Source of the DNA: an uncultured Anaerolineales bacterium
GTDB taxonomy: Bacteria; Chloroflexota; Anaerolineae; Epilineales; JAANWY01
Direction: 5' to 3'
NCBI GenBank assembly: GCA_964532665.1
Contig: CAZHMV010000001.1
Coordinates: 103,742-167,741, forward strand
Length of the DNA: 64,000 bases
Under the pieces are notes generated by a model. It had not been told where the DNA came from. It made no database searches and saw only the letters and a program-made list of their open reading frames with translations. The position numbers and the translations under genes are program-made. Positions 1 through 64,000 of the stretch are shown here, piece after piece. The first letter of the stretch is position 1. Each line of letters opens with the position of its first letter.

Positions 1-1277
1 GGCAACAGGAACTGAACCGGTCCCCAGAATGGCCGGCTGCCATGGTAGACCAGCGGTGCGGTCACGTTAGGCCCATCGTACGTGTCATCGTCGTGAATGG
101 TGTAAAGGATCGGGCCATTGTCACTGCCGGCATGGACTCTGATCTCAGGGCCGCTCATGGACGGAACGGGCGTTAGTGTGTACAACAGGGGGCCCGTCTC
201 ATTGGGGCCGGCCCAAATGTGGCCGTTGCCGAAGTTGACGGTGAAGAGAATCTCCCCGGTGGCGTTCGCCCCCCGGTGAATGCGCCCCTTTCCCGCTTCC
301 CGGTCGATGGAAAAGAAGATGACTCGGGGACCGGTTGTGTTCGGCCCTTGAAATAGCCGTCCGCTGGGCGGATCGTACAGGTATAGCCATGGCTTGCCAA
401 TCGGGTCCTCGGATATCCGAACAGGCACTTCATCATCGGCGATGGTAACGCGATCGCTGTTGGAAAGACCAACCGAATAGTGCTCCGGATCGGCCGTCAA
501 GGTGATAATCACCGTTTCATCACCCTCCTGAATGCCGTCATCGATCGGCGTGACAGTGATTGTGGCACTGTCAGAGCCAGATGCAATCGTGACGCTGCCA
601 GCCAGATTCACGTAATCGGTTCCGTTGGTGGCAGTGCCGCCGACGCTGTAATTCACGGTCACATCGCCCAGCAGGTCAACGCGGGTAACGGTGAAAACGC
701 CGACATTTGGACCCCATTCGGCCGCGTCAGGGTCCGTAGCGCTGATTGTTATCGGATCGCCGGCGATGGTGACGGTGTCGCTACCCGGCGAGCCAACTGT
801 GTAGTTGGGATCGGCGCTTAAGCTCACAACCACCGTTTCGTCACCTTCCTGGATCGCATCATCTATCGGCGTGACAGGAAGTGTCACGGACGAAGTGCCC
901 GATGCGATGGTAATCGTGCCGGGCAGGGCAGTGTAGTCAGTCCCGTTGGTGGCCGTGCCGCTAACGGCGTACTTCACCGTCAAGTCGCCGGCTGTGTCAC
1001 TGCGCGTGATGGTGAATTCACCGGGGTTCGGGCCGTCTTCAGCGGCCATGGAATCCGTGGCAGCGACTGTTACCGTCGAGGTGTTCAAGCCAGCGGAGAC
1101 TATCACCGTGAGGGCAGAACCGCTCCCTGCGATGTCGATGCCATCGATGCTCTGTGTGCTCGGGGGCTGAGTTGGCAGAGACAATGCCGGCTTCGTCATG
1201 ATGAGCAGGGCAACCAACATCAAGAGGCCGGACAGAAGGATTGTGAATACATGGCTCGTTGTGCTGCTGAATCTCAT
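1..1277 (-). CDS. Secreted Calx-beta repeat protein, 3'-truncated by the window edge (N-terminal signal peptide, at least 3 Calx-beta-like repeats, then a GPNxTGP-type repeat region)
   Basis: Minus-strand ORF starting at ATG 1277 (MRFSSTTSHVFTILLSGLLMLVALLIMTKPA..., RBS AAGGAGAG upstream) and open to position 1. Repeated TATNGTDY...PIDDxIQEGDETV motifs are typical of Calx-beta. It is not in the ORF track because it has no in-window stop. Confidence 0.6.
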   Translation of the reverse strand, partial: MRFSSTTSHVFTILLSGLLMLVALLIMTKPALSLPTQPPSTQSIDGIDIAGSGSALTVIVSAGLNTSTVTVAATDSMAAEDGPNPGEFTITRSDTAGDLTVKYAVSGTATNGTDYTALPGTITIASGTSSVTLPVTPIDDAIQEGDETVVVSLSADPNYTVGSPGSDTVTIAGDPITISATDPDAAEWGPNVGVFTVTRVDLLGDVTVNYSVGGTATNGTDYVNLAGSVTIASGSDSATITVTPIDDGIQEGDETVIITLTADPEHYSVGLSNSDRVTIADDEVPVRISEDPIGKPWLYLYDPPSGRLFQGPNTTGPRVIFFSIDREAGKGRIHRGANATGEILFTVNFGNGHIWAGPNETGPLLYTLTPVPSMSGPEIRVHAGSDNGPILYTIHDDDTYDGPNVTAPLVYHGSRPFWGPVQFLL

Positions 1278-1391
1278 GGCACTCTCCTTTGCAGGGTTGC
1301 GCTCCCTCCATTGGCCTGAACTCATTGTATCAGATGGGTTGGTGTTTGTCAATGCCAAGGGGCGGTGCTTTGTGCTGTCGGTTTTCTCAGG

Positions 1392-1397
1392 TATAAT
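1392..1397 (+). promoter_or_regulatory. Candidate -10 box TATAAT (with weak -35 TTGTGC 16 nt upstream) for the CDF transporter gene
   Basis: TATAAT at 1392-1397, about 45 nt upstream of ATG 1441. The -35 is a weak match. Confidence 0.3.
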
Positions 1398-1440
1398 TCG
1401 ATAGATCGACAGGAGGTGAATTGGCTGACACAATCGTCGA

Positions 1441-2892
1441 ATGCCGAGGGCTGACCGCCGGCAACAGAGGCGGCAAAGGGCACTGGTGTATTGGGGACCA
1501 GAATCTAACGTGAATCACTATACGGCCGTCCAACGGGTGCTTCTGGTTACGCTGGTATTGAATCTCCTGGCAGCCGGTGCCAAAGTCGCTGTCGGCTATC
1601 TGACCGGATCACTCAGCCTCCTGGCCGGCGGGTTTGATTCGGTGTTTGACTCGGCGTCCAACATCATTGGGCTCGTCGGTGTATACCTGGCGTCGCGGCC
1701 ACCAGATGCAACGCACCCCTACGGGCATCGGAAATTCGAGACGCTGACGGCGGTCGCCATCGCCGTTTTGCTCTTCTCGACCTTCTTTCGTCTGATCCGA
1801 AGCGCTATTGGGCAACTGCTGGGCCCACTGGTGTCGCCGCAGGTAACGGTTTGGAGCTTTGCCGTCCTGCTGTTCAGCATGGCTGTTCAACTGGCCGTCA
1901 GTCGGTATGAGGCTCGAAAGGGGCGTGAGTTGCACAGCGATCTCCTCCAGGCCGATGCCGCCCACACGCGGGCAGACTTCTGGGTTTCCCTCTCCATCAT
2001 TGGCGGGTTAATCGCTGTTGTCGCCGGCTATCCGGTCGTTGATCCTCTGCTGGCCATCGGCATCAGCTTTGTGATCGCCAGCATCGGAATCGGTATTGTC
2101 CGTGATAGTTCCCGGATTCTGTCCGACGCGGCGGTGCTTGATCCCAACCTGATTCGACAGATTGCCCTCTCGGTTGACGGCGTGCAGGGCGTTCATGCCA
2201 TCCGCAGTCGAGGGCCGGCTGATGAGGTGTGGATCGATATGCACATTCAGGTTGATCCCCAACTCGGAATTGAGCGGGCGCACGCCATCGGACATGAGGT
2301 GAAATCGCAGATTCTGGGAGAGATTCCAGGGGTGCGAGAGGCAGTCATTCACATCGAGCCAGAGTCATCTCTCACACAGGATGCGGACGCGGTGGTGGCG
2401 GTCCGGCGGGTGGCCGGCCAATTCCCCCTGACGCCTCACGAGATCCACGTGTTTGATGTAGATGGGGCAAGACACGCCTGCCTGCACGTGGAGCTGGAAC
2501 AAGGTATGAGTCTGGCCGACGCCCACGAACTGGCAACGCAGTTGGAAAATGCAGTAGCAGCACAGGTGCCCGACATTTCAGTCGTTACGACTCACCTGGA
2601 GCCGCTGTCGGGAGGTGCGTCAGGCAGCGAAGCCCGACCGCAAGATTTACCGGTCGTCGAGCAGGCTGTTCGCGAGACGGCCGCCGGCATTGATGGCTTG
2701 TGGGACTGTCACGACGTGGCACTCCGCGAGGTCAATGGGCAACTGTTCCTCATTGTGCATTGTCTGTGTGATGGTGATATGTCGTTGTCAGACGCCCATC
2801 AATTGGCCAGCATCCTTGAGCGGCGCCTGAAAGCCCGTCTACCCCGGATCGAGCGAATATTGATCCACGTCGAGCCGCCCGAGGCGCGCTAG
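1441..2892 (+). CDS. Cation diffusion facilitator (CDF) family metal efflux transporter with three tandem C-terminal cytoplasmic (ZT_dimer-like) domains
   Basis: HPYGHRKFE motif and a six-TM N-terminal region typical of CzcD/FieF/MntE. The C-terminal region contains repeated about 70-aa modules (VRRVAGQF...HLEP; GIDGLWDCHDV...HVEPP). An alternative GTG start near 1510 is possible. Confidence 0.8.
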   Translation: MPRADRRQQRRQRALVYWGPESNVNHYTAVQRVLLVTLVLNLLAAGAKVAVGYLTGSLSLLAGGFDSVFDSASNIIGLVGVYLASRPPDATHPYGHRKFETLTAVAIAVLLFSTFFRLIRSAIGQLLGPLVSPQVTVWSFAVLLFSMAVQLAVSRYEARKGRELHSDLLQADAAHTRADFWVSLSIIGGLIAVVAGYPVVDPLLAIGISFVIASIGIGIVRDSSRILSDAAVLDPNLIRQIALSVDGVQGVHAIRSRGPADEVWIDMHIQVDPQLGIERAHAIGHEVKSQILGEIPGVREAVIHIEPESSLTQDADAVVAVRRVAGQFPLTPHEIHVFDVDGARHACLHVELEQGMSLADAHELATQLENAVAAQVPDISVVTTHLEPLSGGASGSEARPQDLPVVEQAVRETAAGIDGLWDCHDVALREVNGQLFLIVHCLCDGDMSLSDAHQLASILERRLKARLPRIERILIHVEPPEAR

Positions 2893-2931
2893 AGTCTACC
2901 CGAAAAATGCTCGAGAGTCGTACTACGCACT

Positions 2932-3597
2932 TCAATCTTTCTCCGGAGTGCGGGTCACGTACACATTCCGCGCCAATTCGCGCCCGACAACGTGTTCCTC
3001 GTTCCCTACACGGAGCGTGAGCGGGCCATCAAATGGCGCCACATTGATAACCTCAATGGCCGTGTTGGGAAACAGGCCAAGGGTGCCCAGGTACCGTAGC
3101 TTCGCAGCGTCCTCGTCACTGACCTGGCGGATGATGACAGTCTGACCGGCCTGGACTTCGGCAAGGGGAGTATGCAGCGGTTCGTAAAGTTCACCTTCGG
3201 CAGTGGGGATTGGGGCACCGTGGGGGTCGATCAGAGGCTCGCCCAGGGCATCGGCGATAGCTGCTTCCAGGTCATCAGAAAGAACGTGCTCCAGCCTCTC
3301 GGCCTCGGCGTGTACCTTGTCCCAGGGGATCCCCAGCGCCTCAGCCAGGTAGAGCTCAAGTAGCCGATGATGCCGAATCATTTGCACGGCGATTTTCCTG
3401 CCGGCCTCGGTCAAGGCCACACCTCGATACGGCTCGTAGGTCAGCAGGTTCATGTCCGCCAGCCTTTTCACCATGTTGGTGACAGATGCCGGCGATACCT
3501 CCAGCCGTTCGGCGATAGCCGATGTGGTCACCCGTTTCCCCCGGCGACCCAGCTTGTAGATCGTCTTCAGGTAGTCCTCGATTGACTGGCTGACCAT
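2932..3597 (-). CDS. DtxR/MntR-family metal-dependent transcriptional repressor with C-terminal FeoA/SH3-like domain
   Basis: N-terminal winged HTH (DYLKTIYKL...SPASVTNMVKRL), a metal-binding/dimerisation region and a FeoA-like C-terminus. Convergent with the CDF exporter. Confidence 0.85.
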   Translation of the reverse strand: MVSQSIEDYLKTIYKLGRRGKRVTTSAIAERLEVSPASVTNMVKRLADMNLLTYEPYRGVALTEAGRKIAVQMIRHHRLLELYLAEALGIPWDKVHAEAERLEHVLSDDLEAAIADALGEPLIDPHGAPIPTAEGELYEPLHTPLAEVQAGQTVIIRQVSDEDAAKLRYLGTLGLFPNTAIEVINVAPFDGPLTLRVGNEEHVVGRELARNVYVTRTPEKD

Positions 3598-3611
3598 CGT
3601 TGTCTCCAGGA

Positions 3612-3666
3612 AAGGGGAACCTGGGAGAACTCAAGGGAACTCAGGGGAAATCTTGAGTTCCCCTGG
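3612..3666. repeat. GGGAACTC-type short tandem repeats forming a hairpin (GGAACTCA/TGAGTTCC arms)
   Basis: gggaactcaagggaactcaggggaaatcttgagttcccc. A related element occurs at 57543-57610. Confidence 0.6.
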
Positions 3667-3715
3667 TCATCTCCTTGTTCCGTTCGATTCCTCATTGAAC
3701 TCCGCTGACACGCAA

Positions 3716-3731
3716 TTTAGGCGAGCCTAAA
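3716..3731. promoter_or_regulatory. Perfect palindrome TTTAGGC-GA-GCCTAAA, candidate DtxR/IdeR-type operator upstream of the regulator gene
   Basis: 16-bp inverted repeat about 120 bp upstream of the DtxR-family gene start. It shares the TAGGC/GCCTA core of IdeR/DtxR boxes. Confidence 0.4.
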
Positions 3732-3766
3732 CCTCGCATAGAGTATAGTGGGGGTTCCGCGTTTTG

Positions 3767-4906
3767 TCAAGTGCCGGCTGTGGCTTCGAGCGTGGCAGTT
3801 ATGGCCGTCAGCACGTCGGCCTCGGTGACGTCCAGGACGTGGCCTGATGGCGCGCGAACGATGCGGTGATACTCGGGGGTGCCCCAGGGTCCAAAGATCT
3901 CTGGTTCGAACGGTCCCCACAGGTGAACTGTTGGCACATCCAGGGCGACAGCCAGGTGCATCGGGCCGGTGTCTGCGCCGACGGCCAGGCGGCAGCGAGC
4001 CAGCAACGCCGCGGCCTGCCCCAACGTGGTCTCGCCGGCCGCGATGACCGGCGTCGCGTGCATGTGTTCCGCAATGGTCCTGGCCAACTCATCCTCGTCA
4101 GGCGAACCAGTGATGACAATTCGCGCCCCCAGCGTCTCGGCCAGGTGATCCGCCACGGCTGCCCATCGGCGGGCCGGCCAGAGTTTAGCGGGGTCGCCGG
4201 CCCCCGGGTGCACCCCGACGACGGTTTCATGCGGTTCGATCCCCTGATCCGCCAGGAATTGGCTGGCGAAGGCCCGTTCATCCGCCGTCAGGTCGAACCG
4301 CAGCCGGCGGTTGGTGTCGGGAACTGGCCGGCCGGCAGTCCGGGCCAGGGCTTCAACCAGCGCCAGGTTGTGTTGCACTGCGTGTCGATCAGGTACATAA
4401 GCAAGCGCCGTCGTGAGGAAAGGTTGCGTTTCCGGCGTGGCGTAGCCGATGCGTGCCGGGATGCCGGCCAACGCGCTCAGAAGAGCCCCCCACCAGTGAT
4501 CGAATCGCAGGATCAGCGCCGTATCGAAGCCATGCGGGCGCAGCCATCGCGCCTCGCGCAACAACACGCGGTATGGATACCATGGCGAAGGTTTGGGCCG
4601 GCGATCGAACCAGGGGAACGGACATCTGAGCACAGCATCCACATTCGGGTTCCGCTCAACGACCGTGGCAGCCCACGGACCGACGAGGGTGGTGATTCGT
4701 GCATGCGGAAACGTCTCGCGCAGCAGTTGCAGGGCCGGCGTCGCGAACAGCAGATCGCCGATGTGGTCCGGTCGAATCACCAGGATGTGATCTGGCTGCA
4801 GACGGCCGTCTGCAGACGGCGTCTGGATGCCGTGGGCTGCAAGCCGCAAGAGTTGAAGCCGGAGCCATGCGTGTCGCATCATGTTGCCAGGCGCAAGAGT
4901 GTACAT
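3767..4906 (-). CDS. Glycosyltransferase family 9 (heptosyltransferase-like, RfaF/WaaC family)
   Basis: GT9 motifs: IRPDHIGDLLFATPAL and HPGAGDPAKLWPARRWAAV. Confidence 0.75.
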   Translation of the reverse strand: MYTLAPGNMMRHAWLRLQLLRLAAHGIQTPSADGRLQPDHILVIRPDHIGDLLFATPALQLLRETFPHARITTLVGPWAATVVERNPNVDAVLRCPFPWFDRRPKPSPWYPYRVLLREARWLRPHGFDTALILRFDHWWGALLSALAGIPARIGYATPETQPFLTTALAYVPDRHAVQHNLALVEALARTAGRPVPDTNRRLRFDLTADERAFASQFLADQGIEPHETVVGVHPGAGDPAKLWPARRWAAVADHLAETLGARIVITGSPDEDELARTIAEHMHATPVIAAGETTLGQAAALLARCRLAVGADTGPMHLAVALDVPTVHLWGPFEPEIFGPWGTPEYHRIVRAPSGHVLDVTEADVLTAITATLEATAGT

Positions 4907-5010
4907 ACAGTTCGGACTGGCTGCCCGGGCTGCGTGTATGAGAACAGCGGATCGCTCGGATTTACGGATTCCCAGGCTCCGAATCCGTAAATCCGAGCGA
5001 TCCGTTGTTC

Positions 5011-6228
5011 TTAATGATGATAGACTGCGTCCATGCGCGGGATGATGGCCTCCCAGGCATATTCGCGCTCTACCAGGCTTCGGGCGCGAGTCCCCAGGGC
5101 AGCCCGGCGGTCCGGGTTGTCCAGAAGCGAGAGGACAGCAGCGGCGAAGTCATCGGCGTTGTCGGCCAACACCAGATGCTCGCCGGCGTGGCCGGCAATC
5201 CCCTCGGCGCCAAGGGTCGTGCTGACGATGGCTTTGCCCATCGCCATGGCCTGGAGCACCTTCAGCCGGGTACCGCCGCCCATCCGCAGCGGCACGATGT
5301 ACACCTGGGCGCCGGCCACGTACGGTCGGATGTCATCCACATACCCCGTTACAGCGACATTTGGCCCACGGGCGAGGGCCTGCACGCGGCTGTGGGGCTC
5401 GCGGCCTACAATTGCCAGGGTGATACCTGGCCGCGCGGCCTGGATGCGTGGCAGAATCTCGCCACAGAACCAGAGCATGGCATCAACGTTGGGCCGAAAG
5501 TCCATCTTACCGGTGAAGACCAGGTTCGCAGTCTGGACGCCGTCCGCGCCGGCATATTCGGGGCGGAAGAAATCGATATCGACGCCGTTGGGCACAACCG
5601 CAGGCGACAGCCCGGGTACCAGCCGGCGCAGAGCTTCTGCATCCGTCTCCGAGACGGCAACAACCCGGTCGGCTATCTGGCAAATCTGCCGCTCATAGCG
5701 GCGCAGCTTGAGCCATTGAATAAGGGAGTAGCCGGCGGCCGGCCAGCGTGTTGGCCGGCCGCCGTCGGTGAGGAACGCCCGGCGCTGCAGGACGTATTCG
5801 GCGTTATGATCGTCAAACACCAGTTTCGTGCGGTCGCTCAGCAGCCGGCTTTCCTGCAGCGCCAGAGCGTACTGGCCCATCTCGATCCCTTCAACCTGTA
5901 TCACATCGAACTGCTCATCCTGCACCCACTGCTCAAGTCGCGTCTGGAACTGGCGAGATGGCAGGCGGAGCGCCATGTCCGGCTGCGGCGACAGAAAGGT
6001 TGTCACCAGGCGTTGGGACAGGGACCGGATGGGCGGCATGGGGATCACATGGACCTGGTCACACAGACCAGGGAGCGGTGTATCGCTGACTGACCGCAAT
6101 CCATCGGTGAAAGAGATCAGGGCGATTTCGTGACGTCGGGCCAGGCCTGCCAACAGGTGGAAGTTGCGAATGGTCGTGCCCTGATGCGGCGGGTATGGCA
6201 GTTGGGGCGTCAGGAAAAGCAGCTTCAT
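5011..6228 (-). CDS. Glycosyltransferase family 4 (GT-B, group 1)
   Basis: GT4 C-terminal EX7E-type region (VPLRMGGGTRLKVLQAMAMGKAIVST). Confidence 0.8.
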   Translation of the reverse strand: MKLLFLTPQLPYPPHQGTTIRNFHLLAGLARRHEIALISFTDGLRSVSDTPLPGLCDQVHVIPMPPIRSLSQRLVTTFLSPQPDMALRLPSRQFQTRLEQWVQDEQFDVIQVEGIEMGQYALALQESRLLSDRTKLVFDDHNAEYVLQRRAFLTDGGRPTRWPAAGYSLIQWLKLRRYERQICQIADRVVAVSETDAEALRRLVPGLSPAVVPNGVDIDFFRPEYAGADGVQTANLVFTGKMDFRPNVDAMLWFCGEILPRIQAARPGITLAIVGREPHSRVQALARGPNVAVTGYVDDIRPYVAGAQVYIVPLRMGGGTRLKVLQAMAMGKAIVSTTLGAEGIAGHAGEHLVLADNADDFAAAVLSLLDNPDRRAALGTRARSLVEREYAWEAIIPRMDAVYHH

Positions 6229-6288
6229 CCTGAGCCTGTCGAAGGGTTCATCCTGAGCCTGTCGAAGGGTTCATCCTGAGCCTGTCGA
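6224..6288. repeat. Tandem repeat, 23-bp unit TTCATCCTGAGCCTGTCGAAGGG x 2.8, overlapping the start codon of the GT4 gene
   Basis: Read directly. Each unit contains aggctcaggATG on the minus strand, so the RBS plus start codon is triplicated out of frame. Confidence 0.85.
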
Positions 6289-6293
6289 GCGAC

Positions 6294-7406
6294 CTACACG
6301 GACTGGGCTACGCGCCGGTAAACGGCCAGTGTCTCTTCGGCCATTCGCTCCAAAGAGAACTTGCTGGCCTGTTTGAATCCGCGCTGTCGAAAATCTGCCC
6401 GAAGGTCTTCGTCGGCCAGCAGCCGGCCAATGGCAGCCGCCCAGCCTTCTACGTCCTCCGGAGGAACGAGCCAGCCGGCATCGCCAACCACCTCGGGCAG
6501 CGATGACACATCGGACACAATGGTTGGTGTCCCAACGGTCATAGCTTCCAGCGGAGGAAGCCCGAAGCCCTCGTAGAGTGCCGGGTGAACGTGGACCGTT
6601 GCCGCATTGTAGATCAATATTAGATCATCCTGGGGAACGCGGCCAACAAATTGGACGTCATTTTCCAGGTCGAGTTCCGAGATCAGGGAGAACACCTCTT
6701 CAAACAGCCAGCCGCGTTTGCCGACAATCACCAGTGGAGCCAGTGGGCCATGCCGATCCAACAGAATCCGCTGAGCGCGGAGCACGGTTGGGATATTCTT
6801 TCGCGGTTCGATAGTGCTCACGAACAGGACGAACTTCTCGGGCAGGTTGTATTTCTCGCGAACCTGTGCCAAAATCTGTGGGTCGTCGATGGGGTGAAAT
6901 GCCGGATCGGCGGCCTCATAGATGACGGTGATGCGGTTGGCCGGCACGCCCAGTAGATTTGCAATGTCCTTTCGCGTGCTTTCGGACACGGCGATGATGT
7001 GATCGGTCCGGTGGACAGCCTGGTCGATCTGCCCGTAGTACCGGGCAGCGTCCTGCGTCAGGAATTGGGGATAGCGCAGAAAATGGAGGTCGTGGATCGT
7101 GATGACGGAGCGTGTACTGCGCCAGAAGGGCGGAACGAAATCCGGACTGTGAAGCAGGTCCACGTTCGTGAGGGCAATCTCGACCGGAAGGACCCACTGC
7201 TCCAGCCGATGATGGCTGGGGGTCCAGAGGTTGCGGCGTTGGAAGCGGCGAGTGTTTGCCATGACCGCCGCGTCTTTGCGGCTTTGAAATAATACGAATT
7301 CCTCGGGGCTGTCGAATTGGGCCAGGCCTTGTACGAGGCGACGGATGTATTGTCCGATGCCGGCCTCCGTGTAGTAGGCCATTCGGGCATCGATCCCGAT
7401 GCGCAT
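6294..7406 (-). CDS. Glycosyltransferase family 4
   Basis: The protein starts MRIGIDARMAYYTEAGIGQY, a typical GT4 N-terminus. The ORF-track start at 7484 is an upstream extension. An AGGGA RBS precedes ATG 7406. Confidence 0.75.
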   Translation of the reverse strand: MRIGIDARMAYYTEAGIGQYIRRLVQGLAQFDSPEEFVLFQSRKDAAVMANTRRFQRRNLWTPSHHRLEQWVLPVEIALTNVDLLHSPDFVPPFWRSTRSVITIHDLHFLRYPQFLTQDAARYYGQIDQAVHRTDHIIAVSESTRKDIANLLGVPANRITVIYEAADPAFHPIDDPQILAQVREKYNLPEKFVLFVSTIEPRKNIPTVLRAQRILLDRHGPLAPLVIVGKRGWLFEEVFSLISELDLENDVQFVGRVPQDDLILIYNAATVHVHPALYEGFGLPPLEAMTVGTPTIVSDVSSLPEVVGDAGWLVPPEDVEGWAAAIGRLLADEDLRADFRQRGFKQASKFSLERMAEETLAVYRRVAQSV

Positions 7407-7489
7407 AGAAATCCCTAACTGTGAATTGCTTAGTCTGCGAGCATTCCTGGGTACTATTATACTGCTGAGATTGCACCTGGTCAAGCAGG

Positions 7490-7518
7490 TTGCATCAGAG
7501 TCGCCGACGCAGTATAAT
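7490..7518 (+). promoter_or_regulatory. Sigma70-like promoter for phoU (TTGCAT-17-TATAAT)
   Basis: -35 TTGCAT at 7490-7495, a 17-nt spacer, and -10 TATAAT at 7513-7518, about 45 nt upstream of ATG 7563. Confidence 0.5.
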
Positions 7519-7562
7519 CTCGACAGCCATCCACGCTACCGACTGATGAAGGAGATGGGATC

Positions 7563-8219
7563 ATGACCCGGGCAGCCTTTCAGGAACGGCTTGATGAAGT
7601 GTTAGGAAATCTGTTGGCGATGGGCGATCTCGTGGATACCGCAATCGTGCGCGCAGTGCAGTCGTTGGCAGAGCGCGATGCAGAATTGGCGCAGCGAGTG
7701 ATCGCAGAAGACCGGCGAGTCAACCAGGCTATGTACGATCTGGAAGAGCAGACGCTGGTTCTCATTGCCACACAACAACCCCTGGCCGGCGACCTCCGCA
7801 CCCTGATGTCCGCGGCCAGCATAGCCACCGAGCTGGAGCGGATGGGGGACTACGCCGAGGGAATCGCCACCATCACGCTCCGAGGCATCGATCAGCCGTT
7901 GCTGAAGCCGTTGATCGACGTTCCGCGTATGACCGAAATCGGACGAGAGCTACTGCGTGGCCAGCTTCAGGCGTTTATTGATCGAGACGTGGAGCGAGCG
8001 CGTATGCTGGCCGCACGAGATGACGAAATCGACAGATTGTTCGATCAGATATACCGTGAGCTGCTGACGTTCATGGCAGAAGATCCCCGAACAATCACCC
8101 GAGCTACCCACCTCATCTGGGTCGCCCACAACCTGGAGCGGATCGGAGATCGGACGACGAACATCGGAGAACGGGTGGTCTTCCTGGTGACGGGTGAGGT
8201 TGTCGAGCTCAATCCCTGA
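7563..8219 (+). CDS. phoU: Phosphate signalling complex protein PhoU
   Basis: Two PhoU repeats (AERDAELAQRVIAEDRRVNQ... and ARDDEIDRLFDQIYREL...). No pst genes are adjacent. Confidence 0.85.
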   Translation: MTRAAFQERLDEVLGNLLAMGDLVDTAIVRAVQSLAERDAELAQRVIAEDRRVNQAMYDLEEQTLVLIATQQPLAGDLRTLMSAASIATELERMGDYAEGIATITLRGIDQPLLKPLIDVPRMTEIGRELLRGQLQAFIDRDVERARMLAARDDEIDRLFDQIYRELLTFMAEDPRTITRATHLIWVAHNLERIGDRTTNIGERVVFLVTGEVVELNP

Positions 8220-8231
8220 CGAGGCTGTTTC

Positions 8232-9917
8232 ATGGATCAACAGACAACGCAAGATGCGACGCAGTTGCTGACCTGGCTTGACGAGCAACAGCGTGAGGAT
8301 CGCCGGCAACTGGCAGCACTCCAAACCCTTGCCGAAACGCAGGGTCGGGGGATGGAAGACCTCACGCAACGTTTTGAGAGCCTGGAACGCCGGCTGGCCG
8401 GCACGCAGGCCCAACTGGCCAGGTTTGCCGAGATCGAAGCTGCCCTCCAGGAACTCAAGAACGAAATCCTGGGGGTCGTCGAAGCCAGTGAGAATCGGCT
8501 GCGAAAGATAGATGCACAGTTGGAATCGCGGCTGGAAGCCCAGAGCCCCCAACTGGCGAACCTGGCGAAGACGCTGAAAGCCGTGCAAAGCGACCTGACG
8601 GCGCTGAGGAGTCAGGTCGAGACGATGCCGGCACGCATCGACGGTCAGGTCGAGCAAGCGGCGGGACTAGCTCGCGATATCGAAGGGCTTGAGACAAGGT
8701 TCAATCAAACCCAGGCCCGTCTGGCTCAACTGAACGAGCGGTTATCCAACCAGACAGATTCGATGGCGGCTCTGTCGCGACAACTGGAGCATCTGGAGGG
8801 CCGGCTCTCGAGCACACAGGCGCAGTTGGTCAAATTCCCCCAGATTGAGGCTGCACTCCAGGAGGCGAAGAACGAGATCGTCTTCATGATACACGACCTG
8901 GAAGCGCAGCGGGCAAAGGAGGCCCGACAATCGGCCGAGCTTCGCGAGGCTGAACAGAAGAATGTCCGTGTAGCCCTGGACAACATACGCAAGCGCTTAG
9001 AACCGATACCGCAACTGGACGAACGCATCAAGGCATTGGCGGCCGAGGATCAGCGGCTCCGTGGTCTCATCTCGGAGCAGGAGCAGCGAATTCCACCGTT
9101 GAGTGAATCCATCCAGGAACATCGGGACCGAATCTCATATTTGGAGGAAGGGGCGTCGCGGACATCCCATCGCACCGATGAACTGGAAGTGAAGATCCCG
9201 CCGCTGCACAAGGCGATTGAGGAGAATGCCGGCCAAATCCAGTTTCTGCAAGAATGGGCCCAGCGCAGCGCCGAGAAAATCGACGAACTGAAACGGTTCG
9301 AGGATCGGATGGAACGATGGCGGACTGCCTTCATCGAGGAAATTCGTCAGGCCGAACAGCGTCGGGATCGCCGGCTGGGGGACTGGGAGGCAACGCTCGG
9401 GGAGTACGAGGACGCCATGGACCGGTGGCGAGAGACGCTTCGCCGCTACGAGCTGGCTTATCAAGACAACCGCCGGACGATGGGTGACTTGCAGGCGCTG
9501 GCGCAGCGCCTGGAGCGGGATCAGGCGGAGGTGGCCGAGCAGCAGCGGCTGGCCGACGAGCGCCTGCAACGGGAACTGGAGGCCTGGCAGGAAGAGAATG
9601 AGAAGCGCTGGCACTTCTTCCTGAAGCAGCGTGACTACGATTGGGAACAAGAGACGAAGCACGATGCGGAGCAGGATGGCCGGCTCGAATTGTTGGAAAT
9701 CTGGCGTGCCGAGATCACCGATCGCTTTGCTGAGGAACTTGATCGGCTGGACGAAAACGACCGGCGCGTCCTCCAGCGCCTTGTCAGTCTCATTCGACAT
9801 CTCGACGCCGCCCTCGATCACCAAATCTCACACCAAAGCGAACGGCGAGCGATGCTAAGCGAAGAGATCCAGTCGTCGGACGTGCTTGTGACGCGAGCGA
9901 AGAAGCCTGGTGATTGA
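8232..9917 (+). CDS. Long coiled-coil protein of unknown function with an internal duplication
   Basis: Heptad-rich and Q/E/R/L-rich. Duplicated segment RLAGTQAQLARFAEIEAALQELKNEI / RLSSTQAQLVKFPQIEAALQEAKNEI. It ends 35 nt before selB. Confidence 0.6.
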   Translation: MDQQTTQDATQLLTWLDEQQREDRRQLAALQTLAETQGRGMEDLTQRFESLERRLAGTQAQLARFAEIEAALQELKNEILGVVEASENRLRKIDAQLESRLEAQSPQLANLAKTLKAVQSDLTALRSQVETMPARIDGQVEQAAGLARDIEGLETRFNQTQARLAQLNERLSNQTDSMAALSRQLEHLEGRLSSTQAQLVKFPQIEAALQEAKNEIVFMIHDLEAQRAKEARQSAELREAEQKNVRVALDNIRKRLEPIPQLDERIKALAAEDQRLRGLISEQEQRIPPLSESIQEHRDRISYLEEGASRTSHRTDELEVKIPPLHKAIEENAGQIQFLQEWAQRSAEKIDELKRFEDRMERWRTAFIEEIRQAEQRRDRRLGDWEATLGEYEDAMDRWRETLRRYELAYQDNRRTMGDLQALAQRLERDQAEVAEQQRLADERLQRELEAWQEENEKRWHFFLKQRDYDWEQETKHDAEQDGRLELLEIWRAEITDRFAEELDRLDENDRRVLQRLVSLIRHLDAALDHQISHQSERRAMLSEEIQSSDVLVTRAKKPGD

Positions 9918-9952
9918 AGACAGACTGAACTACATGAGGAGCGAAAAAACCG

Positions 9953-11878
9953 TTGCGTGTCATAGGAACTGCCGGCCACGTTGACCACGGCAAATCAACC
10001 CTCGTCGAGGCGTTGACCGGCATCGATCCGGATCGCCTCAAAGAGGAGAAGGAACGTGAGATGACCATTGATCTGGGCTTTGCCTGGATCACGTTGCCCG
10101 GTGGCGAGACGGCGAGCATCATCGACGTGCCGGGACACGAGGACTTCATCAAGAACATGCTGGCCGGCATCGGGGGAATCGATGTGGCCTTGCTGGTCGT
10201 GGCAGCAGACGAAGGGCCGATGCCCCAAACGCGGGAGCACCTGGCCATCCTCGACCTGTTGGAAGTGAAGAGCGGTCTGGTGGCGCTGACCAAGATCGAT
10301 CTGGCGCACGAGCCGGACTGGCTGGACCTGGTGGAGGCCGAAGTCGAGGATATGCTGGCCCCGACGAGTCTGGCCGGCGCCCCCATCATCCGCGTGTCGG
10401 GGCGAACGGGGGAAGGGCTTGAGGCGTTGCGTGCCGCGCTGGATCATCTCCTGGCAGAAACGACGCCCCGGCGGGATGTGGGCCGGCCCCGCCTGCCCGT
10501 CGATCGCGCATTCACGGTGGCCGGCTTCGGGACGGTTGTGACGGGCACCCTGATTGACGGACATTTCCAGGTTGGCGATGAGGTGGAGATTCAGCCCAGG
10601 GGGCTGAAAGCCCGCATCCGTGGCCTCCAGACGCACAAACAGAAAATCGGGATGGCTGTCCCGGGCAGTCGAGTAGCCATCAATCTCTCGGGGGTAGGAG
10701 TTGATGAACTGGAGCGGGGCGACGTCGTGACGAAGCCAGGATGGCTGCGGGGCACGCTGTTGATGGACGTGCAGCTCAGGATGCTGGCAGAGGCTCCCAG
10801 GACGCTCAGGCACAACGTGGAGGTCGAGGTGTTCACCGGGGCAGCCCAGATGTTGGCTCGTACGCGCGTTCTTGGCCGGCAAGACATCCCGCCGGGTGAA
10901 ACAGGCTGGGCCCAACTTCGATTAACAGAACCTTTGGCTGCAGCGAAGGGAGATCGCTTCATCATTCGGCAGCCGTCCCCCGGTTTAACCATTGGCGGGG
11001 GTATCATCGTGGACCCGCATCCGCGTCGTCGGCATCGCCGCTTCCAGCCGGCGGTCATTCAGCGGCTGGAGGCCATGGCCTCGGATACGCCGGAGGACAG
11101 CCTGCTGGGGACCCTGTTCAAACAGGAACCTATCGAAGCGCGCCAGATCGTTCGCCGCAGCCAGTTGGAACCGAAAGCGGCTGCATCCGCCCTGGCCGGC
11201 TTGCTGGATAGGGGGCTGGTCATCGTCCTGGACAGCGGTACGCTGGACCCTGAACGCCTGGTGCGAAGCTCGGCCTATCTGATTTCAACTGACGGGTGGT
11301 CGCGACTGCTCGACCGGATTGAAAAGGCCCTGGCCGAGTATCACGCGGCGTATTCCCTGCGCCAGGGGATGCCGCGCGAAGAGCTTCGCAGCCGGCTGCA
11401 CCTGGATGCCCAGCTTGTGAATGCCGTGGTTGACCGCGCCGTAGATCAGGGCGAGATCGTCGCCGAGGCCGGCACGTTGCGTCTGCCCTCACACCGGGTG
11501 TCGTTCTCGCCCGAACAGCAGAAGCGGATTGATGCGGTGCTGACCGCTTTTCGCAAGACGCCGCGCACACCACCCTCGACCGGTGACGTCCGGACCCAGG
11601 TTGGCCCTGACGTGTTGTATGCGCTGGTGGAACAAGGCTACCTCACACAGATTAGCGAGGACGTTCTGTTCCTGACCGAAACCTACCAGGAGATGGTGGA
11701 GCAAATCGTAGCACATCTTCAGCGCGAGGGGAGCATCACGGTGGCCCAGGCGCGCGACATGTTCCAGACCAGCCGCAAGTACGCGCTGGCGTTGTTGGAG
11801 CACCTGGACGAGGCCCGTGTGACCAGGCGGGTTGGCGATGAGCGGGTGCTGGTGAACGATCTCCGGCGGTCAGGTTGA
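9953..11878 (+). CDS. selB: Selenocysteine-specific translation elongation factor SelB
   Basis: G-domain GTAGHVDHGKSTL, then EF-Tu-like domains II/III and C-terminal winged-helix domains. Confidence 0.85.
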   Translation: MRVIGTAGHVDHGKSTLVEALTGIDPDRLKEEKEREMTIDLGFAWITLPGGETASIIDVPGHEDFIKNMLAGIGGIDVALLVVAADEGPMPQTREHLAILDLLEVKSGLVALTKIDLAHEPDWLDLVEAEVEDMLAPTSLAGAPIIRVSGRTGEGLEALRAALDHLLAETTPRRDVGRPRLPVDRAFTVAGFGTVVTGTLIDGHFQVGDEVEIQPRGLKARIRGLQTHKQKIGMAVPGSRVAINLSGVGVDELERGDVVTKPGWLRGTLLMDVQLRMLAEAPRTLRHNVEVEVFTGAAQMLARTRVLGRQDIPPGETGWAQLRLTEPLAAAKGDRFIIRQPSPGLTIGGGIIVDPHPRRRHRRFQPAVIQRLEAMASDTPEDSLLGTLFKQEPIEARQIVRRSQLEPKAAASALAGLLDRGLVIVLDSGTLDPERLVRSSAYLISTDGWSRLLDRIEKALAEYHAAYSLRQGMPREELRSRLHLDAQLVNAVVDRAVDQGEIVAEAGTLRLPSHRVSFSPEQQKRIDAVLTAFRKTPRTPPSTGDVRTQVGPDVLYALVEQGYLTQISEDVLFLTETYQEMVEQIVAHLQREGSITVAQARDMFQTSRKYALALLEHLDEARVTRRVGDERVLVNDLRRSG

Positions 11879-11888
11879 GAAAGGGCAC

Positions 11889-11993
11889 TGCTCACCCTCC
11901 CGCAGGTTTGAAGCTTCTTGCCCCGAGAACTGTGCCAAAGGTCTTGTCCCAGGGGCAGAGGCATCGTTGATCGCAACCTGCGGGAGGGTGGCA
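11889..11993. mobile_element. MITE-like palindromic repeat element copy 1 (diverged); terminal inverted repeats CTCACCCTCCCGCAGG / CCTGCGGGAGGGTG
   Basis: The same TIRs and overall length as copies at 20377-20484, 34051-34167 and 51424-51538. Confidence 0.7.
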
Positions 11994-12016
11994 AGGTAGT
12001 CATTGAGAAAGGTTGA

Positions 12017-12868
12017 TTGTCTCTGGAAGTGCAGTGGTGGATTGCGGGATTGCTGCTCAGCACGGTGATCGGTGGTCTGGGATACCGAAGTAAGGCGTTG
12101 GCACCTGGCGGCGTGGTGGGCGCAATCATCATCGGAACGATCATCTTCGGTGCCGGCGGTTGGGTGTGGGGGTTGCTGCTAATCCTGTTCTTCGCCTCGT
12201 CCAGCCTGCTGTCTCGATATCGAGAAGCGGACAAGGCGGCGTTTTCTGAGAAGTTCGCCAAGCCAGGTCGGCGCGATCTGGGGCAGGCAGTGGCCAACGG
12301 CGGCTGGGGGGCGTTGCTGGCGTTCCTGTTCCTGCTGCATCCCACTCCGTTGCTCTTCACTGCCTTCGTGGGGGCCATGGCGACTGTGAATGCGGACACG
12401 TGGGCGACGGAACTGGGCGTGTTGAGCCGGCAACCGCCGCGCCGCATCACCACGGGAGAGCAGGTGCCGCCGGGCACGTCGGGCGGCGTTTCGGTTCTGG
12501 GCACCGCGGCTGCAGTGGCCGGCGCTCTCCTGATCGGGTTGGCGGCTGAGGGCCTGCGTCTCGCTCCCGTCTTGTTGTCCGGCGGTGATGTGGTCCGCTG
12601 GACGATGTGGCTCCCGCTGACGGCCGGCCTGGGCGGATCGGCCGGCGCGTTTTTCGACAGCCTGCTGGGGGCGTCGGTGCAGCGCGTATACTGGTGTGAT
12701 CTCTGCGATGAGGAGACGGAGCGGGCGGTTCACACGTGTGGGACTCGCAGCCGGCCCTTGCGGGGATGGCGCTGGCTCGACAATGACACCGTGAACTTCC
12801 TCAGCTCGGTGGTGGGGAGTGGCGTGACAGCCGGCCTGCTGTGGCTGACTCTGCGGGTGTATCTGTGA
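12017..12868 (+). CDS. DUF92/TMEM19-family integral membrane protein
   Basis: Multi-TM Gly/Ala-rich protein with a TTG start per the track. This is a family-level call only. Confidence 0.55.
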   Translation: MSLEVQWWIAGLLLSTVIGGLGYRSKALAPGGVVGAIIIGTIIFGAGGWVWGLLLILFFASSSLLSRYREADKAAFSEKFAKPGRRDLGQAVANGGWGALLAFLFLLHPTPLLFTAFVGAMATVNADTWATELGVLSRQPPRRITTGEQVPPGTSGGVSVLGTAAAVAGALLIGLAAEGLRLAPVLLSGGDVVRWTMWLPLTAGLGGSAGAFFDSLLGASVQRVYWCDLCDEETERAVHTCGTRSRPLRGWRWLDNDTVNFLSSVVGSGVTAGLLWLTLRVYL

Positions 12869-12869
12869 G

Positions 12870-13481
12870 CTACTGTCGTAGTTTCTCATAAAGTGCGCGC
12901 TTGTTTCGCTCAAACAGCGCCCGGTACTCTGGATCATGAAGTCGATCCACAGTCATGATCCAGGCATCTTCCCGGTTGTCGGTGTAGTAACCTTTTCGCC
13001 GGCCAACTCGCTCGAAGGCGTATTTTTCATACAGGCGTTGTGCCGCGTGGTTAGAGACGCGCACCTCCAGAGTAACGAAGTCAGCGTCCTCGGCCAGGGC
13101 TGTTTCGATCACCTGGACGAGCAGAAGTTCACCCAATCCTCGACGCCGGGCGTCGGGATGTACCGCGATGGTGCTGATATGGGTCTCGCCGGCTACCAGC
13201 CAGAAGCCGACATAGCCCAGCACGGGCGGGCCGGCCGGCTTCGGCGGGCCCAGCAGCCGGCGCAGTCTGATACGCCAGCCGCCGGTATTCGAGTTGGGCA
13301 CCTGGGGCGGTGCTTCGCGTGATCGCACCACGTAGTAGTGCGCGTTGGGATTGAACCTCAGCTCGTAGCGGTAGGCGGAGGGCGCCCATGGTGTCGGGAA
13401 GGATTGTCGCTCAATCGCCATGACCTCGGAGATGTCCGAGACGCGCATCGGAACAACTTGGTAAGGGATGTCTTCGTACAT
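12870..13481 (-). CDS. rimI: GNAT acetyltransferase, RimI-like (ribosomal-protein-alanine N-acetyltransferase)
   Basis: GNAT motif A (IAVHPDARRRGLGELLL). Located in the conserved tsaB-rimI-tsaE context. Confidence 0.7.
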   Translation of the reverse strand: MYEDIPYQVVPMRVSDISEVMAIERQSFPTPWAPSAYRYELRFNPNAHYYVVRSREAPPQVPNSNTGGWRIRLRRLLGPPKPAGPPVLGYVGFWLVAGETHISTIAVHPDARRRGLGELLLVQVIETALAEDADFVTLEVRVSNHAAQRLYEKYAFERVGRRKGYYTDNREDAWIMTVDRLHDPEYRALFERNKRALYEKLRQ

Positions 13482-13539
13482 TGCAGAGAAAGGTCCAATC
13501 AGTAACGAGGATTGAAGGTGTAACTACTGGTCACTGAGG

Positions 13540-14205
13540 TCAAGAGCCGGGCTGATGCAGGTAAACTGGTGCCAGCGTTGCCGGATCATCGGCGTGGCCG
13601 GCTGCCAGTTCCAGCCAGCCGGCCTCGGCCAAATGGGCGGGCCGGCGCACCCGGTTGGCCGGCGATGCGACAATAGCAGATTGACCCAGAACCTGTCTGA
13701 GTTGGGACGCATCTGCACTGTCCAGCTCGCCGCTGAACAGGACCGGCTCGTCGATCTGGCCGGCAAGCTCGGCCAGGGTCGTGATATGATAGGCGTCTAC
13801 CGATGGCGGTGGGCCATCAACGGGGTAGCAGGCGGCGACAATCCGGCCGCGACCGGCCCGGAGGATAGCCCAGAGCGGTAAGTCGCGGGTCTGGTGAGCA
13901 TGAGCGATGATGTCCGGCGTCGGGATGGCGACGATGTCAATCCCGTGGGCGTAGGCCAGCGCTTTTCCAACACTCATGCCGATACGCAGGCCCGTGAATG
14001 ATCCCGGGCCCCGCGCCACGACGATGCCGGTCAGGTCTGCGGTTGACAGGCTCTGTGTTTCCAGCATGGCTCGAAGGTTCGGTGTCAGCTCCACCGTGTG
14101 GTTGATGTGTGAGTGCCAGGTATGTTCGGCCAGGATGACTTCGCGCTCCGGATCCAGGATGGCGAGGCCGGCCGATTGAGTGGCAGTATCGATAGCCAGA
14201 ATCAT
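13540..14205 (-). CDS. tsaB: tRNA threonylcarbamoyladenosine biosynthesis protein TsaB (YeaZ)
   Basis: ILAIDTATQSAGLAIL N-terminus. A 4-bp overlap with the tsaE stop. Confidence 0.8.
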   Translation of the reverse strand: MILAIDTATQSAGLAILDPEREVILAEHTWHSHINHTVELTPNLRAMLETQSLSTADLTGIVVARGPGSFTGLRIGMSVGKALAYAHGIDIVAIPTPDIIAHAHQTRDLPLWAILRAGRGRIVAACYPVDGPPPSVDAYHITTLAELAGQIDEPVLFSGELDSADASQLRQVLGQSAIVASPANRVRRPAHLAEAGWLELAAGHADDPATLAPVYLHQPGS

Positions 14206-14732
14206 AGACCGTATGCAAGCCGTTTGAATTCTTCGAGGAGTTGCCGGTATCGACTACCCTCGGCCCGGATCAACAGGCCACGTTTGGTGTCGTCAACGGT
14301 GTGCATCTCAATCCACAGCCGCTCTTCGGGCAGGAGCATTTCTGCTCGTTCCGGCCACTCTACCACACAGACACCGTCGCCGTAAAAGTAGTCATCCAGG
14401 CCCAACGTCTGGAGTTCCTCCAGGTTCTCCAGGCGGTAGAAGTCGATATGGTACATGGCCGGGTGCTCGCCCACCGGGCCGTATTCGCGAATGAGCGTGA
14501 ATGTTGGGCTGATGATAGGTTCTTCAATGCCCAGGCCCTGCCCCACTCCCTGGGCAAAAGTCGTTTTGCCGGCCCCCAGCGGGCCTTTGAGGCAGATGGT
14601 CTCTCCGCCCTGCAGCAGGGGTGCCAGCCGTGAAGCCAGCCGGCGGGTCTGTTCCGGGCTGTGGCTGATGATGTCGAGCGTGTCAGGAGACAGGATGGGA
14701 CTCACAACCGACCTCCCGCTTAACAACTCCAT
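14202..14732 (-). CDS. tsaE: tRNA threonylcarbamoyladenosine biosynthesis ATPase TsaE (YjeE)
   Basis: P-loop GPLGAGKTTF and a YHIDFYRL motif. Confidence 0.75.
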   Translation of the reverse strand: MELLSGRSVVSPILSPDTLDIISHSPEQTRRLASRLAPLLQGGETICLKGPLGAGKTTFAQGVGQGLGIEEPIISPTFTLIREYGPVGEHPAMYHIDFYRLENLEELQTLGLDDYFYGDGVCVVEWPERAEMLLPEERLWIEMHTVDDTKRGLLIRAEGSRYRQLLEEFKRLAYGL

Positions 14733-14945
14733 CCATGAATCTCACGAATGAGATCAGCAATCCGTCCATTCGCGCCAAACGCGAGCAGTTCGTGGTCGAA
14801 AATCGTTGAGCAATCGTTGACTAAATGTTCTGCCTGGATCGAACCTACTAAACGGCTTCGGCGTTGTATCAGTAGATGAATTATACATGTGATGGAACAC
14901 CGGGACAAGACGCGTATTGTTGAGTTGGTGTGAGAGGATTCTCTT

Positions 14946-15674
14946 ATGAATGTGTTAGTGTTATCAGATATTCATGCAAACCTGGCTGCCCTCAATCAGG
15001 TACTGGATGAAGTAGGTGACGTTGATACAATTTGGTGTCTGGGGGATGTGGTGGGCTATGGACCGGAGCCTAATGCCTGCATAGATCGGCTGCGGGAATT
15101 GCAGCCGGAGTTTTGGTTGGCTGGCAACCATGATTGGGCGGCGCTGGGAAAACTGGACACCTCGGACTTTAACCCCATGGCCAGACTGGCAGCCCTGTGG
15201 ACGCGGCATCAGTTGACGCCCGACAACATGGCTTGGCTGGACACGCTCCCGGCTATTGTGAGGGCTTCAGATCAGTTTACCCTGGCTCATGGTAGCCCCC
15301 GCCATCCAATCTGGGAATACGTTCTTAACGCCCGGGCTGCAGCGGCCAACTTCGCTCACTTCGACACGCCCTACTGCCTGGTGGGGCACACACACGTTCC
15401 GGCAATCTACCGACAGCAGAATGGTCGTGTGGACGTGCCGGCCTTCATGCTGGGGGAACCGATCCAACTGCCCAACGGGCGCGTTATCATCAACCCTGGC
15501 GGTGTGGGGCAGCCACGCGATGGTGACCCTCGGGCAAGCTATCTCATCCTCGATACCGAGGCGCTGACGGCAACCTATCACCGGGTAGCGTATCCCATCC
15601 AGGAAACGCAAGCGAAAATGACGGAGGCCGGCCTGCCGTCCCGCCTGATCACGCGCCTGAACTACGGGTGGTGA
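14946..15674 (+). CDS. Metallophosphoesterase, PPP family (PrpE/ApaH-like)
   Basis: Motifs LSDIHAN, GDVVGYG and GNHD. Confidence 0.7.
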   Translation: MNVLVLSDIHANLAALNQVLDEVGDVDTIWCLGDVVGYGPEPNACIDRLRELQPEFWLAGNHDWAALGKLDTSDFNPMARLAALWTRHQLTPDNMAWLDTLPAIVRASDQFTLAHGSPRHPIWEYVLNARAAAANFAHFDTPYCLVGHTHVPAIYRQQNGRVDVPAFMLGEPIQLPNGRVIINPGGVGQPRDGDPRASYLILDTEALTATYHRVAYPIQETQAKMTEAGLPSRLITRLNYGW

Positions 15675-15681
15675 CCAGGAG

Positions 15682-15781
15682 CAGTAGTCAGTGATCAGTA
15701 ACCAGTGATCAGTAACCAGTGATCAGTGATCAGTACCCAAGACCTGATGACTGATGACCGATCACTGGTCACTGATTACTG
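15682..15781. repeat. Heptamer-periodic hairpin element, CAGTGAT/CAGTAAC family
   Basis: cagtgatcagtaaccagtgatcagtaacc... followed by the inverted arm ...gatcactggtcactgattactg. Confidence 0.8.
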
Positions 15782-15787
15782 AAACAG

Positions 15788-15828
15788 ACGCCCAGTGGAA
15801 CATCACTGGGCGTTTGTGCGTTTTGTGG
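15788..15828 (+). terminator. Rho-independent terminator downstream of the metallophosphoesterase gene
   Basis: Stem ACGCCCAGTG/CACTGGGCGT with loop GAACAT, followed by TTTGTGCGTTTTGTGG. Confidence 0.65.
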
Positions 15829-15912
15829 ACGAGGGTCCGCGCTATTCGCTCTCACCGTTCGTTGCAGTTTATTGTTGGTTGTCAGGTAGTGAGCGACAGA
15901 GGAGAAAACGCG

Positions 15913-16872
15913 ATGACACGAGTCCCAAACCTGAGATTGGTGGCACTCATCGGGCTGCTACTGCTGATGCTTGCGTTGGCGGCATGTGCCCGAGCGCCGG
16001 CCCCGCTTGCGCAGCTTCAAGGGGAAAAGGTGACCGAAAGAGCAGCCGTCCCTACAGCCCCACCGCCGGCGCCACTAGGGTTCTCGCCGGACCTCGCATA
16101 CCCCGGGCTGGGATCCGGCGGCGCTGTGCCCGAAGCCCGGTCCCAGGCCCGGCAAGGCGTCTTCGATAGCCGGCAGGTCATCCGCACGGCCGATCTGACC
16201 ATCGTGGTTGACGATACGCAAACAGCGGTCAACCAACTGCGAGCGATGGCCGGCTCTTTCGGCGGCTACATGGCCGATGCCAAACTATGGCAGGTAAAGG
16301 ATGACCTGATGCGAGGCACCATCACCCTGCGCATTGACGCCCGCGAGTTCGACGATGCCCTGGATCGCATCAAGGAACTGGCCCTGGAAGTGCAGCGTGA
16401 GAACATCGGCAGCCAGGACGTGACCCAGGAATACACCGACCTGAAGTCGCGGCTCCGCAACCTGGAGGCGACCGAGAAGGAATTACTGGCGCTGCTGAGC
16501 GACATCCGGAAACAGACCCACAATGCTGAGGATATACTCCGGGTGTACCGCCAGTTGACAGAGATTCGCGGCCAGATTGAGCAGATCAAGGGGCGGATGC
16601 AGTATCTGAACAACCAGATCAGTCTGGCAACCATCAACGTGGAGCTGATTCCCAAAGAGGAAAAGCCGATTGTGCAGCCAGGCTGGCAACCCGCACAGAC
16701 GCTCCGGGACGCCCTGGGGGCGCTGGCGTCCGCCGGCCAGTGGTTCGTCAACGCCGCGATCTGGCTCGTCGTCTTCGTCCTGCCGGTGGGACTGGTCATC
16801 GCCACCCCGGTTGGCCTGATGGTGGCCGGCTTCCGTCGCTGGCGTGGCCGGCCTGTCGCAGAATCGACCTGA
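15913..16872 (+). CDS. DUF4349-like lipoprotein (lipobox signal peptide, coiled-coil, C-terminal TM helices)
   Basis: MTRVPNLRLVALIGLLLLMLALAAC lipoprotein signal. The coiled-coil region and C-terminal hydrophobic segments match the DUF4349 architecture. The track start at 15754 is an upstream extension through the repeat. Confidence 0.5.
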   Translation: MTRVPNLRLVALIGLLLLMLALAACARAPAPLAQLQGEKVTERAAVPTAPPPAPLGFSPDLAYPGLGSGGAVPEARSQARQGVFDSRQVIRTADLTIVVDDTQTAVNQLRAMAGSFGGYMADAKLWQVKDDLMRGTITLRIDAREFDDALDRIKELALEVQRENIGSQDVTQEYTDLKSRLRNLEATEKELLALLSDIRKQTHNAEDILRVYRQLTEIRGQIEQIKGRMQYLNNQISLATINVELIPKEEKPIVQPGWQPAQTLRDALGALASAGQWFVNAAIWLVVFVLPVGLVIATPVGLMVAGFRRWRGRPVAEST

Positions 16873-16901
16873 TCGCTATAAGGTAGGGTCGTCTTACGGC
16901 G

Positions 16902-18113
16902 TCAGCTTTGCTTTTTGGGTGGTTTAGGCAGTAGGCCGTATCGCTCGTTCAGTATTTTCTCAAGGGCCTTTGTCAGCTCTTCTTCGGTTCTCGGGGCCGG
17001 CTTTGGCCTGGTCTTGCCAGCGCGCTTGCGGAAGTCAGCCAGACGCCGGGCGATTACTTCCTGCACCTGGCGCGGGTTCGGTATGCTATCGAAGGTAAAC
17101 TCGCCCATCGTGCCGGCTGTCTCCAGTCGCGTGTTGCCATAGTTCAGGAACTTGGCAAGGAACGTGGGCTGCTCGTAGCTCACATCCTGGATCATGCCCA
17201 GGTTTGCCTCCCGACGGAACTCCGACGTGAACGGCTTCTTTTCGATGTCGATGACATGCGTATCTGTCAGGACGTAGAGGTCGTTGTGCCAGTCGATGGT
17301 AATCCAGGCAATCCAGCCAACCAGGATCAGCAAGATGATCGCGGGGATCACCACAATGGCTACTTCGGGGATGAGTTCAACCGGCGCCGGCAGGTTTGAC
17401 AACAGAACAGCGGCCCAGACGACGAGAACCAGCAGGGCTATCAACACGGGTCGGATCACCTTTGTAAGCAATCTAAACCAATGCTTCCGCCAGACCCGGA
17501 CATCTCCCCCCCTGGGATAAACCGGATAGAGCATTCGGGCGAACATCTTCAGGGGATGCATGATTCGCATCCGGCCCGCCTGCCACTCTTCAGCTTCCTT
17601 CATGCTGGCCTCCGGGAGACCCGCCGCCTCGAAAATCAGCCGTTGGATCTTGCGCGGCTTGGGAATAGATTCAAACTTAATCTGTCCGGTCTTGCTGGCT
17701 GTCTCGATGGTCACGTCACCGAAGTAGAGCATGTTAGCGATGAGGGATGGCATCCTGACAGTCACATCCTGGACCTTGTCAAGGTTGGCCTCCTGGCGGC
17801 TCTCGAACAAGAAGTAAACACGTTCGATGTGCAGAACACGTTGATTGGTCAGAATGTAGTGATCGTTCTCCCAGTCAAGGAAACGCCATATCGTGAACCC
17901 CAGCGGCCCGATGCAGAGCAAGAAAATCAGGCCGGCCCAGGGAAGTGCTGTAAGAGAAAGCGCCAGGCCAACACCTACCCCAACACCCACTGCCGCGAAG
18001 AAGATGGCCAGGGGTGGCATCAGCCATTTCAAGAGGATGTACCAATGACGCCGCTTCTTGAAAACGACTGTCTCATCCCGGTGCTGGCCGGGAAACTGTG
18101 GTCGATCAGACAT
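16902..18113 (-). CDS. Membrane protein with two bacterial PH (bPH_2/YdbT-like) domains
   Basis: Two copies of a TM pair followed by a PH-like domain (WENDHYILTNQRVL... and WHNDLYVLTDTHVI...). Confidence 0.65.
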   Translation of the reverse strand: MSDRPQFPGQHRDETVVFKKRRHWYILLKWLMPPLAIFFAAVGVGVGVGLALSLTALPWAGLIFLLCIGPLGFTIWRFLDWENDHYILTNQRVLHIERVYFLFESRQEANLDKVQDVTVRMPSLIANMLYFGDVTIETASKTGQIKFESIPKPRKIQRLIFEAAGLPEASMKEAEEWQAGRMRIMHPLKMFARMLYPVYPRGGDVRVWRKHWFRLLTKVIRPVLIALLVLVVWAAVLLSNLPAPVELIPEVAIVVIPAIILLILVGWIAWITIDWHNDLYVLTDTHVIDIEKKPFTSEFRREANLGMIQDVSYEQPTFLAKFLNYGNTRLETAGTMGEFTFDSIPNPRQVQEVIARRLADFRKRAGKTRPKPAPRTEEELTKALEKILNERYGLLPKPPKKQS

Positions 18114-18122
18114 GATCGTCCC

Positions 18123-20033
18123 TCACAGATAAGCTTTGAGCTTCTCGGCCGCCGGCCTGGTCATGCCGGGAACAGCCAGGAGTTCCTCCAACGAAGCCTG
18201 CCGCACGCCCTCCACAGAGCCGAAAGTCCTCAGCAACGCCTGCCGACGCCTGGGGCCGATTCCCGGCACCTCCTCCAGGATGGAGGCGATGCCCTGCTTG
18301 CGGCGCAGCCGGCGGTGGTAGTTGAGCGCAAACCGATGCGCCTCGTCCCGCACCCGTTGTACCAGGAATAGCGCCTGGGAATCGCGGGGCAACACGACCG
18401 GGTCCGGTTCCCCCGGCCTGAAGATCTCCTCTTTTCGTTTAGCCAACCCGATGACGGGGATGTGGTCAACGCCCAGCTCTTGCATGACTTCCAGAGCTGC
18501 ATTCAGTTGTCCTTTCCCACCATCGACGATGACCAAATCCGGCGCGATGGCCCAGGCATCGGCTTCTGGCGCGGCGCGCGGTCCGTCGGCCCTGGTGGTG
18601 GGGACGGATTCCTCCTCTGCCCGGCGTGCGACCAGACGGCGGAAGCGGCGGCGCAGAACTTCTTGCATCATGGCATAGTCATCCGCCCCCTCCACGGTGC
18701 GAATTTTGAACCGCCGATAGTCGCTCTTGCGCGGCGTGCCCCTGGCGAAGACCACCATGCTGCCGGTTGCTGCCGTCCCCTGGATATTGGAGATGTCGTA
18801 GCATTCGATGCGGGCCGGCGGTCGATCCATCCCGAGTGCCTCCTGCAGCTCCGCTACGCCGGTCACCTGCTTTTCTGCATCAACCTGCCACTGGGCACTC
18901 AGGGCGTGCAGCGTTTCAGTCGCGTTTTCCGCTGCCATCTCAACCAGTGCATGATCCTGACCACCCTGCGGCACCCGGATTGCCACTTTATCGCCCCGCA
19001 TGTCTCGAAGCCAGGATTCGATAATCAGGGCCTCGTCGATCTCGTCCTGGACGAGAATCTGTGGTGGGATGCTGGCCGCCTCGTCGTAGAACTGCTTGAC
19101 GAAGGAGGTCATCACATCCCGGGCTTCTTCACCCTCAGCCCCCTCCAGCATGAAGTACTCGCGGCCGATGAGCTTGCCATTGCGGATGAAGAACACCTGG
19201 ACACACGCCTGCCCGTCATCCCGCGCCAGAGCAATCACGTCCTGATCCACCAACTCCGGTGAGACAACCTTCTGGCGCTCGATGACCCGCTCGATGGCCA
19301 GGAGCTTATCGCGGATCGCCGCCGCGCGCTCGAATTCCAGGTTGCCGGCAGCTTTCTGCATGTCCTGCCTCAGGTCTCGCAGGACTTGCTCTGTCTTGCC
19401 TTGTAGGAAGTCGCACAACCCCTGAATCATCGCCCGGTATTCTGCCCGATTCACCACGCCGATACACGGTGCCTGGCACAGCCCGATGTGGTAGTACAGA
19501 CAGGCTCGCTCGTCTTCGCCGGTGATGATTCGGTCGCAGGTGAGGTAGGGGAAGATCTTACGCAGCGTGTGCAGTGTCTCGTGCACAGCCCATGCGGCGG
19601 TGAAGGGGCCGTAGTACCTGCCGCCATCTTGACGCATCCGTCGCGTCATATAGACCTTCGGGAAATCGTCCTGCCAGGTGACCTTGATGTATGGGTAGCG
19701 TTTGTCGTCTTTGAGCCGAACGTTGTAGCGCGGTCGATGGCGCTTGATCAAGTTCATCTCCAGGATCAGCGCCTCCAACTCCGACTCCGTGACGATGAAG
19801 TCGATGCCGGCCACATACGTCATCATGTGATGGGTCTTGGAGTTCAGGTTGGCTGACCTATGGAAGTATGACCGCACGCGGGCGCGCAGATTGACCGCCT
19901 TCCCTACGTAGAGAACCCGGCCCGAGTCATCCTCGAAGAGGTAGACGCCGGGCTTGGTGGGCAGGTTGTCAAGGATGTTCTTGATGTTATCCGGAACCTT
20001 GCGTTGTCCGTTCACTTCGGCAGGCTCTTGCAA
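18123..20033 (-). CDS. uvrC: Excinuclease ABC subunit C (UvrC)
   Basis: GIY-YIG N-terminus (GVYLFEDDSGRVLYVGKA), UvrBC-interacting region, RNase H-like endonuclease domain and a C-terminal HhH. Confidence 0.9.
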   Translation of the reverse strand: MQEPAEVNGQRKVPDNIKNILDNLPTKPGVYLFEDDSGRVLYVGKAVNLRARVRSYFHRSANLNSKTHHMMTYVAGIDFIVTESELEALILEMNLIKRHRPRYNVRLKDDKRYPYIKVTWQDDFPKVYMTRRMRQDGGRYYGPFTAAWAVHETLHTLRKIFPYLTCDRIITGEDERACLYYHIGLCQAPCIGVVNRAEYRAMIQGLCDFLQGKTEQVLRDLRQDMQKAAGNLEFERAAAIRDKLLAIERVIERQKVVSPELVDQDVIALARDDGQACVQVFFIRNGKLIGREYFMLEGAEGEEARDVMTSFVKQFYDEAASIPPQILVQDEIDEALIIESWLRDMRGDKVAIRVPQGGQDHALVEMAAENATETLHALSAQWQVDAEKQVTGVAELQEALGMDRPPARIECYDISNIQGTAATGSMVVFARGTPRKSDYRRFKIRTVEGADDYAMMQEVLRRRFRRLVARRAEEESVPTTRADGPRAAPEADAWAIAPDLVIVDGGKGQLNAALEVMQELGVDHIPVIGLAKRKEEIFRPGEPDPVVLPRDSQALFLVQRVRDEAHRFALNYHRRLRRKQGIASILEEVPGIGPRRRQALLRTFGSVEGVRQASLEELLAVPGMTRPAAEKLKAYL

Positions 20034-20376
20034 GCACTAGCAAGCAATGATGAAGTATCAGTAGCTGGGAAAACACGCTCCAGGCGGGTCCGTGACCCGC
20101 CGATCTGACCGGTCCCGGGCCGGTCAGGAGCGAGAATTCTCATCTACTGAGTATCAGCCGACGAATTCACTCGCTGGCCAGCCGGGATCATGAAAGAATT
20201 AGCACATAGATTCTATCACAATTAGAGTTTCAGGGCAAAGCCCCCGCTTGCAGAAGCGACCGAGAATCGCAAGTTGCGAAAGACGTCGGAGTGATGCACA
20301 ATGAAGGAGACCTTGGAAGCCAACGATCTACCGGGGAGAGAATTGTGCAGCCTACTCTTATGAAGATTGAGAGGTT

Positions 20377-20484
20377 ACTACTCATCAGCCACCCTCCCGC
20401 AGGTTGCGATGCGCAATGGTTTTGCACCCGAAAAACGGCCTTGAAGCAGCGATTCTCGGCCAATCCTGCGGGAGGGTGAGTAGT
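20377..20484. mobile_element. MITE-like palindromic repeat element copy 2
   Basis: Near-identical to the reverse complement of copy 3 (34051-34167) apart from an 11-bp deletion. Confidence 0.8.
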
Positions 20485-20498
20485 TTGACACTGTCAAA

Positions 20499-22151
20499 CT
20501 ACGAACCTGTCAGGTGGCCAGCCACGTACATCAAGTCGGCCACGTCCACGATCCCATTGCCGTTCGAGTCGTACCACAGGTTGGACTGACGCCAACTGCC
20601 GGCCATCATTTGGACATCGCCCAGGTCCACCACACCGTCGTGGTTGAAGTCAAGATCGGGGGCTGTGCTCACGCCAAGAGTCACGTCGTCCAGATCGAAG
20701 TAGAAGCTGGCGTTGGGTCCCGAGTTGCTTATGGCTTTGAAGGTGATCTGCACCTGTTGGCCGGCATAGGCACTCAGGTCGAATGCGGACGACTCCGCCC
20801 ACTCGGTGGGCCCGCTATCGTCCAGCGTGACCAGAGTCTCAAGCAGGCTGCCGCTGCCATCCCTCACCTGAAGCTCCAACGAGGCAATCGGGGGCAGGTC
20901 TCCGCTGGTCCGCCACCAAAAGTGCCACGTTGCTGAAGTGGCATCGGCCGGGATGTCCACTTGTTGATAGATTTCACCTGGCCCAGACAGCGAGGCATAC
21001 TGGTTCCCGCTGTGGGCAGGAAACACCATGTCTCCTTGAAAATCAGGGTATGCATCTCCCGTTGTGACCCACGGAGAGGAGGAGAGGGCTGATTCAAACC
21101 CCGGGTCTTGCAGGATTTGAGAACTGCTCCCGCCGCCAGGAGGCGTGGTTGGGGTTGGCGTCACTGTCGCAGTCGCTGTTGCCGTCTGAGTTGGCGTTAG
21201 GGTGGGTGTTGGCGACTCGGCTGGAACAGTTCCAGTCACGGTTGGCGTTGACGTTGGCAAACTCCCAACGTGCGACTCGATCCAGCTCTTGAAGTTTGCC
21301 ACGCGGGTGTAGACGCCGTATTTGTTCGGGGAAGCGCAGCCGTCGCCCCAACTGACAATGCCGGCCTGCACCCAGCCACTCCCCTGCGCGTCCGGCACCA
21401 TCAGCGGTCCGCCGCTGTCTCCCGAACAGGAGTCCTTGCCGCCCAAGGCGTAACCAGCACACAACATGTTATCCGTGATCTGGCCGTTGTAGGCGTTGGA
21501 GGCATTGCAGACAGCATTGGAAACAATGGGGACCGAGACCTGCTGCAATGCATCTGTATAACTGGAGTCGTTATTCGGATCTGTGAGTCCCCAACCGATG
21601 ACGGTAGCCAGTGTGCCAGGGTCGAAGAGCGCACTGTCGCCGGCTCCGACTACCGGTATCGTCGGCTGTGACGACGGCCTGCTCAGATGCAGCAGCGCAA
21701 TGTCGAAGTCAACCGTGGACGGGTTATACGACGGATGTTGTATGATCTGCGTCACGGAGATTCGTTCGCCATCGGATGAACTTAAGGTGTGCCGGCCAAG
21801 TACGACATCGATGTCTGACGGGCTGCTATTCTCCGTACAGTGAGAAGCGGTGAGCACCCATTGGGGATCGATGAGGGCTCCGCCGCAGAACTGCCCCTGA
21901 AACGCATTGGGCTGACCGGAGCTCACAAGCGCCGCCATCCAGGGCCAGGCACCGGGCTGTGCCTCGTACCCGCCCACGATGTCCAGCCCAGGAGAAGGGG
22001 GCTGGGGCGTCGCCGGGGCTGGCGTAGGCGTTTCCTCGACGGCGACACCGACGGCGGTCGCAGGATCGGGGCCTTGTGCCCACGTATAGGTCGCGACAGT
22101 TAGCAACAACGTGAAGAACAGCAGCAAGCTCAAGGTCTGCAAACGTTTCAC
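20499..22151 (-). CDS. Secreted trypsin-like serine protease (S1 family) with Thr/Pro linker, beta-sandwich domain and C-terminal type-I dockerin
   Basis: Signal peptide; catalytic triad motifs IVGG, TASHC, DIALL and GDSGGP; C-terminal dockerin repeats DFNHDGVVDLGDV and DSNGNGIVDVADL. GTG start. Confidence 0.8.
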   Translation of the reverse strand: MKRLQTLSLLLFFTLLLTVATYTWAQGPDPATAVGVAVEETPTPAPATPQPPSPGLDIVGGYEAQPGAWPWMAALVSSGQPNAFQGQFCGGALIDPQWVLTASHCTENSSPSDIDVVLGRHTLSSSDGERISVTQIIQHPSYNPSTVDFDIALLHLSRPSSQPTIPVVGAGDSALFDPGTLATVIGWGLTDPNNDSSYTDALQQVSVPIVSNAVCNASNAYNGQITDNMLCAGYALGGKDSCSGDSGGPLMVPDAQGSGWVQAGIVSWGDGCASPNKYGVYTRVANFKSWIESHVGSLPTSTPTVTGTVPAESPTPTLTPTQTATATATVTPTPTTPPGGGSSSQILQDPGFESALSSSPWVTTGDAYPDFQGDMVFPAHSGNQYASLSGPGEIYQQVDIPADATSATWHFWWRTSGDLPPIASLELQVRDGSGSLLETLVTLDDSGPTEWAESSAFDLSAYAGQQVQITFKAISNSGPNASFYFDLDDVTLGVSTAPDLDFNHDGVVDLGDVQMMAGSWRQSNLWYDSNGNGIVDVADLMYVAGHLTGS

Positions 22152-22382
22152 GGATCACCCCACATCTACCCGAAGTGACTACCAGGAACGGAATCCTCCC
22201 CTAATGATAGTATGTATTTGAACTCCGGCGCGCCGGCAAGGTGAAAAAGATATGAATAGTAAAGGCGGACTCCCCCTGGCCCATTCTACCACACGCCTCG
22301 CCGGCCCGCAAGCACACCACGCATCTCGCAGACAAAGGCGGGCCGCCGCTCCATTTGCGCCTTTCCGCCAATCCGTGGTCCC

Positions 22383-23666
22383 TCACCCACCCTCTCTCAC
22401 CAACCAAACCAACATCAACAGCGCGATGAGGGACGCGCCGGCAGAGATCGCCCCGTTCAGCGTCATCCCGCCGTGGAGCCACAGCCGAGTCGCCGTCACA
22501 GAGCCGGCCATCCGGCCGGCGGACATTGCGGCCACGTTCAACGCCATCAGCGTGCCCCGCGTGGCCGGCGCCAGTTCCGACACCAGGGGGATGGACGACA
22601 CGATGCTGAACTCGAAGGTGATGAACAGGACGGCCAGCCCTACCAACGCCACGGCGAGGCTGCCGGTCATGGCCGGCAGCAGCAGGTAGGCACCGGCTGT
22701 GAGCAGCGCGCCGCCAGCCACGGCCCGCTTCTTGCCAATGCGATCCACAAAAGCAGCCGACGCCCCCTCGGCGAGCACTTCCGAGACGCCGATCACGATG
22801 GATGCCACGCCCAGCGCGCCCACGCTGAGCCCAAAGGTCGATTCCATCCAGGCTCCGTAGACGACGAACACATTCTCGTTGGCAAACATCATCAGGACGC
22901 TGACGGCGAGGGCAGCCAGGGCGCTGTGGTTCTTCAGCAAGGCCGGCGAGTGAAGATCGACCTGGAAGCTGTGCCGGCGGTCGGCCTGGGGGAGCCGTAG
23001 GGTGAGGATGAAGCTGAGCAGCCCCAGGATGGCAATGGCGATGAACGGCGCCTGCCAGCCGTAGCGTTCGATGAGGAAGCCCGTGGCCGGCACGCCCAGC
23101 AACCACGCCGCCGACCATGACAGCTCGACCGTCCCCATGATCCGCCCCCGGCGGTGATACGGGATCAGATCGCCCAGGTACGCTTGCAGCGCCGGATCGT
23201 AGACGACCTTCGCGATGCCGAAGAGCGCGAAAGCGAGAAAAGCCACCTGGTAAGCGGCCAGGGCCGGCCATTCGGTTGGCAAAACGATCAGGAACGCCGC
23301 CGCCACCAGCATCGCCAGCCCGCTCAGCATCATGGCTCGCCGGCCATGCCGATCGGACACGGGGCCGAAGAGTGGACTGCTTAACCCGACGAAGGCGCGG
23401 ACCGTCAACAGGAAGCTGACGGCGGTCAACGAGACGCCCAACCCACGGCTGATGGCCGGCAGGAAGGGGTACACAACCCGGAAGCTGCCGTTCAGGACTG
23501 TGCGGGAGAGCAGGATGATCCCGAGGAACACCAAAGTTGGTGAAGAGGACGCTTCACCCGTTGGGGAACGGTCACTCACGATATGAAGATGCTTTTCAGC
23601 GTCTACCGTCTCCCCGTCACCGTGTTCCTGTAGCTCGCTGCATCTGTGCTCAAGAAGGGTTGGCAA
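22383..23666 (-). CDS. MFS transporter
   Basis: Twelve predicted TM helices with MFS loop motifs. The N-terminus is uncertain. Confidence 0.7.
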   Translation of the reverse strand: MPTLLEHRCSELQEHGDGETVDAEKHLHIVSDRSPTGEASSSPTLVFLGIILLSRTVLNGSFRVVYPFLPAISRGLGVSLTAVSFLLTVRAFVGLSSPLFGPVSDRHGRRAMMLSGLAMLVAAAFLIVLPTEWPALAAYQVAFLAFALFGIAKVVYDPALQAYLGDLIPYHRRGRIMGTVELSWSAAWLLGVPATGFLIERYGWQAPFIAIAILGLLSFILTLRLPQADRRHSFQVDLHSPALLKNHSALAALAVSVLMMFANENVFVVYGAWMESTFGLSVGALGVASIVIGVSEVLAEGASAAFVDRIGKKRAVAGGALLTAGAYLLLPAMTGSLAVALVGLAVLFITFEFSIVSSIPLVSELAPATRGTLMALNVAAMSAGRMAGSVTATRLWLHGGMTLNGAISAGASLIALLMLVWLVREGG

Positions 23667-25194
23667 CTTGCAGCAATGATTGGCGGGCCGCCTCCAGGCG
23701 TTCCAGGACCTTCTCTTTCCCGACGATCTCCAACGTGCCGAAGAGTGGAGGGGCTACGCGCTTGCCGGTGACAGCAACACGGATCGGCGTGAGGAACTGG
23801 CCAACCTTGAGCCCCAAGTCGCTGGCCCTGGCACGGAGGGCCTGCTCGATCGCATCGTGCTCAAAAGGCTCAACGCCGGCCAGCACGGCATGGGCGGCTG
23901 CCAGAGCGTCGGCGGTTTGGGCCGTGTCCATCTTCTTGCCCGGCAGCTCGGCTGGGTCGGGATGCACCTCTTCCTCGAAGAAGAAGTCGATCCAATCAGC
24001 GGCCTCGTCCAGGGTGTGGATGCGCTCCTGGATCAGGGGCGTAACTCGCCGCACGAAAGCCAGGTCCACGTCGAACCCCTTTTCCTGCAAGAACGCGGTG
24101 AGCCGGTCGGCTAACTCATCGACGGACAGTTGGCGGATGTAGACGCCGTTCATCCACTTTAGCTTATCATACGAAAAAGCCATAGATGCCGGCCGAATGT
24201 CGGCAATGTCGAAGCGTTCGATGGCCTGCTCGCGGGTGAAAATGTCCTGGTCGCCGCTGTAGGCCCAGCCCAGCAGGGCCAGGAAGTTGAACAGGGCCTC
24301 GGGGAGGTAGCCGGCAGCCCGGAACTCACGAATCTCCGTCATCTGCGCGGACCCTCTGCGCTTGGACAGCTTGCCGCGACCGCTTGGGTCCAGGGTCATC
24401 GGCATGTGAGCAAAGGCCGGCGGTTCCCACCCGAAAGCGTCATACATCACCAGGTGCGGCGGTACGCTGGAAATCCACTCGTCGCCGCGGATGATGTGCG
24501 AAATCTCCATGAGGTGGTCGTCGATGACGTTGGCGAAGTGATAGGTGGGAAAGCCGTCGGATTTGATCAGGACGATGTCTTCCAGATGCTCGAAGTCAAA
24601 CGTTATCTCGCCCCGGATGATGTCCTCGAAGGTGATCTGGCCTTTCAGTGGCATTTTCAGCCGGATGACAGGTGTGATGCCCTCAGCTTCACGTGTTGCC
24701 CGCTCCTCATCAGTCAAATTGCGGCAATGTCGGTCGTATCCAGGTGACTCTCCACGAGCCAGCTTCTCCTGTCGAACCTTCTCCAGCCGTTCAGGCGTGC
24801 AGTAACACTTGTAGGCGTAGCCGCCTTCCAACAGCTCTTGCGCATACTTGTGGTAGATGTCCAGGCGCTCCGACTGAAGGTATGGCCCGTAGTCACCGCC
24901 AACATCCGGCCCTTCATCCCAATCCAGTCCGAGCCAGCGCAGTTGCGCCTTGATGTCCTCCAGCGCGCCCGGCACGAACCGCTTCCGATCGGTGTCCTCG
25001 ATGCGCAGGATGAAGTCGCCGCCGGTGTGACGGGCCCACAACCAGTCGAACAGAGCTGTTCGCGCGTTGCCAACGTGGAGCCAGCCCGTCGGACTTGGGG
25101 CGAATCGGACACGAACCCGTTGACCGCCGGACGGGATCGGGCGGTGTCGTGGTTTTGTCGAAGGGTTAGTGGGATCAGAGGGAGCCTGGCTCAT
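23650..25194 (-). CDS. gltX: Glutamate--tRNA ligase (GluRS)
   Basis: PSPTGWLHVGNARTALF (HIGH-type) and KLSKR (KMSKS) motifs. The start is taken at MSQAPSD (25194); the track's 25266 extension is possible. Confidence 0.85.
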   Translation of the reverse strand: MSQAPSDPTNPSTKPRHRPIPSGGQRVRVRFAPSPTGWLHVGNARTALFDWLWARHTGGDFILRIEDTDRKRFVPGALEDIKAQLRWLGLDWDEGPDVGGDYGPYLQSERLDIYHKYAQELLEGGYAYKCYCTPERLEKVRQEKLARGESPGYDRHCRNLTDEERATREAEGITPVIRLKMPLKGQITFEDIIRGEITFDFEHLEDIVLIKSDGFPTYHFANVIDDHLMEISHIIRGDEWISSVPPHLVMYDAFGWEPPAFAHMPMTLDPSGRGKLSKRRGSAQMTEIREFRAAGYLPEALFNFLALLGWAYSGDQDIFTREQAIERFDIADIRPASMAFSYDKLKWMNGVYIRQLSVDELADRLTAFLQEKGFDVDLAFVRRVTPLIQERIHTLDEAADWIDFFFEEEVHPDPAELPGKKMDTAQTADALAAAHAVLAGVEPFEHDAIEQALRARASDLGLKVGQFLTPIRVAVTGKRVAPPLFGTLEIVGKEKVLERLEAARQSLLQVANPS

Positions 25195-25315
25195 CGGATT
25201 CACTCTCGGGTCATCATTGTGTAGACGTGTATGTAGTATTCTAGCACCGCTGGGATGAGTGTGCAAGCCAGAGCCGTGTTCCCCTCGGCCTGTATGACGG
25301 CAGGGAGCCCCCCGG

Positions 25316-25398
25316 AAGCGATAGCGATAGTGATAGTGATAGCGACAGTGGCCGGCTTGCCGTCACTATCACTATCGCTATCACTATCGCTGTCGCTA
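25316..25398. repeat. Hexamer-periodic (GATAGY) hairpin element abutting the rodA stop codon
   Basis: gcgatagcgatagtgatagtgatagcgacagtg - loop - cactatcactatcgctatcactatcgctgtcgc. Confidence 0.75.
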
Positions 25399-26499
25399 GA
25401 ACTCGAAGGCGCGCGGCCGGCGCATTACAATGCTCTGAACCAATCCCAATGCAATCAGCAAGGTCATCAGCGAGCTTCCGCCGTAGCTGATGAACGGCAG
25501 GGGCATGCCCGTCGCCGGTACCAGGTTGATGTTGACGCCGATGTTGATGAAGGCCTGGAACAGAATGATCGTCGCAATGCCCACCGCGATCAGCCGGCCA
25601 AAGTCGTCGCGGGCCAGATTCGCCGCGCGTACGATCCGCAAGATCAGGAACGCCAGCAGCGCAAACAGGATCAACGCCCCCACAAAACCCAATTCCTCTG
25701 CGAGAACAGAGAAGACGAAGTCGGTGTGACGGACACGCAAGAAACGGAGCTGGCTCTGCGTGCCACTGGCGTAGCCTCGGCCCAGCCAACCACCGGAGCC
25801 AACAGCAATCAGTGCCTGCGTGACGCTGAAGCCGAGACCCTGCGGATCGCGAGTCGGGTCCAGGAATAGTACGATCCGGTCCTGCATGTAGCCGTGCAGC
25901 TTCGTGAGGGCCAGCGGGAGCACCAGGCCGGCGCCAAGTCCCAACAGTCCTATGTGGAAGACCCGTATGCCGGCCACGAAAGCCATCGCCAGCCAGATCA
26001 CCATCATGCTGAGCGCCGTGCCCAGATCGGGCTGCTGGTAGATGAGAGCCATCGGGATGGCCGCCAGCCCCAGCGAGACCAGCACATGCCGCAGTTGGCG
26101 CATGTCGTTATCGGCCATGTACTTTGCCAGGCCGATCACCACCAGCAGCTTGGCCAGCTCCGAGGGTTGCACCGGCAGGAAGCCAAAGCTCAACCAGCGT
26201 TGGGACCCCCCGGACACGGCTCCGACCCCGAGCACCACGACCAGCAAGCCAATTGCAGCGGCATAGGCGAGCCAGCCCAGGGAGCGCAGGAAGCGGTAGT
26301 CCAGCGCAGCGACGAAAAACAGGATCACGAGGCCGGCCAGGGTGTACACCACTTGCCGGCCGGCACACGGCAACGTGCCGGGGCACGCACTGTTGCCCCA
26401 CGGATCGGCGCTGTAGATCATCGCCACACCGAAGCCGATAGTGACGACTGTGATGATCAGTAGAAGCCAGTCAAAGTCACGCCACAGGGATCGATACAT
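25396..26499 (-). CDS. rodA: SEDS-family peptidoglycan polymerase RodA
   Basis: FtsW/RodA/SpoVE family. It is the last gene of the mreBCD-mrdA-minCDE cluster. Confidence 0.8.
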   Translation of the reverse strand: MYRSLWRDFDWLLLIITVVTIGFGVAMIYSADPWGNSACPGTLPCAGRQVVYTLAGLVILFFVAALDYRFLRSLGWLAYAAAIGLLVVVLGVGAVSGGSQRWLSFGFLPVQPSELAKLLVVIGLAKYMADNDMRQLRHVLVSLGLAAIPMALIYQQPDLGTALSMMVIWLAMAFVAGIRVFHIGLLGLGAGLVLPLALTKLHGYMQDRIVLFLDPTRDPQGLGFSVTQALIAVGSGGWLGRGYASGTQSQLRFLRVRHTDFVFSVLAEELGFVGALILFALLAFLILRIVRAANLARDDFGRLIAVGIATIILFQAFINIGVNINLVPATGMPLPFISYGGSSLMTLLIALGLVQSIVMRRPRAFEF

Positions 26500-26505
26500 G
26501 CCACC

Positions 26506-26784
26506 TCAAGAACTTTTATCGCCACCGTTGCGGCGGAGCGGTTTCAGCGGGATGTCCGCCACCAGCCGGCTCCGACCGCCGTCGTGTGCCACCGAGAGTT
26601 GGACGTGACGCTTGTCCACCTCGATGTGCTTCGAGATACCGCTGATGATTTCGTCTTTCAGCGTGTCGAGCAAGCCGGGCTCGATGTGCGCACGGTCGTA
26701 TACCAGGACGACCTGCAGACGCTCTTTTGCAATGTCTTTGCTCGTAGTCCCCTGCTGCCCGAAGAGTCGGTCCCAGAAACTCAT
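26506..26784 (-). CDS. minE: Cell division topological specificity factor MinE
   Basis: MSFWDRLFG N-terminus. Its start overlaps the minD stop. Confidence 0.85.
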   Translation of the reverse strand: MSFWDRLFGQQGTTSKDIAKERLQVVLVYDRAHIEPGLLDTLKDEIISGISKHIEVDKRHVQLSVAHDGGRSRLVADIPLKPLRRNGGDKSS

Positions 26785-27590
26785 AACTCACCCCCTGGTG
26801 CTCGGAAGAGGTCCAGCAGCCGCTCGAGGAAGGATGGCGGGGCTTTCAATTCCATGAAGGGCACATCCTCACCCAGGAGCCGGCCGGCGATCTGGCGGAA
26901 GGCCTGGCCGGCCGTGGAGCCGTTCAGCAAAGCTACTGGACGCCCCTGGTTTGTGGAAACGATGATTTGCTCGTCCTCCGGTACGACACCGATCAGTTCA
27001 ATAGCGAGGATGTCAAGGACATCCCCGGTGTCCAGCATATCGCCGCGCTGGACCATCGACGGTTTGAGGCGGTTGATGATGAGTCGCGCCGGGCCCTTTT
27101 CTTCCGCCTCAACCAGGCCAATGATGCGATCGGCGTCGCGCACAGCCGAGACCTCGGGGGTCGTGATGATGACAACCTCGTCGGCTGGGGCAACAGCGTT
27201 GCGATAACCCTGCTCAATGCCTGCTGGAGAGTCAATCAGGACAAAATCGACCAGCTCACGAAGATCATCGCACAACTCGCGCATTTGATCTTCGGAGACG
27301 GCCGTCTTATCCCGGGTCTGAGCTGCTGGCAGCAGGTGAAGCTCGGGCAGGCGCTTATCGCGGATCAAGGCCTGCTGCAGGCGGCAATAGCCCTCGACGG
27401 CGTCTACCAGATCGTAGACGATTCGGTTCTCCAGTCCCATGACCACATCCAGGTTCCGGAGTCCGATGTCCGCATCGACGACGACGACCCGCATCCCGCG
27501 CTGGGCCAAGGCGACACCCAGGTTGGCAGTCGCTGTGGTCTTGCCAACGCCACCTTTACCCGACGTGATGGTGATCACTCGTCCAGGCAT
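26781..27590 (-). CDS. minD: Septum site-determining ATPase MinD
   Basis: Deviant Walker A SGKGGVGKTT. Confidence 0.9.
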   Translation of the reverse strand: MPGRVITITSGKGGVGKTTATANLGVALAQRGMRVVVVDADIGLRNLDVVMGLENRIVYDLVDAVEGYCRLQQALIRDKRLPELHLLPAAQTRDKTAVSEDQMRELCDDLRELVDFVLIDSPAGIEQGYRNAVAPADEVVIITTPEVSAVRDADRIIGLVEAEEKGPARLIINRLKPSMVQRGDMLDTGDVLDILAIELIGVVPEDEQIIVSTNQGRPVALLNGSTAGQAFRQIAGRLLGEDVPFMELKAPPSFLERLLDLFRAPGGEL

Positions 27591-27610
27591 CTTGTCCTCC
27601 TCTCAAAAAG

Positions 27611-27660
27611 ATTGGAGATTCGAGATGGGAGATTGGAATCGCCAATCCCCAATCTCTATT
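27611..27660. repeat. Heptamer-periodic hairpin element (GAGATTS/CAATCYC) between minC and minD
   Basis: gattggagattcgagatgggagattggaatcgccaatccccaatctc. Confidence 0.65.
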
Positions 27661-28312
27661 GTTCCCAACTTCGTACAACGATCTGTCCATTTTCCACGCG
27701 CGCCATCTCTGGCTGCGGTGTTCCCGTTTCGTCTTCAGGCGGGCGGGCAATCTGGTTGCCAATCCGAAGCTGTGTCGGGGCCAGGGATAATGCGCAGACG
27801 AAGGCCTGATCGTCTCCCAGCGCGCCGGCATGGACCATTCCCCGCAGGTGCCCCCACACAATCACATCGCCGCCGGCCACGATTTCAGCCCCTGGATTCA
27901 CATCGCCCACAATGATCACCGAACCCGGATGGCGAACACTCTGACCGGATCGCAAGGTCCGGCGCACCACCATGCCGTCCGTCGTTTCAGCCGGCCGTGG
28001 GGGGGGCTGAGGATGCGGGCGGGCGGTGTCGTATCCCAGGCGTTGAGCCGCCCGGCGCGTGTCAGACGACTCGCTGAGGACCGTGGTCAACGTCATGTCT
28101 TGCTCCTTCAGCAAGCCGACGATCGTCTCCAAATCCCCGCTCTCCAGCGTGCGCTCTCCGAGTTGGAGGATCACCTGGCCGCCGGCGAAGAAGGCTGCTG
28201 CCTGAGCGAGGTGTTCCTCCAGGTCCGCCAGTACCGCGTCCCAGTCATTGTCACCCAGGATCACGAGCAGGCCATCCTTCGTGCCTTTGATCGTTACCGG
28301 ATTCTCAGTCAT
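27656..28312 (-). CDS. minC: Septum site-determining protein MinC
   Basis: C-terminal beta-helix repeats (IIVGDVNPGAEIVAGGDVIVWGHLRG). Confidence 0.8.
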   Translation of the reverse strand: MTENPVTIKGTKDGLLVILGDNDWDAVLADLEEHLAQAAAFFAGGQVILQLGERTLESGDLETIVGLLKEQDMTLTTVLSESSDTRRAAQRLGYDTARPHPQPPPRPAETTDGMVVRRTLRSGQSVRHPGSVIIVGDVNPGAEIVAGGDVIVWGHLRGMVHAGALGDDQAFVCALSLAPTQLRIGNQIARPPEDETGTPQPEMARVENGQIVVRSWEQ

Positions 28313-28328
28313 CGCTGGCTGTTTTATC

Positions 28329-28362
28329 AGACCTTTAGGGTTTCTGAAAACCCTAAAGGTCT
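28329..28362. repeat. Perfect 15-bp-stem palindrome (AGACCTTTAGGGTTT-ctga-AAACCCTAAAGGTCT) between mrdA and minC
   Basis: Read directly. No U-tract follows on either strand. Confidence 0.85.
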
Positions 28363-28369
28363 CGCTGGC

Positions 28370-30391
28370 TCACGGGCTGCTCGCCGGCGTCGGTGTCGGT
28401 GGCGGTTGCCAGGCCGGCAGCCCATAGTAGGTTCGAATGATGTCAGCGGCGATGGGAGCTGCTATCTGCGAACCCTCAATCACATGCCCGATGCCGCGTC
28501 CATCTACGAACACAACGACTACGATCTCAGGAGCCTCAAAGGGAGCAAAGGCCACGAACCAGGCATGGGTCGGCAGGTTGCCATCTTCGTCACGCATACA
28601 GTCCGTGCCGGCTTCGTTGGGCTGGCAGAACTCCGCCGTGCCCGTCTTGCCTGCTACGCGCACCTCCTCCGGCAGATGTGTCCAGGCCGGCTGAGCCGTC
28701 CCCACCGTGACGGCCTGGCGCATTCCCTCGCGAACGATGGCCAGGTACGCCGGGTTAACGGGGACTTCACGGATCACTTCAGGCTTGAAGCTGTCAACAG
28801 TCTGGCCTTGGGAATCGACGATACGCTGAACAATCTGCGGGCGATACAGGGTGCCACCATTGGCGATAGCAGAAACCATGTTGAACATCTGGAGGGGGGT
28901 TACCAGCACATCGCCCTGGCCGATGCCCATGTTGTAGGTATTGCCGGTGGTCCACACTCCGCCCTCGGCCCCAAACCGCCGGCGCTTCCACCGGGGCGTC
29001 GGTACCAGGCCGGCTGCTTCCCCGGGCAGGTCGATGCCGGTGGGTGCACCCAGTCCGAAAGCCTCCGCATACTGAGCCAGCCGATCCACGCCCAGGCCGC
29101 GAAAATCCTCGAACCCGCCGGCCACCTCATAGAAAAACACATCGCAGGACTGAGCAATCGCACCTACGACATTGAGCTTGCCGTGGCCCGTCTTTAGCCA
29201 GCAGTAGAAGGGTTGCGCCAGATCGAGGTCATCTGGAAAATACTGATTCTTGACCAGGATCACGCCCGGATCGTTAATCAGGGTATTGGGCGCAATTACG
29301 CCCTCTTGGAGCGCGGCTGCTGCGGGAATGAGCTTGAAGATCGATCCAGGTGGGTACAAGCCGGCGATGGCACGATCCAGCAGCGGGTTGAAGGGCGCGG
29401 TCGTGAGCTTCTCCCAGTCCTGGGCCGCGATACCGCCGGCGAACAGGTTGTCGTCGTAAGCCGGTATGGAGACCATTGCCAGGATTTCGCCGGTGTTCGG
29501 ATCACCAACCAGTGCGACACCAGAGGAAGCCCCAATCTCGTGCAGCGCCGTGCGCAGAATGTTCTCGACGTCTTTCTGCAATTGAGCGTCAACGGTCAGA
29601 TACAGATTGTGCCCCGGGGTCGATTCGATTGGCTTGCCAATCGTGCGCAGAACGCGGCCCAACACATTTACTTCGACGAATCGTTGCCCCTTGTCTCCCC
29701 GGAGCGCATCCTCGAAGGTGTACTCGATGCCGGCCAGCCCAATTCGGTCATCCGGGGCGTAATCCTGTTTCAGATACACGTCCGCCGATTCTTTCGGAAT
29801 CGGCCCCATGTAGCCCAGAATGTGGGACATCAGGGAACCGGTGACGTATTCCCGAATGGGAGCCGTTTCGACGCGAACGCCTGGCAGAGATAGATGTGCC
29901 TCTTCGATGATGAGCGCGATGTCACGCGGAACGTTGGCTTTCACCAGCACTGGTGCGTATGGATCATGCTCTCGCCCGGCCTCGACGATCTCCTGAATGC
30001 CAGGCCGCGACACCGTGTCAACGCCGGCCGTCTGACCACTGACCGGGATGCCCAGAAGGTTCGACAACTGTTCATACACGTCCGGTGCCTGATCGTCGGG
30101 CAAATCAGCCGGCACGATGCTGACTGCAAAGCTGGCCTTGTTGCGGATCACAATCTGGCCATTTCGGTCGTAGATGACGCCGCGCGGTGCATCGATGGCT
30201 TCCACGCGAAAGCGGTTGGTGTCGGCCTGCAGCCGGTACTGGTCGCCCCGCACGATCTGAAGCTGCCACAGCCGGCCGGCCAACAGGACGAACGCCAGAA
30301 CCACGACCGCGCGATAGACCATCAGGCGTCCTGAAGCACCGTTCTGGTTCAGGTCTCGGGGGGGGCGGGGAAAAGGGTCGCGGAGTTTCAT
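28370..30391 (-). CDS. mrdA: Penicillin-binding protein 2 (peptidoglycan D,D-transpeptidase MrdA)
   Basis: SxxK (GSIFKLIP), SxN and KTGTA motifs. The start is taken at MKLRDPF (30391); the track start is 30523. Confidence 0.8.
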   Translation of the reverse strand: MKLRDPFPRPPRDLNQNGASGRLMVYRAVVVLAFVLLAGRLWQLQIVRGDQYRLQADTNRFRVEAIDAPRGVIYDRNGQIVIRNKASFAVSIVPADLPDDQAPDVYEQLSNLLGIPVSGQTAGVDTVSRPGIQEIVEAGREHDPYAPVLVKANVPRDIALIIEEAHLSLPGVRVETAPIREYVTGSLMSHILGYMGPIPKESADVYLKQDYAPDDRIGLAGIEYTFEDALRGDKGQRFVEVNVLGRVLRTIGKPIESTPGHNLYLTVDAQLQKDVENILRTALHEIGASSGVALVGDPNTGEILAMVSIPAYDDNLFAGGIAAQDWEKLTTAPFNPLLDRAIAGLYPPGSIFKLIPAAAALQEGVIAPNTLINDPGVILVKNQYFPDDLDLAQPFYCWLKTGHGKLNVVGAIAQSCDVFFYEVAGGFEDFRGLGVDRLAQYAEAFGLGAPTGIDLPGEAAGLVPTPRWKRRRFGAEGGVWTTGNTYNMGIGQGDVLVTPLQMFNMVSAIANGGTLYRPQIVQRIVDSQGQTVDSFKPEVIREVPVNPAYLAIVREGMRQAVTVGTAQPAWTHLPEEVRVAGKTGTAEFCQPNEAGTDCMRDEDGNLPTHAWFVAFAPFEAPEIVVVVFVDGRGIGHVIEGSQIAAPIAADIIRTYYGLPAWQPPPTPTPASSP

Positions 30392-30396
30392 GACAG

Positions 30397-30897
30397 CTAC
30401 AAGCTCATCTGGGGCTGGGCAGTGAGCCGGTGGAGACGACGGAGCGGCAGGTAAATCAGTGGCAGCGCCAGCAAGTTGAGCAATGCAGCCGGCAGGATGA
30501 CGTGCAGAAGAGCCGGCTCCCAAAGCACAGGTTCTCCGAGAACCTGCAACAGGAACAAGACGAGAGCGTTGTAGAACAAAGTTGCCAACAACACAACCAG
30601 GGCCGGCAACAGGAAATTGGCACGGAAGACGTTGATCTCACCCAGCCCTGAGAGATAGCCTGCAAGCAACATAGGCAAGGTCATAACACCAAACGGAGCG
30701 CCGGAGAGGAGATCCAGCATGATCCCTCCGAGAAATCCCCACACCACTCCCTCTCTTCCACCCCGGAGAAGACTCCATGACACAACGGTCAGCAGCATGA
30801 ACTGCGGCTCTCCCCTGATGAACGAGAGATGTGGAGCCAGGGTTGATTGGAGGAGTGCGATGCCGGCCAGGAAGACAACGGCCAGGTAAGGACTCAT
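30397..30897 (-). CDS. mreD: Rod shape-determining protein MreD
   Basis: Small polytopic membrane protein directly after mreC. Confidence 0.7.
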   Translation of the reverse strand: MSPYLAVVFLAGIALLQSTLAPHLSFIRGEPQFMLLTVVSWSLLRGGREGVVWGFLGGIMLDLLSGAPFGVMTLPMLLAGYLSGLGEINVFRANFLLPALVVLLATLFYNALVLFLLQVLGEPVLWEPALLHVILPAALLNLLALPLIYLPLRRLHRLTAQPQMSL

Positions 30898-30951
30898 CGG
30901 TCTGCTACCTTGACTGCGCTCAGCACAACAGCGTCATTGTCCGAATCGCGT

Positions 30952-31794
30952 TTACTGCACGTCGTCGTAATTCGTCGGTTGGAAATCGGTAACGACGGAG
31001 ACGATCTCCAGTGCGCCAAAGTCGGCTGCCGGCCATAGATCGGCCGTCTGGAAGGGGTCCACGTCGCGCTTGTGAACCTTCGTTACCTGCCCGATGGCCA
31101 GCCGGCGCGGGAAATTGCCGCCGTAACCCGACGTGATCACGATGTCACCGACGTGAACCTCCACGTCTGGCGGAATCCGCGTCATCTGGAGCGTGCCGTC
31201 AACAGCGCCGGTCACGATGCCTGTCGCACCCGAACTTTGAATGCGCGCATTTACCTTGCTGGTCGGGTCGGTGATGAGCAGGACGCGAGAGGCGTGGTTG
31301 CCCACCCGAACGACCTGGCCCACGAGCGCGCCGGCCCGCGTGACCGGCATACCCCGTTTCACACCATCGCTTGCACCTACATCGATGATGATATAGGCGA
31401 GCGCGTTGTTGGGATCGTGACCTACGACCTGCCCTCCCAGAATGTCAGCCGCCTGAATGTCAAACGAGGCGTTGGCCCGCTTGAACTGAAGCTCCTGCCG
31501 CAAGGAGCTGATTTCCCGTGTCTCGTCCTTGAGCTTGACATTCTCGATCATCAGTTGATCGACCAACTCGCGGAGCGCCTTGTTCTCGGCCTGTAGGCTG
31601 TCAAGATGACGAGCTGTTTCGATGACGTTGCTGACGCGGTCAGTTGCCCGATCGATGACCCGCTGGACCGGCACCGCCGCATCCAGGACGACCCGTTCAA
31701 CCGGCGCCAGGGCGGCCGTGCGGTGCAAGGCAAAGCCGATCAGGCTCAGCCCCATCAAGATAAACAGGATTGTTGAGTCACTCGCGCGTTTCAA
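30952..31794 (-). CDS. mreC: Rod shape-determining protein MreC
   Basis: N-terminal TM, coiled-coil, then beta-rich domains. Confidence 0.8.
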   Translation of the reverse strand: MKRASDSTILFILMGLSLIGFALHRTAALAPVERVVLDAAVPVQRVIDRATDRVSNVIETARHLDSLQAENKALRELVDQLMIENVKLKDETREISSLRQELQFKRANASFDIQAADILGGQVVGHDPNNALAYIIIDVGASDGVKRGMPVTRAGALVGQVVRVGNHASRVLLITDPTSKVNARIQSSGATGIVTGAVDGTLQMTRIPPDVEVHVGDIVITSGYGGNFPRRLAIGQVTKVHKRDVDPFQTADLWPAADFGALEIVSVVTDFQPTNYDDVQ

Positions 31795-31827
31795 GTTCTG
31801 CTACCTTCCTGGCACGACACAGATTTC

Positions 31828-31884
31828 CACGGACTGTTGTCTTCGGATGTCGGACGTCGTAGTCCGTGTCATAGTCCGTGTCGT
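31828..31884. repeat. Short tandem/inverted repeat cluster (AGTCCGTGTC x2 and CACGGACT) between mreB and mreC
   Basis: cacggactgttgtcttcggatgtcggacgtcgtagtccgtgtcatagtccgtgtc. Confidence 0.6.
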
Positions 31885-31885
31885 G

Positions 31886-32947
31886 TTAGCGAACGACGCC
31901 GACTCGCTGGGTGGCTGCCAGGGCCACGTGCAGGGTGTCCAGGTCCTCCAGGACGGCGCCTGCACCCCGAGCCACGCAGGCCATGGGGTCGTCCGCCACC
32001 CGGACGTGCATTTTTGTTTCGTCTTGCAGGCGCTGGGCCAGGCCTTGCAGCAGCGCACCACCGCCGGCCAGCACGATCCCGTGATCCATCAGATCCGCCA
32101 CCAACTCGGGCGGCGTATCGTCCAGGGTATCGCGCACCAGATCGACAATGATGCCGACCGGGCCGGACAGAGCTTCGCGTATTTCGACGCTGCTGACCTC
32201 AACGCTTTGCGGGAGCCCGGTGATCAGGTTCCGCCCCCGTAGTTCCATGGTTTGTTCCTCTTCCAGGGGGTAGGCGGACCCGATCTGCATTTTGGCTGTT
32301 TCGGCCATCCGCTCACCGATGTAGAGATTGTATTTTTGCCGGGCATAGTTGATGATGGCCTCGTCCATCTCGTCGCCGGCCACTCGCAGAGACCCGGCCA
32401 CGACGATACCGCCCAATGCGATCACGGCGACCTCGGTGGTGCCGCCGCCGATGTCCACGATCATGCTGCCCATGGATTCAGTCACCGGCAGGCCGGCACC
32501 AATGGCAGCCGCCATCGGTTCCTCGATCAGGTAGGCCCGGCGAGCGCCGGCATTGATGGCCGCATCATGGACGGCCCGCTTCTCAACCTCGGTGACACCG
32601 CTGGGGATACCGACCACGACCCGCGGCCGCGGCATGGGCGAGAGGACTTTCTCATGAACCTTGTTGATGAAATAGTGGAGCATCTTCTCCGTGACGTCGA
32701 AGTCCGAGATGACGCCATCGCGGAGCGGGCGAATGGCGACAATGTTGGCCGGCGTCCGCCCAACCATTTCTTTGGCCTCGGCGCCGATGGCCAGGACTTT
32801 GCGCGTCTTTTTCTCGATGGCGACAACCGAGGGCTCATTGATGACGATACCCTGTCCACGGACCATCACCAGGGTGTTAGCGGTGCCCAGGTCAATTCCC
32901 ACATCGCGTGAGAAAAGGCCCAGGATGGCATTCAGAGGGCTGAACAA
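31886..32947 (-). CDS. mreB: Rod shape-determining actin homologue MreB
   Basis: GIDLGTANTLV, DIGGGTTEVAV and LAGGGALL motifs. Confidence 0.9.
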   Translation of the reverse strand: MFSPLNAILGLFSRDVGIDLGTANTLVMVRGQGIVINEPSVVAIEKKTRKVLAIGAEAKEMVGRTPANIVAIRPLRDGVISDFDVTEKMLHYFINKVHEKVLSPMPRPRVVVGIPSGVTEVEKRAVHDAAINAGARRAYLIEEPMAAAIGAGLPVTESMGSMIVDIGGGTTEVAVIALGGIVVAGSLRVAGDEMDEAIINYARQKYNLYIGERMAETAKMQIGSAYPLEEEQTMELRGRNLITGLPQSVEVSSVEIREALSGPVGIIVDLVRDTLDDTPPELVADLMDHGIVLAGGGALLQGLAQRLQDETKMHVRVADDPMACVARGAGAVLEDLDTLHVALAATQRVGVVR

Positions 32948-33005
32948 AGAAGATCCTCCTCACACAAATTGCAGATGACTGTCAGCATTATACCATAAAT
33001 CGGGG

Positions 33006-33051
33006 AAGAAAAAAAGGCCCGACAGGGCCACAAAAGTGTTTCCTGTCGGGC
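33006..33051 (-). terminator. Rho-independent terminator downstream of rplY
   Basis: Minus-strand stem GCCCGACAGG...CCTGTCGGGC followed by TTTTTTTC. Confidence 0.7.
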
Positions 33052-33084
33052 AGGACGCTTAAAGTTTGCTGCTGGTTCCCTCTC

Positions 33085-33178
33085 GTGATCACCAGTCATC
33101 AGTATTCAGTGATCAGTATTCAGTGGACAGTTTCCGATGACCGATCACTGATGACTGATCACTGATTGTCGGTCTCTT
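33085..33178. repeat. Heptamer-periodic hairpin element, CAGTGAT family; overlaps the last codons of rplY
   Basis: gtgatcaccagtcatcagtattcagtgatcagtattcagtg...ccgatcactgatgactgatcactgattg. Confidence 0.8.
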
Positions 33179-33812
33179 CGGCTGCTCCAGGTTCCACTGC
33201 CTCCGGAACGACCTCTTCCTCTAGAACCTCTTCTTCGGCCTCCGCGCGCTCCATCTCAGCATAGCCGATGCGGACGATCATTTCGTCGGGGTCGGTGAGC
33301 ACGGTGATTGAATCAGGCAGATCCAGGTCTCGCACGAAAACCGCGTCATCGACTTCTTCCAGACCGGAGATGTCGATAGTGATGGAGGGAATCAAGTCGG
33401 TGGGCAGGGCCTCAATCTCAATCGCATCCAGTGCCTGATTAACCATGGCGTCGCCGCGCTCAACAATAGCAGGTGTTCCTTCGAGGTGGAGGGGGACCTC
33501 GCTGGTGATGGTCTCAGTAAGCACGACCTCCTGAAAGTCAACGTGCAACAGACTGCGGGTGATCACGTCGCGCTGGACATCGCGGGCCAGCGTGATATGC
33601 CGCTTCCGGTCCCCTTTGATTTTCAGGGAGATCAGACGGTTGGCGCCGGCCCGCCGAAGGACGGTAGAAAGGTGTCGAGCGTTGATCTGTACCGGAATCG
33701 GGTCGATTTCAGCACCATAGATGATACCCGGCACCAGACCCTGCCTCCGGAGACGCTTGACTTTCTTGCCAATCATTTCGCGCTTCTCAGCGGTGAGTTC
33801 AATCTGCTCCAT
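33159..33812 (-). CDS. rplY: 50S ribosomal protein L25 / general stress protein Ctc
   Basis: The start is taken at MEQIELTAEKRE (GAAGGAGC RBS). L25 beta-barrel followed by an acidic C-terminal tail. The track start is 33938. Confidence 0.8.
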   Translation of the reverse strand: MEQIELTAEKREMIGKKVKRLRRQGLVPGIIYGAEIDPIPVQINARHLSTVLRRAGANRLISLKIKGDRKRHITLARDVQRDVITRSLLHVDFQEVVLTETITSEVPLHLEGTPAIVERGDAMVNQALDAIEIEALPTDLIPSITIDISGLEEVDDAVFVRDLDLPDSITVLTDPDEMIVRIGYAEMERAEAEEEVLEEEVVPEAVEPGAAEETDNQ

Positions 33813-34050
33813 AAGTCTGTGTGCTCCTTCGCTACGGTCTGTCCTGGGGGCCCTCCTGAGGCCCATCCCCAGGTCCCTCCCGAGCTTGTCGAGGGACCTG
33901 TCGAGGGGCTCGGCGAAGAACTCAGTACAGCCTGGCACAAACGTGCCCTGACCAGACGCAGGACGGTCAGGGCATCGTGCATCATACTGACGAAAACTGC
34001 AGCTAACATTATAGCATGTGTGGGTCTGCCGTGCAAATTGACCCTACGTA

Positions 34051-34167
34051 GCTACTCACCCTCCCGCAGGTTTGGAGCCTTTCTGGCCGAGAATCGCTGC
34101 TTCAAGGCCGTTTTTCGGGTGCAAAACCATTGCGCATCGCAACCTGCGGGAGGGTGGCTGAGTAGTA
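34051..34167. mobile_element. MITE-like palindromic repeat element copy 3 (full length)
   Basis: TIRs GCTACTCACCCTCCCGCAGG ... CCTGCGGGAGGGTGGCTGAGTAGTA. It is the reverse complement of copy 2. Confidence 0.8.
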
Positions 34168-34243
34168 ACGATCCTACTTAATTAATAAGAAGTTCGGTCT
34201 TGCTTTGAGCTAAGCCCTGTGGTACGATTGGCGCACGCGTACC

Positions 34244-37030
34244 ATGACCACTATCAATCGCCGCCGGCTTGGCGTCATTCTCTACGTCCTGTGCCTCGGG
34301 GGTCTGTTATTCACCGGGTTCCTCGCTGTCTTTGGACAGCGTTGGCTCCATCGCGGGATCGTCTACGGCCCGCCGCCAGCCATCTCCCTGGCCGGCGCCT
34401 ACCCCTTCGGCGTCAACGTCACGCTGGAGCAGTATTCCCCATCCCAGCGAACGCAAATCCTGAGCCGGCTCGATGACGATGGGTTCCGTTGGGTCCGCCA
34501 GGTGTTGCTCTGGGATCAAGTCGAACCGCGTCCAGGGGAGTACGTGTGGTCGCCGTGGGATCAGATCATCGAGGACGTCGCGGATCACCACCTCAAGCTA
34601 ATCCTGGTCATCGACCGGACGCCGGCCTGGGCTCGCACCGCGCCGGACGCCGACCCACGGGCGCTGCCGGCGCGCCCCGAGGACCTGGCCGGCTTTGTGG
34701 GGGCGGTGGCGGAGCGTTACGCCGGCCAGGTAGCCGCTCTCGAAATCTGGCGCGAGCCGAACCTGCAACCCTATCGTCAGGCAGGTGAGCCGTGGGCCGG
34801 CGGCCCTGACCCGACGCTGTATGTCGCGCACCTGAGAGCAGCCTACCAGTCTGCCAAAGCTGCCAACCCGACCCTCATCGTCCTCAACGCTGGCCTGGCC
34901 CCGACAACTGAGAACAGCTCGCGGGCCATGAGCGACGTGGATTTCCTGGAAGCCATGTACGATGCCGGCGCTGCGCCGTACTTCGATGCACTGGCGGCGC
35001 GTCCGCTGGGCTTCTGGTCCGGTCCCGAGGATCGGCGGGTGGACGCCAGAGTCTTGAACTTCTCGCGGATTCTGCTGTGGCGCGAGATCATGCTCCGCTA
35101 CGGCGATGCCGGCAAGGCGGTGTGGGTGGTGGGGTTTGGCTGGAATGCGCTGCCGGCGGACTGGTCCGGCCTGCCCTCACCCTGGGGGACCGACGATCCA
35201 GCGAAGCAGGCGCGTCGAACCGTCGAGGCCGTGCGCCGGGCACAGGCGGAATGGCCGTGGATGGGTCCCATGCTGGCGTTGCACCTCGATCCGGATGCGC
35301 CCCCCGACGACCCGATCCAGGGGTTCGCGCTGCTGGACGATCAACTCAGCCCGCGGCCGGCCTATCTTGCCCTGCGCGACCTGATCGCAGAGCACACGGT
35401 GGGTGTCGGGCGCTACCCGGCCGATGCGTGGTTTGCCGGCACCGACTGGCGGCCCGTGGACGACGCCACCGTGCGCCGCATGCCCGACGGCGACATCATC
35501 GTCAGCCGGCCCGTCCCCTTCGGTCGATTCTACCTGGCCATTGGGCTGCTGCTGGCAGCCGCCGGCCTCGTCGCGTGGCGTCTCGACCGCCTGATCCGCC
35601 TCCCGCGCTGGGAACTGACTTTCGCTCTCACGACCACCATCTTCTTGCTCTCACCCTGGCTTTCTCTTACCCTTGTCTCAATTCTCGGCCTATTCATCCT
35701 GTTCACGTTTCGACTGGACCTGGGTCTGGCTACCATCGTCCTCTTCATTCCATTTTTCCACTTCCCCAAATCCCTGGGCTCACACCCGATGTCCATTCTC
35801 GAACTCCTCACCTGGCTGGCCATCGCCGCCTGGCTGACCAGACAACTTCCCCGCTTCATTCACGCAATACGCAGTACGCAATACGCAATACGCAGTACGC
35901 AGTACGCATCACGTCTCGCGTCTTACGTCTCACGTCTTACGTCTTGCGTCTCACGTCTTACGTCTCTTGACCATGCGGTGATCTTCCTCCTGCTCGTGAG
36001 CCTCCTCTCCCCTTTCGTCGCCGCCAACAAAGGTGTGGCCATCCACGAACTGCGGGTGGTCGTGATCGACTCAAGTTTGTTCTACTTCCTCGTTCGGTCA
36101 TTGGGGCTGTCCCGTACCCGGCGACGTCCCGAGTCCATCGAGGGGATGTGGCGACTGGTGGATGCACTGGTGTTGGCCGGCCTCATCGTTGCGCTGTACG
36201 GCTTCTACCAGTACATCTTCTCCGGTGATGTCATCGTTGCGGAGGGGGTGCGGCGCATGCGGGGTGTGTACCCATCGCCGAACAACCTGAGCCTGTTCCT
36301 GGGGCGGATCGTGCCGCCGGCCGGCGTGGTTGCGATTTGGGGACCGGCGCGGTGGCGGCGGGTGTTCTACGCCGTGGCCGGCCTGGTCATCACCGGTGCT
36401 CTGTTCCTCACCTTCAGCCGCGCGGCGTGGCTGGTGGGCTTGCCGGCTGCAGCGCTGTTCGTGGGCCTTGTGCGGGGCCGGCGCGCGCTGACGGCCGCTG
36501 TTGCAACCGTTCTGGCTCTCACACTCAGCGTGCTGCCATTTGCCGGCACGGCTCGCATCGGCTCGTTGTTCGAGTTATCGCCGGGCAGCTCGACCTACCG
36601 CCGGCTCGAACTGTGGCAATCGGCAGTGCATATCATCCGCGACCACCCGATCTTCGGGGTGGGATTGGACAACTTCCTGTACCAGTATCGGGAAAAATAC
36701 GTCCTGGCCGGCGCTCGAGACGACCCCAGCCTGTCCCACCCGCACAACCTGATCCTGGATTTCTGGACCCGCCTGGGGGTTTTGGGGGTTGCGGCGCTGG
36801 TCTGGCTGGTGGTCGCGTTTTTCAGAACAGCCTGGCAGTTGTATCAGCGGTTGGATGAGGATGGACGTGTGCTGGCGCTCGCGCTTATGGCCAGCATGGT
36901 CTATGCGCTGGCGCACGGCCTGCTGGACAACTCGTACTTCCTGGTGGATTTGGCATACCTGTTTATGCTGGTGATGGGGGTGATCAGCCGGCTGGAGTTG
37001 GGGCGTCTGGGCAACGAACAGAGGAATTGA
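34244..37030 (+). CDS. Fusion membrane protein: N-terminal TIM-barrel glycoside-hydrolase-like domain (EIWREPN motif) plus C-terminal O-antigen ligase/polymerase (Wzy_C) domain
   Basis: One N-terminal TM, then a cellulase-family-like region, then more than 10 TM helices with the Wzy_C signature FSRAAWLVGLPAAALF and HPIFGVGLDNF. It contains an in-frame heptamer-repeat insertion at 35862-35967. Confidence 0.6.
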   Translation: MTTINRRRLGVILYVLCLGGLLFTGFLAVFGQRWLHRGIVYGPPPAISLAGAYPFGVNVTLEQYSPSQRTQILSRLDDDGFRWVRQVLLWDQVEPRPGEYVWSPWDQIIEDVADHHLKLILVIDRTPAWARTAPDADPRALPARPEDLAGFVGAVAERYAGQVAALEIWREPNLQPYRQAGEPWAGGPDPTLYVAHLRAAYQSAKAANPTLIVLNAGLAPTTENSSRAMSDVDFLEAMYDAGAAPYFDALAARPLGFWSGPEDRRVDARVLNFSRILLWREIMLRYGDAGKAVWVVGFGWNALPADWSGLPSPWGTDDPAKQARRTVEAVRRAQAEWPWMGPMLALHLDPDAPPDDPIQGFALLDDQLSPRPAYLALRDLIAEHTVGVGRYPADAWFAGTDWRPVDDATVRRMPDGDIIVSRPVPFGRFYLAIGLLLAAAGLVAWRLDRLIRLPRWELTFALTTTIFLLSPWLSLTLVSILGLFILFTFRLDLGLATIVLFIPFFHFPKSLGSHPMSILELLTWLAIAAWLTRQLPRFIHAIRSTQYAIRSTQYASRLASYVSRLTSCVSRLTSLDHAVIFLLLVSLLSPFVAANKGVAIHELRVVVIDSSLFYFLVRSLGLSRTRRRPESIEGMWRLVDALVLAGLIVALYGFYQYIFSGDVIVAEGVRRMRGVYPSPNNLSLFLGRIVPPAGVVAIWGPARWRRVFYAVAGLVITGALFLTFSRAAWLVGLPAAALFVGLVRGRRALTAAVATVLALTLSVLPFAGTARIGSLFELSPGSSTYRRLELWQSAVHIIRDHPIFGVGLDNFLYQYREKYVLAGARDDPSLSHPHNLILDFWTRLGVLGVAALVWLVVAFFRTAWQLYQRLDEDGRVLALALMASMVYALAHGLLDNSYFLVDLAYLFMLVMGVISRLELGRLGNEQRN
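35862..35967. repeat. Heptamer-periodic hairpin element (ACGCAAT/ACGCAGT + ACGTCTY arms) inserted in-frame inside the CDS
   Basis: It encodes HAIRSTQYAIRSTQYASRLASYVSRLTSCVSRLTSLD. It belongs to the same family as the elements at 39712, 41168 and 43949. Confidence 0.8.
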
Positions 37031-37039
37031 ACGAACAGA

Positions 37040-37960
37040 TCAGCCATTCTCATCCACCTGCAGATACCCATCCTGCAGCGCCACGCAGTGGACGATGCGC
37101 TGATCGATGAGCTTGTCCGCCGGCGTGGTGCAGGCACGGACAGTCACGTGATTCTTCAACGGCGTTTTCAGCAGCTTGCGTACCAGCGTCTCCTGAACCT
37201 GGAAAATGCCGGCTGAGTTGCTCATCACCACCTCGATGTCTACCGCCGTCCTCTTCCCCCGTCGGATGTGGACCTCCTCAATCGACAACGCCGATACCGA
37301 ATGAATGTCGATCCTGCCCAGATCGAAGGACATGCGGCCGCGCCCCTTCGTCATATCTGTGCCGTCGGCCACGGCGACGATCCCGCCCTCGATGGTCAGC
37401 GGCGGCGGGTCGCAGTCATGGGTAGCGATGGTGGACAGGATGAAGCTCTGGATAAGCTGATGCTGCTCGGGGTCGGGGTAGATGGCCGGCAGCAGTCGCT
37501 CCAGGATCGGTTGTGTCAGGATCACGCCGTATGCCACGTGGTTGGAGCGATGGAGCTGATTGCCGATGTCGTGCAACATGGCGCCGGCCAGGATCACGAG
37601 CATGGCGTCGTCCATGCCGCCGGCACCGGATGCGACGACATCCAGCGGCACATCCGCCTGAACCAGGGCTGCGGCGATCTGCATCGCGCCGGCTGTGGCA
37701 ACCTGCGCATGGACCGGCCCGTGATCGTTGTATCCCATCTTCATCACGGCGGTGTAGTTTGCCAGGTCCCAGTGGGCGTTCACCCTCGGATCGTCCAGCA
37801 AGGCGTCGTAGAGCCGGCGTGCCCTGGGGTAGGGTGCGACAAACTCGCGCACAATATCGTCGGCACTGTGGGCCAGATCGTGATAGTCGCCTGGTAACTC
37901 AATGTGGACCTGGTGATCGTCGTGGCTGCAAGGCTGGCGTTCGATCTTGATACGGCTCAT
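37040..37960 (-). CDS. HD-domain phosphohydrolase family protein
   Basis: H...HD motif (GAMLHDIGN). Confidence 0.6.
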   Translation of the reverse strand: MSRIKIERQPCSHDDHQVHIELPGDYHDLAHSADDIVREFVAPYPRARRLYDALLDDPRVNAHWDLANYTAVMKMGYNDHGPVHAQVATAGAMQIAAALVQADVPLDVVASGAGGMDDAMLVILAGAMLHDIGNQLHRSNHVAYGVILTQPILERLLPAIYPDPEQHQLIQSFILSTIATHDCDPPPLTIEGGIVAVADGTDMTKGRGRMSFDLGRIDIHSVSALSIEEVHIRRGKRTAVDIEVVMSNSAGIFQVQETLVRKLLKTPLKNHVTVRACTTPADKLIDQRIVHCVALQDGYLQVDENG

Positions 37961-38090
37961 TAGATTGTTCTCCGGTTCGATATGTCATAATGTGGATTTC
38001 AAGCGTCGCGTGTTGACACGACATACGACGTTCACCGGAGATCGGGTCTTACAGCATTCATCATGGTGTCACAAGTGCACCCTTACGCTT

Positions 38091-38118
38091 TTGACATGGC
38101 AACGGCTCCGTCTATACT
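38091..38118 (+). promoter_or_regulatory. Sigma70-like promoter (TTGACA-16-TATACT) for the DUF2179 protein gene
   Basis: Consensus -35 and a near-consensus -10 about 65 nt upstream of ATG 38185, in a locally GC-poor region. Confidence 0.45.
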
Positions 38119-38184
38119 TGGTAAGTGAGCATGATAAGAGCAGACGCATTGTGGGGCTGTGGTTATCCTGCAATCTATTAGGAG

Positions 38185-39258
38185 GTGGAGGAGATGCCAG
38201 ACGAGCGAACGATTGATGATGAGCAGCACGAAGAGCCGATCTGGACTTTCCGGGGCTATGAGTTGTCGGCGAGTGATCTGAACTCGGCGATGGTTCATCT
38301 GTACCGGGGCGAGGTCCAACGGAGTAACACCTGGCGCCGGCGGCTGGATAGCACAACCAATTGGGCCGTGGTCACGACGGCTGCCGCTCTGTCCCTGGCT
38401 TTCGGCGCGCCCAGCAACTCCCACGTAATGATCATCCTGACAACCCTTCTGGTCACTGTGTTTCTGTATATTGAGTCGCGGCGCTATCGTTATTACGAAT
38501 TGTGGACCTCGCGCGTCCGGCTGATGGAGACCGACTTCTTCGCTGCCATGTTGGTTCCCCCCTTTTGCCCCGATGAGGATTGGGCACGCCGGCTGGCCGG
38601 CAGCCTCCTGCGGCCGGAGTTTCCGGTGAGTGAGATGGAAGCCCTGGGCCGGCGTTTCCGCCGCAACTATGCGGTCATCTTCACCATTCTTGCCCTGGCA
38701 TGGTTCGCGAAGATCGCCATTCATCCTGAGCCGGCGTACTCCTTGCAAGACCTCCTCAATCATGCCAGATTGGGCCCGCTCCCGGGCTGGCTGATAATGG
38801 GAGCCGGGGGGGTATTCTACGTTGCCATTTTTGCAATCGGTTGGCTCACTGTGGAGATGCATGAAGCGCCGGGCGAGGTACTACCCCGCTATCCGTCACC
38901 GCTGGGGCCAGGGCGGTTAATTAACAATATCGCTGAGAAGGCGCAGGAACTCATCCCCGGGACGCTGCATCGTGTGCCGCGCCGCCAGCAATTGGCCTAC
39001 ATCATCACCGACAAAAGCCAGCGCCTGGCCGAGCGACTGATGCATGAGCTGGCGCGCGGGGTGACAGCTCTGGCCGGCACCGGGATGTACACAGGCAAAC
39101 AGCACACAGTCTTGCTGTGCGCGGTCACGCCCACCCAGGTCGCACAGCTCAAGAACATCGTCCGCGAAACGGACCCAGACGCCTTTGTGATCATCACGTC
39201 AGCCTTCGAGGTGATGGGACGAGGGTTCAAGCCAATCAAGAAGGAGTCGAAAAGTTGA
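38185..39258 (+). CDS. Membrane protein with N-terminal DUF2270-like TM domain and C-terminal DUF2179 (YitT-type) domain
   Basis: C-terminus YIITDKSQRLAERLMHELARGVTALAGTGMYTGKQHTVLLCAVT...DPDAFVIITSAFEVMGRGF matches the DUF2179 signature. Confidence 0.55.
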   Translation: MEEMPDERTIDDEQHEEPIWTFRGYELSASDLNSAMVHLYRGEVQRSNTWRRRLDSTTNWAVVTTAAALSLAFGAPSNSHVMIILTTLLVTVFLYIESRRYRYYELWTSRVRLMETDFFAAMLVPPFCPDEDWARRLAGSLLRPEFPVSEMEALGRRFRRNYAVIFTILALAWFAKIAIHPEPAYSLQDLLNHARLGPLPGWLIMGAGGVFYVAIFAIGWLTVEMHEAPGEVLPRYPSPLGPGRLINNIAEKAQELIPGTLHRVPRRQQLAYIITDKSQRLAERLMHELARGVTALAGTGMYTGKQHTVLLCAVTPTQVAQLKNIVRETDPDAFVIITSAFEVMGRGFKPIKKESKS

Positions 39259-39296
39259 AAGTTGGCAGGTCGAAGATTTCACGTTAACCTTCAACC

Positions 39297-39659
39297 CTAA
39301 CCGCTGCCGACAACGAAAGCGATGGCATGGCCGCCCTCGTGGGCCAGGCTGACGGCCAGTTCGGCGACGCCAAGGGCCTGGGCCAACTGCGAAGCAGCGC
39401 CGTGGAGGCGGATGTGGGGCTTGCCGCGGTCGTCGCACCAGACTTCAATCTCCCGCCATCGCACATCCCCGACGCCGGTGCCCAGAGCCTTGGCCACAGC
39501 CTCTTTCGCCGCCCAGCGAGCCGCCAGGGCTTCGGCGCGGCCGGCACAGTAGTCGCGCTCATCCTCGGTGAAGACCCGTTCGAGAAAGCGGGTGCCATGG
39601 CGAGCGAGCGCGCTCTCGATCCGCCTGACCTCAACCAGATCGACACCTGCGATCAACAT
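39297..39659 (-). CDS. acpS: Holo-[acyl-carrier-protein] synthase
   Basis: MLIAGVDLVEVRRIE and a conserved ACPS fold of about 120 aa. Confidence 0.8.
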   Translation of the reverse strand: MLIAGVDLVEVRRIESALARHGTRFLERVFTEDERDYCAGRAEALAARWAAKEAVAKALGTGVGDVRWREIEVWCDDRGKPHIRLHGAASQLAQALGVAELAVSLAHEGGHAIAFVVGSG

Positions 39660-39711
39660 GTCGCTGCCAAACAGTGTCTTTGCGTAGACACAAGGAGTAA
39701 CTACCTCGATC

Positions 39712-39810
39712 TAGACGTAAGACGCAAGACGTGAAACGCGAAACGCGAAACGTGAACATCCTGGACAGTTCATCCCGTTTCGCGCTTCCCGTTTCACGTT
39801 TCGCGCATCG
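39712..39810. repeat. Heptamer-periodic hairpin element (GACGTAA/GACGCAA/AACGCGA); supplies the last codons of the M16 gene
   Basis: gacgtaagacgcaagacgtgaaacgcgaaacgcgaaacgtgaa ... cgtttcgcgcttcccgtttcacgtttcgcg. Confidence 0.8.
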
Positions 39811-41119
39811 GTGGGCCGGCGATGGCCAGTGCGTAGGCGTCCCTCGGGAAGACGCGCCGCGCCGCCTGCTGGACCTGTTCGATGGTGACAGAGTTGATCA
39901 GATCCGGGTAGCGCTGCAGGTAGTCCGGCCCCAGACCAAATAGCTCCATGTCGAGCAAAGTGCCGGCCACCCCTTCGTTCGTTTCCAGGCCCAACGGCAG
40001 GGAACCAGTCAGGTACGATTTCGCATCGTCGATTTCTTGCTCCGACACAGGTTCATCCTGGATGCGGTGGATTTCGGCCAGGATCGTGTCGGTGGCGCGC
40101 TCCACATTGACCGGGTTGACCCCCGTGACGACCCGCCAGGGACCGCGTCCCAGGTGCGCCGACAGTTGGCTGTAGACATAGTAGGCCATTCCCTGCTCGT
40201 CACGCACCTTGTCTCCCAGCCGGCCCCCGATGCCAAAGGTCCCCAGAATCGTGTTGGCCAACCTGGCGCTGTAGTAGTCGGGGTCATCGCGTGCAATGCC
40301 AGGCACTCCCAGGATGATGTCTGCCTGGAGCTTGTCGGGCATTTCGCGCACTTCGCGGCGGACCTCCGTCAGTTGAGTGTCACCGGACGAGTAGCGGACG
40401 TCGGGAATATCCTGTGGGGGACGGGGATCTGCCGGCTGCCAATCCCCCAGGACCTTCTCCACTTTCGAGATGGCATCTTCGGGATCGACGGCGCCAGCCA
40501 CGGCGATGATCGCATCGGTCGGGCGGTAATAGCGGTGGTAAAACTCGGCCAGGTCGTCCCGCGCGATAGTGCCAACTGTCTCAACATATCCATCACTGCT
40601 CCGGCCGTAAGGATGCCCGTCCGGGTACGCGAGTTTGAGGAACGCCAGGTTGGCAACCCCGCGCGTGTCGTTGTCACGTTCCTGCAGTGCGGTGACTAAC
40701 TGCCCACGCACTTTCTCGGTTTCCTCCTCCGGGAAAATGGGATTTCGCAGCACATCGGCCAGAATCCCAAGCACATGGTCCAGGTCTTCGGCCAGGCACT
40801 TGACCCCGAAGGAGGTGACGTGCAGGCCGCCACCTACGCCGAGGCTGGCTCCGATCGACTCGATGGCCTCGCTGATTTCATCGAAGGTACGGTTCTGCGT
40901 TCCGTGATCCAGCATGTCGGCGACGAAGCTGGCCAGGCCGGCCTGCTTCGGTGGATCATCCACGCTGCCAACGCGCAGGTGTCCTCGCAGCACGACCGAT
41001 GGGCTGAGGAAGTTGTCACGGGCCAGCACGGTGATGCCGTTGTCGAGCGTTCGACGCGTGATAGACTCTGGCGTGGGGAGAGAGAGTTCTGGGTTGGTTT
41101 GTTCTGTTCGGATATTCAT
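39794..41119 (-). CDS. M16-family peptidase, non-catalytic-type subunit (no HxxEH motif)
   Basis: Insulinase-like fold. It pairs with the upstream M16 gene that carries HWVEH. Confidence 0.75.
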   Translation of the reverse strand: MNIRTEQTNPELSLPTPESITRRTLDNGITVLARDNFLSPSVVLRGHLRVGSVDDPPKQAGLASFVADMLDHGTQNRTFDEISEAIESIGASLGVGGGLHVTSFGVKCLAEDLDHVLGILADVLRNPIFPEEETEKVRGQLVTALQERDNDTRGVANLAFLKLAYPDGHPYGRSSDGYVETVGTIARDDLAEFYHRYYRPTDAIIAVAGAVDPEDAISKVEKVLGDWQPADPRPPQDIPDVRYSSGDTQLTEVRREVREMPDKLQADIILGVPGIARDDPDYYSARLANTILGTFGIGGRLGDKVRDEQGMAYYVYSQLSAHLGRGPWRVVTGVNPVNVERATDTILAEIHRIQDEPVSEQEIDDAKSYLTGSLPLGLETNEGVAGTLLDMELFGLGPDYLQRYPDLINSVTIEQVQQAARRVFPRDAYALAIAGPPMRET

Positions 41120-41167
41120 TTCATAGAGTTCCTTAGACAGACGTTGTGTACTGGCGCGGGAAGTTAG

Positions 41168-41240
41168 ATTCTTACGTCTTGCGTCTTACGTACTGCGTAA
41201 GCGCTGTCTTTACGCAAGACGTAAGACGCAAGACGCAATA
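41168..41240. repeat. Heptamer-periodic hairpin element (CTTACGT/CTTGCGT family) between the two M16 genes
   Basis: cttacgtcttgcgtcttacgtactgcgtaagcg...tacgcaagacgtaagacgcaagacgcaatac. Confidence 0.8.
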
Positions 41241-41241
41241 C

Positions 41242-42519
41242 TCACACCGGCACATACCACCCAACTGTACGGTTCCTCTCCACCAGGTACGTCTGCGACA
41301 CACGCTGAACATCCTCAGCCGTGACTGCGGCCAGCCGGCCCAGGTAGGCATCGAGCCAGGTGTGGTCGGCGATGATGGATGAGAACCCGAGCCAGTATCC
41401 CTGGTTGGTAACGCTTTCACTGGAATAGGCGAACTGGGCCTTGGCCTGCTTGATGGCTTTGGTCAATTCCTCCTCGGTGACGGGCTCGTCTTTGACGCGC
41501 TCGATCTCGTGCCACAGGGCGTCTTCCACTTCCTGTGGGGAGCGGCCGGCCCGAACCGTCGCCGAGAAGGAGAACAGATAAGGATCCACGGTCGCGAAAA
41601 CGTTGCTGCCAACCGCCGACGCGAGTTTCGTCTTCACGAGAGCCTGGTAGAGACGTGACGTCCGATTCGTTGTGCCACCACCGCCGAAGAAGGCCATGGC
41701 CTGGGAGCCACCCAAGATGCTGTCCAACACCAGCAGTGGGAAGAAATCTGGATGGTCGGCTGCCGGCACGTGGAACACCGCCTGTATGTATGCCGTCCGT
41801 CCCTCGCCACGAACTGTCACCCGACGCTCGCCGCGCTGTGGGGGTTCTACAAACGTGACCAGCGGCACTTCGGGGCCTTCTGGGATGCCCTCGAACAGCT
41901 CTCGAACCCGATCCAGCAGCGCCTCGGTCTCGAAGTCCCCAACAGCGACGGCAATCGCATTGTTGGGCGTGTAGTAGGTGCGGTAGTGCTTCCACAAATC
42001 GTCGCGCGTCATGGACTCCAGGTCGCACTGCCACCCGATGACCTCGTGATGATACGGATGAACCTTGAACGCGGCCGCCTGAACCTCCTCGCTCAGCAGA
42101 AACGTGGGCTGGTTCTCATGCATCTGGCGCTCCGAGATGATGACGGTGCGCTCAGCATCGGCCTCTTCGGGGTCGAAGACGGAATTGATCATGCGATCAG
42201 ATTCGAGGCGCAACGCCAGGTCGAAACGGTCAGCCGGCAAGGTCTCGAAATACGTGGTAAAGTCCACCCACGTCATGCCGTTCATGATACCTCCGTTGCG
42301 CGCGATCTGGCGATCGATTTCGCCCTTCGGGAACTGAGGCGTATCTTTGAAGAGCATGTGCTCCACCCAGTGAGAGACACCCGTCACACCCAGAGTTTCG
42401 TTCCGACTGCCGACGCGATAGAATACCCAGAAGCTGGCAACGGGCGCGCGGTGGATTTCCTTTGTCAAGACGGTCAGGTGGTTATCCAACACCGTCATGC
42501 GGATGTTATTCTCCATCAA
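41242..42519 (-). CDS. M16-family zinc peptidase (active-type, HWVEH zinc-binding motif)
   Basis: HxxEH inverted zincin motif at [12 protein letters not shown] 4-bp overlap with the ugd stop. Confidence 0.8.
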
Positions 42520-43895
42520 ACCGGCTCCTCAACTTCCAACACGGTCTTTTCAAACCTGATCAACGTATCTCTTCCCCATTCCGTGCGACCGGTGCCGTTG
42601 TAGCCACGGCCCATGCCCTGGTACACGAAGCCCAACTCCGCCATTTTGTCGGGTTCGTAGATGTTCCGGCCATCGATGATCACAGGCCGGCGCATCAAGT
42701 CGCGGACGCGGCCCAGGTCGAGCTGCTTGAACTCGTTCCACTCCGTGGCGATTACCAGGGCATCGCTGCCTTCCGCGACACGGTAGGCATCTTCACACAG
42801 TTCGACCTGCTCGAGCTGCCGGCGCGCGTTCTCCATCGCTACCGGATCATACGCCTTGATCTGCACACCCTCGTTTTGCAGCATGTGGATGATCTCGACC
42901 GCAGGTGACTCACGCATATCATCGGTGTTGGGCTTGAAAGACAACCCCAGTATCCCGATGCTTGTGTCATCGAGCCGGCCCAGGATGTTGCGCAGCTTGC
43001 GAATTACCTGCCGGCGGCGGTCGCGGTTGATCTCGATGACGGCTCGCAGCAGTTGGGGGTGCGTGCCATGGATGGCCGCCATGTGGGCCAGGGCTTTGAC
43101 GTCCTTGGGAAAACAGCTTCCCCCCCACCCTATGCCGGCGTCCAGGTAGGCATGCCCGATGCGCTTGTCGTACCCCATGCCGGCAGCAACCTCCTTGATA
43201 TCGGCTCCTAGTTGCTCGCACACCGACGCGATCTCGTTGATGAACGAGAGACGTGTCGCAAGAAAGGCGTTGGAAGCATATTTGATCATCTCGGCGGTGC
43301 GCAGGTCGGTGATGATGATCGGCGCTCGCAGAGGCAGGTAGAGCTGGGCCACCGATTCGGCGTGGTCCCGGTCGATCGCGCCCAGCACCACGCGGTCGGG
43401 ATTCAGGAAATCGGTGACCGCCGAGCCTTCCCGGGTGAACTCGGGGTTGGAAACGACCGCGAACTTCACCGGCTCCTTCAGATGCCGCCGGACCACGTTC
43501 GCCACAACGTCGCCGGTGCCAATGGGCACCGTGCTGCGATTTACGATGACCACCGGATGATCCAACACCTGGCCGATCCCGCGAGCAACGTCCCGCACAT
43601 AGTGCAGATCGGCTTCTCCCTCAGCGCCCGACGGGGTATCGACGCAAATGAAGATGAACTCGCTGTTGTGGACACCTTCCTCGTACGAAAGAGTGAAGCG
43701 CAGCCGGCCCTGTCCGACGTTTCGGCGAACCATCTCCTCCAGCCCGGGCTCGTAGATGGGCATGACGCCGCGCTGGAGCTTGGCAATCTTGGATTCGTCG
43801 ATGTCGATGCAAGTCACGTTGTTGCCCAGGTCGGCGAAACAGGTGCCGGTCACCAGACCGACGTAGCCGGTACCAATGACGCAGATGTTTTTCAT
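42516..43895 (-). CDS. ugd: UDP-glucose 6-dehydrogenase
   Basis: N-terminal Rossmann fold GTGYVGL and a catalytic GGSCFPKD motif. Confidence 0.85.
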
Positions 43896-43948
43896 GAATG
43901 TGTTCTCCTTGTGGGTAATTGATGTTTAGCGATAGGAGGACAGGAAAA

Positions 43949-44016
43949 CGATTGCGTATTGCGTATTGGGTAGAGAGTCGGCCAGGAAACACCTTGTACG
44001 CAGTACGCAGTACAAG
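43949..44016. repeat. Heptamer-periodic hairpin element (GCGTATT / GTACGCA arms; G-U-pairing hairpin)
   Basis: attgcgtattgcgtattggg...cttgtacgcagtacgcagtacaag. Confidence 0.65.
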
Positions 44017-44044
44017 CTTATCTTACCACACAAACGAATTGTCC

Positions 44045-45382
44045 TCAACCTATCGAGATGGCAACACCGTTGCTCTCCCGGGCGCCGGCCATGACCCTTT
44101 GGGCAATCCGCTGCCCGATCTCCACGGCGTAGTTGGTGCCCCGGTCCCAGGGGTACACCTGGCTCATGCTGGCAAAGTACAGGCCAGGGACCGGCGTCTC
44201 CAGCGGTGGGATGTGTTGCGAGTAGTTCACCGGCACCACCGGCTGGGCGTAGGCAGCTTTGAAAAGCCACTTCTGTTTGACCCAGGACGGGTCGAAGGTC
44301 GGGTTGATGCGCGAGAGGGCCGGCTGAAATACCTCGAAAAGCTCGTCCTCGTCCATGGAGAAATAGGGATGGGTCGGCGGCAGGTAATCGCCCAGGTATG
44401 CCAGGTGGTCGCCCCCATAATGCTCCGGGTCAATGAAGTTCGTGTGCTCCACAAAGGCCAGAAATGGAAACACACGCTTGTCCAGATTGATCCAGTACAT
44501 GCCATCGGTAATATGCCGATCAAAGGCGATGACCATGACCACAGCCCCCAGGGCATTCAGGTTGCGCAACGACACCAGATAGTCCGATGGCAAGCCGGGT
44601 ACCATGCGCATAAGCAGCGCCGGCGACACGGTACTGATCACGGCATCGAAGGCTTCGTCAACGCCCTCCCCCCTGACACGTAGCCGCCCTTCCGTCAGGA
44701 GAGTAACAGACTGCACCGGCGTGGAGACCAATATCTCACCTCCCAGCCGACGGACCCGATCTGCCAGGGCATCCACAAAAGCCTGAAACCCGCCTTCAAA
44801 GTAGCCCAGCTTGAACGTGCGGGCCCTGAAGCGTGCCCACAGCCAGGCAGCGTTCACCTCGTTGGCAAAGGGGCCGAACTTCCCTTCAAGCAATGGCTGG
44901 ATGCCGTTGCGATAAGCCGTTTCCCCCATCCAGCGCCGCGACCATTCAGCAGCAGTGGTCTGCTCCAGTTCGCCCCAGTTGGTGGTCCCGTATTTCAGGT
45001 AGGCCATTGCAGCGCCGTACCGAACACGGGCCAGGAACGGCATTGCCGGAAAGCGCAGCACATTCCGTGTCGCCTCGATGGGGTTGGCCCCATCCAGGGG
45101 AAAGATCTGCCCATTGTACCATTGCGCCGTGATAGGATTGCGAAAGAAGAGCCTGTCGCCAAAACCGATCTCATCCACCAGCTTGCGGATAGCACGATCA
45201 GTCTGGAACAAGTGATGGTAGAAGCGCTCCAGATGCCAGCCCCATCCTTCGGCGCGGAACCCCGAGGCAAGCCCACCTACTCCGGGCGCTGCCTCAAACA
45301 GGATGGCGTCATGGCCAGCCCTGGTCAACTCATAGCCGGCGGTGAGACCTGTCACGCCGGCGCCGATGATACCAACTTTCAA
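44045..45382 (-). CDS. FAD-dependent oxidoreductase (amine oxidase / phytoene desaturase-like family)
   Basis: N-terminal dinucleotide-binding motif IIGAGVTGLTAGYEL...EAAPGVGG. Confidence 0.7.
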   Translation of the reverse strand: MKVGIIGAGVTGLTAGYELTRAGHDAILFEAAPGVGGLASGFRAEGWGWHLERFYHHLFQTDRAIRKLVDEIGFGDRLFFRNPITAQWYNGQIFPLDGANPIEATRNVLRFPAMPFLARVRYGAAMAYLKYGTTNWGELEQTTAAEWSRRWMGETAYRNGIQPLLEGKFGPFANEVNAAWLWARFRARTFKLGYFEGGFQAFVDALADRVRRLGGEILVSTPVQSVTLLTEGRLRVRGEGVDEAFDAVISTVSPALLMRMVPGLPSDYLVSLRNLNALGAVVMVIAFDRHITDGMYWINLDKRVFPFLAFVEHTNFIDPEHYGGDHLAYLGDYLPPTHPYFSMDEDELFEVFQPALSRINPTFDPSWVKQKWLFKAAYAQPVVPVNYSQHIPPLETPVPGLYFASMSQVYPWDRGTNYAVEIGQRIAQRVMAGARESNGVAISIG

Positions 45383-45417
45383 AGATCACTCCACCTTCGA
45401 TAACAAAGACCAGACAA

Positions 45418-45486
45418 CGGGATGCGGGATGTGAGATACGGGATACGAGATACGGGATGCCGCATCCCGCATCTCGCGTCACGTCC
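45418..45486. repeat. Heptamer-periodic hairpin element (GGGATRY family); overlaps the last codons of the downstream gene
   Basis: gggatgcgggatgtgagatacgggatacgagatacgggatgccgcatcccgcatctcgcgtcacgtccc. Confidence 0.75.
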
Positions 45487-46507
45487 CACTCGTCATGCCC
45501 AACGGCGCTTCCTCGACAGGTGATTCTATTTCCACTTCCGTCCTTACCTCCTCCCACGACAGATGCTCGCGCCAGAGATAGAAAGCACCCAGAGCGGTGA
45601 TGGGCAGCCAAAGGGCTGCGTGGAGCACGGCAGTGTACGCTGTGGCTACGCTGCCGGCCACGCCAAAGTTCTCCAGAATCTCAATCCCCGGGGCATCGAA
45701 CGTACCGATGTAGCCAGGGGCCGCCGGCAGTGTGGTGAACAGGTTGACCACGCCGTTCATCAGCATCAGCACGTAGAAATCGACATGAAACGGGAACGCG
45801 TGCATCACGAACCAGTACTTGCCCGTCTCAAACAGCCAGATGACGACAGACGTGATGAAAATCATCATCACGTCTCGCCCTCTGCGCAGCGAATGCAGCC
45901 CTTCCAGGAAGAGGTCAAGGGGTTCTCGCACACGCGGTTGCAATCTTTCGGGCAGCAGGCGTTCGATGAGCCGGCCGTAGATGGCTTGGGCGCGCTCCGG
46001 CATGGCTGCCAGCAACAGAAAGACGACCAACGCCCCGATGAACAGCAGGCTGAACAGAACAACGAAGGTGCTGTAGCGCGACCCCAGGCCGGCAATCGGC
46101 AGAGTGATGAACACGAACAGCAGCATCGTGAGTCCGTCGAACAGCCGCTCCACGACCACCGTCGCCAGCGTGGCACTGATGGGAACGCCGGTTCGTCTTT
46201 TGAGCGCGTATGAGCGCAGGAGTTCGCCGGCTCGAGCCGGGTAGATGTTGTTACCCATATAGCCGATGCAGACGAAGGGAAACAACTGCTGCAGGGAGAT
46301 GACCTTCAAGGGACGGAGCATATAGTGCCAGCGCCAGGTGCGCGCCCCCACGCCCAGGAAATACACGGCGACACCCGGCAATAGCCAGAAGTATTGCGCG
46401 TTTTGTAACGCATGCCACACTTCGGGAAGGTCCTGCTTGCGCAGTACAAACGCCAGAAGAATGGCGCTGATAAGCATTCCCAACCAGAATCGCCAGCGTT
46501 TCCGCAT
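45479..46507 (-). CDS. LPG_synthase_TM / UPF0104-family integral membrane protein (flippase-like domain)
   Basis: Eight predicted TM helices with a GVGARTWRWHYMLR-type motif, followed by a cytoplasmic tail. Confidence 0.6.
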   Translation of the reverse strand: MRKRWRFWLGMLISAILLAFVLRKQDLPEVWHALQNAQYFWLLPGVAVYFLGVGARTWRWHYMLRPLKVISLQQLFPFVCIGYMGNNIYPARAGELLRSYALKRRTGVPISATLATVVVERLFDGLTMLLFVFITLPIAGLGSRYSTFVVLFSLLFIGALVVFLLLAAMPERAQAIYGRLIERLLPERLQPRVREPLDLFLEGLHSLRRGRDVMMIFITSVVIWLFETGKYWFVMHAFPFHVDFYVLMLMNGVVNLFTTLPAAPGYIGTFDAPGIEILENFGVAGSVATAYTAVLHAALWLPITALGAFYLWREHLSWEEVRTEVEIESPVEEAPLGMTSGT

Positions 46508-46586
46508 GCCTGCTCACTTTCCCGAATCCGTAACTACGTTAACCATAGGAGCGTGCACACGCGGCACGCCCCTGAGTCAACGCGGA

Positions 46587-46615
46587 ATTATACACGAGAG
46601 TGCTGGGAGAAACAA
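46587..46615 (-). promoter_or_regulatory. Candidate promoter (TTGTTT-17-TATAAT) for the LPG_synthase_TM-family gene
   Basis: Minus-strand -10 TATAAT (plus-strand 46587-46592) preceded by GTG, with a -35 TTGTTT. Confidence 0.4.
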
Positions 46616-46715
46616 AGGAAGGAATGGAAGTGTGGAAGAGGGAGAATGGAAGATGGACAATGGAAAGGGGAAGATGGAGGTTGACCTCCATCTTCCCCTT
46701 TCCGTTGTCCATCTT
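46612..46715. repeat. Heptamer-periodic repeat (GGAATGG/AAGATGG...) forming a roughly 32-bp near-perfect hairpin abutting the SWIM gene stop
   Basis: gaagatggacaatggaaaggggaagatggagg-ttgacc-tccatcttcccctttccgttgtccatcttc. Confidence 0.8.
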
Positions 46716-46973
46716 CTAGTTGGCGCTTGTTTCAGCCATCCACTCAGGACGAAGCATGCCGTTCAAGACCCGCTCCATGGTCATGGTGTGGCTGCACACA
46801 CCGCGCGTCAGGAAGAAATCGCAATCGCAATTCCAGTGGCCCTCGTTGTATGAAACTGCATGTGAGTTGTGGTCGCCAGCAATTGTAACTCTGAACTCAC
46901 TGAAAACGATCCGGTCTGTTTCTTGCGCGTATTGCTTCGCCTTCTGGATCTTGCCGATCATCGCCGAATCCAT
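46716..46973 (-). CDS. Small SWIM zinc-finger protein (85 aa)
   Basis: CxC-x11-CxH pattern (HWNCDCDFFLTRGVCSH). A GAAGGAGG RBS precedes the ATG. Confidence 0.5.
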   Translation of the reverse strand: MDSAMIGKIQKAKQYAQETDRIVFSEFRVTIAGDHNSHAVSYNEGHWNCDCDFFLTRGVCSHTMTMERVLNGMLRPEWMAETSAN

Positions 46974-47026
46974 TTCTAAGAACCTCCTTCTTCTTGATGA
47001 GAGGGAAACCTGGTGAGTTAGGAAAC

Positions 47027-47062
47027 AAAAAGCACGCAGGCAGACACCTACCTACGTGCTTC
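47027..47062 (-). terminator. Rho-independent terminator (stem AAGCACG/CGTGCTT followed by a TTTTTGTTT tract)
   Basis: Minus strand. It is downstream of the PGI/PMI gene and lies inside the leader of the SWIM gene. Confidence 0.6.
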
Positions 47063-47150
47063 TCCAGACGCTTACTCGCGTTGCTCTTCGGCTCATTGGA
47101 GTTACTTGGGTCCTCCTTGCGGCCACGTCGCCGCTAAGTTCTTCATGTCA

Positions 47151-47179
47151 AGTATAACCGTTTCGATTCGCGATGTCAA
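47151..47179 (-). promoter_or_regulatory. Near-consensus sigma70 promoter TTGACA-17-TATACT firing toward the terminator and SWIM gene
   Basis: -35 at 47179..47174 and -10 at 47156..47151 (minus strand). GC-poor local context. Confidence 0.5.
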
Positions 47180-47211
47180 ATCTATGTCCCCAGGAAACGA
47201 GGTAATTTGCC

Positions 47212-48291
47212 TTAAAATCCTGAGTTCGTAGGAATATCGTTCGAAAGTCGCTCTTTCAAGTAGTCGATGGCAGGGATAGGGGTCGGGTCCACCTGGTTGA
47301 GAGCGGCCAGGTAGTAGCTCACGTAGTCCGCGTAGTGCAGCGCTGACAACATTTGAGCTGTCGGGCTCTCGCCCCACGAAGTGATCACGGCGTGGTCGAT
47401 GCCGGCCTGTTCCAGCATCTCGGCAGTGATGTCGAATCGTGTCGCAATCCGGGGGTCATCGAGGGACGAGCGTAACATGACGACAAACGCCGTGCCGCCA
47501 AGGTGCGCCGGGTGCTGGTAGCCCAGGACGGTGTTGTGGTTCAGCTCCGGCAGCTCGTCGAAGGCGGCCCAGGTCTTGGCGTTCTCGTTGAACTGGCCCT
47601 TCCAACGCCGGGCCACGGGGGCCAGAAGGCCGGCCCCGTAGATCGTCGGGACCTTGTCGTAGAGCCGGCGTGCCAGGTCCTTGGCCGGATTGCGAGCCGC
47701 CGGCACCTGTGGCCCGATGAGGCGTTGGAGCCGCAGCATCACGTCGATGGCTTCCGCCACCTCATCGCCTTTGTCCGCCAGCAACCCGAACCGAACCAGC
47801 AAGCCCAGCAGGAGCGTGAAGGAGTGGCCAACGGCCGCACGTGGTGGCGCATCGTAACTAAACAGCACGTGCAGAAAGCCCCGTTCCTGCGCGATTTCGG
47901 CCAGCCGGCCACCGGTCGTCACGGCCACCGTTCTGGCCTCGAAGCTCAGCGCTTCGCCGAGGGCTGACAGCGTCTCCTCGGTGTTGCCGGAGAAACTGGA
48001 AATGATAACGAGGGTATTTTCGTTTACATAGGCCGGCAGGTGATAGTCCCGGTTGACCGCGATAGGCACGGGGCACTCAGGTTCCGCCAGGGCCTGCACC
48101 AGCGACCCACCGATAGCCGACCCTCCCATGCCGGCGATGATCACGTTGTGGGTCTCGTGAGGAGTGAGTGGCGTCAAGGCCTGGATGGTATCCCACGCAT
48201 CCTGGACCTGGGTCGGCAGTTCGCTGATACGATCCAGCATGTTTGCCGGATCATTAGCACGCAGAGCATCAAGATCGTCTAAGTCAATCAT
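47212..48291 (-). CDS. Bifunctional phosphoglucose/phosphomannose isomerase (SIS-domain PGI/PMI family)
   Basis: SIS motifs NVIIAGMGGSAIGG and SFSGNTEET. Confidence 0.8.
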   Translation of the reverse strand: MIDLDDLDALRANDPANMLDRISELPTQVQDAWDTIQALTPLTPHETHNVIIAGMGGSAIGGSLVQALAEPECPVPIAVNRDYHLPAYVNENTLVIISSFSGNTEETLSALGEALSFEARTVAVTTGGRLAEIAQERGFLHVLFSYDAPPRAAVGHSFTLLLGLLVRFGLLADKGDEVAEAIDVMLRLQRLIGPQVPAARNPAKDLARRLYDKVPTIYGAGLLAPVARRWKGQFNENAKTWAAFDELPELNHNTVLGYQHPAHLGGTAFVVMLRSSLDDPRIATRFDITAEMLEQAGIDHAVITSWGESPTAQMLSALHYADYVSYYLAALNQVDPTPIPAIDYLKERLSNDIPTNSGF

Positions 48292-48436
48292 AGTACCGCT
48301 ATTCTAGCAGACTCTTCCACATAAATCAATCGAGTGGCCAAAATCAATCAATCGCCCGTCGCTGGCGACGTGGCGTGCCTCATTCGGTTGGGCGGCCTGG
48401 CAAGCGCTCAGCGGGGTGGATGCCCTGCGAGGGCAT

Positions 48437-48464
48437 TTGACATCGCTCACTGACCTGGTAGAAT
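48437..48464 (+). promoter_or_regulatory. Sigma70-like promoter (TTGACA-16-TAGAAT) for mnmE; the predicted TSS lies only about 4 nt before the ATG (near-leaderless)
   Basis: A 7-bp palindrome GGATGCCCT-GCG-AGGGCAT overlaps the -35. Confidence 0.45.
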
Positions 48465-48474
48465 TGCTCAGGAA

Positions 48475-49839
48475 ATGTACACCCTTGACGACACCATCGC
48501 CGCCATCGGCACGCCGCCTGGCCAGGGAGGGATCGGCATTGTGCGCCTGAGTGGCCCCGAGGCCCTGAGCATTCTGAAGCAGGTCTTTCAGGTGCCCCAC
48601 GGCCGCGAATGGATCGCCCGTCGGATCACGTTTGGGCAGGTGGTCGATCCGGCCACTAACGAAGTGCTCGATGAAGCACTCGCATTCTACATCCCGGCCC
48701 CCCACACCTACACCCGGCAGGACGTGGCCGAGATTCAGGGGCACGGCAGCCCGGTCTCGCTCCAGCGCATCCTGAACCTGGTCCTGCGTCACGGCGCCCG
48801 GCTGGCCGAGCCGGGCGAGTTCACCCTACGGGCTTTCGTCAATGGCCGGCTCGATCTGGCCCAGGCCGAAGCTGTGCTGGATATGATCCAGGCGCGGACC
48901 GAGGCCGGCCATCGCATTGCCATGGGCCAACTTAGCGGCCGGCTTTCGGACGCCGTGCGGGGCGTGCGCCGGCAACTGCTGGACGTGCTGGCCTACCTGG
49001 AGGCGAGCATCGACTTCACTGATGACGAAGTGCCGCCCCAGGACATCGTCAAGCCGCTCAACAACATCCTCAACGAAATCGGGCAACTGTTACGGGATGC
49101 CGACCGGGGTATCATCTATCGCCAGGGCGTGCGGGCAGCCATCGTGGGCCGGCCCAATGTGGGCAAGTCCAGCCTGCTCAACGCGCTGCTTCAGGTGGAA
49201 CGGGCCATCGTCACGGAAGTTCCGGGCACGACGCGCGATACGCTGGAAGAGACGATCAACCTCCGAGGCGTGCCGCTGGTGCTGGTGGACACCGCCGGCA
49301 TCGCAGAAACCGAAGACCAGATCGAACGATTGGGGGTCATTCGAAGCCGCGAGGCACTGGAACAGGCGGACCTGGCTCTGCTGGTCGTGGACGGGAGCCG
49401 CCCTCTCGATGCTGCAGATCGCGAAATCGCTACCCTGATCGGCAACCGACCGGCCATTCTCGTCGTCAATAAGATTGACCTGGGCACTTCCAGGGTCGAG
49501 TTCGACACATGGCCGGCTGATGCGCCACGCGTGCGTGTTTCGGCATTGACGGGCGCCGGCCTCGACGCCCTGGAAGAGGCCCTGGTGAACACAATCCTCG
49601 CCGGTCGGGCAGTTCCCAGTGACCGTCCCATGGTGAGCAGCCCGCGCCACAAGGCGCTGCTGACGCAAGCGACCGAGCACATTCAGGCCGCCCTGGAGGC
49701 TCACGAGCGAGGGTTGCCGGCGGATTTTGTGTCCATCGACGTGATGGCAGCGGTGACGTCGCTGGGCGAGATTACAGGCGAGACGGCCGGCGAGGACTTG
49801 CTGAATGCCATCTTCAGCCAATTCTGCGTCGGAAAGTGA
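48475..49839 (+). CDS. mnmE: tRNA modification GTPase MnmE (TrmE)
   Basis: N-terminal AAIGTPPGQGGIGIVRLSG, G-domain GRPNVGKSSL, C-terminal CIGK. Confidence 0.9.
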   Translation: MYTLDDTIAAIGTPPGQGGIGIVRLSGPEALSILKQVFQVPHGREWIARRITFGQVVDPATNEVLDEALAFYIPAPHTYTRQDVAEIQGHGSPVSLQRILNLVLRHGARLAEPGEFTLRAFVNGRLDLAQAEAVLDMIQARTEAGHRIAMGQLSGRLSDAVRGVRRQLLDVLAYLEASIDFTDDEVPPQDIVKPLNNILNEIGQLLRDADRGIIYRQGVRAAIVGRPNVGKSSLLNALLQVERAIVTEVPGTTRDTLEETINLRGVPLVLVDTAGIAETEDQIERLGVIRSREALEQADLALLVVDGSRPLDAADREIATLIGNRPAILVVNKIDLGTSRVEFDTWPADAPRVRVSALTGAGLDALEEALVNTILAGRAVPSDRPMVSSPRHKALLTQATEHIQAALEAHERGLPADFVSIDVMAAVTSLGEITGETAGEDLLNAIFSQFCVGK

Positions 49840-49845
49840 TCATTC

Positions 49846-51315
49846 ATGTATCGATCTGACGAAAGTCCAATAACACGTTTGTCCGTTCTTGTCGTTGTAA
49901 TCATCATTCTGGGATGGCTGGCATCCAGCATTGGGTCATCCACAGTATTCGCTGAGTCGCCTCAGGCTGAGCCGGGGCCTCGGGGCGTCTTCATCATCCC
50001 GACTCCGCCGCGGATCCCAACCGCCGACCACACGTTCCGGCCCCTTGTCTCAATTCCGTTTGCCCCCACCCCGCCCGAACTCAGAGCCCTGCCGGCTGTC
50101 GGTGAGGTCAAAGCGTCGGCCAGTGTCGTTGCTGAAGGTGCTTCTGTACCGGCCCGTCAGGCGCTCGACGTGCCGGCAGATGAATCAGCCGACCCATCCC
50201 TGGTCGAGATACCCGACGGGGTCATGAACATCGTACTGCTGGGAACTGACAAGCGACCCGAGTGGGGCGACTGGCGGACGGACACGATCATCGTTGTGTC
50301 AATCAATCCGCAGGCGCAATCTGTCGGCCTGTTATCGATCCCGCGCGACCTGTGGATCCGGATTCCGGGGTTCGGTGTCGGACGCATCAACACGGTCGAT
50401 TTCATCGGTGAGTGGAAAGACGCGGAAGGCGGCGGGCCGGGGCTCCTCAAGCGAACCATCGAGGCCAATCTCGGCTTACCGATTCATCGCTATGCCCGTA
50501 TTAACCTGGAAGGGTTCATTCAGCTCATAGATGCGCTCGGTGGCGTGACAATTGACGTCGATTGCCCGGTCCACGATGCATTTCTGGATGAACCACTGAC
50601 CGGTGAGGAAGGGTTGGCGCCGCTAAATCTGGATGTCGGGGTCCACCATCTGGATGGGCTGGCGGCGTTACGTTACGCCCGGTCTCGTCACAGTGGGACC
50701 GACTTCGATCGCGCGCGGCGACAGCAGAAGCTGCTCCGCAGCCTGGCGGAACAGAATCTCAACTGGCAACTCATCCCGAAGCTGCCCCGCCTGTGGGAAA
50801 CGCTGGGTGACGCCGTTCAGACCGATCTGACGCTGCCGGAGATGATTCGGTTGGCCTCAATCGGATTGCAAATCCAGCAGAACCGAATCAAGAGTCGCTT
50901 CATTGACTGGGGGGCGACAGAGAACTGGGTCACAGCCGGCGGCGCTCGGGTATTGCTGCCCAATCATGAAACGTTGCCGCAGGCAGTAGCAGAATTCCTC
51001 GACCCGCCCGAAGAAGACGTGCGTCTGGGGGCGGAGCACGCGCGGATTGAGGTTCAAAACGGCACGACGACCGAGGGGCTGGCCGAAGTGGCCGCCAAAC
51101 GGCTAATACGAGACGGCCTCCAGGTCGTCGGGACGTCCCGGACAGGTCGTTTGGCGCACTCAACCATTCTCGCTTACAATGACACCCCCCGTACGCTCCA
51201 GGTGCTGCAAGATGTCCTGCACCTGAGTCCTGACTCAGTCGCTCATTCCCCGGAGCCCGATGATCGGGTAGACATTCGAGTGATACTGGGAAGCGACTGG
51301 CAACCCTGCCCCTAG
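49846..51315 (+). CDS. LytR-CpsA-Psr (LCP) family protein with C-terminal LytR_C domain
   Basis: N-terminal TM, LCP core (NIVLLGTDKR...DTIIVVSIN...LSIPRDLWI) and a C-terminal LytR_C-like region. Confidence 0.8.
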   Translation: MYRSDESPITRLSVLVVVIIILGWLASSIGSSTVFAESPQAEPGPRGVFIIPTPPRIPTADHTFRPLVSIPFAPTPPELRALPAVGEVKASASVVAEGASVPARQALDVPADESADPSLVEIPDGVMNIVLLGTDKRPEWGDWRTDTIIVVSINPQAQSVGLLSIPRDLWIRIPGFGVGRINTVDFIGEWKDAEGGGPGLLKRTIEANLGLPIHRYARINLEGFIQLIDALGGVTIDVDCPVHDAFLDEPLTGEEGLAPLNLDVGVHHLDGLAALRYARSRHSGTDFDRARRQQKLLRSLAEQNLNWQLIPKLPRLWETLGDAVQTDLTLPEMIRLASIGLQIQQNRIKSRFIDWGATENWVTAGGARVLLPNHETLPQAVAEFLDPPEEDVRLGAEHARIEVQNGTTTEGLAEVAAKRLIRDGLQVVGTSRTGRLAHSTILAYNDTPRTLQVLQDVLHLSPDSVAHSPEPDDRVDIRVILGSDWQPCP

Positions 51316-51423
51316 TCTGTGGCAAGCCTGTGACAGGGGATATGGCCGGCCCTGCCAGCGTGTGGCAGGGCCGATTTCTTCTGGTGTGCCAGACATGCCG
51401 TGTATCCAGGGCCGGGCATTGCA

Positions 51424-51538
51424 ACTACTCCCCCTCTTGCAGGTCAATCCTTCTCTGGCCGAGAATCGCCGCCCTCAGTCCCTTTACCACGGGCAAAACC
51501 ACGGTTCATCACAGTCTGCGGGAGAGTGGCTGAGTGGT
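51424..51538. mobile_element. MITE-like palindromic repeat element copy 4 (degenerate)
   Basis: Shares GGCCGAGAATCGC, AAAACCA and TGCGGGAGAGTGGCTGAGTGGT with copy 3. The TIRs are partly eroded. Confidence 0.6.
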
Positions 51539-51670
51539 TGCCTGGAATCCAAATATCTTCCCTATCACTTCTTCATAATTTCTGAACAAGTTTCTTGTAT
51601 ACTTGTGGCAGATACGGTTTGGCCGGCATGTTGGTCTGCCGAACGAACAGAAGTGAAGGAGGTAAGTGGA

Positions 51671-52231
51671 ATGAGTAGGAAATACAAGATCGGAATCGTG
51701 GGGTTGCTGGTAGTCGGCGTGCTGGTGGCGGCCATGGCCGGCACCGCGCTGGCCCAGGACGCGACTCCCACGCCGGCACCCAGGGCCTTCGGCTTTCACG
51801 GCTGGGGCCGCGGCGCCGGCTGTGGTGGCCTGTGCGGGCAGGCAGGCCTCGACGCCGCTGCCGAGGCATTGAACATGAGTGCCGATGACCTGTCCACCCA
51901 ACTGTGGGGTGGCCGGACCCTGGCCGACTTGGCGGATGAGGCCGGCGTTGACCTGCAAGCCGTTCGTGACGCGGTCGATGTTGCTTGCGAGACAGCCAAG
52001 CGGGACGCCATCGAGCAGGCCGTTCAGGATGGACGTCTGAGCCGGGAGCAGGCCGACTGGCTGCTGCAGGGCCTGGATAACGGCTACTGGGGTGGCCGCG
52101 GCTCCTTCGGCTTCGGCCGTGGGTTTGGACATGGACGTGGCTTCGGCCGAGGGTTTGGAGCTAACCCTGGCGGCATGAGGTGGGGCGCTCCGCCAGCGCA
52201 GAGCGCGCCGGCTGCGGGCAACTCCGCGTAG
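51671..52231 (+). CDS. Secreted small protein with two helical repeats and a Gly/Arg/Phe-rich C-terminal tail (GRGFGHGRGFGRGFG)
   Basis: Signal peptide MSRKYKIGIVGLLVVGVLVAAMAGTALA. RBS GAAGGAGG. Sits directly upstream of the two-component system. Confidence 0.5.
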   Translation: MSRKYKIGIVGLLVVGVLVAAMAGTALAQDATPTPAPRAFGFHGWGRGAGCGGLCGQAGLDAAAEALNMSADDLSTQLWGGRTLADLADEAGVDLQAVRDAVDVACETAKRDAIEQAVQDGRLSREQADWLLQGLDNGYWGGRGSFGFGRGFGHGRGFGRGFGANPGGMRWGAPPAQSAPAAGNSA

Positions 52232-52253
52232 TTACGCACCACTGGTGCTGGAA

Positions 52254-52283
52254 GGGGGGAGAGGCCGGCTACGGCCTCTCCCC
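52254..52283 (+). terminator. 12-bp-stem GC-rich hairpin downstream of the secreted-protein gene (terminator-like, no U-tract)
   Basis: GGGGAGAGGCCG-gcta-CGGCCTCTCCCC. Confidence 0.4.
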
Positions 52284-52305
52284 CTCGAAGGAGGAGACCT
52301 CTGTT

Positions 52306-52392
52306 CTTATCCGTGTTTCTTTCCATCCGTGAGAGATGTTGATCCCTTGTCGGTTCGAGACGCAGCTTCGCCGGGCAGTTACATTTGTCGCC
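52306..52392 (+). other. Conserved roughly 90-nt non-coding element (copy A) upstream of the response-regulator gene; paralogous to 62221-62312
   Basis: ttatccgtgtttctttccatccgtgagaga...cttgtcggttcgagac...gcagcttcgccgggcagtt is about 75% identical to copy B. Confidence 0.6.
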
Positions 52393-52462
52393 GTGGCAGG
52401 ATGGGGCTATATTTGACATCAGGAATGTTGCTGTTGTCGGTTGAAGAGGGAAAGAGGCTGCG

Positions 52463-53149
52463 ATGCCGAAAACAATTCTGGTGGTGGATGACGAAAAACA
52501 GTTACGCACATTGGTGAAGGCCTACCTGACGCAGGAGGGATTCCGAGTCGTGACCGCCGCTGATGGGCGGGAAGCTCTGTTTGTGGCGCGGCATGAGAAG
52601 CCAGACCTCATCATCCTCGACCTGATGATGCCAGAAATGGACGGGTATGAATTCATGCGCGTCTACAGCAAGGAACGGGAGACCCCCGTGATCATGCTGA
52701 CTGCCAAAGTTGAAGAAAACGACAGAGTTCTGGGGTTGGAACTGGGGGCAGATGACTACGTCACAAAGCCGTTCAGCATGCGCGAACTGGCGGCGCGAGT
52801 GCGGGCCGTGCTACGTCGCGCCGGCAGTCCCTTGCCCGATTCGGAAATCCTGCGTGCCGCTGACATTACACTTGACCGGGCCAATCACGTTGTCACCGTG
52901 AGCGACAGGCACGTCGATCTCACGCCCACCGAGTTTGACCTGCTGGCCATCCTGATGGCGGCGCCAGGGCGCGCCTTCTCTCGCTTTGACCTGCTCGACC
53001 GGTTGCAGGGCACCGCCTTTGACGGATACGAACGCACCATCGACGTCCACATCCGAAATCTGCGCTCCAAGCTTGAACCGGACCCACGCCATCCACGCTA
53101 CGTTGAGACGGTTTTTGGGGTCGGGTATCGGTTTACGGCTGGTGGTTAG
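52463..53149 (+). CDS. OmpR-family response regulator
   Basis: Receiver domain (DDEKQLR...DLMMPEMDG) plus a winged-helix trans_reg_C domain. Confidence 0.9.
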   Translation: MPKTILVVDDEKQLRTLVKAYLTQEGFRVVTAADGREALFVARHEKPDLIILDLMMPEMDGYEFMRVYSKERETPVIMLTAKVEENDRVLGLELGADDYVTKPFSMRELAARVRAVLRRAGSPLPDSEILRAADITLDRANHVVTVSDRHVDLTPTEFDLLAILMAAPGRAFSRFDLLDRLQGTAFDGYERTIDVHIRNLRSKLEPDPRHPRYVETVFGVGYRFTAGG

Positions 53150-53164
53150 AGGGGTTGTGGGGGC

Positions 53165-54625
53165 ATGATTCGCTCACTGGCTCTTAAGCTCACCCTGGCT
53201 TTTCTCGTGGTTGCGGTTATGGGCACCGTGCTGGTGGCCTTGTTCGTCGGGCAGCGAACGCAGGATGAGTTTGGCCGGTTCGTCCTCGACCGATACCGGG
53301 CGGATGTTGTCACCGAGTTGGCCGCGTACTACGAGAAGAATGGGAGTTGGGAGGGAGTAGATGCCATCGCGGTCCGTGATCTCGGTGGGCACCCTGGTCG
53401 GTGGGGGCCGGGTTGGGTACGGGTAACGCTCATTGATGCGCACAGCAAGGTTGTTTATGGCGAGTCACGTTACCGCGTGGGAGAGCAGGTGCCCCGGTCT
53501 GACAGCAATCACAGCCTGCCGATTCGGGTGAATGATGAAACGGTTGGTTGGTTGCTGTTCGATTCGTTTAGAGCCAGGGGGCGCCTGCTACCAGGTTCAC
53601 CTGAGTCAGCTTTCCTGGCAAGGGTGACGCGCGCCATCACCTTTGGCACCCTGGGAGCCATGGTGATTGCGTTGCTACTGGGTGTCTTGCTGGCGCGCAC
53701 CATCTCGCGTCCAGTTCGTGAATTGACGGCCGCCACACAACTCGTGGCGCAAGGGGAGCTGGGGCTTCAGGTACCTGTTCGCACCAAGGACGAGTTGGGT
53801 GAACTGGCTGCCTCGTTCAACCAGATGAGTGCAGACCTGGCGCATTCGAATCAGTTGCGCCGGCACATGACGGCCGACATCGCCCACGAACTGCGGACGC
53901 CCCTCAGCGTGATCCTGGGCTACACGGAAGCGTTGAGCGACGGCAAGCTGCAAGCCACACCGAAGACGTTTAGCATTTTGCACGACGGGGCGAAACACCT
54001 CAGTCGCCTGGTCGAGGATCTGCAGACGCTGGCGCTGGCAGATGCCGGCGAGTTGTCGCTAACTCGCCGGCCTGTTGATCCCAGAGTGTTGCTGGAACAC
54101 GCGGCGTCGGCTTACATGGGGCGCGCCGAGGAGAAGGGCATCTCGCTAAGCGTCGAGGCTGCACCGGATTTGCCGGAGGTCGAGGTTGACCCCGATCGGA
54201 TGGCGCAAGTGCTGGGCAATTTGCTGACCAATGCGCTGCGCCACACACCGGCCGGCGGGCGAGTCACTATGCAGTGTTCAGTCATCAGTCAACAGTTAGC
54301 AGTAAACAGTGATCAGTCATCAGTGATCAGTAACCAAACTGCTGCGGACGGCAAACTGATTACTGATAACTGTTTACTGATTACTGTCACGGACACCGGC
54401 ACCGGCATTGCCCCCGAGGACCTACCCCACGTTTTTGAACGCTTCTATCGCGGGGACAAGTCGCGCCAGAGGCAGGAAGGGGAGTCGGGACTGGGGCTGG
54501 CGATTGCCAAATCGATTGTGCAGATGCATGGTGGGAGCATTGCCGTTGACAGTACGCCTGGCGAAGGCACGACTTTCACCATCGTTTTGCCGGCCGAACC
54601 GGGTCCCCCTGACGGTGAGGTATAG
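53165..54625 (+). CDS. Sensor histidine kinase (2 TM, HAMP, HisKA, HATPase_c) carrying an in-frame repeat insertion in the ATPase domain
   Basis: H-box HELRTPLSVILGY, N-box LLTNALRHT, G1 DTGTGI and G2 GLGLAIAKSIV. Confidence 0.85.
   Translation: MIRSLALKLTLAFLVVAVMGTVLVALFVGQRTQDEFGRFVLDRYRADVVTELAAYYEKNGSWEGVDAIAVRDLGGHPGRWGPGWVRVTLIDAHSKVVYGESRYRVGEQVPRSDSNHSLPIRVNDETVGWLLFDSFRARGRLLPGSPESAFLARVTRAITFGTLGAMVIALLLGVLLARTISRPVRELTAATQLVAQGELGLQVPVRTKDELGELAASFNQMSADLAHSNQLRRHMTADIAHELRTPLSVILGYTEALSDGKLQATPKTFSILHDGAKHLSRLVEDLQTLALADAGELSLTRRPVDPRVLLEHAASAYMGRAEEKGISLSVEAAPDLPEVEVDPDRMAQVLGNLLTNALRHTPAGGRVTMQCSVISQQLAVNSDQSSVISNQTAADGKLITDNCLLITVTDTGTGIAPEDLPHVFERFYRGDKSRQRQEGESGLGLAIAKSIVQMHGGSIAVDSTPGEGTTFTIVLPAEPGPPDGEV
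54272..54390. repeat. Heptamer-periodic hairpin element (CAGTGAT family) inserted in-frame between the N-box and G1-box of the histidine kinase
   Basis: It encodes QCSVISQQLAVNSDQSSVISNQTAADGKLITDNCLL. Confidence 0.8.
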
Positions 54626-54638
54626 ATTGGAGGAGAAC

Positions 54639-56198
54639 ATGAAAAGGATTGTTGTTATCGTGGCCGCGGTGGCAGCCCTGGGAGTCATCGGCTTTCTTGG
54701 CTATCGGCGAATGAACAAGCCGGGCACGGCCGCGGCCGCCGAGCTCCAGACCGTGCCCGTGCGACGGGGAACTCTGGCAGCCACCGTCAACGCGGCCGGC
54801 AACATTGCCGCTAAAGCGGAGACCACCCTGGCCTTTCGCACTACCGGTGAAGTGAAGGCAGTGTACGTGCAGTTGGGGGACCAGGTGGAGGCCGGCCAGG
54901 TCCTGATGGAGCTGGACACCACGGACCTGGAGCTGGATATGGCCAAGGCGCGTTTGTCGCTGGCAACGGCTGAGGCGCAACTGGCCAAGACGAAGGCCGG
55001 CCCGGCCGCGGCGGAGTTGGCGGCCGCCCAGGCCAGCCTGGAGAGCGCCCGCGAGAACCTGGCCAGGGTGCAGGCCGGCCCTACCCAGGCCCAACTGGCG
55101 GCCGCCGAAGCCGCTCTGAAGGCTGCGCAAGACAGCTACCAGCGCACAGTTGACCGGCCAACCCCGGACGATGTCGAGCAGGCCAAACTGAAGCTGGATC
55201 AGGCGAAAAACAGCCTGTGGGCAGCCCAGAACCAGCGGGATGCCACCTGTGGGCAGTCAAACTCTTCGCCTCAGTGTGATAGTGCCAAAGCCCAGGTGGC
55301 GAACGCCGAAATCACTGTTCGTCTGGCAGAGGCGACCTACCAGGATGCCCAGACACCGGCCACCGCCGCCGAGATCGAGAATGCTGCGGCTCAGGTGCAG
55401 CGCGCCCAGGACGACCTGGACCGGCTGCGCGACAGCCCCACCTCTGCGGAGTTGGCGGCAGCGAAAGCCCAGGTGGCGCAAGCCGAGTCTCAGTTGGACA
55501 AGCTGACCAACGGGGCCACAGCGGAGGATCTGGCCATTGCAGAGGCCCAGGTGGAACAGGCGCGGCTGTCCTTGCAGCAGGCCGAGCGCCGGCTGGAGGA
55601 GGCGAAGCTGGTCGCGCCCTTTGCCGGCACGGTGACGGCCGTTAACTACCAGGAGGGTGAATACGCCAGCGCCAACAAGGCCGCTGTGGACCTGACGGAC
55701 CTCTCAACCCTGGAGATCGAGGTCCCGCTGGCCGAGATGGACGTGGCGCGGGTGGCCCCCGGCCAGGAAGTCAAGATCGTGCTGGATGCACTCCCCGACG
55801 TCACTCTGCGAGGCCGGGTGAGCTACGTCGCGCCGGTGGCGACCATCGCCCAGGGGGTTGTCAACTACCCGGTCAAGATCGAAATCGAGAATCCCGACCC
55901 GGCGGTGCGGCCCGGGATGACGGCCGGCGTGAGCATCGTGGTGGAGCGACGGGAGGACGTGTTGATGGTGCCGAACCGGGCAGTGCGCGCGGCTGGCCGG
56001 CAGCGGGTGGTGGAGGTGCTCTACCAGGACCAGGTGATCCAGGCCCCGGTTACGCTGGGCATGAGCAACGATACGATGACCGAGGTTATCAGCGGCCTGA
56101 AGGAGGGCGATCAGGTAGTGTTGCGCGGGGCCACCACGACCCGGGTGACGCCGCGAGGACCGGGAGGCGGTTTCTTCGGTGGAGGTGGCCGGCGGTAG
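54639..56198 (+). CDS. HlyD-family periplasmic adaptor (membrane fusion protein, MacA/YknX-like) with extended coiled-coil
   Basis: N-terminal TM, lipoyl-like beta domain, long alpha-hairpin and a C-terminal beta-barrel. The start is taken at ATG 54639 (GGAGGAGAAC RBS); the track's 54408 overlaps the kinase gene. Confidence 0.8.
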   Translation: MKRIVVIVAAVAALGVIGFLGYRRMNKPGTAAAAELQTVPVRRGTLAATVNAAGNIAAKAETTLAFRTTGEVKAVYVQLGDQVEAGQVLMELDTTDLELDMAKARLSLATAEAQLAKTKAGPAAAELAAAQASLESARENLARVQAGPTQAQLAAAEAALKAAQDSYQRTVDRPTPDDVEQAKLKLDQAKNSLWAAQNQRDATCGQSNSSPQCDSAKAQVANAEITVRLAEATYQDAQTPATAAEIENAAAQVQRAQDDLDRLRDSPTSAELAAAKAQVAQAESQLDKLTNGATAEDLAIAEAQVEQARLSLQQAERRLEEAKLVAPFAGTVTAVNYQEGEYASANKAAVDLTDLSTLEIEVPLAEMDVARVAPGQEVKIVLDALPDVTLRGRVSYVAPVATIAQGVVNYPVKIEIENPDPAVRPGMTAGVSIVVERREDVLMVPNRAVRAAGRQRVVEVLYQDQVIQAPVTLGMSNDTMTEVISGLKEGDQVVLRGATTTRVTPRGPGGGFFGGGGRR

Positions 56199-56255
56199 GT
56201 CACGTTGGTTCTTCGCTGCGTAACTCCCCGGACAGGAACTGATGTCAACCAGCTA

Positions 56256-56636
56256 TTACGCTGCTGCCGGCATCTGCCGAAGGGTCCGTGGCGCCTTGCT
56301 CGGGTTCAAACGAATGGTGGGAGGCGAGCCCGGTTGCAATTCCAGGAACTCTTTTACCGGAGCAGTTTTAAGAACCTGGACAATCGTCGCCCGTTCCTCG
56401 GCTGTGAGATTGGACAGGGCCAGCAGTGTCAATGGCCCGTCGTCGCCGGCGGACTGGGCGGCCAGCAAGCGTGAATAGTCAATGAAGATGATCTCAATGG
56501 GCTGGGCCGTCTCAGGGTCGAAGTAGAGCACGATGCTGGGATTCAATTCCAGGCCGGCGCTTCTTGAGTTTCGGGTATCTTGAAAGAAAACGGTGAAAAT
56601 GTCACCTTCTGGATCATATCGAGTATGCATCAGCAT
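56256..56636 (-). CDS. DUF2283-family small protein, on the opposite strand inside the efflux gene cluster
   Basis: [18 protein letters not shown]...[21 protein letters not shown] matches the DUF2283 YDxExD...GxxxGIEI pattern. An alternative upstream start is at 56690. Confidence 0.5.
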
Positions 56637-56792
56637 GCTCCCAACGTTCCCCGGTAAGGTAGACTTCGCGCCCCCGCCGATCGCGGGCAAAGATGGGCCA
56701 CTTGTGGTTCGCCGTAGTCATCGATTTGGACCCCGGCTAGTATTCTACTGCGAGTTCCCATTGAATGCAAATGGAGGTTCTCTGGAGTGCAA

Positions 56793-57519
56793 GATGATTA
56801 GTCTGACACACGTAACCAAAGTTTACTGCATGGGCACTGTTGAAGTCCATGCCTTGCGCGGCGTCTCGCTGTACATCGACGAGGGTGAGATGGTCGCCAT
56901 CATGGGGCCGTCGGGGTCGGGCAAGTCCACGCTGATGAACATCATCGGCTGTCTGGACACGCCGACGGCCGGTAGCTACTACCTGGCCGGCCAGGACGTG
57001 AGCCAGATGGATGACGACCAACTGGCCGAGATCCGCAACAAGCGCATCGGCTTCGTCTTTCAGACATTCAACCTGCTGCCCCGAACTCCCGCCCTGGACA
57101 ACGTGGAGTTGCCACTCATCTACGGCAACGGCAAGGACCGCCGGCAACGGGCCATCGCAGCTCTGGAGAGTGTGGGATTGGGGGAACGGGTGGATCACCG
57201 GCCCAATGAGCTATCCGGCGGCCAGCAGCAACGGGTGGCCATCGCCCGCGCTCTGGTGACGAACCCGTCCATCATCCTGGCCGACGAGCCGACGGGAAAC
57301 CTGGACAGCCAGGCCGGACAGGAAGTGATGGCCATCTTCCAGCAACTGAACCGAGAGCGAGGCATCACGGTGGTGTTGGTCACCCACGAGCCGGCCATCG
57401 CCGCCCACGCCCAACGGGTCATCTCCATTCGGGACGGCCTGATCGTCGGCGATGAGCCGGTGGCCGAACCGAGGGATGCTGAAGCAGGGGTTTCTCTGTA
57501 CAACAGCGGTAACGTATGA
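56793..57519 (+). CDS. ABC transporter ATP-binding protein, MacB/LolD-like
   Basis: Walker [10 protein letters not shown], signature [15 protein letters not shown], Walker [13 protein letters not shown]. Confidence 0.9.
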
Positions 57520-57542
57520 TCACCTGGTCGGTTGGCGTTCGC

Positions 57543-57610
57543 TGAGTTCCTCTGAGTTTCGCCGGGGGGTTCGGGGGAACTCGAGGGAACTCAGGGGAAC
57601 TCGGGGGGGT
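57543..57610. repeat. GGGAACTC-type tandem repeat hairpin between the ABC ATPase and permease genes
   Basis: gagttcctctgagtttcgcc ggggggttcgggggaactcgagggaactcaggggaactcggggggg. Confidence 0.7.
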
Positions 57611-57659
57611 ACCGCGTGAGGGATAAGTATACAGTTGCCAACAGTGAGGTGAGCGATCC

Positions 57660-64000: not shown

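Follow-up and report, generated by a model that had tools for sequence, protein, structure and literature searches.

How can a palindromic repeat reside in the catalytic domain of a sensor histidine kinase, and what keeps it there? The question arises from a kinase gene (53165..54625, plus strand) in the window, as we call the whole 64 kb stretch of DNA that was analysed, whose host organism belongs to the Anaerolineae (Chloroflexota). According to the ORF list, the gene encodes a protein of 486 aa with two TM helices and HAMP, HisKA and HATPase_c domains (Pfam scores 1e-16, 4e-15 and 5e-31), and it lies downstream of the gene for its cognate OmpR-type response regulator (52463..53149, plus strand; Pfam Response_reg and Trans_reg_C) in the same operon-like cluster. 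The answer that we favour, though with some reserve, is that a palindrome of the gene-end type is translated within a working kinase and that its nucleotides are under selection beyond that for the protein, the selected object probably being a nucleic acid.

Build of the element and its copies at gene ends

The element covers 54265-54389 inside the HATPase_c domain and consists of ten CAGTNNN heptamers, a 20-nt spacer and five ACTG heptamers. Its left arm (54265..54334, plus strand) reads CACTATG CAGTGTT CAGTCAT CAGTCAA CAGTTAG CAGTAAA CAGTGAT CAGTCAT CAGTGAT CAGTAAC, where the first unit differs from the CAGTATG, CAGTATT or CAGTTTA of other carriers. The spacer CAAACTGCTGCGGACGGCAA (54335..54354, plus strand), which makes up the loop region of the hairpin, is the same in the orthologue L002 and differs in L003 solely by a synonymous A-to-G change in its first codon. 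The right arm (54355..54389, plus strand: ACTGATT ACTGATA ACTGTTT ACTGATT ACTGTCA) is complementary to the left one, as seen from the inverted repeats (I1-I7, up to 33 nt at 88%) and from the RNA fold. For the kinase copy the predicted fold reaches -45.7 kcal/mol (z = -4.5), a stability equalled by none of 200 shuffles, and the long mRNA stem proposed in a preliminary description of this locus is thus borne out by prediction. The GC content drops to 0.45-0.51 in this copy versus about 0.62 in the surroundings. A role as intrinsic terminator was rejected for it, because the terminator scan was empty and the stem has no T-run after it, and Rfam yielded no family at gathering score anywhere in the window.

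The assignment to a CAGTGAT-type repeat family held as well. With at most one mismatch, CAGTNNNCAGTNNNCAGT occurs 38 times in the window versus 0.15 expected, in four clusters, and four copies of the element lie in the 64 kb, one in frame and three non-coding ones (E1, E2 and E4) at gene ends, in which all 18 frames, six each, are closed. E1 (15682..15781) is located 7 nt past the stop of ORF 14946-15674 and is followed by a G+C hairpin with a T-run. E2 (33093..33164) sits at the stop (33159-33161) of the minus-strand ORF 33159-33938, with a terminator-like hairpin and T-run on the minus strand at about 33005-33050, and E4 (58899..59011) lies between convergent ORFs and overlaps both of their stops (58902-58904 on the plus, 58992-58994 on the minus strand). 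Besides, the same hairpin form was found in Acidobacteriota, Chloroflexota, Planctomycetota, Verrucomicrobiota, Cyanobacteria, Bacteroidota and others. In a sample of 127 elements, the core positions read C-A-G-T at 90-98%, positions 5-7 vary freely, and the arm arrays range in length from 58 to 170 nt. A distance of at most 10 nt to the stop of a long ORF applies to 65% of the elements versus 8% of random positions, a weak indication that is inflated because the elements themselves create stops.

Translation of the palindrome and the fold of the kinase

The kinase shows the H, N, G1, F and G2 boxes in the DHp plus HATPase_c architecture that defines HisKA-type kinases, and the columns H241, N352/N356, D410/G412/G414, F424 and G442/G444 are invariant in an alignment of 121 sequences. 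Between the N box (NLLTNALRHT, residues 352-361; 54218..54247, plus strand) and the G1 box (DTGTGI, residues 410-415; 54392..54409, plus strand), where the preliminary description had placed the repeat, the ORF indeed runs on intact, and the peptide quoted there, QCSVISQQLAVNSDQSSVISNQTAADGKLITDNCLL, is correct. The size of the change has to be revised. Codon comparison with the insert-free orthologues L005 and L006 (empty sites), together with the protein alignment, assigns 38 codons to the element (Q370-T407; 114 nt, 54272..54385, plus strand), which stand in the place of 12 codons; with 38 residues encoded by the element where the ancestor had 12, the kinase has gained 26 residues net and not about 36. 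In the same way, a length that is a multiple of three was found for the replaced stretch (114 for 36 nt) and not for the element as defined by its heptamers (125 nt).

The AlphaFold2 model of the kinase (pLDDT 82; Foldseek matches are DHp-CA structures, e.g. 4u7o with TM 0.86) predicts an otherwise normal DHp-CA protein with a Bergerat fold, in which the insert lengthens the tip of a beta-hairpin. In this model, the outer arms form the distal halves of two antiparallel strands (QCSVIS and NCLLIT) between N box and G1 box, with the strands 366-375 and 402-410 at pLDDT 85-98. The 26-residue net extension (residues 376-401; 54290..54367, plus strand) is predicted as a low-confidence loop at the hairpin tip, with pLDDT 51-56 for residues 381-400 and below 50 for 384-391. 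A surface loop, as suggested earlier for the entire insert, is therefore predicted for the inner 26 residues and not for the outer parts, which supply halves of beta strands. Kinases in the PDB have 3-7 residues where this kinase has 29-33. Among homologues the loop between N box and G1 box varies naturally in length, with a spacer of usually 21-22 and up to 58 residues.

The kinase copy is open in exactly one of its six frames. Random 10+5 arrays made from the genome's own heptamers leave a given frame open in only 1.7% of trials, and in L003 broken-core heptamers (ACCGATT) are found exactly where ACTGATT would create an in-frame TGA. Heptamer arrays also occur in the same HATPase_c loop of unrelated kinases, the frame is kept in each of the six sequenced kinases that have a CAGT-type insert at this site, and other genomes have in-frame hairpin copies within a LeuRS, a methyltransferase and a PSD1 protein. 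Distant orthologues with the very same segment had been named as the finding that would speak against an insertion specific to this lineage; what the distant carriers show are different heptamer arrays of their own, and not a segment that was inherited.

These observations raise the possibility of a protein-level innovation, in which the extended hairpin and loop form a new interaction or regulatory surface and are kept for that reason. It would fit with the outer arms lying in the beta-sheet at high confidence in the AlphaFold2 model, with in-frame retention across dS up to about 1.5 and with the recurrence of the same register in unrelated kinases. Nevertheless, we regard it as quite improbable, since the inner 26 residues have a pLDDT of only 51-56 and vary freely in length and sequence among the carriers, and since rare A/T-ending codons are retained. 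The peptides, in turn, are similar because CAGT/ACTG heptamers have only a limited vocabulary (x-L-x-T-[VADEG]-[YHND]-[CW]).

Carriers, history and selection

The insert was seen in four independent assemblies (JGI 3300023507, NCBI GCA_046756905.1, ENA ERZ27248470 and JGI 3300037479), three of them holding orthologues of the window's gene, which excludes the assembly artefact considered in the preliminary description. Although repeats and hairpins are known trouble spots for assemblers, the idea of a mis-assembled insert or a dead kinase can be dismissed almost outright: the assemblies stem from different samples and pipelines and show orthologous variation, and the gene has an intact frame, invariant catalytic motifs and a dN/dS of 0.10-0.20 outside the insert for all pairs, including carrier pairs at dS 0.41-1.47. 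The earlier claim that such a repeat is tolerated inside a catalytic domain is supported. The insert is also lineage-specific, as 117 of the 120 closest homologues are without the insert. The order of response regulator and kinase is kept in L002, L003, L004 and L006; MFP genes lie 3' of the kinase in L002, L005 and L006, joined by ABC genes in L002 and L006.

Among the carriers, left and right arms comprise 10/5, 7/8 or 7/5 heptamers, so that the length steps are three heptamers (21 nt), and the hairpin is retained in every carrier (-42 to -77 kcal/mol, z -5.5 to -12.5), as opposed to fold z values of about +1 and -1 in the insert-free orthologues. A unit length that is not a multiple of three and a heptamer number that has clearly changed in evolution would also be expected of a phase-variation (contingency) locus, where a single 7-nt slippage toggles the kinase off and on, and among the long simple repeats of bacteria, heptanucleotide ones are the most common and have been linked to slippage (Mrazek 2007 via PMC4679880). 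We hold such a switch to be very improbable here: the units are heterogeneous, and because no two adjacent units of the kinase copy in the window are identical, slippage by one unit is disfavoured. Moreover, the changes observed are solely 21-nt steps, and the six CAGT-type kinase inserts at this site are without exception in frame.

The carriers are not monophyletic (0 of 200 bootstraps), and therefore the history is not a simple single gain. A single gain with later precise loss in P0003/P0004 was rejected, because their hairpin ITLSAEFRPSVVRLRVRD is clearly of the ancestral type, as in the outgroups, and precise loss cannot regenerate it; replacement via recombination with an insert-free allele is possible in this case. 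The identity of the response regulator to that of the window is near-equal in L004 (82.0%) and L006 (82.4%) and hence gives no resolution as a proxy for the species tree. Compared with the empty sites L005 and L006, there is no target-site duplication, and 36 nt were replaced. GTCAC, present at both ends in the window, was rejected as such a duplication, since it belongs to the outermost stem and the empty alleles do not have it as a single site. A protein search with 91 aa around the insert brought no new carriers, but only short fragments and an identical one (P0121), and a metagenome scan for the right junction ACTGATTACTGTCACNGAYACNGG gave two chance matches, on an unrelated low-GC contig.

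A hint to what is being kept comes from the synonymous sites, with 0 of 38 synonymous differences in the insert versus 83 of 329 (25%) elsewhere (p = 5e-5). The flanks, with 7 of 38 and 4 of 39, are near normal, and the H-box region is likewise low (3/30 and 3/28). The depletion in the insert is significant in six of six carrier pairs, tests that share branches and are not independent; in pairs with indels the alignment of repeats can inflate identity, a problem from which the pair of window and L002 alone is free. Within the insert, this pair differs at two non-synonymous sites and at no synonymous one, which is the opposite of protein-level constraint and further argues against a new protein surface. 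In all four carriers the insert has kept a GC3 of 0.46, as against 0.67-0.72 for the gene, and has thus not been ameliorated. As judged from these sequence comparisons, the nucleotides of the insert appear to be constrained beyond the protein's need, and since the protein does not explain purifying selection on the nucleotides, the selected object is most likely the nucleic-acid hairpin or the CAGT heptamers.

The same low divergence could arise if the element were a selfish or neutral passenger in a permissive loop and the inserts had recently been exchanged or subjected to gene conversion, without selection. In support of this, the loop is naturally length-variable, the insert tip is predicted to be disordered, the carriers are paraphyletic, which recombination could yield, and these genomes are rich in other small palindromic insertions; the Rickettsia palindromic elements (RPEs) are viewed as passengers, too (PMC10969869). 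However, a recombination tract is disfavoured by the near-normal divergence of the flanks, which it would be expected to include, whereas the synonymous depletion is limited to the insert and persists between carriers at dS 1.2-1.5. Heptamer order and spacer are the same in the window and in L002, which conversion from other copies would not preserve, and unbiased correction from arm to arm should not lower the substitution rate; no paired arm changes were seen. We thus consider a mere passenger rather unlikely.

In the preferred reading, with selection on the nucleic acid, the element is a palindrome of the type (CAGTNNN)n - spacer - (NNNACTG)n, normally found at gene ends in this genome, that has come to be translated. 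Within the ancestry of this Anaerolineae kinase lineage, one copy would have replaced the tip of the beta-hairpin between N-box helix and G1 strand, whereby the outer heptamers would have become the distal strand halves and the inner heptamers together with the spacer a flexible loop at the surface, about 26 residues long. The kinase would tolerate the insert, and the survivors would be stop-free versions that change in length only by three heptamers (21 nt = 7 codons), so that the element would be more than a passively decaying passenger. Our best guess for its role is an mRNA hairpin that acts like its siblings at gene ends, as a decay barrier or as a processing or pausing site in the transcript of response regulator, kinase and transporter. 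Counting against this, it is not obvious what a coding region would gain from a stable hairpin, and messages would be truncated by a decay barrier at this position. In a wider and frankly speculative view, which we think doubtful, the CAGT-core palindromes form a single, largely undescribed multi-phylum class that is selected as nucleic acid even when translated. They might repeatedly colonise the same HATPase_c beta-hairpin and other enzyme loops because the palindrome reads as two pairable strands, giving a dual-coding RNA/DNA and protein hairpin that a heptamer-specific machinery generates or binds.

To our knowledge, repeats of the non-coding type in essential domains are known mainly from Rickettsia and have been treated as a curiosity of reductive genomes. 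Here the phenomenon occurs in a free-living member of the Chloroflexota with a different kind of repeat, and it persists through long divergence in a kinase under purifying selection. DNA constrained beyond the protein's need makes this a tractable case of overlapping codes, and it offers a handle on the purpose of heptamer repeats, which has been unexplained since 1990. The recurrence in the same loop of unrelated kinases, in many phyla and even in LeuRS suggests a general and little-studied route of loop remodelling by small repeats. For annotation it is a warning, since inserts of this kind make loops longer and can break a domain match in two.

Comparison with known repeat systems

In its units the element resembles the heptanucleotide repeats. 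Mazel et al. reportedly described the cyanobacterial STRR repeats CCCCAGT, TTGGTCA and CAACAGT in 1990. STRR1, STRR3 and TAACTGA (= ACTGATA) share the CAGT/ACTG core, and the kinase copy itself holds ACTGATA and CAGTCAA. As in these systems, the units are exactly 7 nt long and arranged head-to-tail, ten plus five in register, and forward arrays have stops in all frames. TAACTGA repeats are known from Beggiatoaceae, Cyanobacteria and Bacteroidetes (MacGregor 2015, PMC4679880), and the translations LITDN- and SVISYQL given there match LITDN and SVIS in the kinase. In contrast to the published arrays, in which one unit is repeated directly, for the most part shortly before a start codon, with one inverted set among 170 and with ORF-internal cases at protein ends or in hypothetical proteins (PMC4679880), the element has mixed units that share only the CAGT core and two inverted arrays that form a long hairpin; its siblings lie past stop codons, and one copy is inside a catalytic domain. 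With an Anaerolineae host and the hairpin form in many phyla, it also exceeds the taxon limit of Cyanobacteria, Beggiatoaceae and few Bacteroidetes. Searches of the openly readable literature turned up no account of this hairpin form, none of Chloroflexota and none of kinase inserts.

We know of no in-frame REPs within catalytic domains. In their placement, the gene-end siblings E1, E2 and E4 are nevertheless comparable to REP/BIME, which are transcribed palindromes of Enterobacteria and Pseudomonas with GTAG/CGTC tags, lie at 3' gene ends and between convergent genes and are thought to stabilise upstream mRNA or to aid termination (PMC3733652). Unlike REPs, whose palindromes of 20-40 bp have a conserved GTAG or CGTC tetranucleotide at their head, none of the four copies in the window has such a head, and the arms are heptamer arrays of variable length. 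A MITE is not indicated either, as a flanking target-site duplication is missing. The whole element is an inverted repeat.

By description, the element has an analogue in the RPEs, small multi-copy palindromes that occur between genes and in frame in genes of known function (Ogata et al. 2000 Science; Ogata et al. 2002, 'protein coding palindromes'; via PMC10969869), where the insertions agree with how the host protein folds and works (PMC10969869). The element likewise is a multi-copy palindrome, both intergenic and in frame in a gene of known function, and its insertion site is predicted to be compatible with the host fold. However, its host belongs to the Chloroflexota and not to the Rickettsiales, and it is made up of arrayed 7-nt units in which a CAGT core is joined to a free triplet, in contrast to the RPE families, which are about 150 bp long and have a conserved peptide each. 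It further differs by the 21-nt length steps, by arms that encode both strands of a pre-existing beta-hairpin and by the measurable constraint on synonymous sites. Given the heptamer construction, homology to the RPE families is unlikely; judged by this likeness, the element appears to be an analogue of RPEs and not a member, built of STRR/TAACTGA-like heptamers. On the protein side, it sits in the same naturally variable turn from N-box helix to G1 strand that varies throughout GHKL/HATPase_c domains, and it differs from ordinary variation of this loop in that the extra length is of identifiable non-protein origin and has kept its nucleic-acid properties.

A heptamer hairpin in the ATPase domain of a sensor kinase

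The element lies within the ORF of a membrane-bound sensor kinase of 486 residues (53165-54625, + strand; HAMP, HisKA and HATPase_c domains), which is preceded by the gene of an OmpR-type response regulator (52463-53149) and followed on its 3' side by a membrane-fusion-protein gene; at the orthologous loci L002 and L006, an ABC ATPase gene comes after the latter. Between the N box (NLLTNALRHT, 54218-54247) and the G1 box (DTGTGI, 54392-54409), ten head-to-tail CAGTNNN units (left arm, 54265-54334), a 20-nt spacer (54335-54354) and five ACTGNNN units (right arm, 54355-54389) follow each other, and the GC content drops from about 0.62 to 0.45-0.51. The preliminary description had placed a repeat element here, and indeed CAGTNNNCAGTNNNCAGT matches the window 38 times at ≤1 mismatch, in four clusters, against 0.15 matches expected. 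The long stem that it proposed for the mRNA is likewise borne out by the predicted RNA fold (-45.7 kcal/mol, z = -4.5; none of 200 shuffles equals it), with arm complementarity of up to 88% over 33 nt. Given these fold statistics and match numbers, the observation is correct at these coordinates and far beyond chance.

As claimed, the reading frame is unbroken, but the proposed gain of about 36 residues is too high. Insert-free orthologues read GG-EITL-SAEFRPSVVRLR-VRD-TG and the window kinase GG-RVTM-QCSVIS...NCLLIT-VTD-TG, so that 38 element-encoded codons (54272-54385) replace 12 ancestral ones, a net gain of 26 residues. Among solved kinases, SrrB has 7 residues at this position in comparison to 33 here, and VicK 3 in comparison to 29. 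No target-site duplication is visible when the insert is compared with empty orthologous sites.

The suggestion that the insert might form a surface loop was followed up with an AlphaFold2 model built on a 121-sequence alignment (mean pLDDT 82), which in its remainder resembles DHp-CA crystal structures (e.g. 4u7o, TM 0.86). Residues 366-375 (RVTMQCSVIS) and 402-410 (NCLLITVTD) are predicted as strands (block pLDDT 85-98), and residues 376-401 as a short helix plus coil with a pLDDT of 51-56, falling below 50 at 384-391. According to this model, the outer palindrome arms code for the outer half of each of the two antiparallel strands, and what lies between them is a floppy hairpin tip. That the arms serve as predicted strands and that a hairpin tip was replaced is among the most solid new points. 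The turn at this site is also naturally variable in length, as the spacer between N box and G1 box usually comprises 21-22 residues among homologues and reaches up to 58.

Carriers of the insert and its history

Alignment with orthologues confirms that the insert is lineage-specific: it is found at the N-G1 site in only three of the 120 best homologues, a short turn being present in the remaining 117. The names under which the sources list the closest homologues point to a host within the Anaerolineae. The carriers are P0001 (94% identity to the window kinase; NCBI MAG GCA_046756905.1, locus L002), P0002 (84%; ENA, L003) and P0005 (65%; JGI, L004), and an identical kinase protein is also present on a JGI metagenome contig. 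P0003 (73%) and P0004 (70%) are without the insert, yet have the same membrane-fusion-protein gene 3' of the kinase, and the P0004 locus also has a response-regulator gene upstream. In several other insert-free homologues (P0006-P0011, P0016, P0018 and others) the turn is longer by 7 residues, e.g. SAEHRPGTGVARPGSLYIRV; these turns are G+C-rich and do not have the heptamer signature.

In a neighbour-joining tree calculated without the insert region (200 bootstrap replicates), the window kinase and P0001-P0005 are grouped at 95%. Within this group, the carrier P0005 is basal and the insert-free P0003/P0004 are sister to the window group, and not one of the 200 replicates recovered the carriers as monophyletic. 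P0003 and P0004 share their type of short turn with the outgroups, so it did not re-form through loss of an insert. Either insertion struck the N-G1 site more than once, or the insert or its absence was passed on by recombination between the N and G1 boxes, which are highly conserved; in sliding windows, P0005 is nearer than P0003 to the window kinase only where the insert is included. Identities of the response regulators (window and L002 86.8%, with kinases at 94%; L002 and L003 90.4%) hint at a mosaic ancestry of the operon.

The intergenic regions also differ. The gap between response regulator and kinase is 15 nt in the window in comparison to 235 nt in L002 (L002:5766-6000), where it contains a palindrome of another, MITE-like kind whose terminal inverted repeats are TTGACAATGGCACAT ... 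ATGTGCCATTGTCAA; this palindrome is absent from the window. Between kinase and membrane-fusion-protein gene there are 13 nt in the window, 315 nt in L002 (L002:7471-7785) and 112 nt in L003 (L003:2504-2615), the last with a palindrome and a direct repeat (two copies of GGTCAGGAGACCTTCGGCGATCAAAGA). Small repeats are quickly gained and lost in these lineages.

Open frame and nucleotide constraint

Three sibling copies in the window are identical in type of construction to the kinase copy. E1 (15682-15781) begins 7 nt past the stop of ORF 14946-15674, and after it, on the same strand as that ORF, come a G+C-rich hairpin and a T-run (15782-15825); E2 (33093-33164) sits at the stop codon of ORF 33159-33938 (minus strand), with a terminator-like G+C-rich hairpin and T-run further on (about 33005-33055, minus strand). 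Both share the order stop codon, heptamer hairpin and separate intrinsic-terminator-like hairpin. E4 (58899-59011), between convergent ORFs, overlaps both stop codons, supplying or overlapping the stops of ORFs 57660-58904 (+) and 58992-62312 (-), and by inserting there it may have altered the C-termini of both products.

Each of the siblings is closed in all six reading frames (18 in total, with 1-5 stops apiece); in the kinase copy, five frames are closed by 2-7 stops and only the translated one is free of them. As a given frame was open in only 1.7% of random 10+5 arrays drawn from this genome's own heptamers, the open frame is a selected property and no default. In L003, broken-core units (ACCGATT) are located exactly where ACTGATT would give an in-frame TGA. 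The left and right arms have 10 and 5 heptamers in the window as in L002, the counts being 7/8 for L003 and 7/5 for L004, and arm lengths always differ by three units, i.e. 21 nt or 7 codons. These length steps and the avoidance of stop codons also belong to the most solid new points.

All catalytic residues fall in invariant alignment columns, and dN/dS outside the insert is 0.10-0.20 in every pair, carrier pairs included. Together with dS values outside the insert of 0.41 (L002), 0.59 (L003) and 1.17 (L004) relative to the window, this means that the insert has long resided in a functional gene. For the insert itself, we compared the proportion of differing codons, among codons for the same residue, with the rest of the gene: 0/38 against 83/329 for window and L002 (p = 5e-5), 2/29 against 34% for window and L003 (p = 0.0015) and 0/13 against 53% for L003 and L004 (p = 8e-5), although repeat alignment may flatter pairs with indels and the H-box region is likewise low in synonymous change. 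The depletion is significant in all six carrier pairs, which share branches, and the flanks (38-40 codons each side) are near normal (window and L002, 7/38 and 4/39). Inside the insert, window and L002 differ at two positions only, both non-synonymous. Within the insert, GC3 is 0.46 in each of the four carriers, compared with 0.67-0.72 elsewhere in the gene, and the A/T-ending codons have not drifted towards host usage. All carriers retain a strong hairpin, the four folding at -46.6, -50.4, -73.9 and -42.2 kcal/mol (z -5.5 to -12.5); the same region in insert-free genes gives z values of +1.0 and -1.2. Constraint on the insert nucleotides at synonymous sites is another of the most solid new points. 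The H-box region (window about 53880-53990, alignment columns 240-285) forms a second pocket of nucleotide conservation with no obvious cause (synonymous differences 3/30 for window and L002, 3/28 for window and L003).

Related arrays and known repeats

When the pattern CAGTN3CAGTN3CAGT-N8-38-ACTGN3ACTGN3ACTG was searched for in one genome per GTDB species, at least 120 stretches were returned, and the matches listed come from Acidobacteriota, Chloroflexota, Cyanobacteria, Bacteroidota, Planctomycetota, Verrucomicrobiota, Gemmatimonadota, Poribacteria and others, so the element type is widespread over phyla. In 127 elements sampled, the core positions are C-A-G-T at 90-98% and the remaining three vary freely; the median length is 80 nt and GC 0.46, compared with 0.56 in the hosts. 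Among the matches listed, three elements out of about 123 are located in frame within recognised domains: a PSD1 (PSD1/DUF1553) domain in an Akkermansia MAG (L012:6645-6722, reading RSSQCAVLSAQSPAGTTDHCELSTEH), the catalytic region of a leucyl-tRNA synthetase in a Limisphaerales MAG (L048:542-604, 63 nt, NSNQCSVNSVQTENWKLNTEN) and a SAM methyltransferase domain in an Anaerolineales MAG (L054:1265-1322, - strand, ELSVNSNQLAVTDHWSLIT). The synthetase element directly precedes the conserved VDLYVGGxEHAVLHLLYARFW stretch, and the aligned Mycoplasma enzyme (3ziu) has a shorter segment there.

A search with the CA domain plus insert against 1.84 billion representatives gave further kinases with arrays in this loop. 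P0243 (504 aa), just 41-46% identical to the window kinase family, reads GGRVSLQCSVNSEQ...LFTDNCLLITVRD, and its hairpin (L130:2720-2830) folds at -76.9 kcal/mol; the fragment P0245 likewise has an insert. P0299, a hybrid kinase of 1493 aa with Reg_prop, Y_Y_Y, receiver (REC) and AraC domains from an organism of 49% GC, reads GGKIVVQLSVDSYQLTVISDQ...DGKLTTDNCLLITVKD (L129:6214-6320, -53.1 kcal/mol) and is built of CAGTTAT/ACTGATA units, i.e. TAACTGA. In these unrelated or distantly related kinases, the CAGT-type hairpins lie in identical register at precisely this N-box/G1-box hairpin, but the query favours same-register inserts and the search is thus no measure of how often other sites are struck. 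Large cyanobacterial-type hybrid kinases have spacers of 40-58 residues at this site. In P0278 (L131, residues 744-790), the in-frame DNA consists of four TTGGTCA-like units and then four CAAAGGA units, heptameric arrays that are mutually non-complementary and form no palindrome; the hybrid kinases P0269, P0294 and P0295 show 7-residue periodic peptides in the same loop. ACTGNNN arrays can encode only x-L-x-T-[VADEG]-[YHND]-[CW], and the likeness of the insert peptides is largely due to this limited vocabulary.

In summary, the finding is real, and its first interpretation, a non-coding-type repeat tolerated or co-opted inside an essential catalytic domain, is supported and sharpened. No Rfam family matched across the whole window, and the element does not belong to the REP or MITE families by their defining features, as it has neither the GTAG or CGTC head of the former nor the target-site duplication of the latter. 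For the heptamer-repeat hairpin form, for Chloroflexota hosts and for kinase inserts, no description was found in the openly accessible literature. Heptamer repeats themselves are already known, including the cyanobacterial STRR heptamers reportedly described by Mazel in 1990, and so are in-frame palindromic elements as in Rickettsia. The construction of the element is closest to that of the STRR heptamers and the TAACTGA repeats. For the latter, the translations LITDN- and SVISYQL were noted, ORF-internal copies were restricted to protein ends and hypothetical proteins, and one of 170 sets was inverted (MacGregor, 2015; PMC4679880). In behaviour, it most resembles the Rickettsia palindromic element, in-frame copies of which occur in many genes and were judged to be compatible with the folds of the proteins (PMC10969869).
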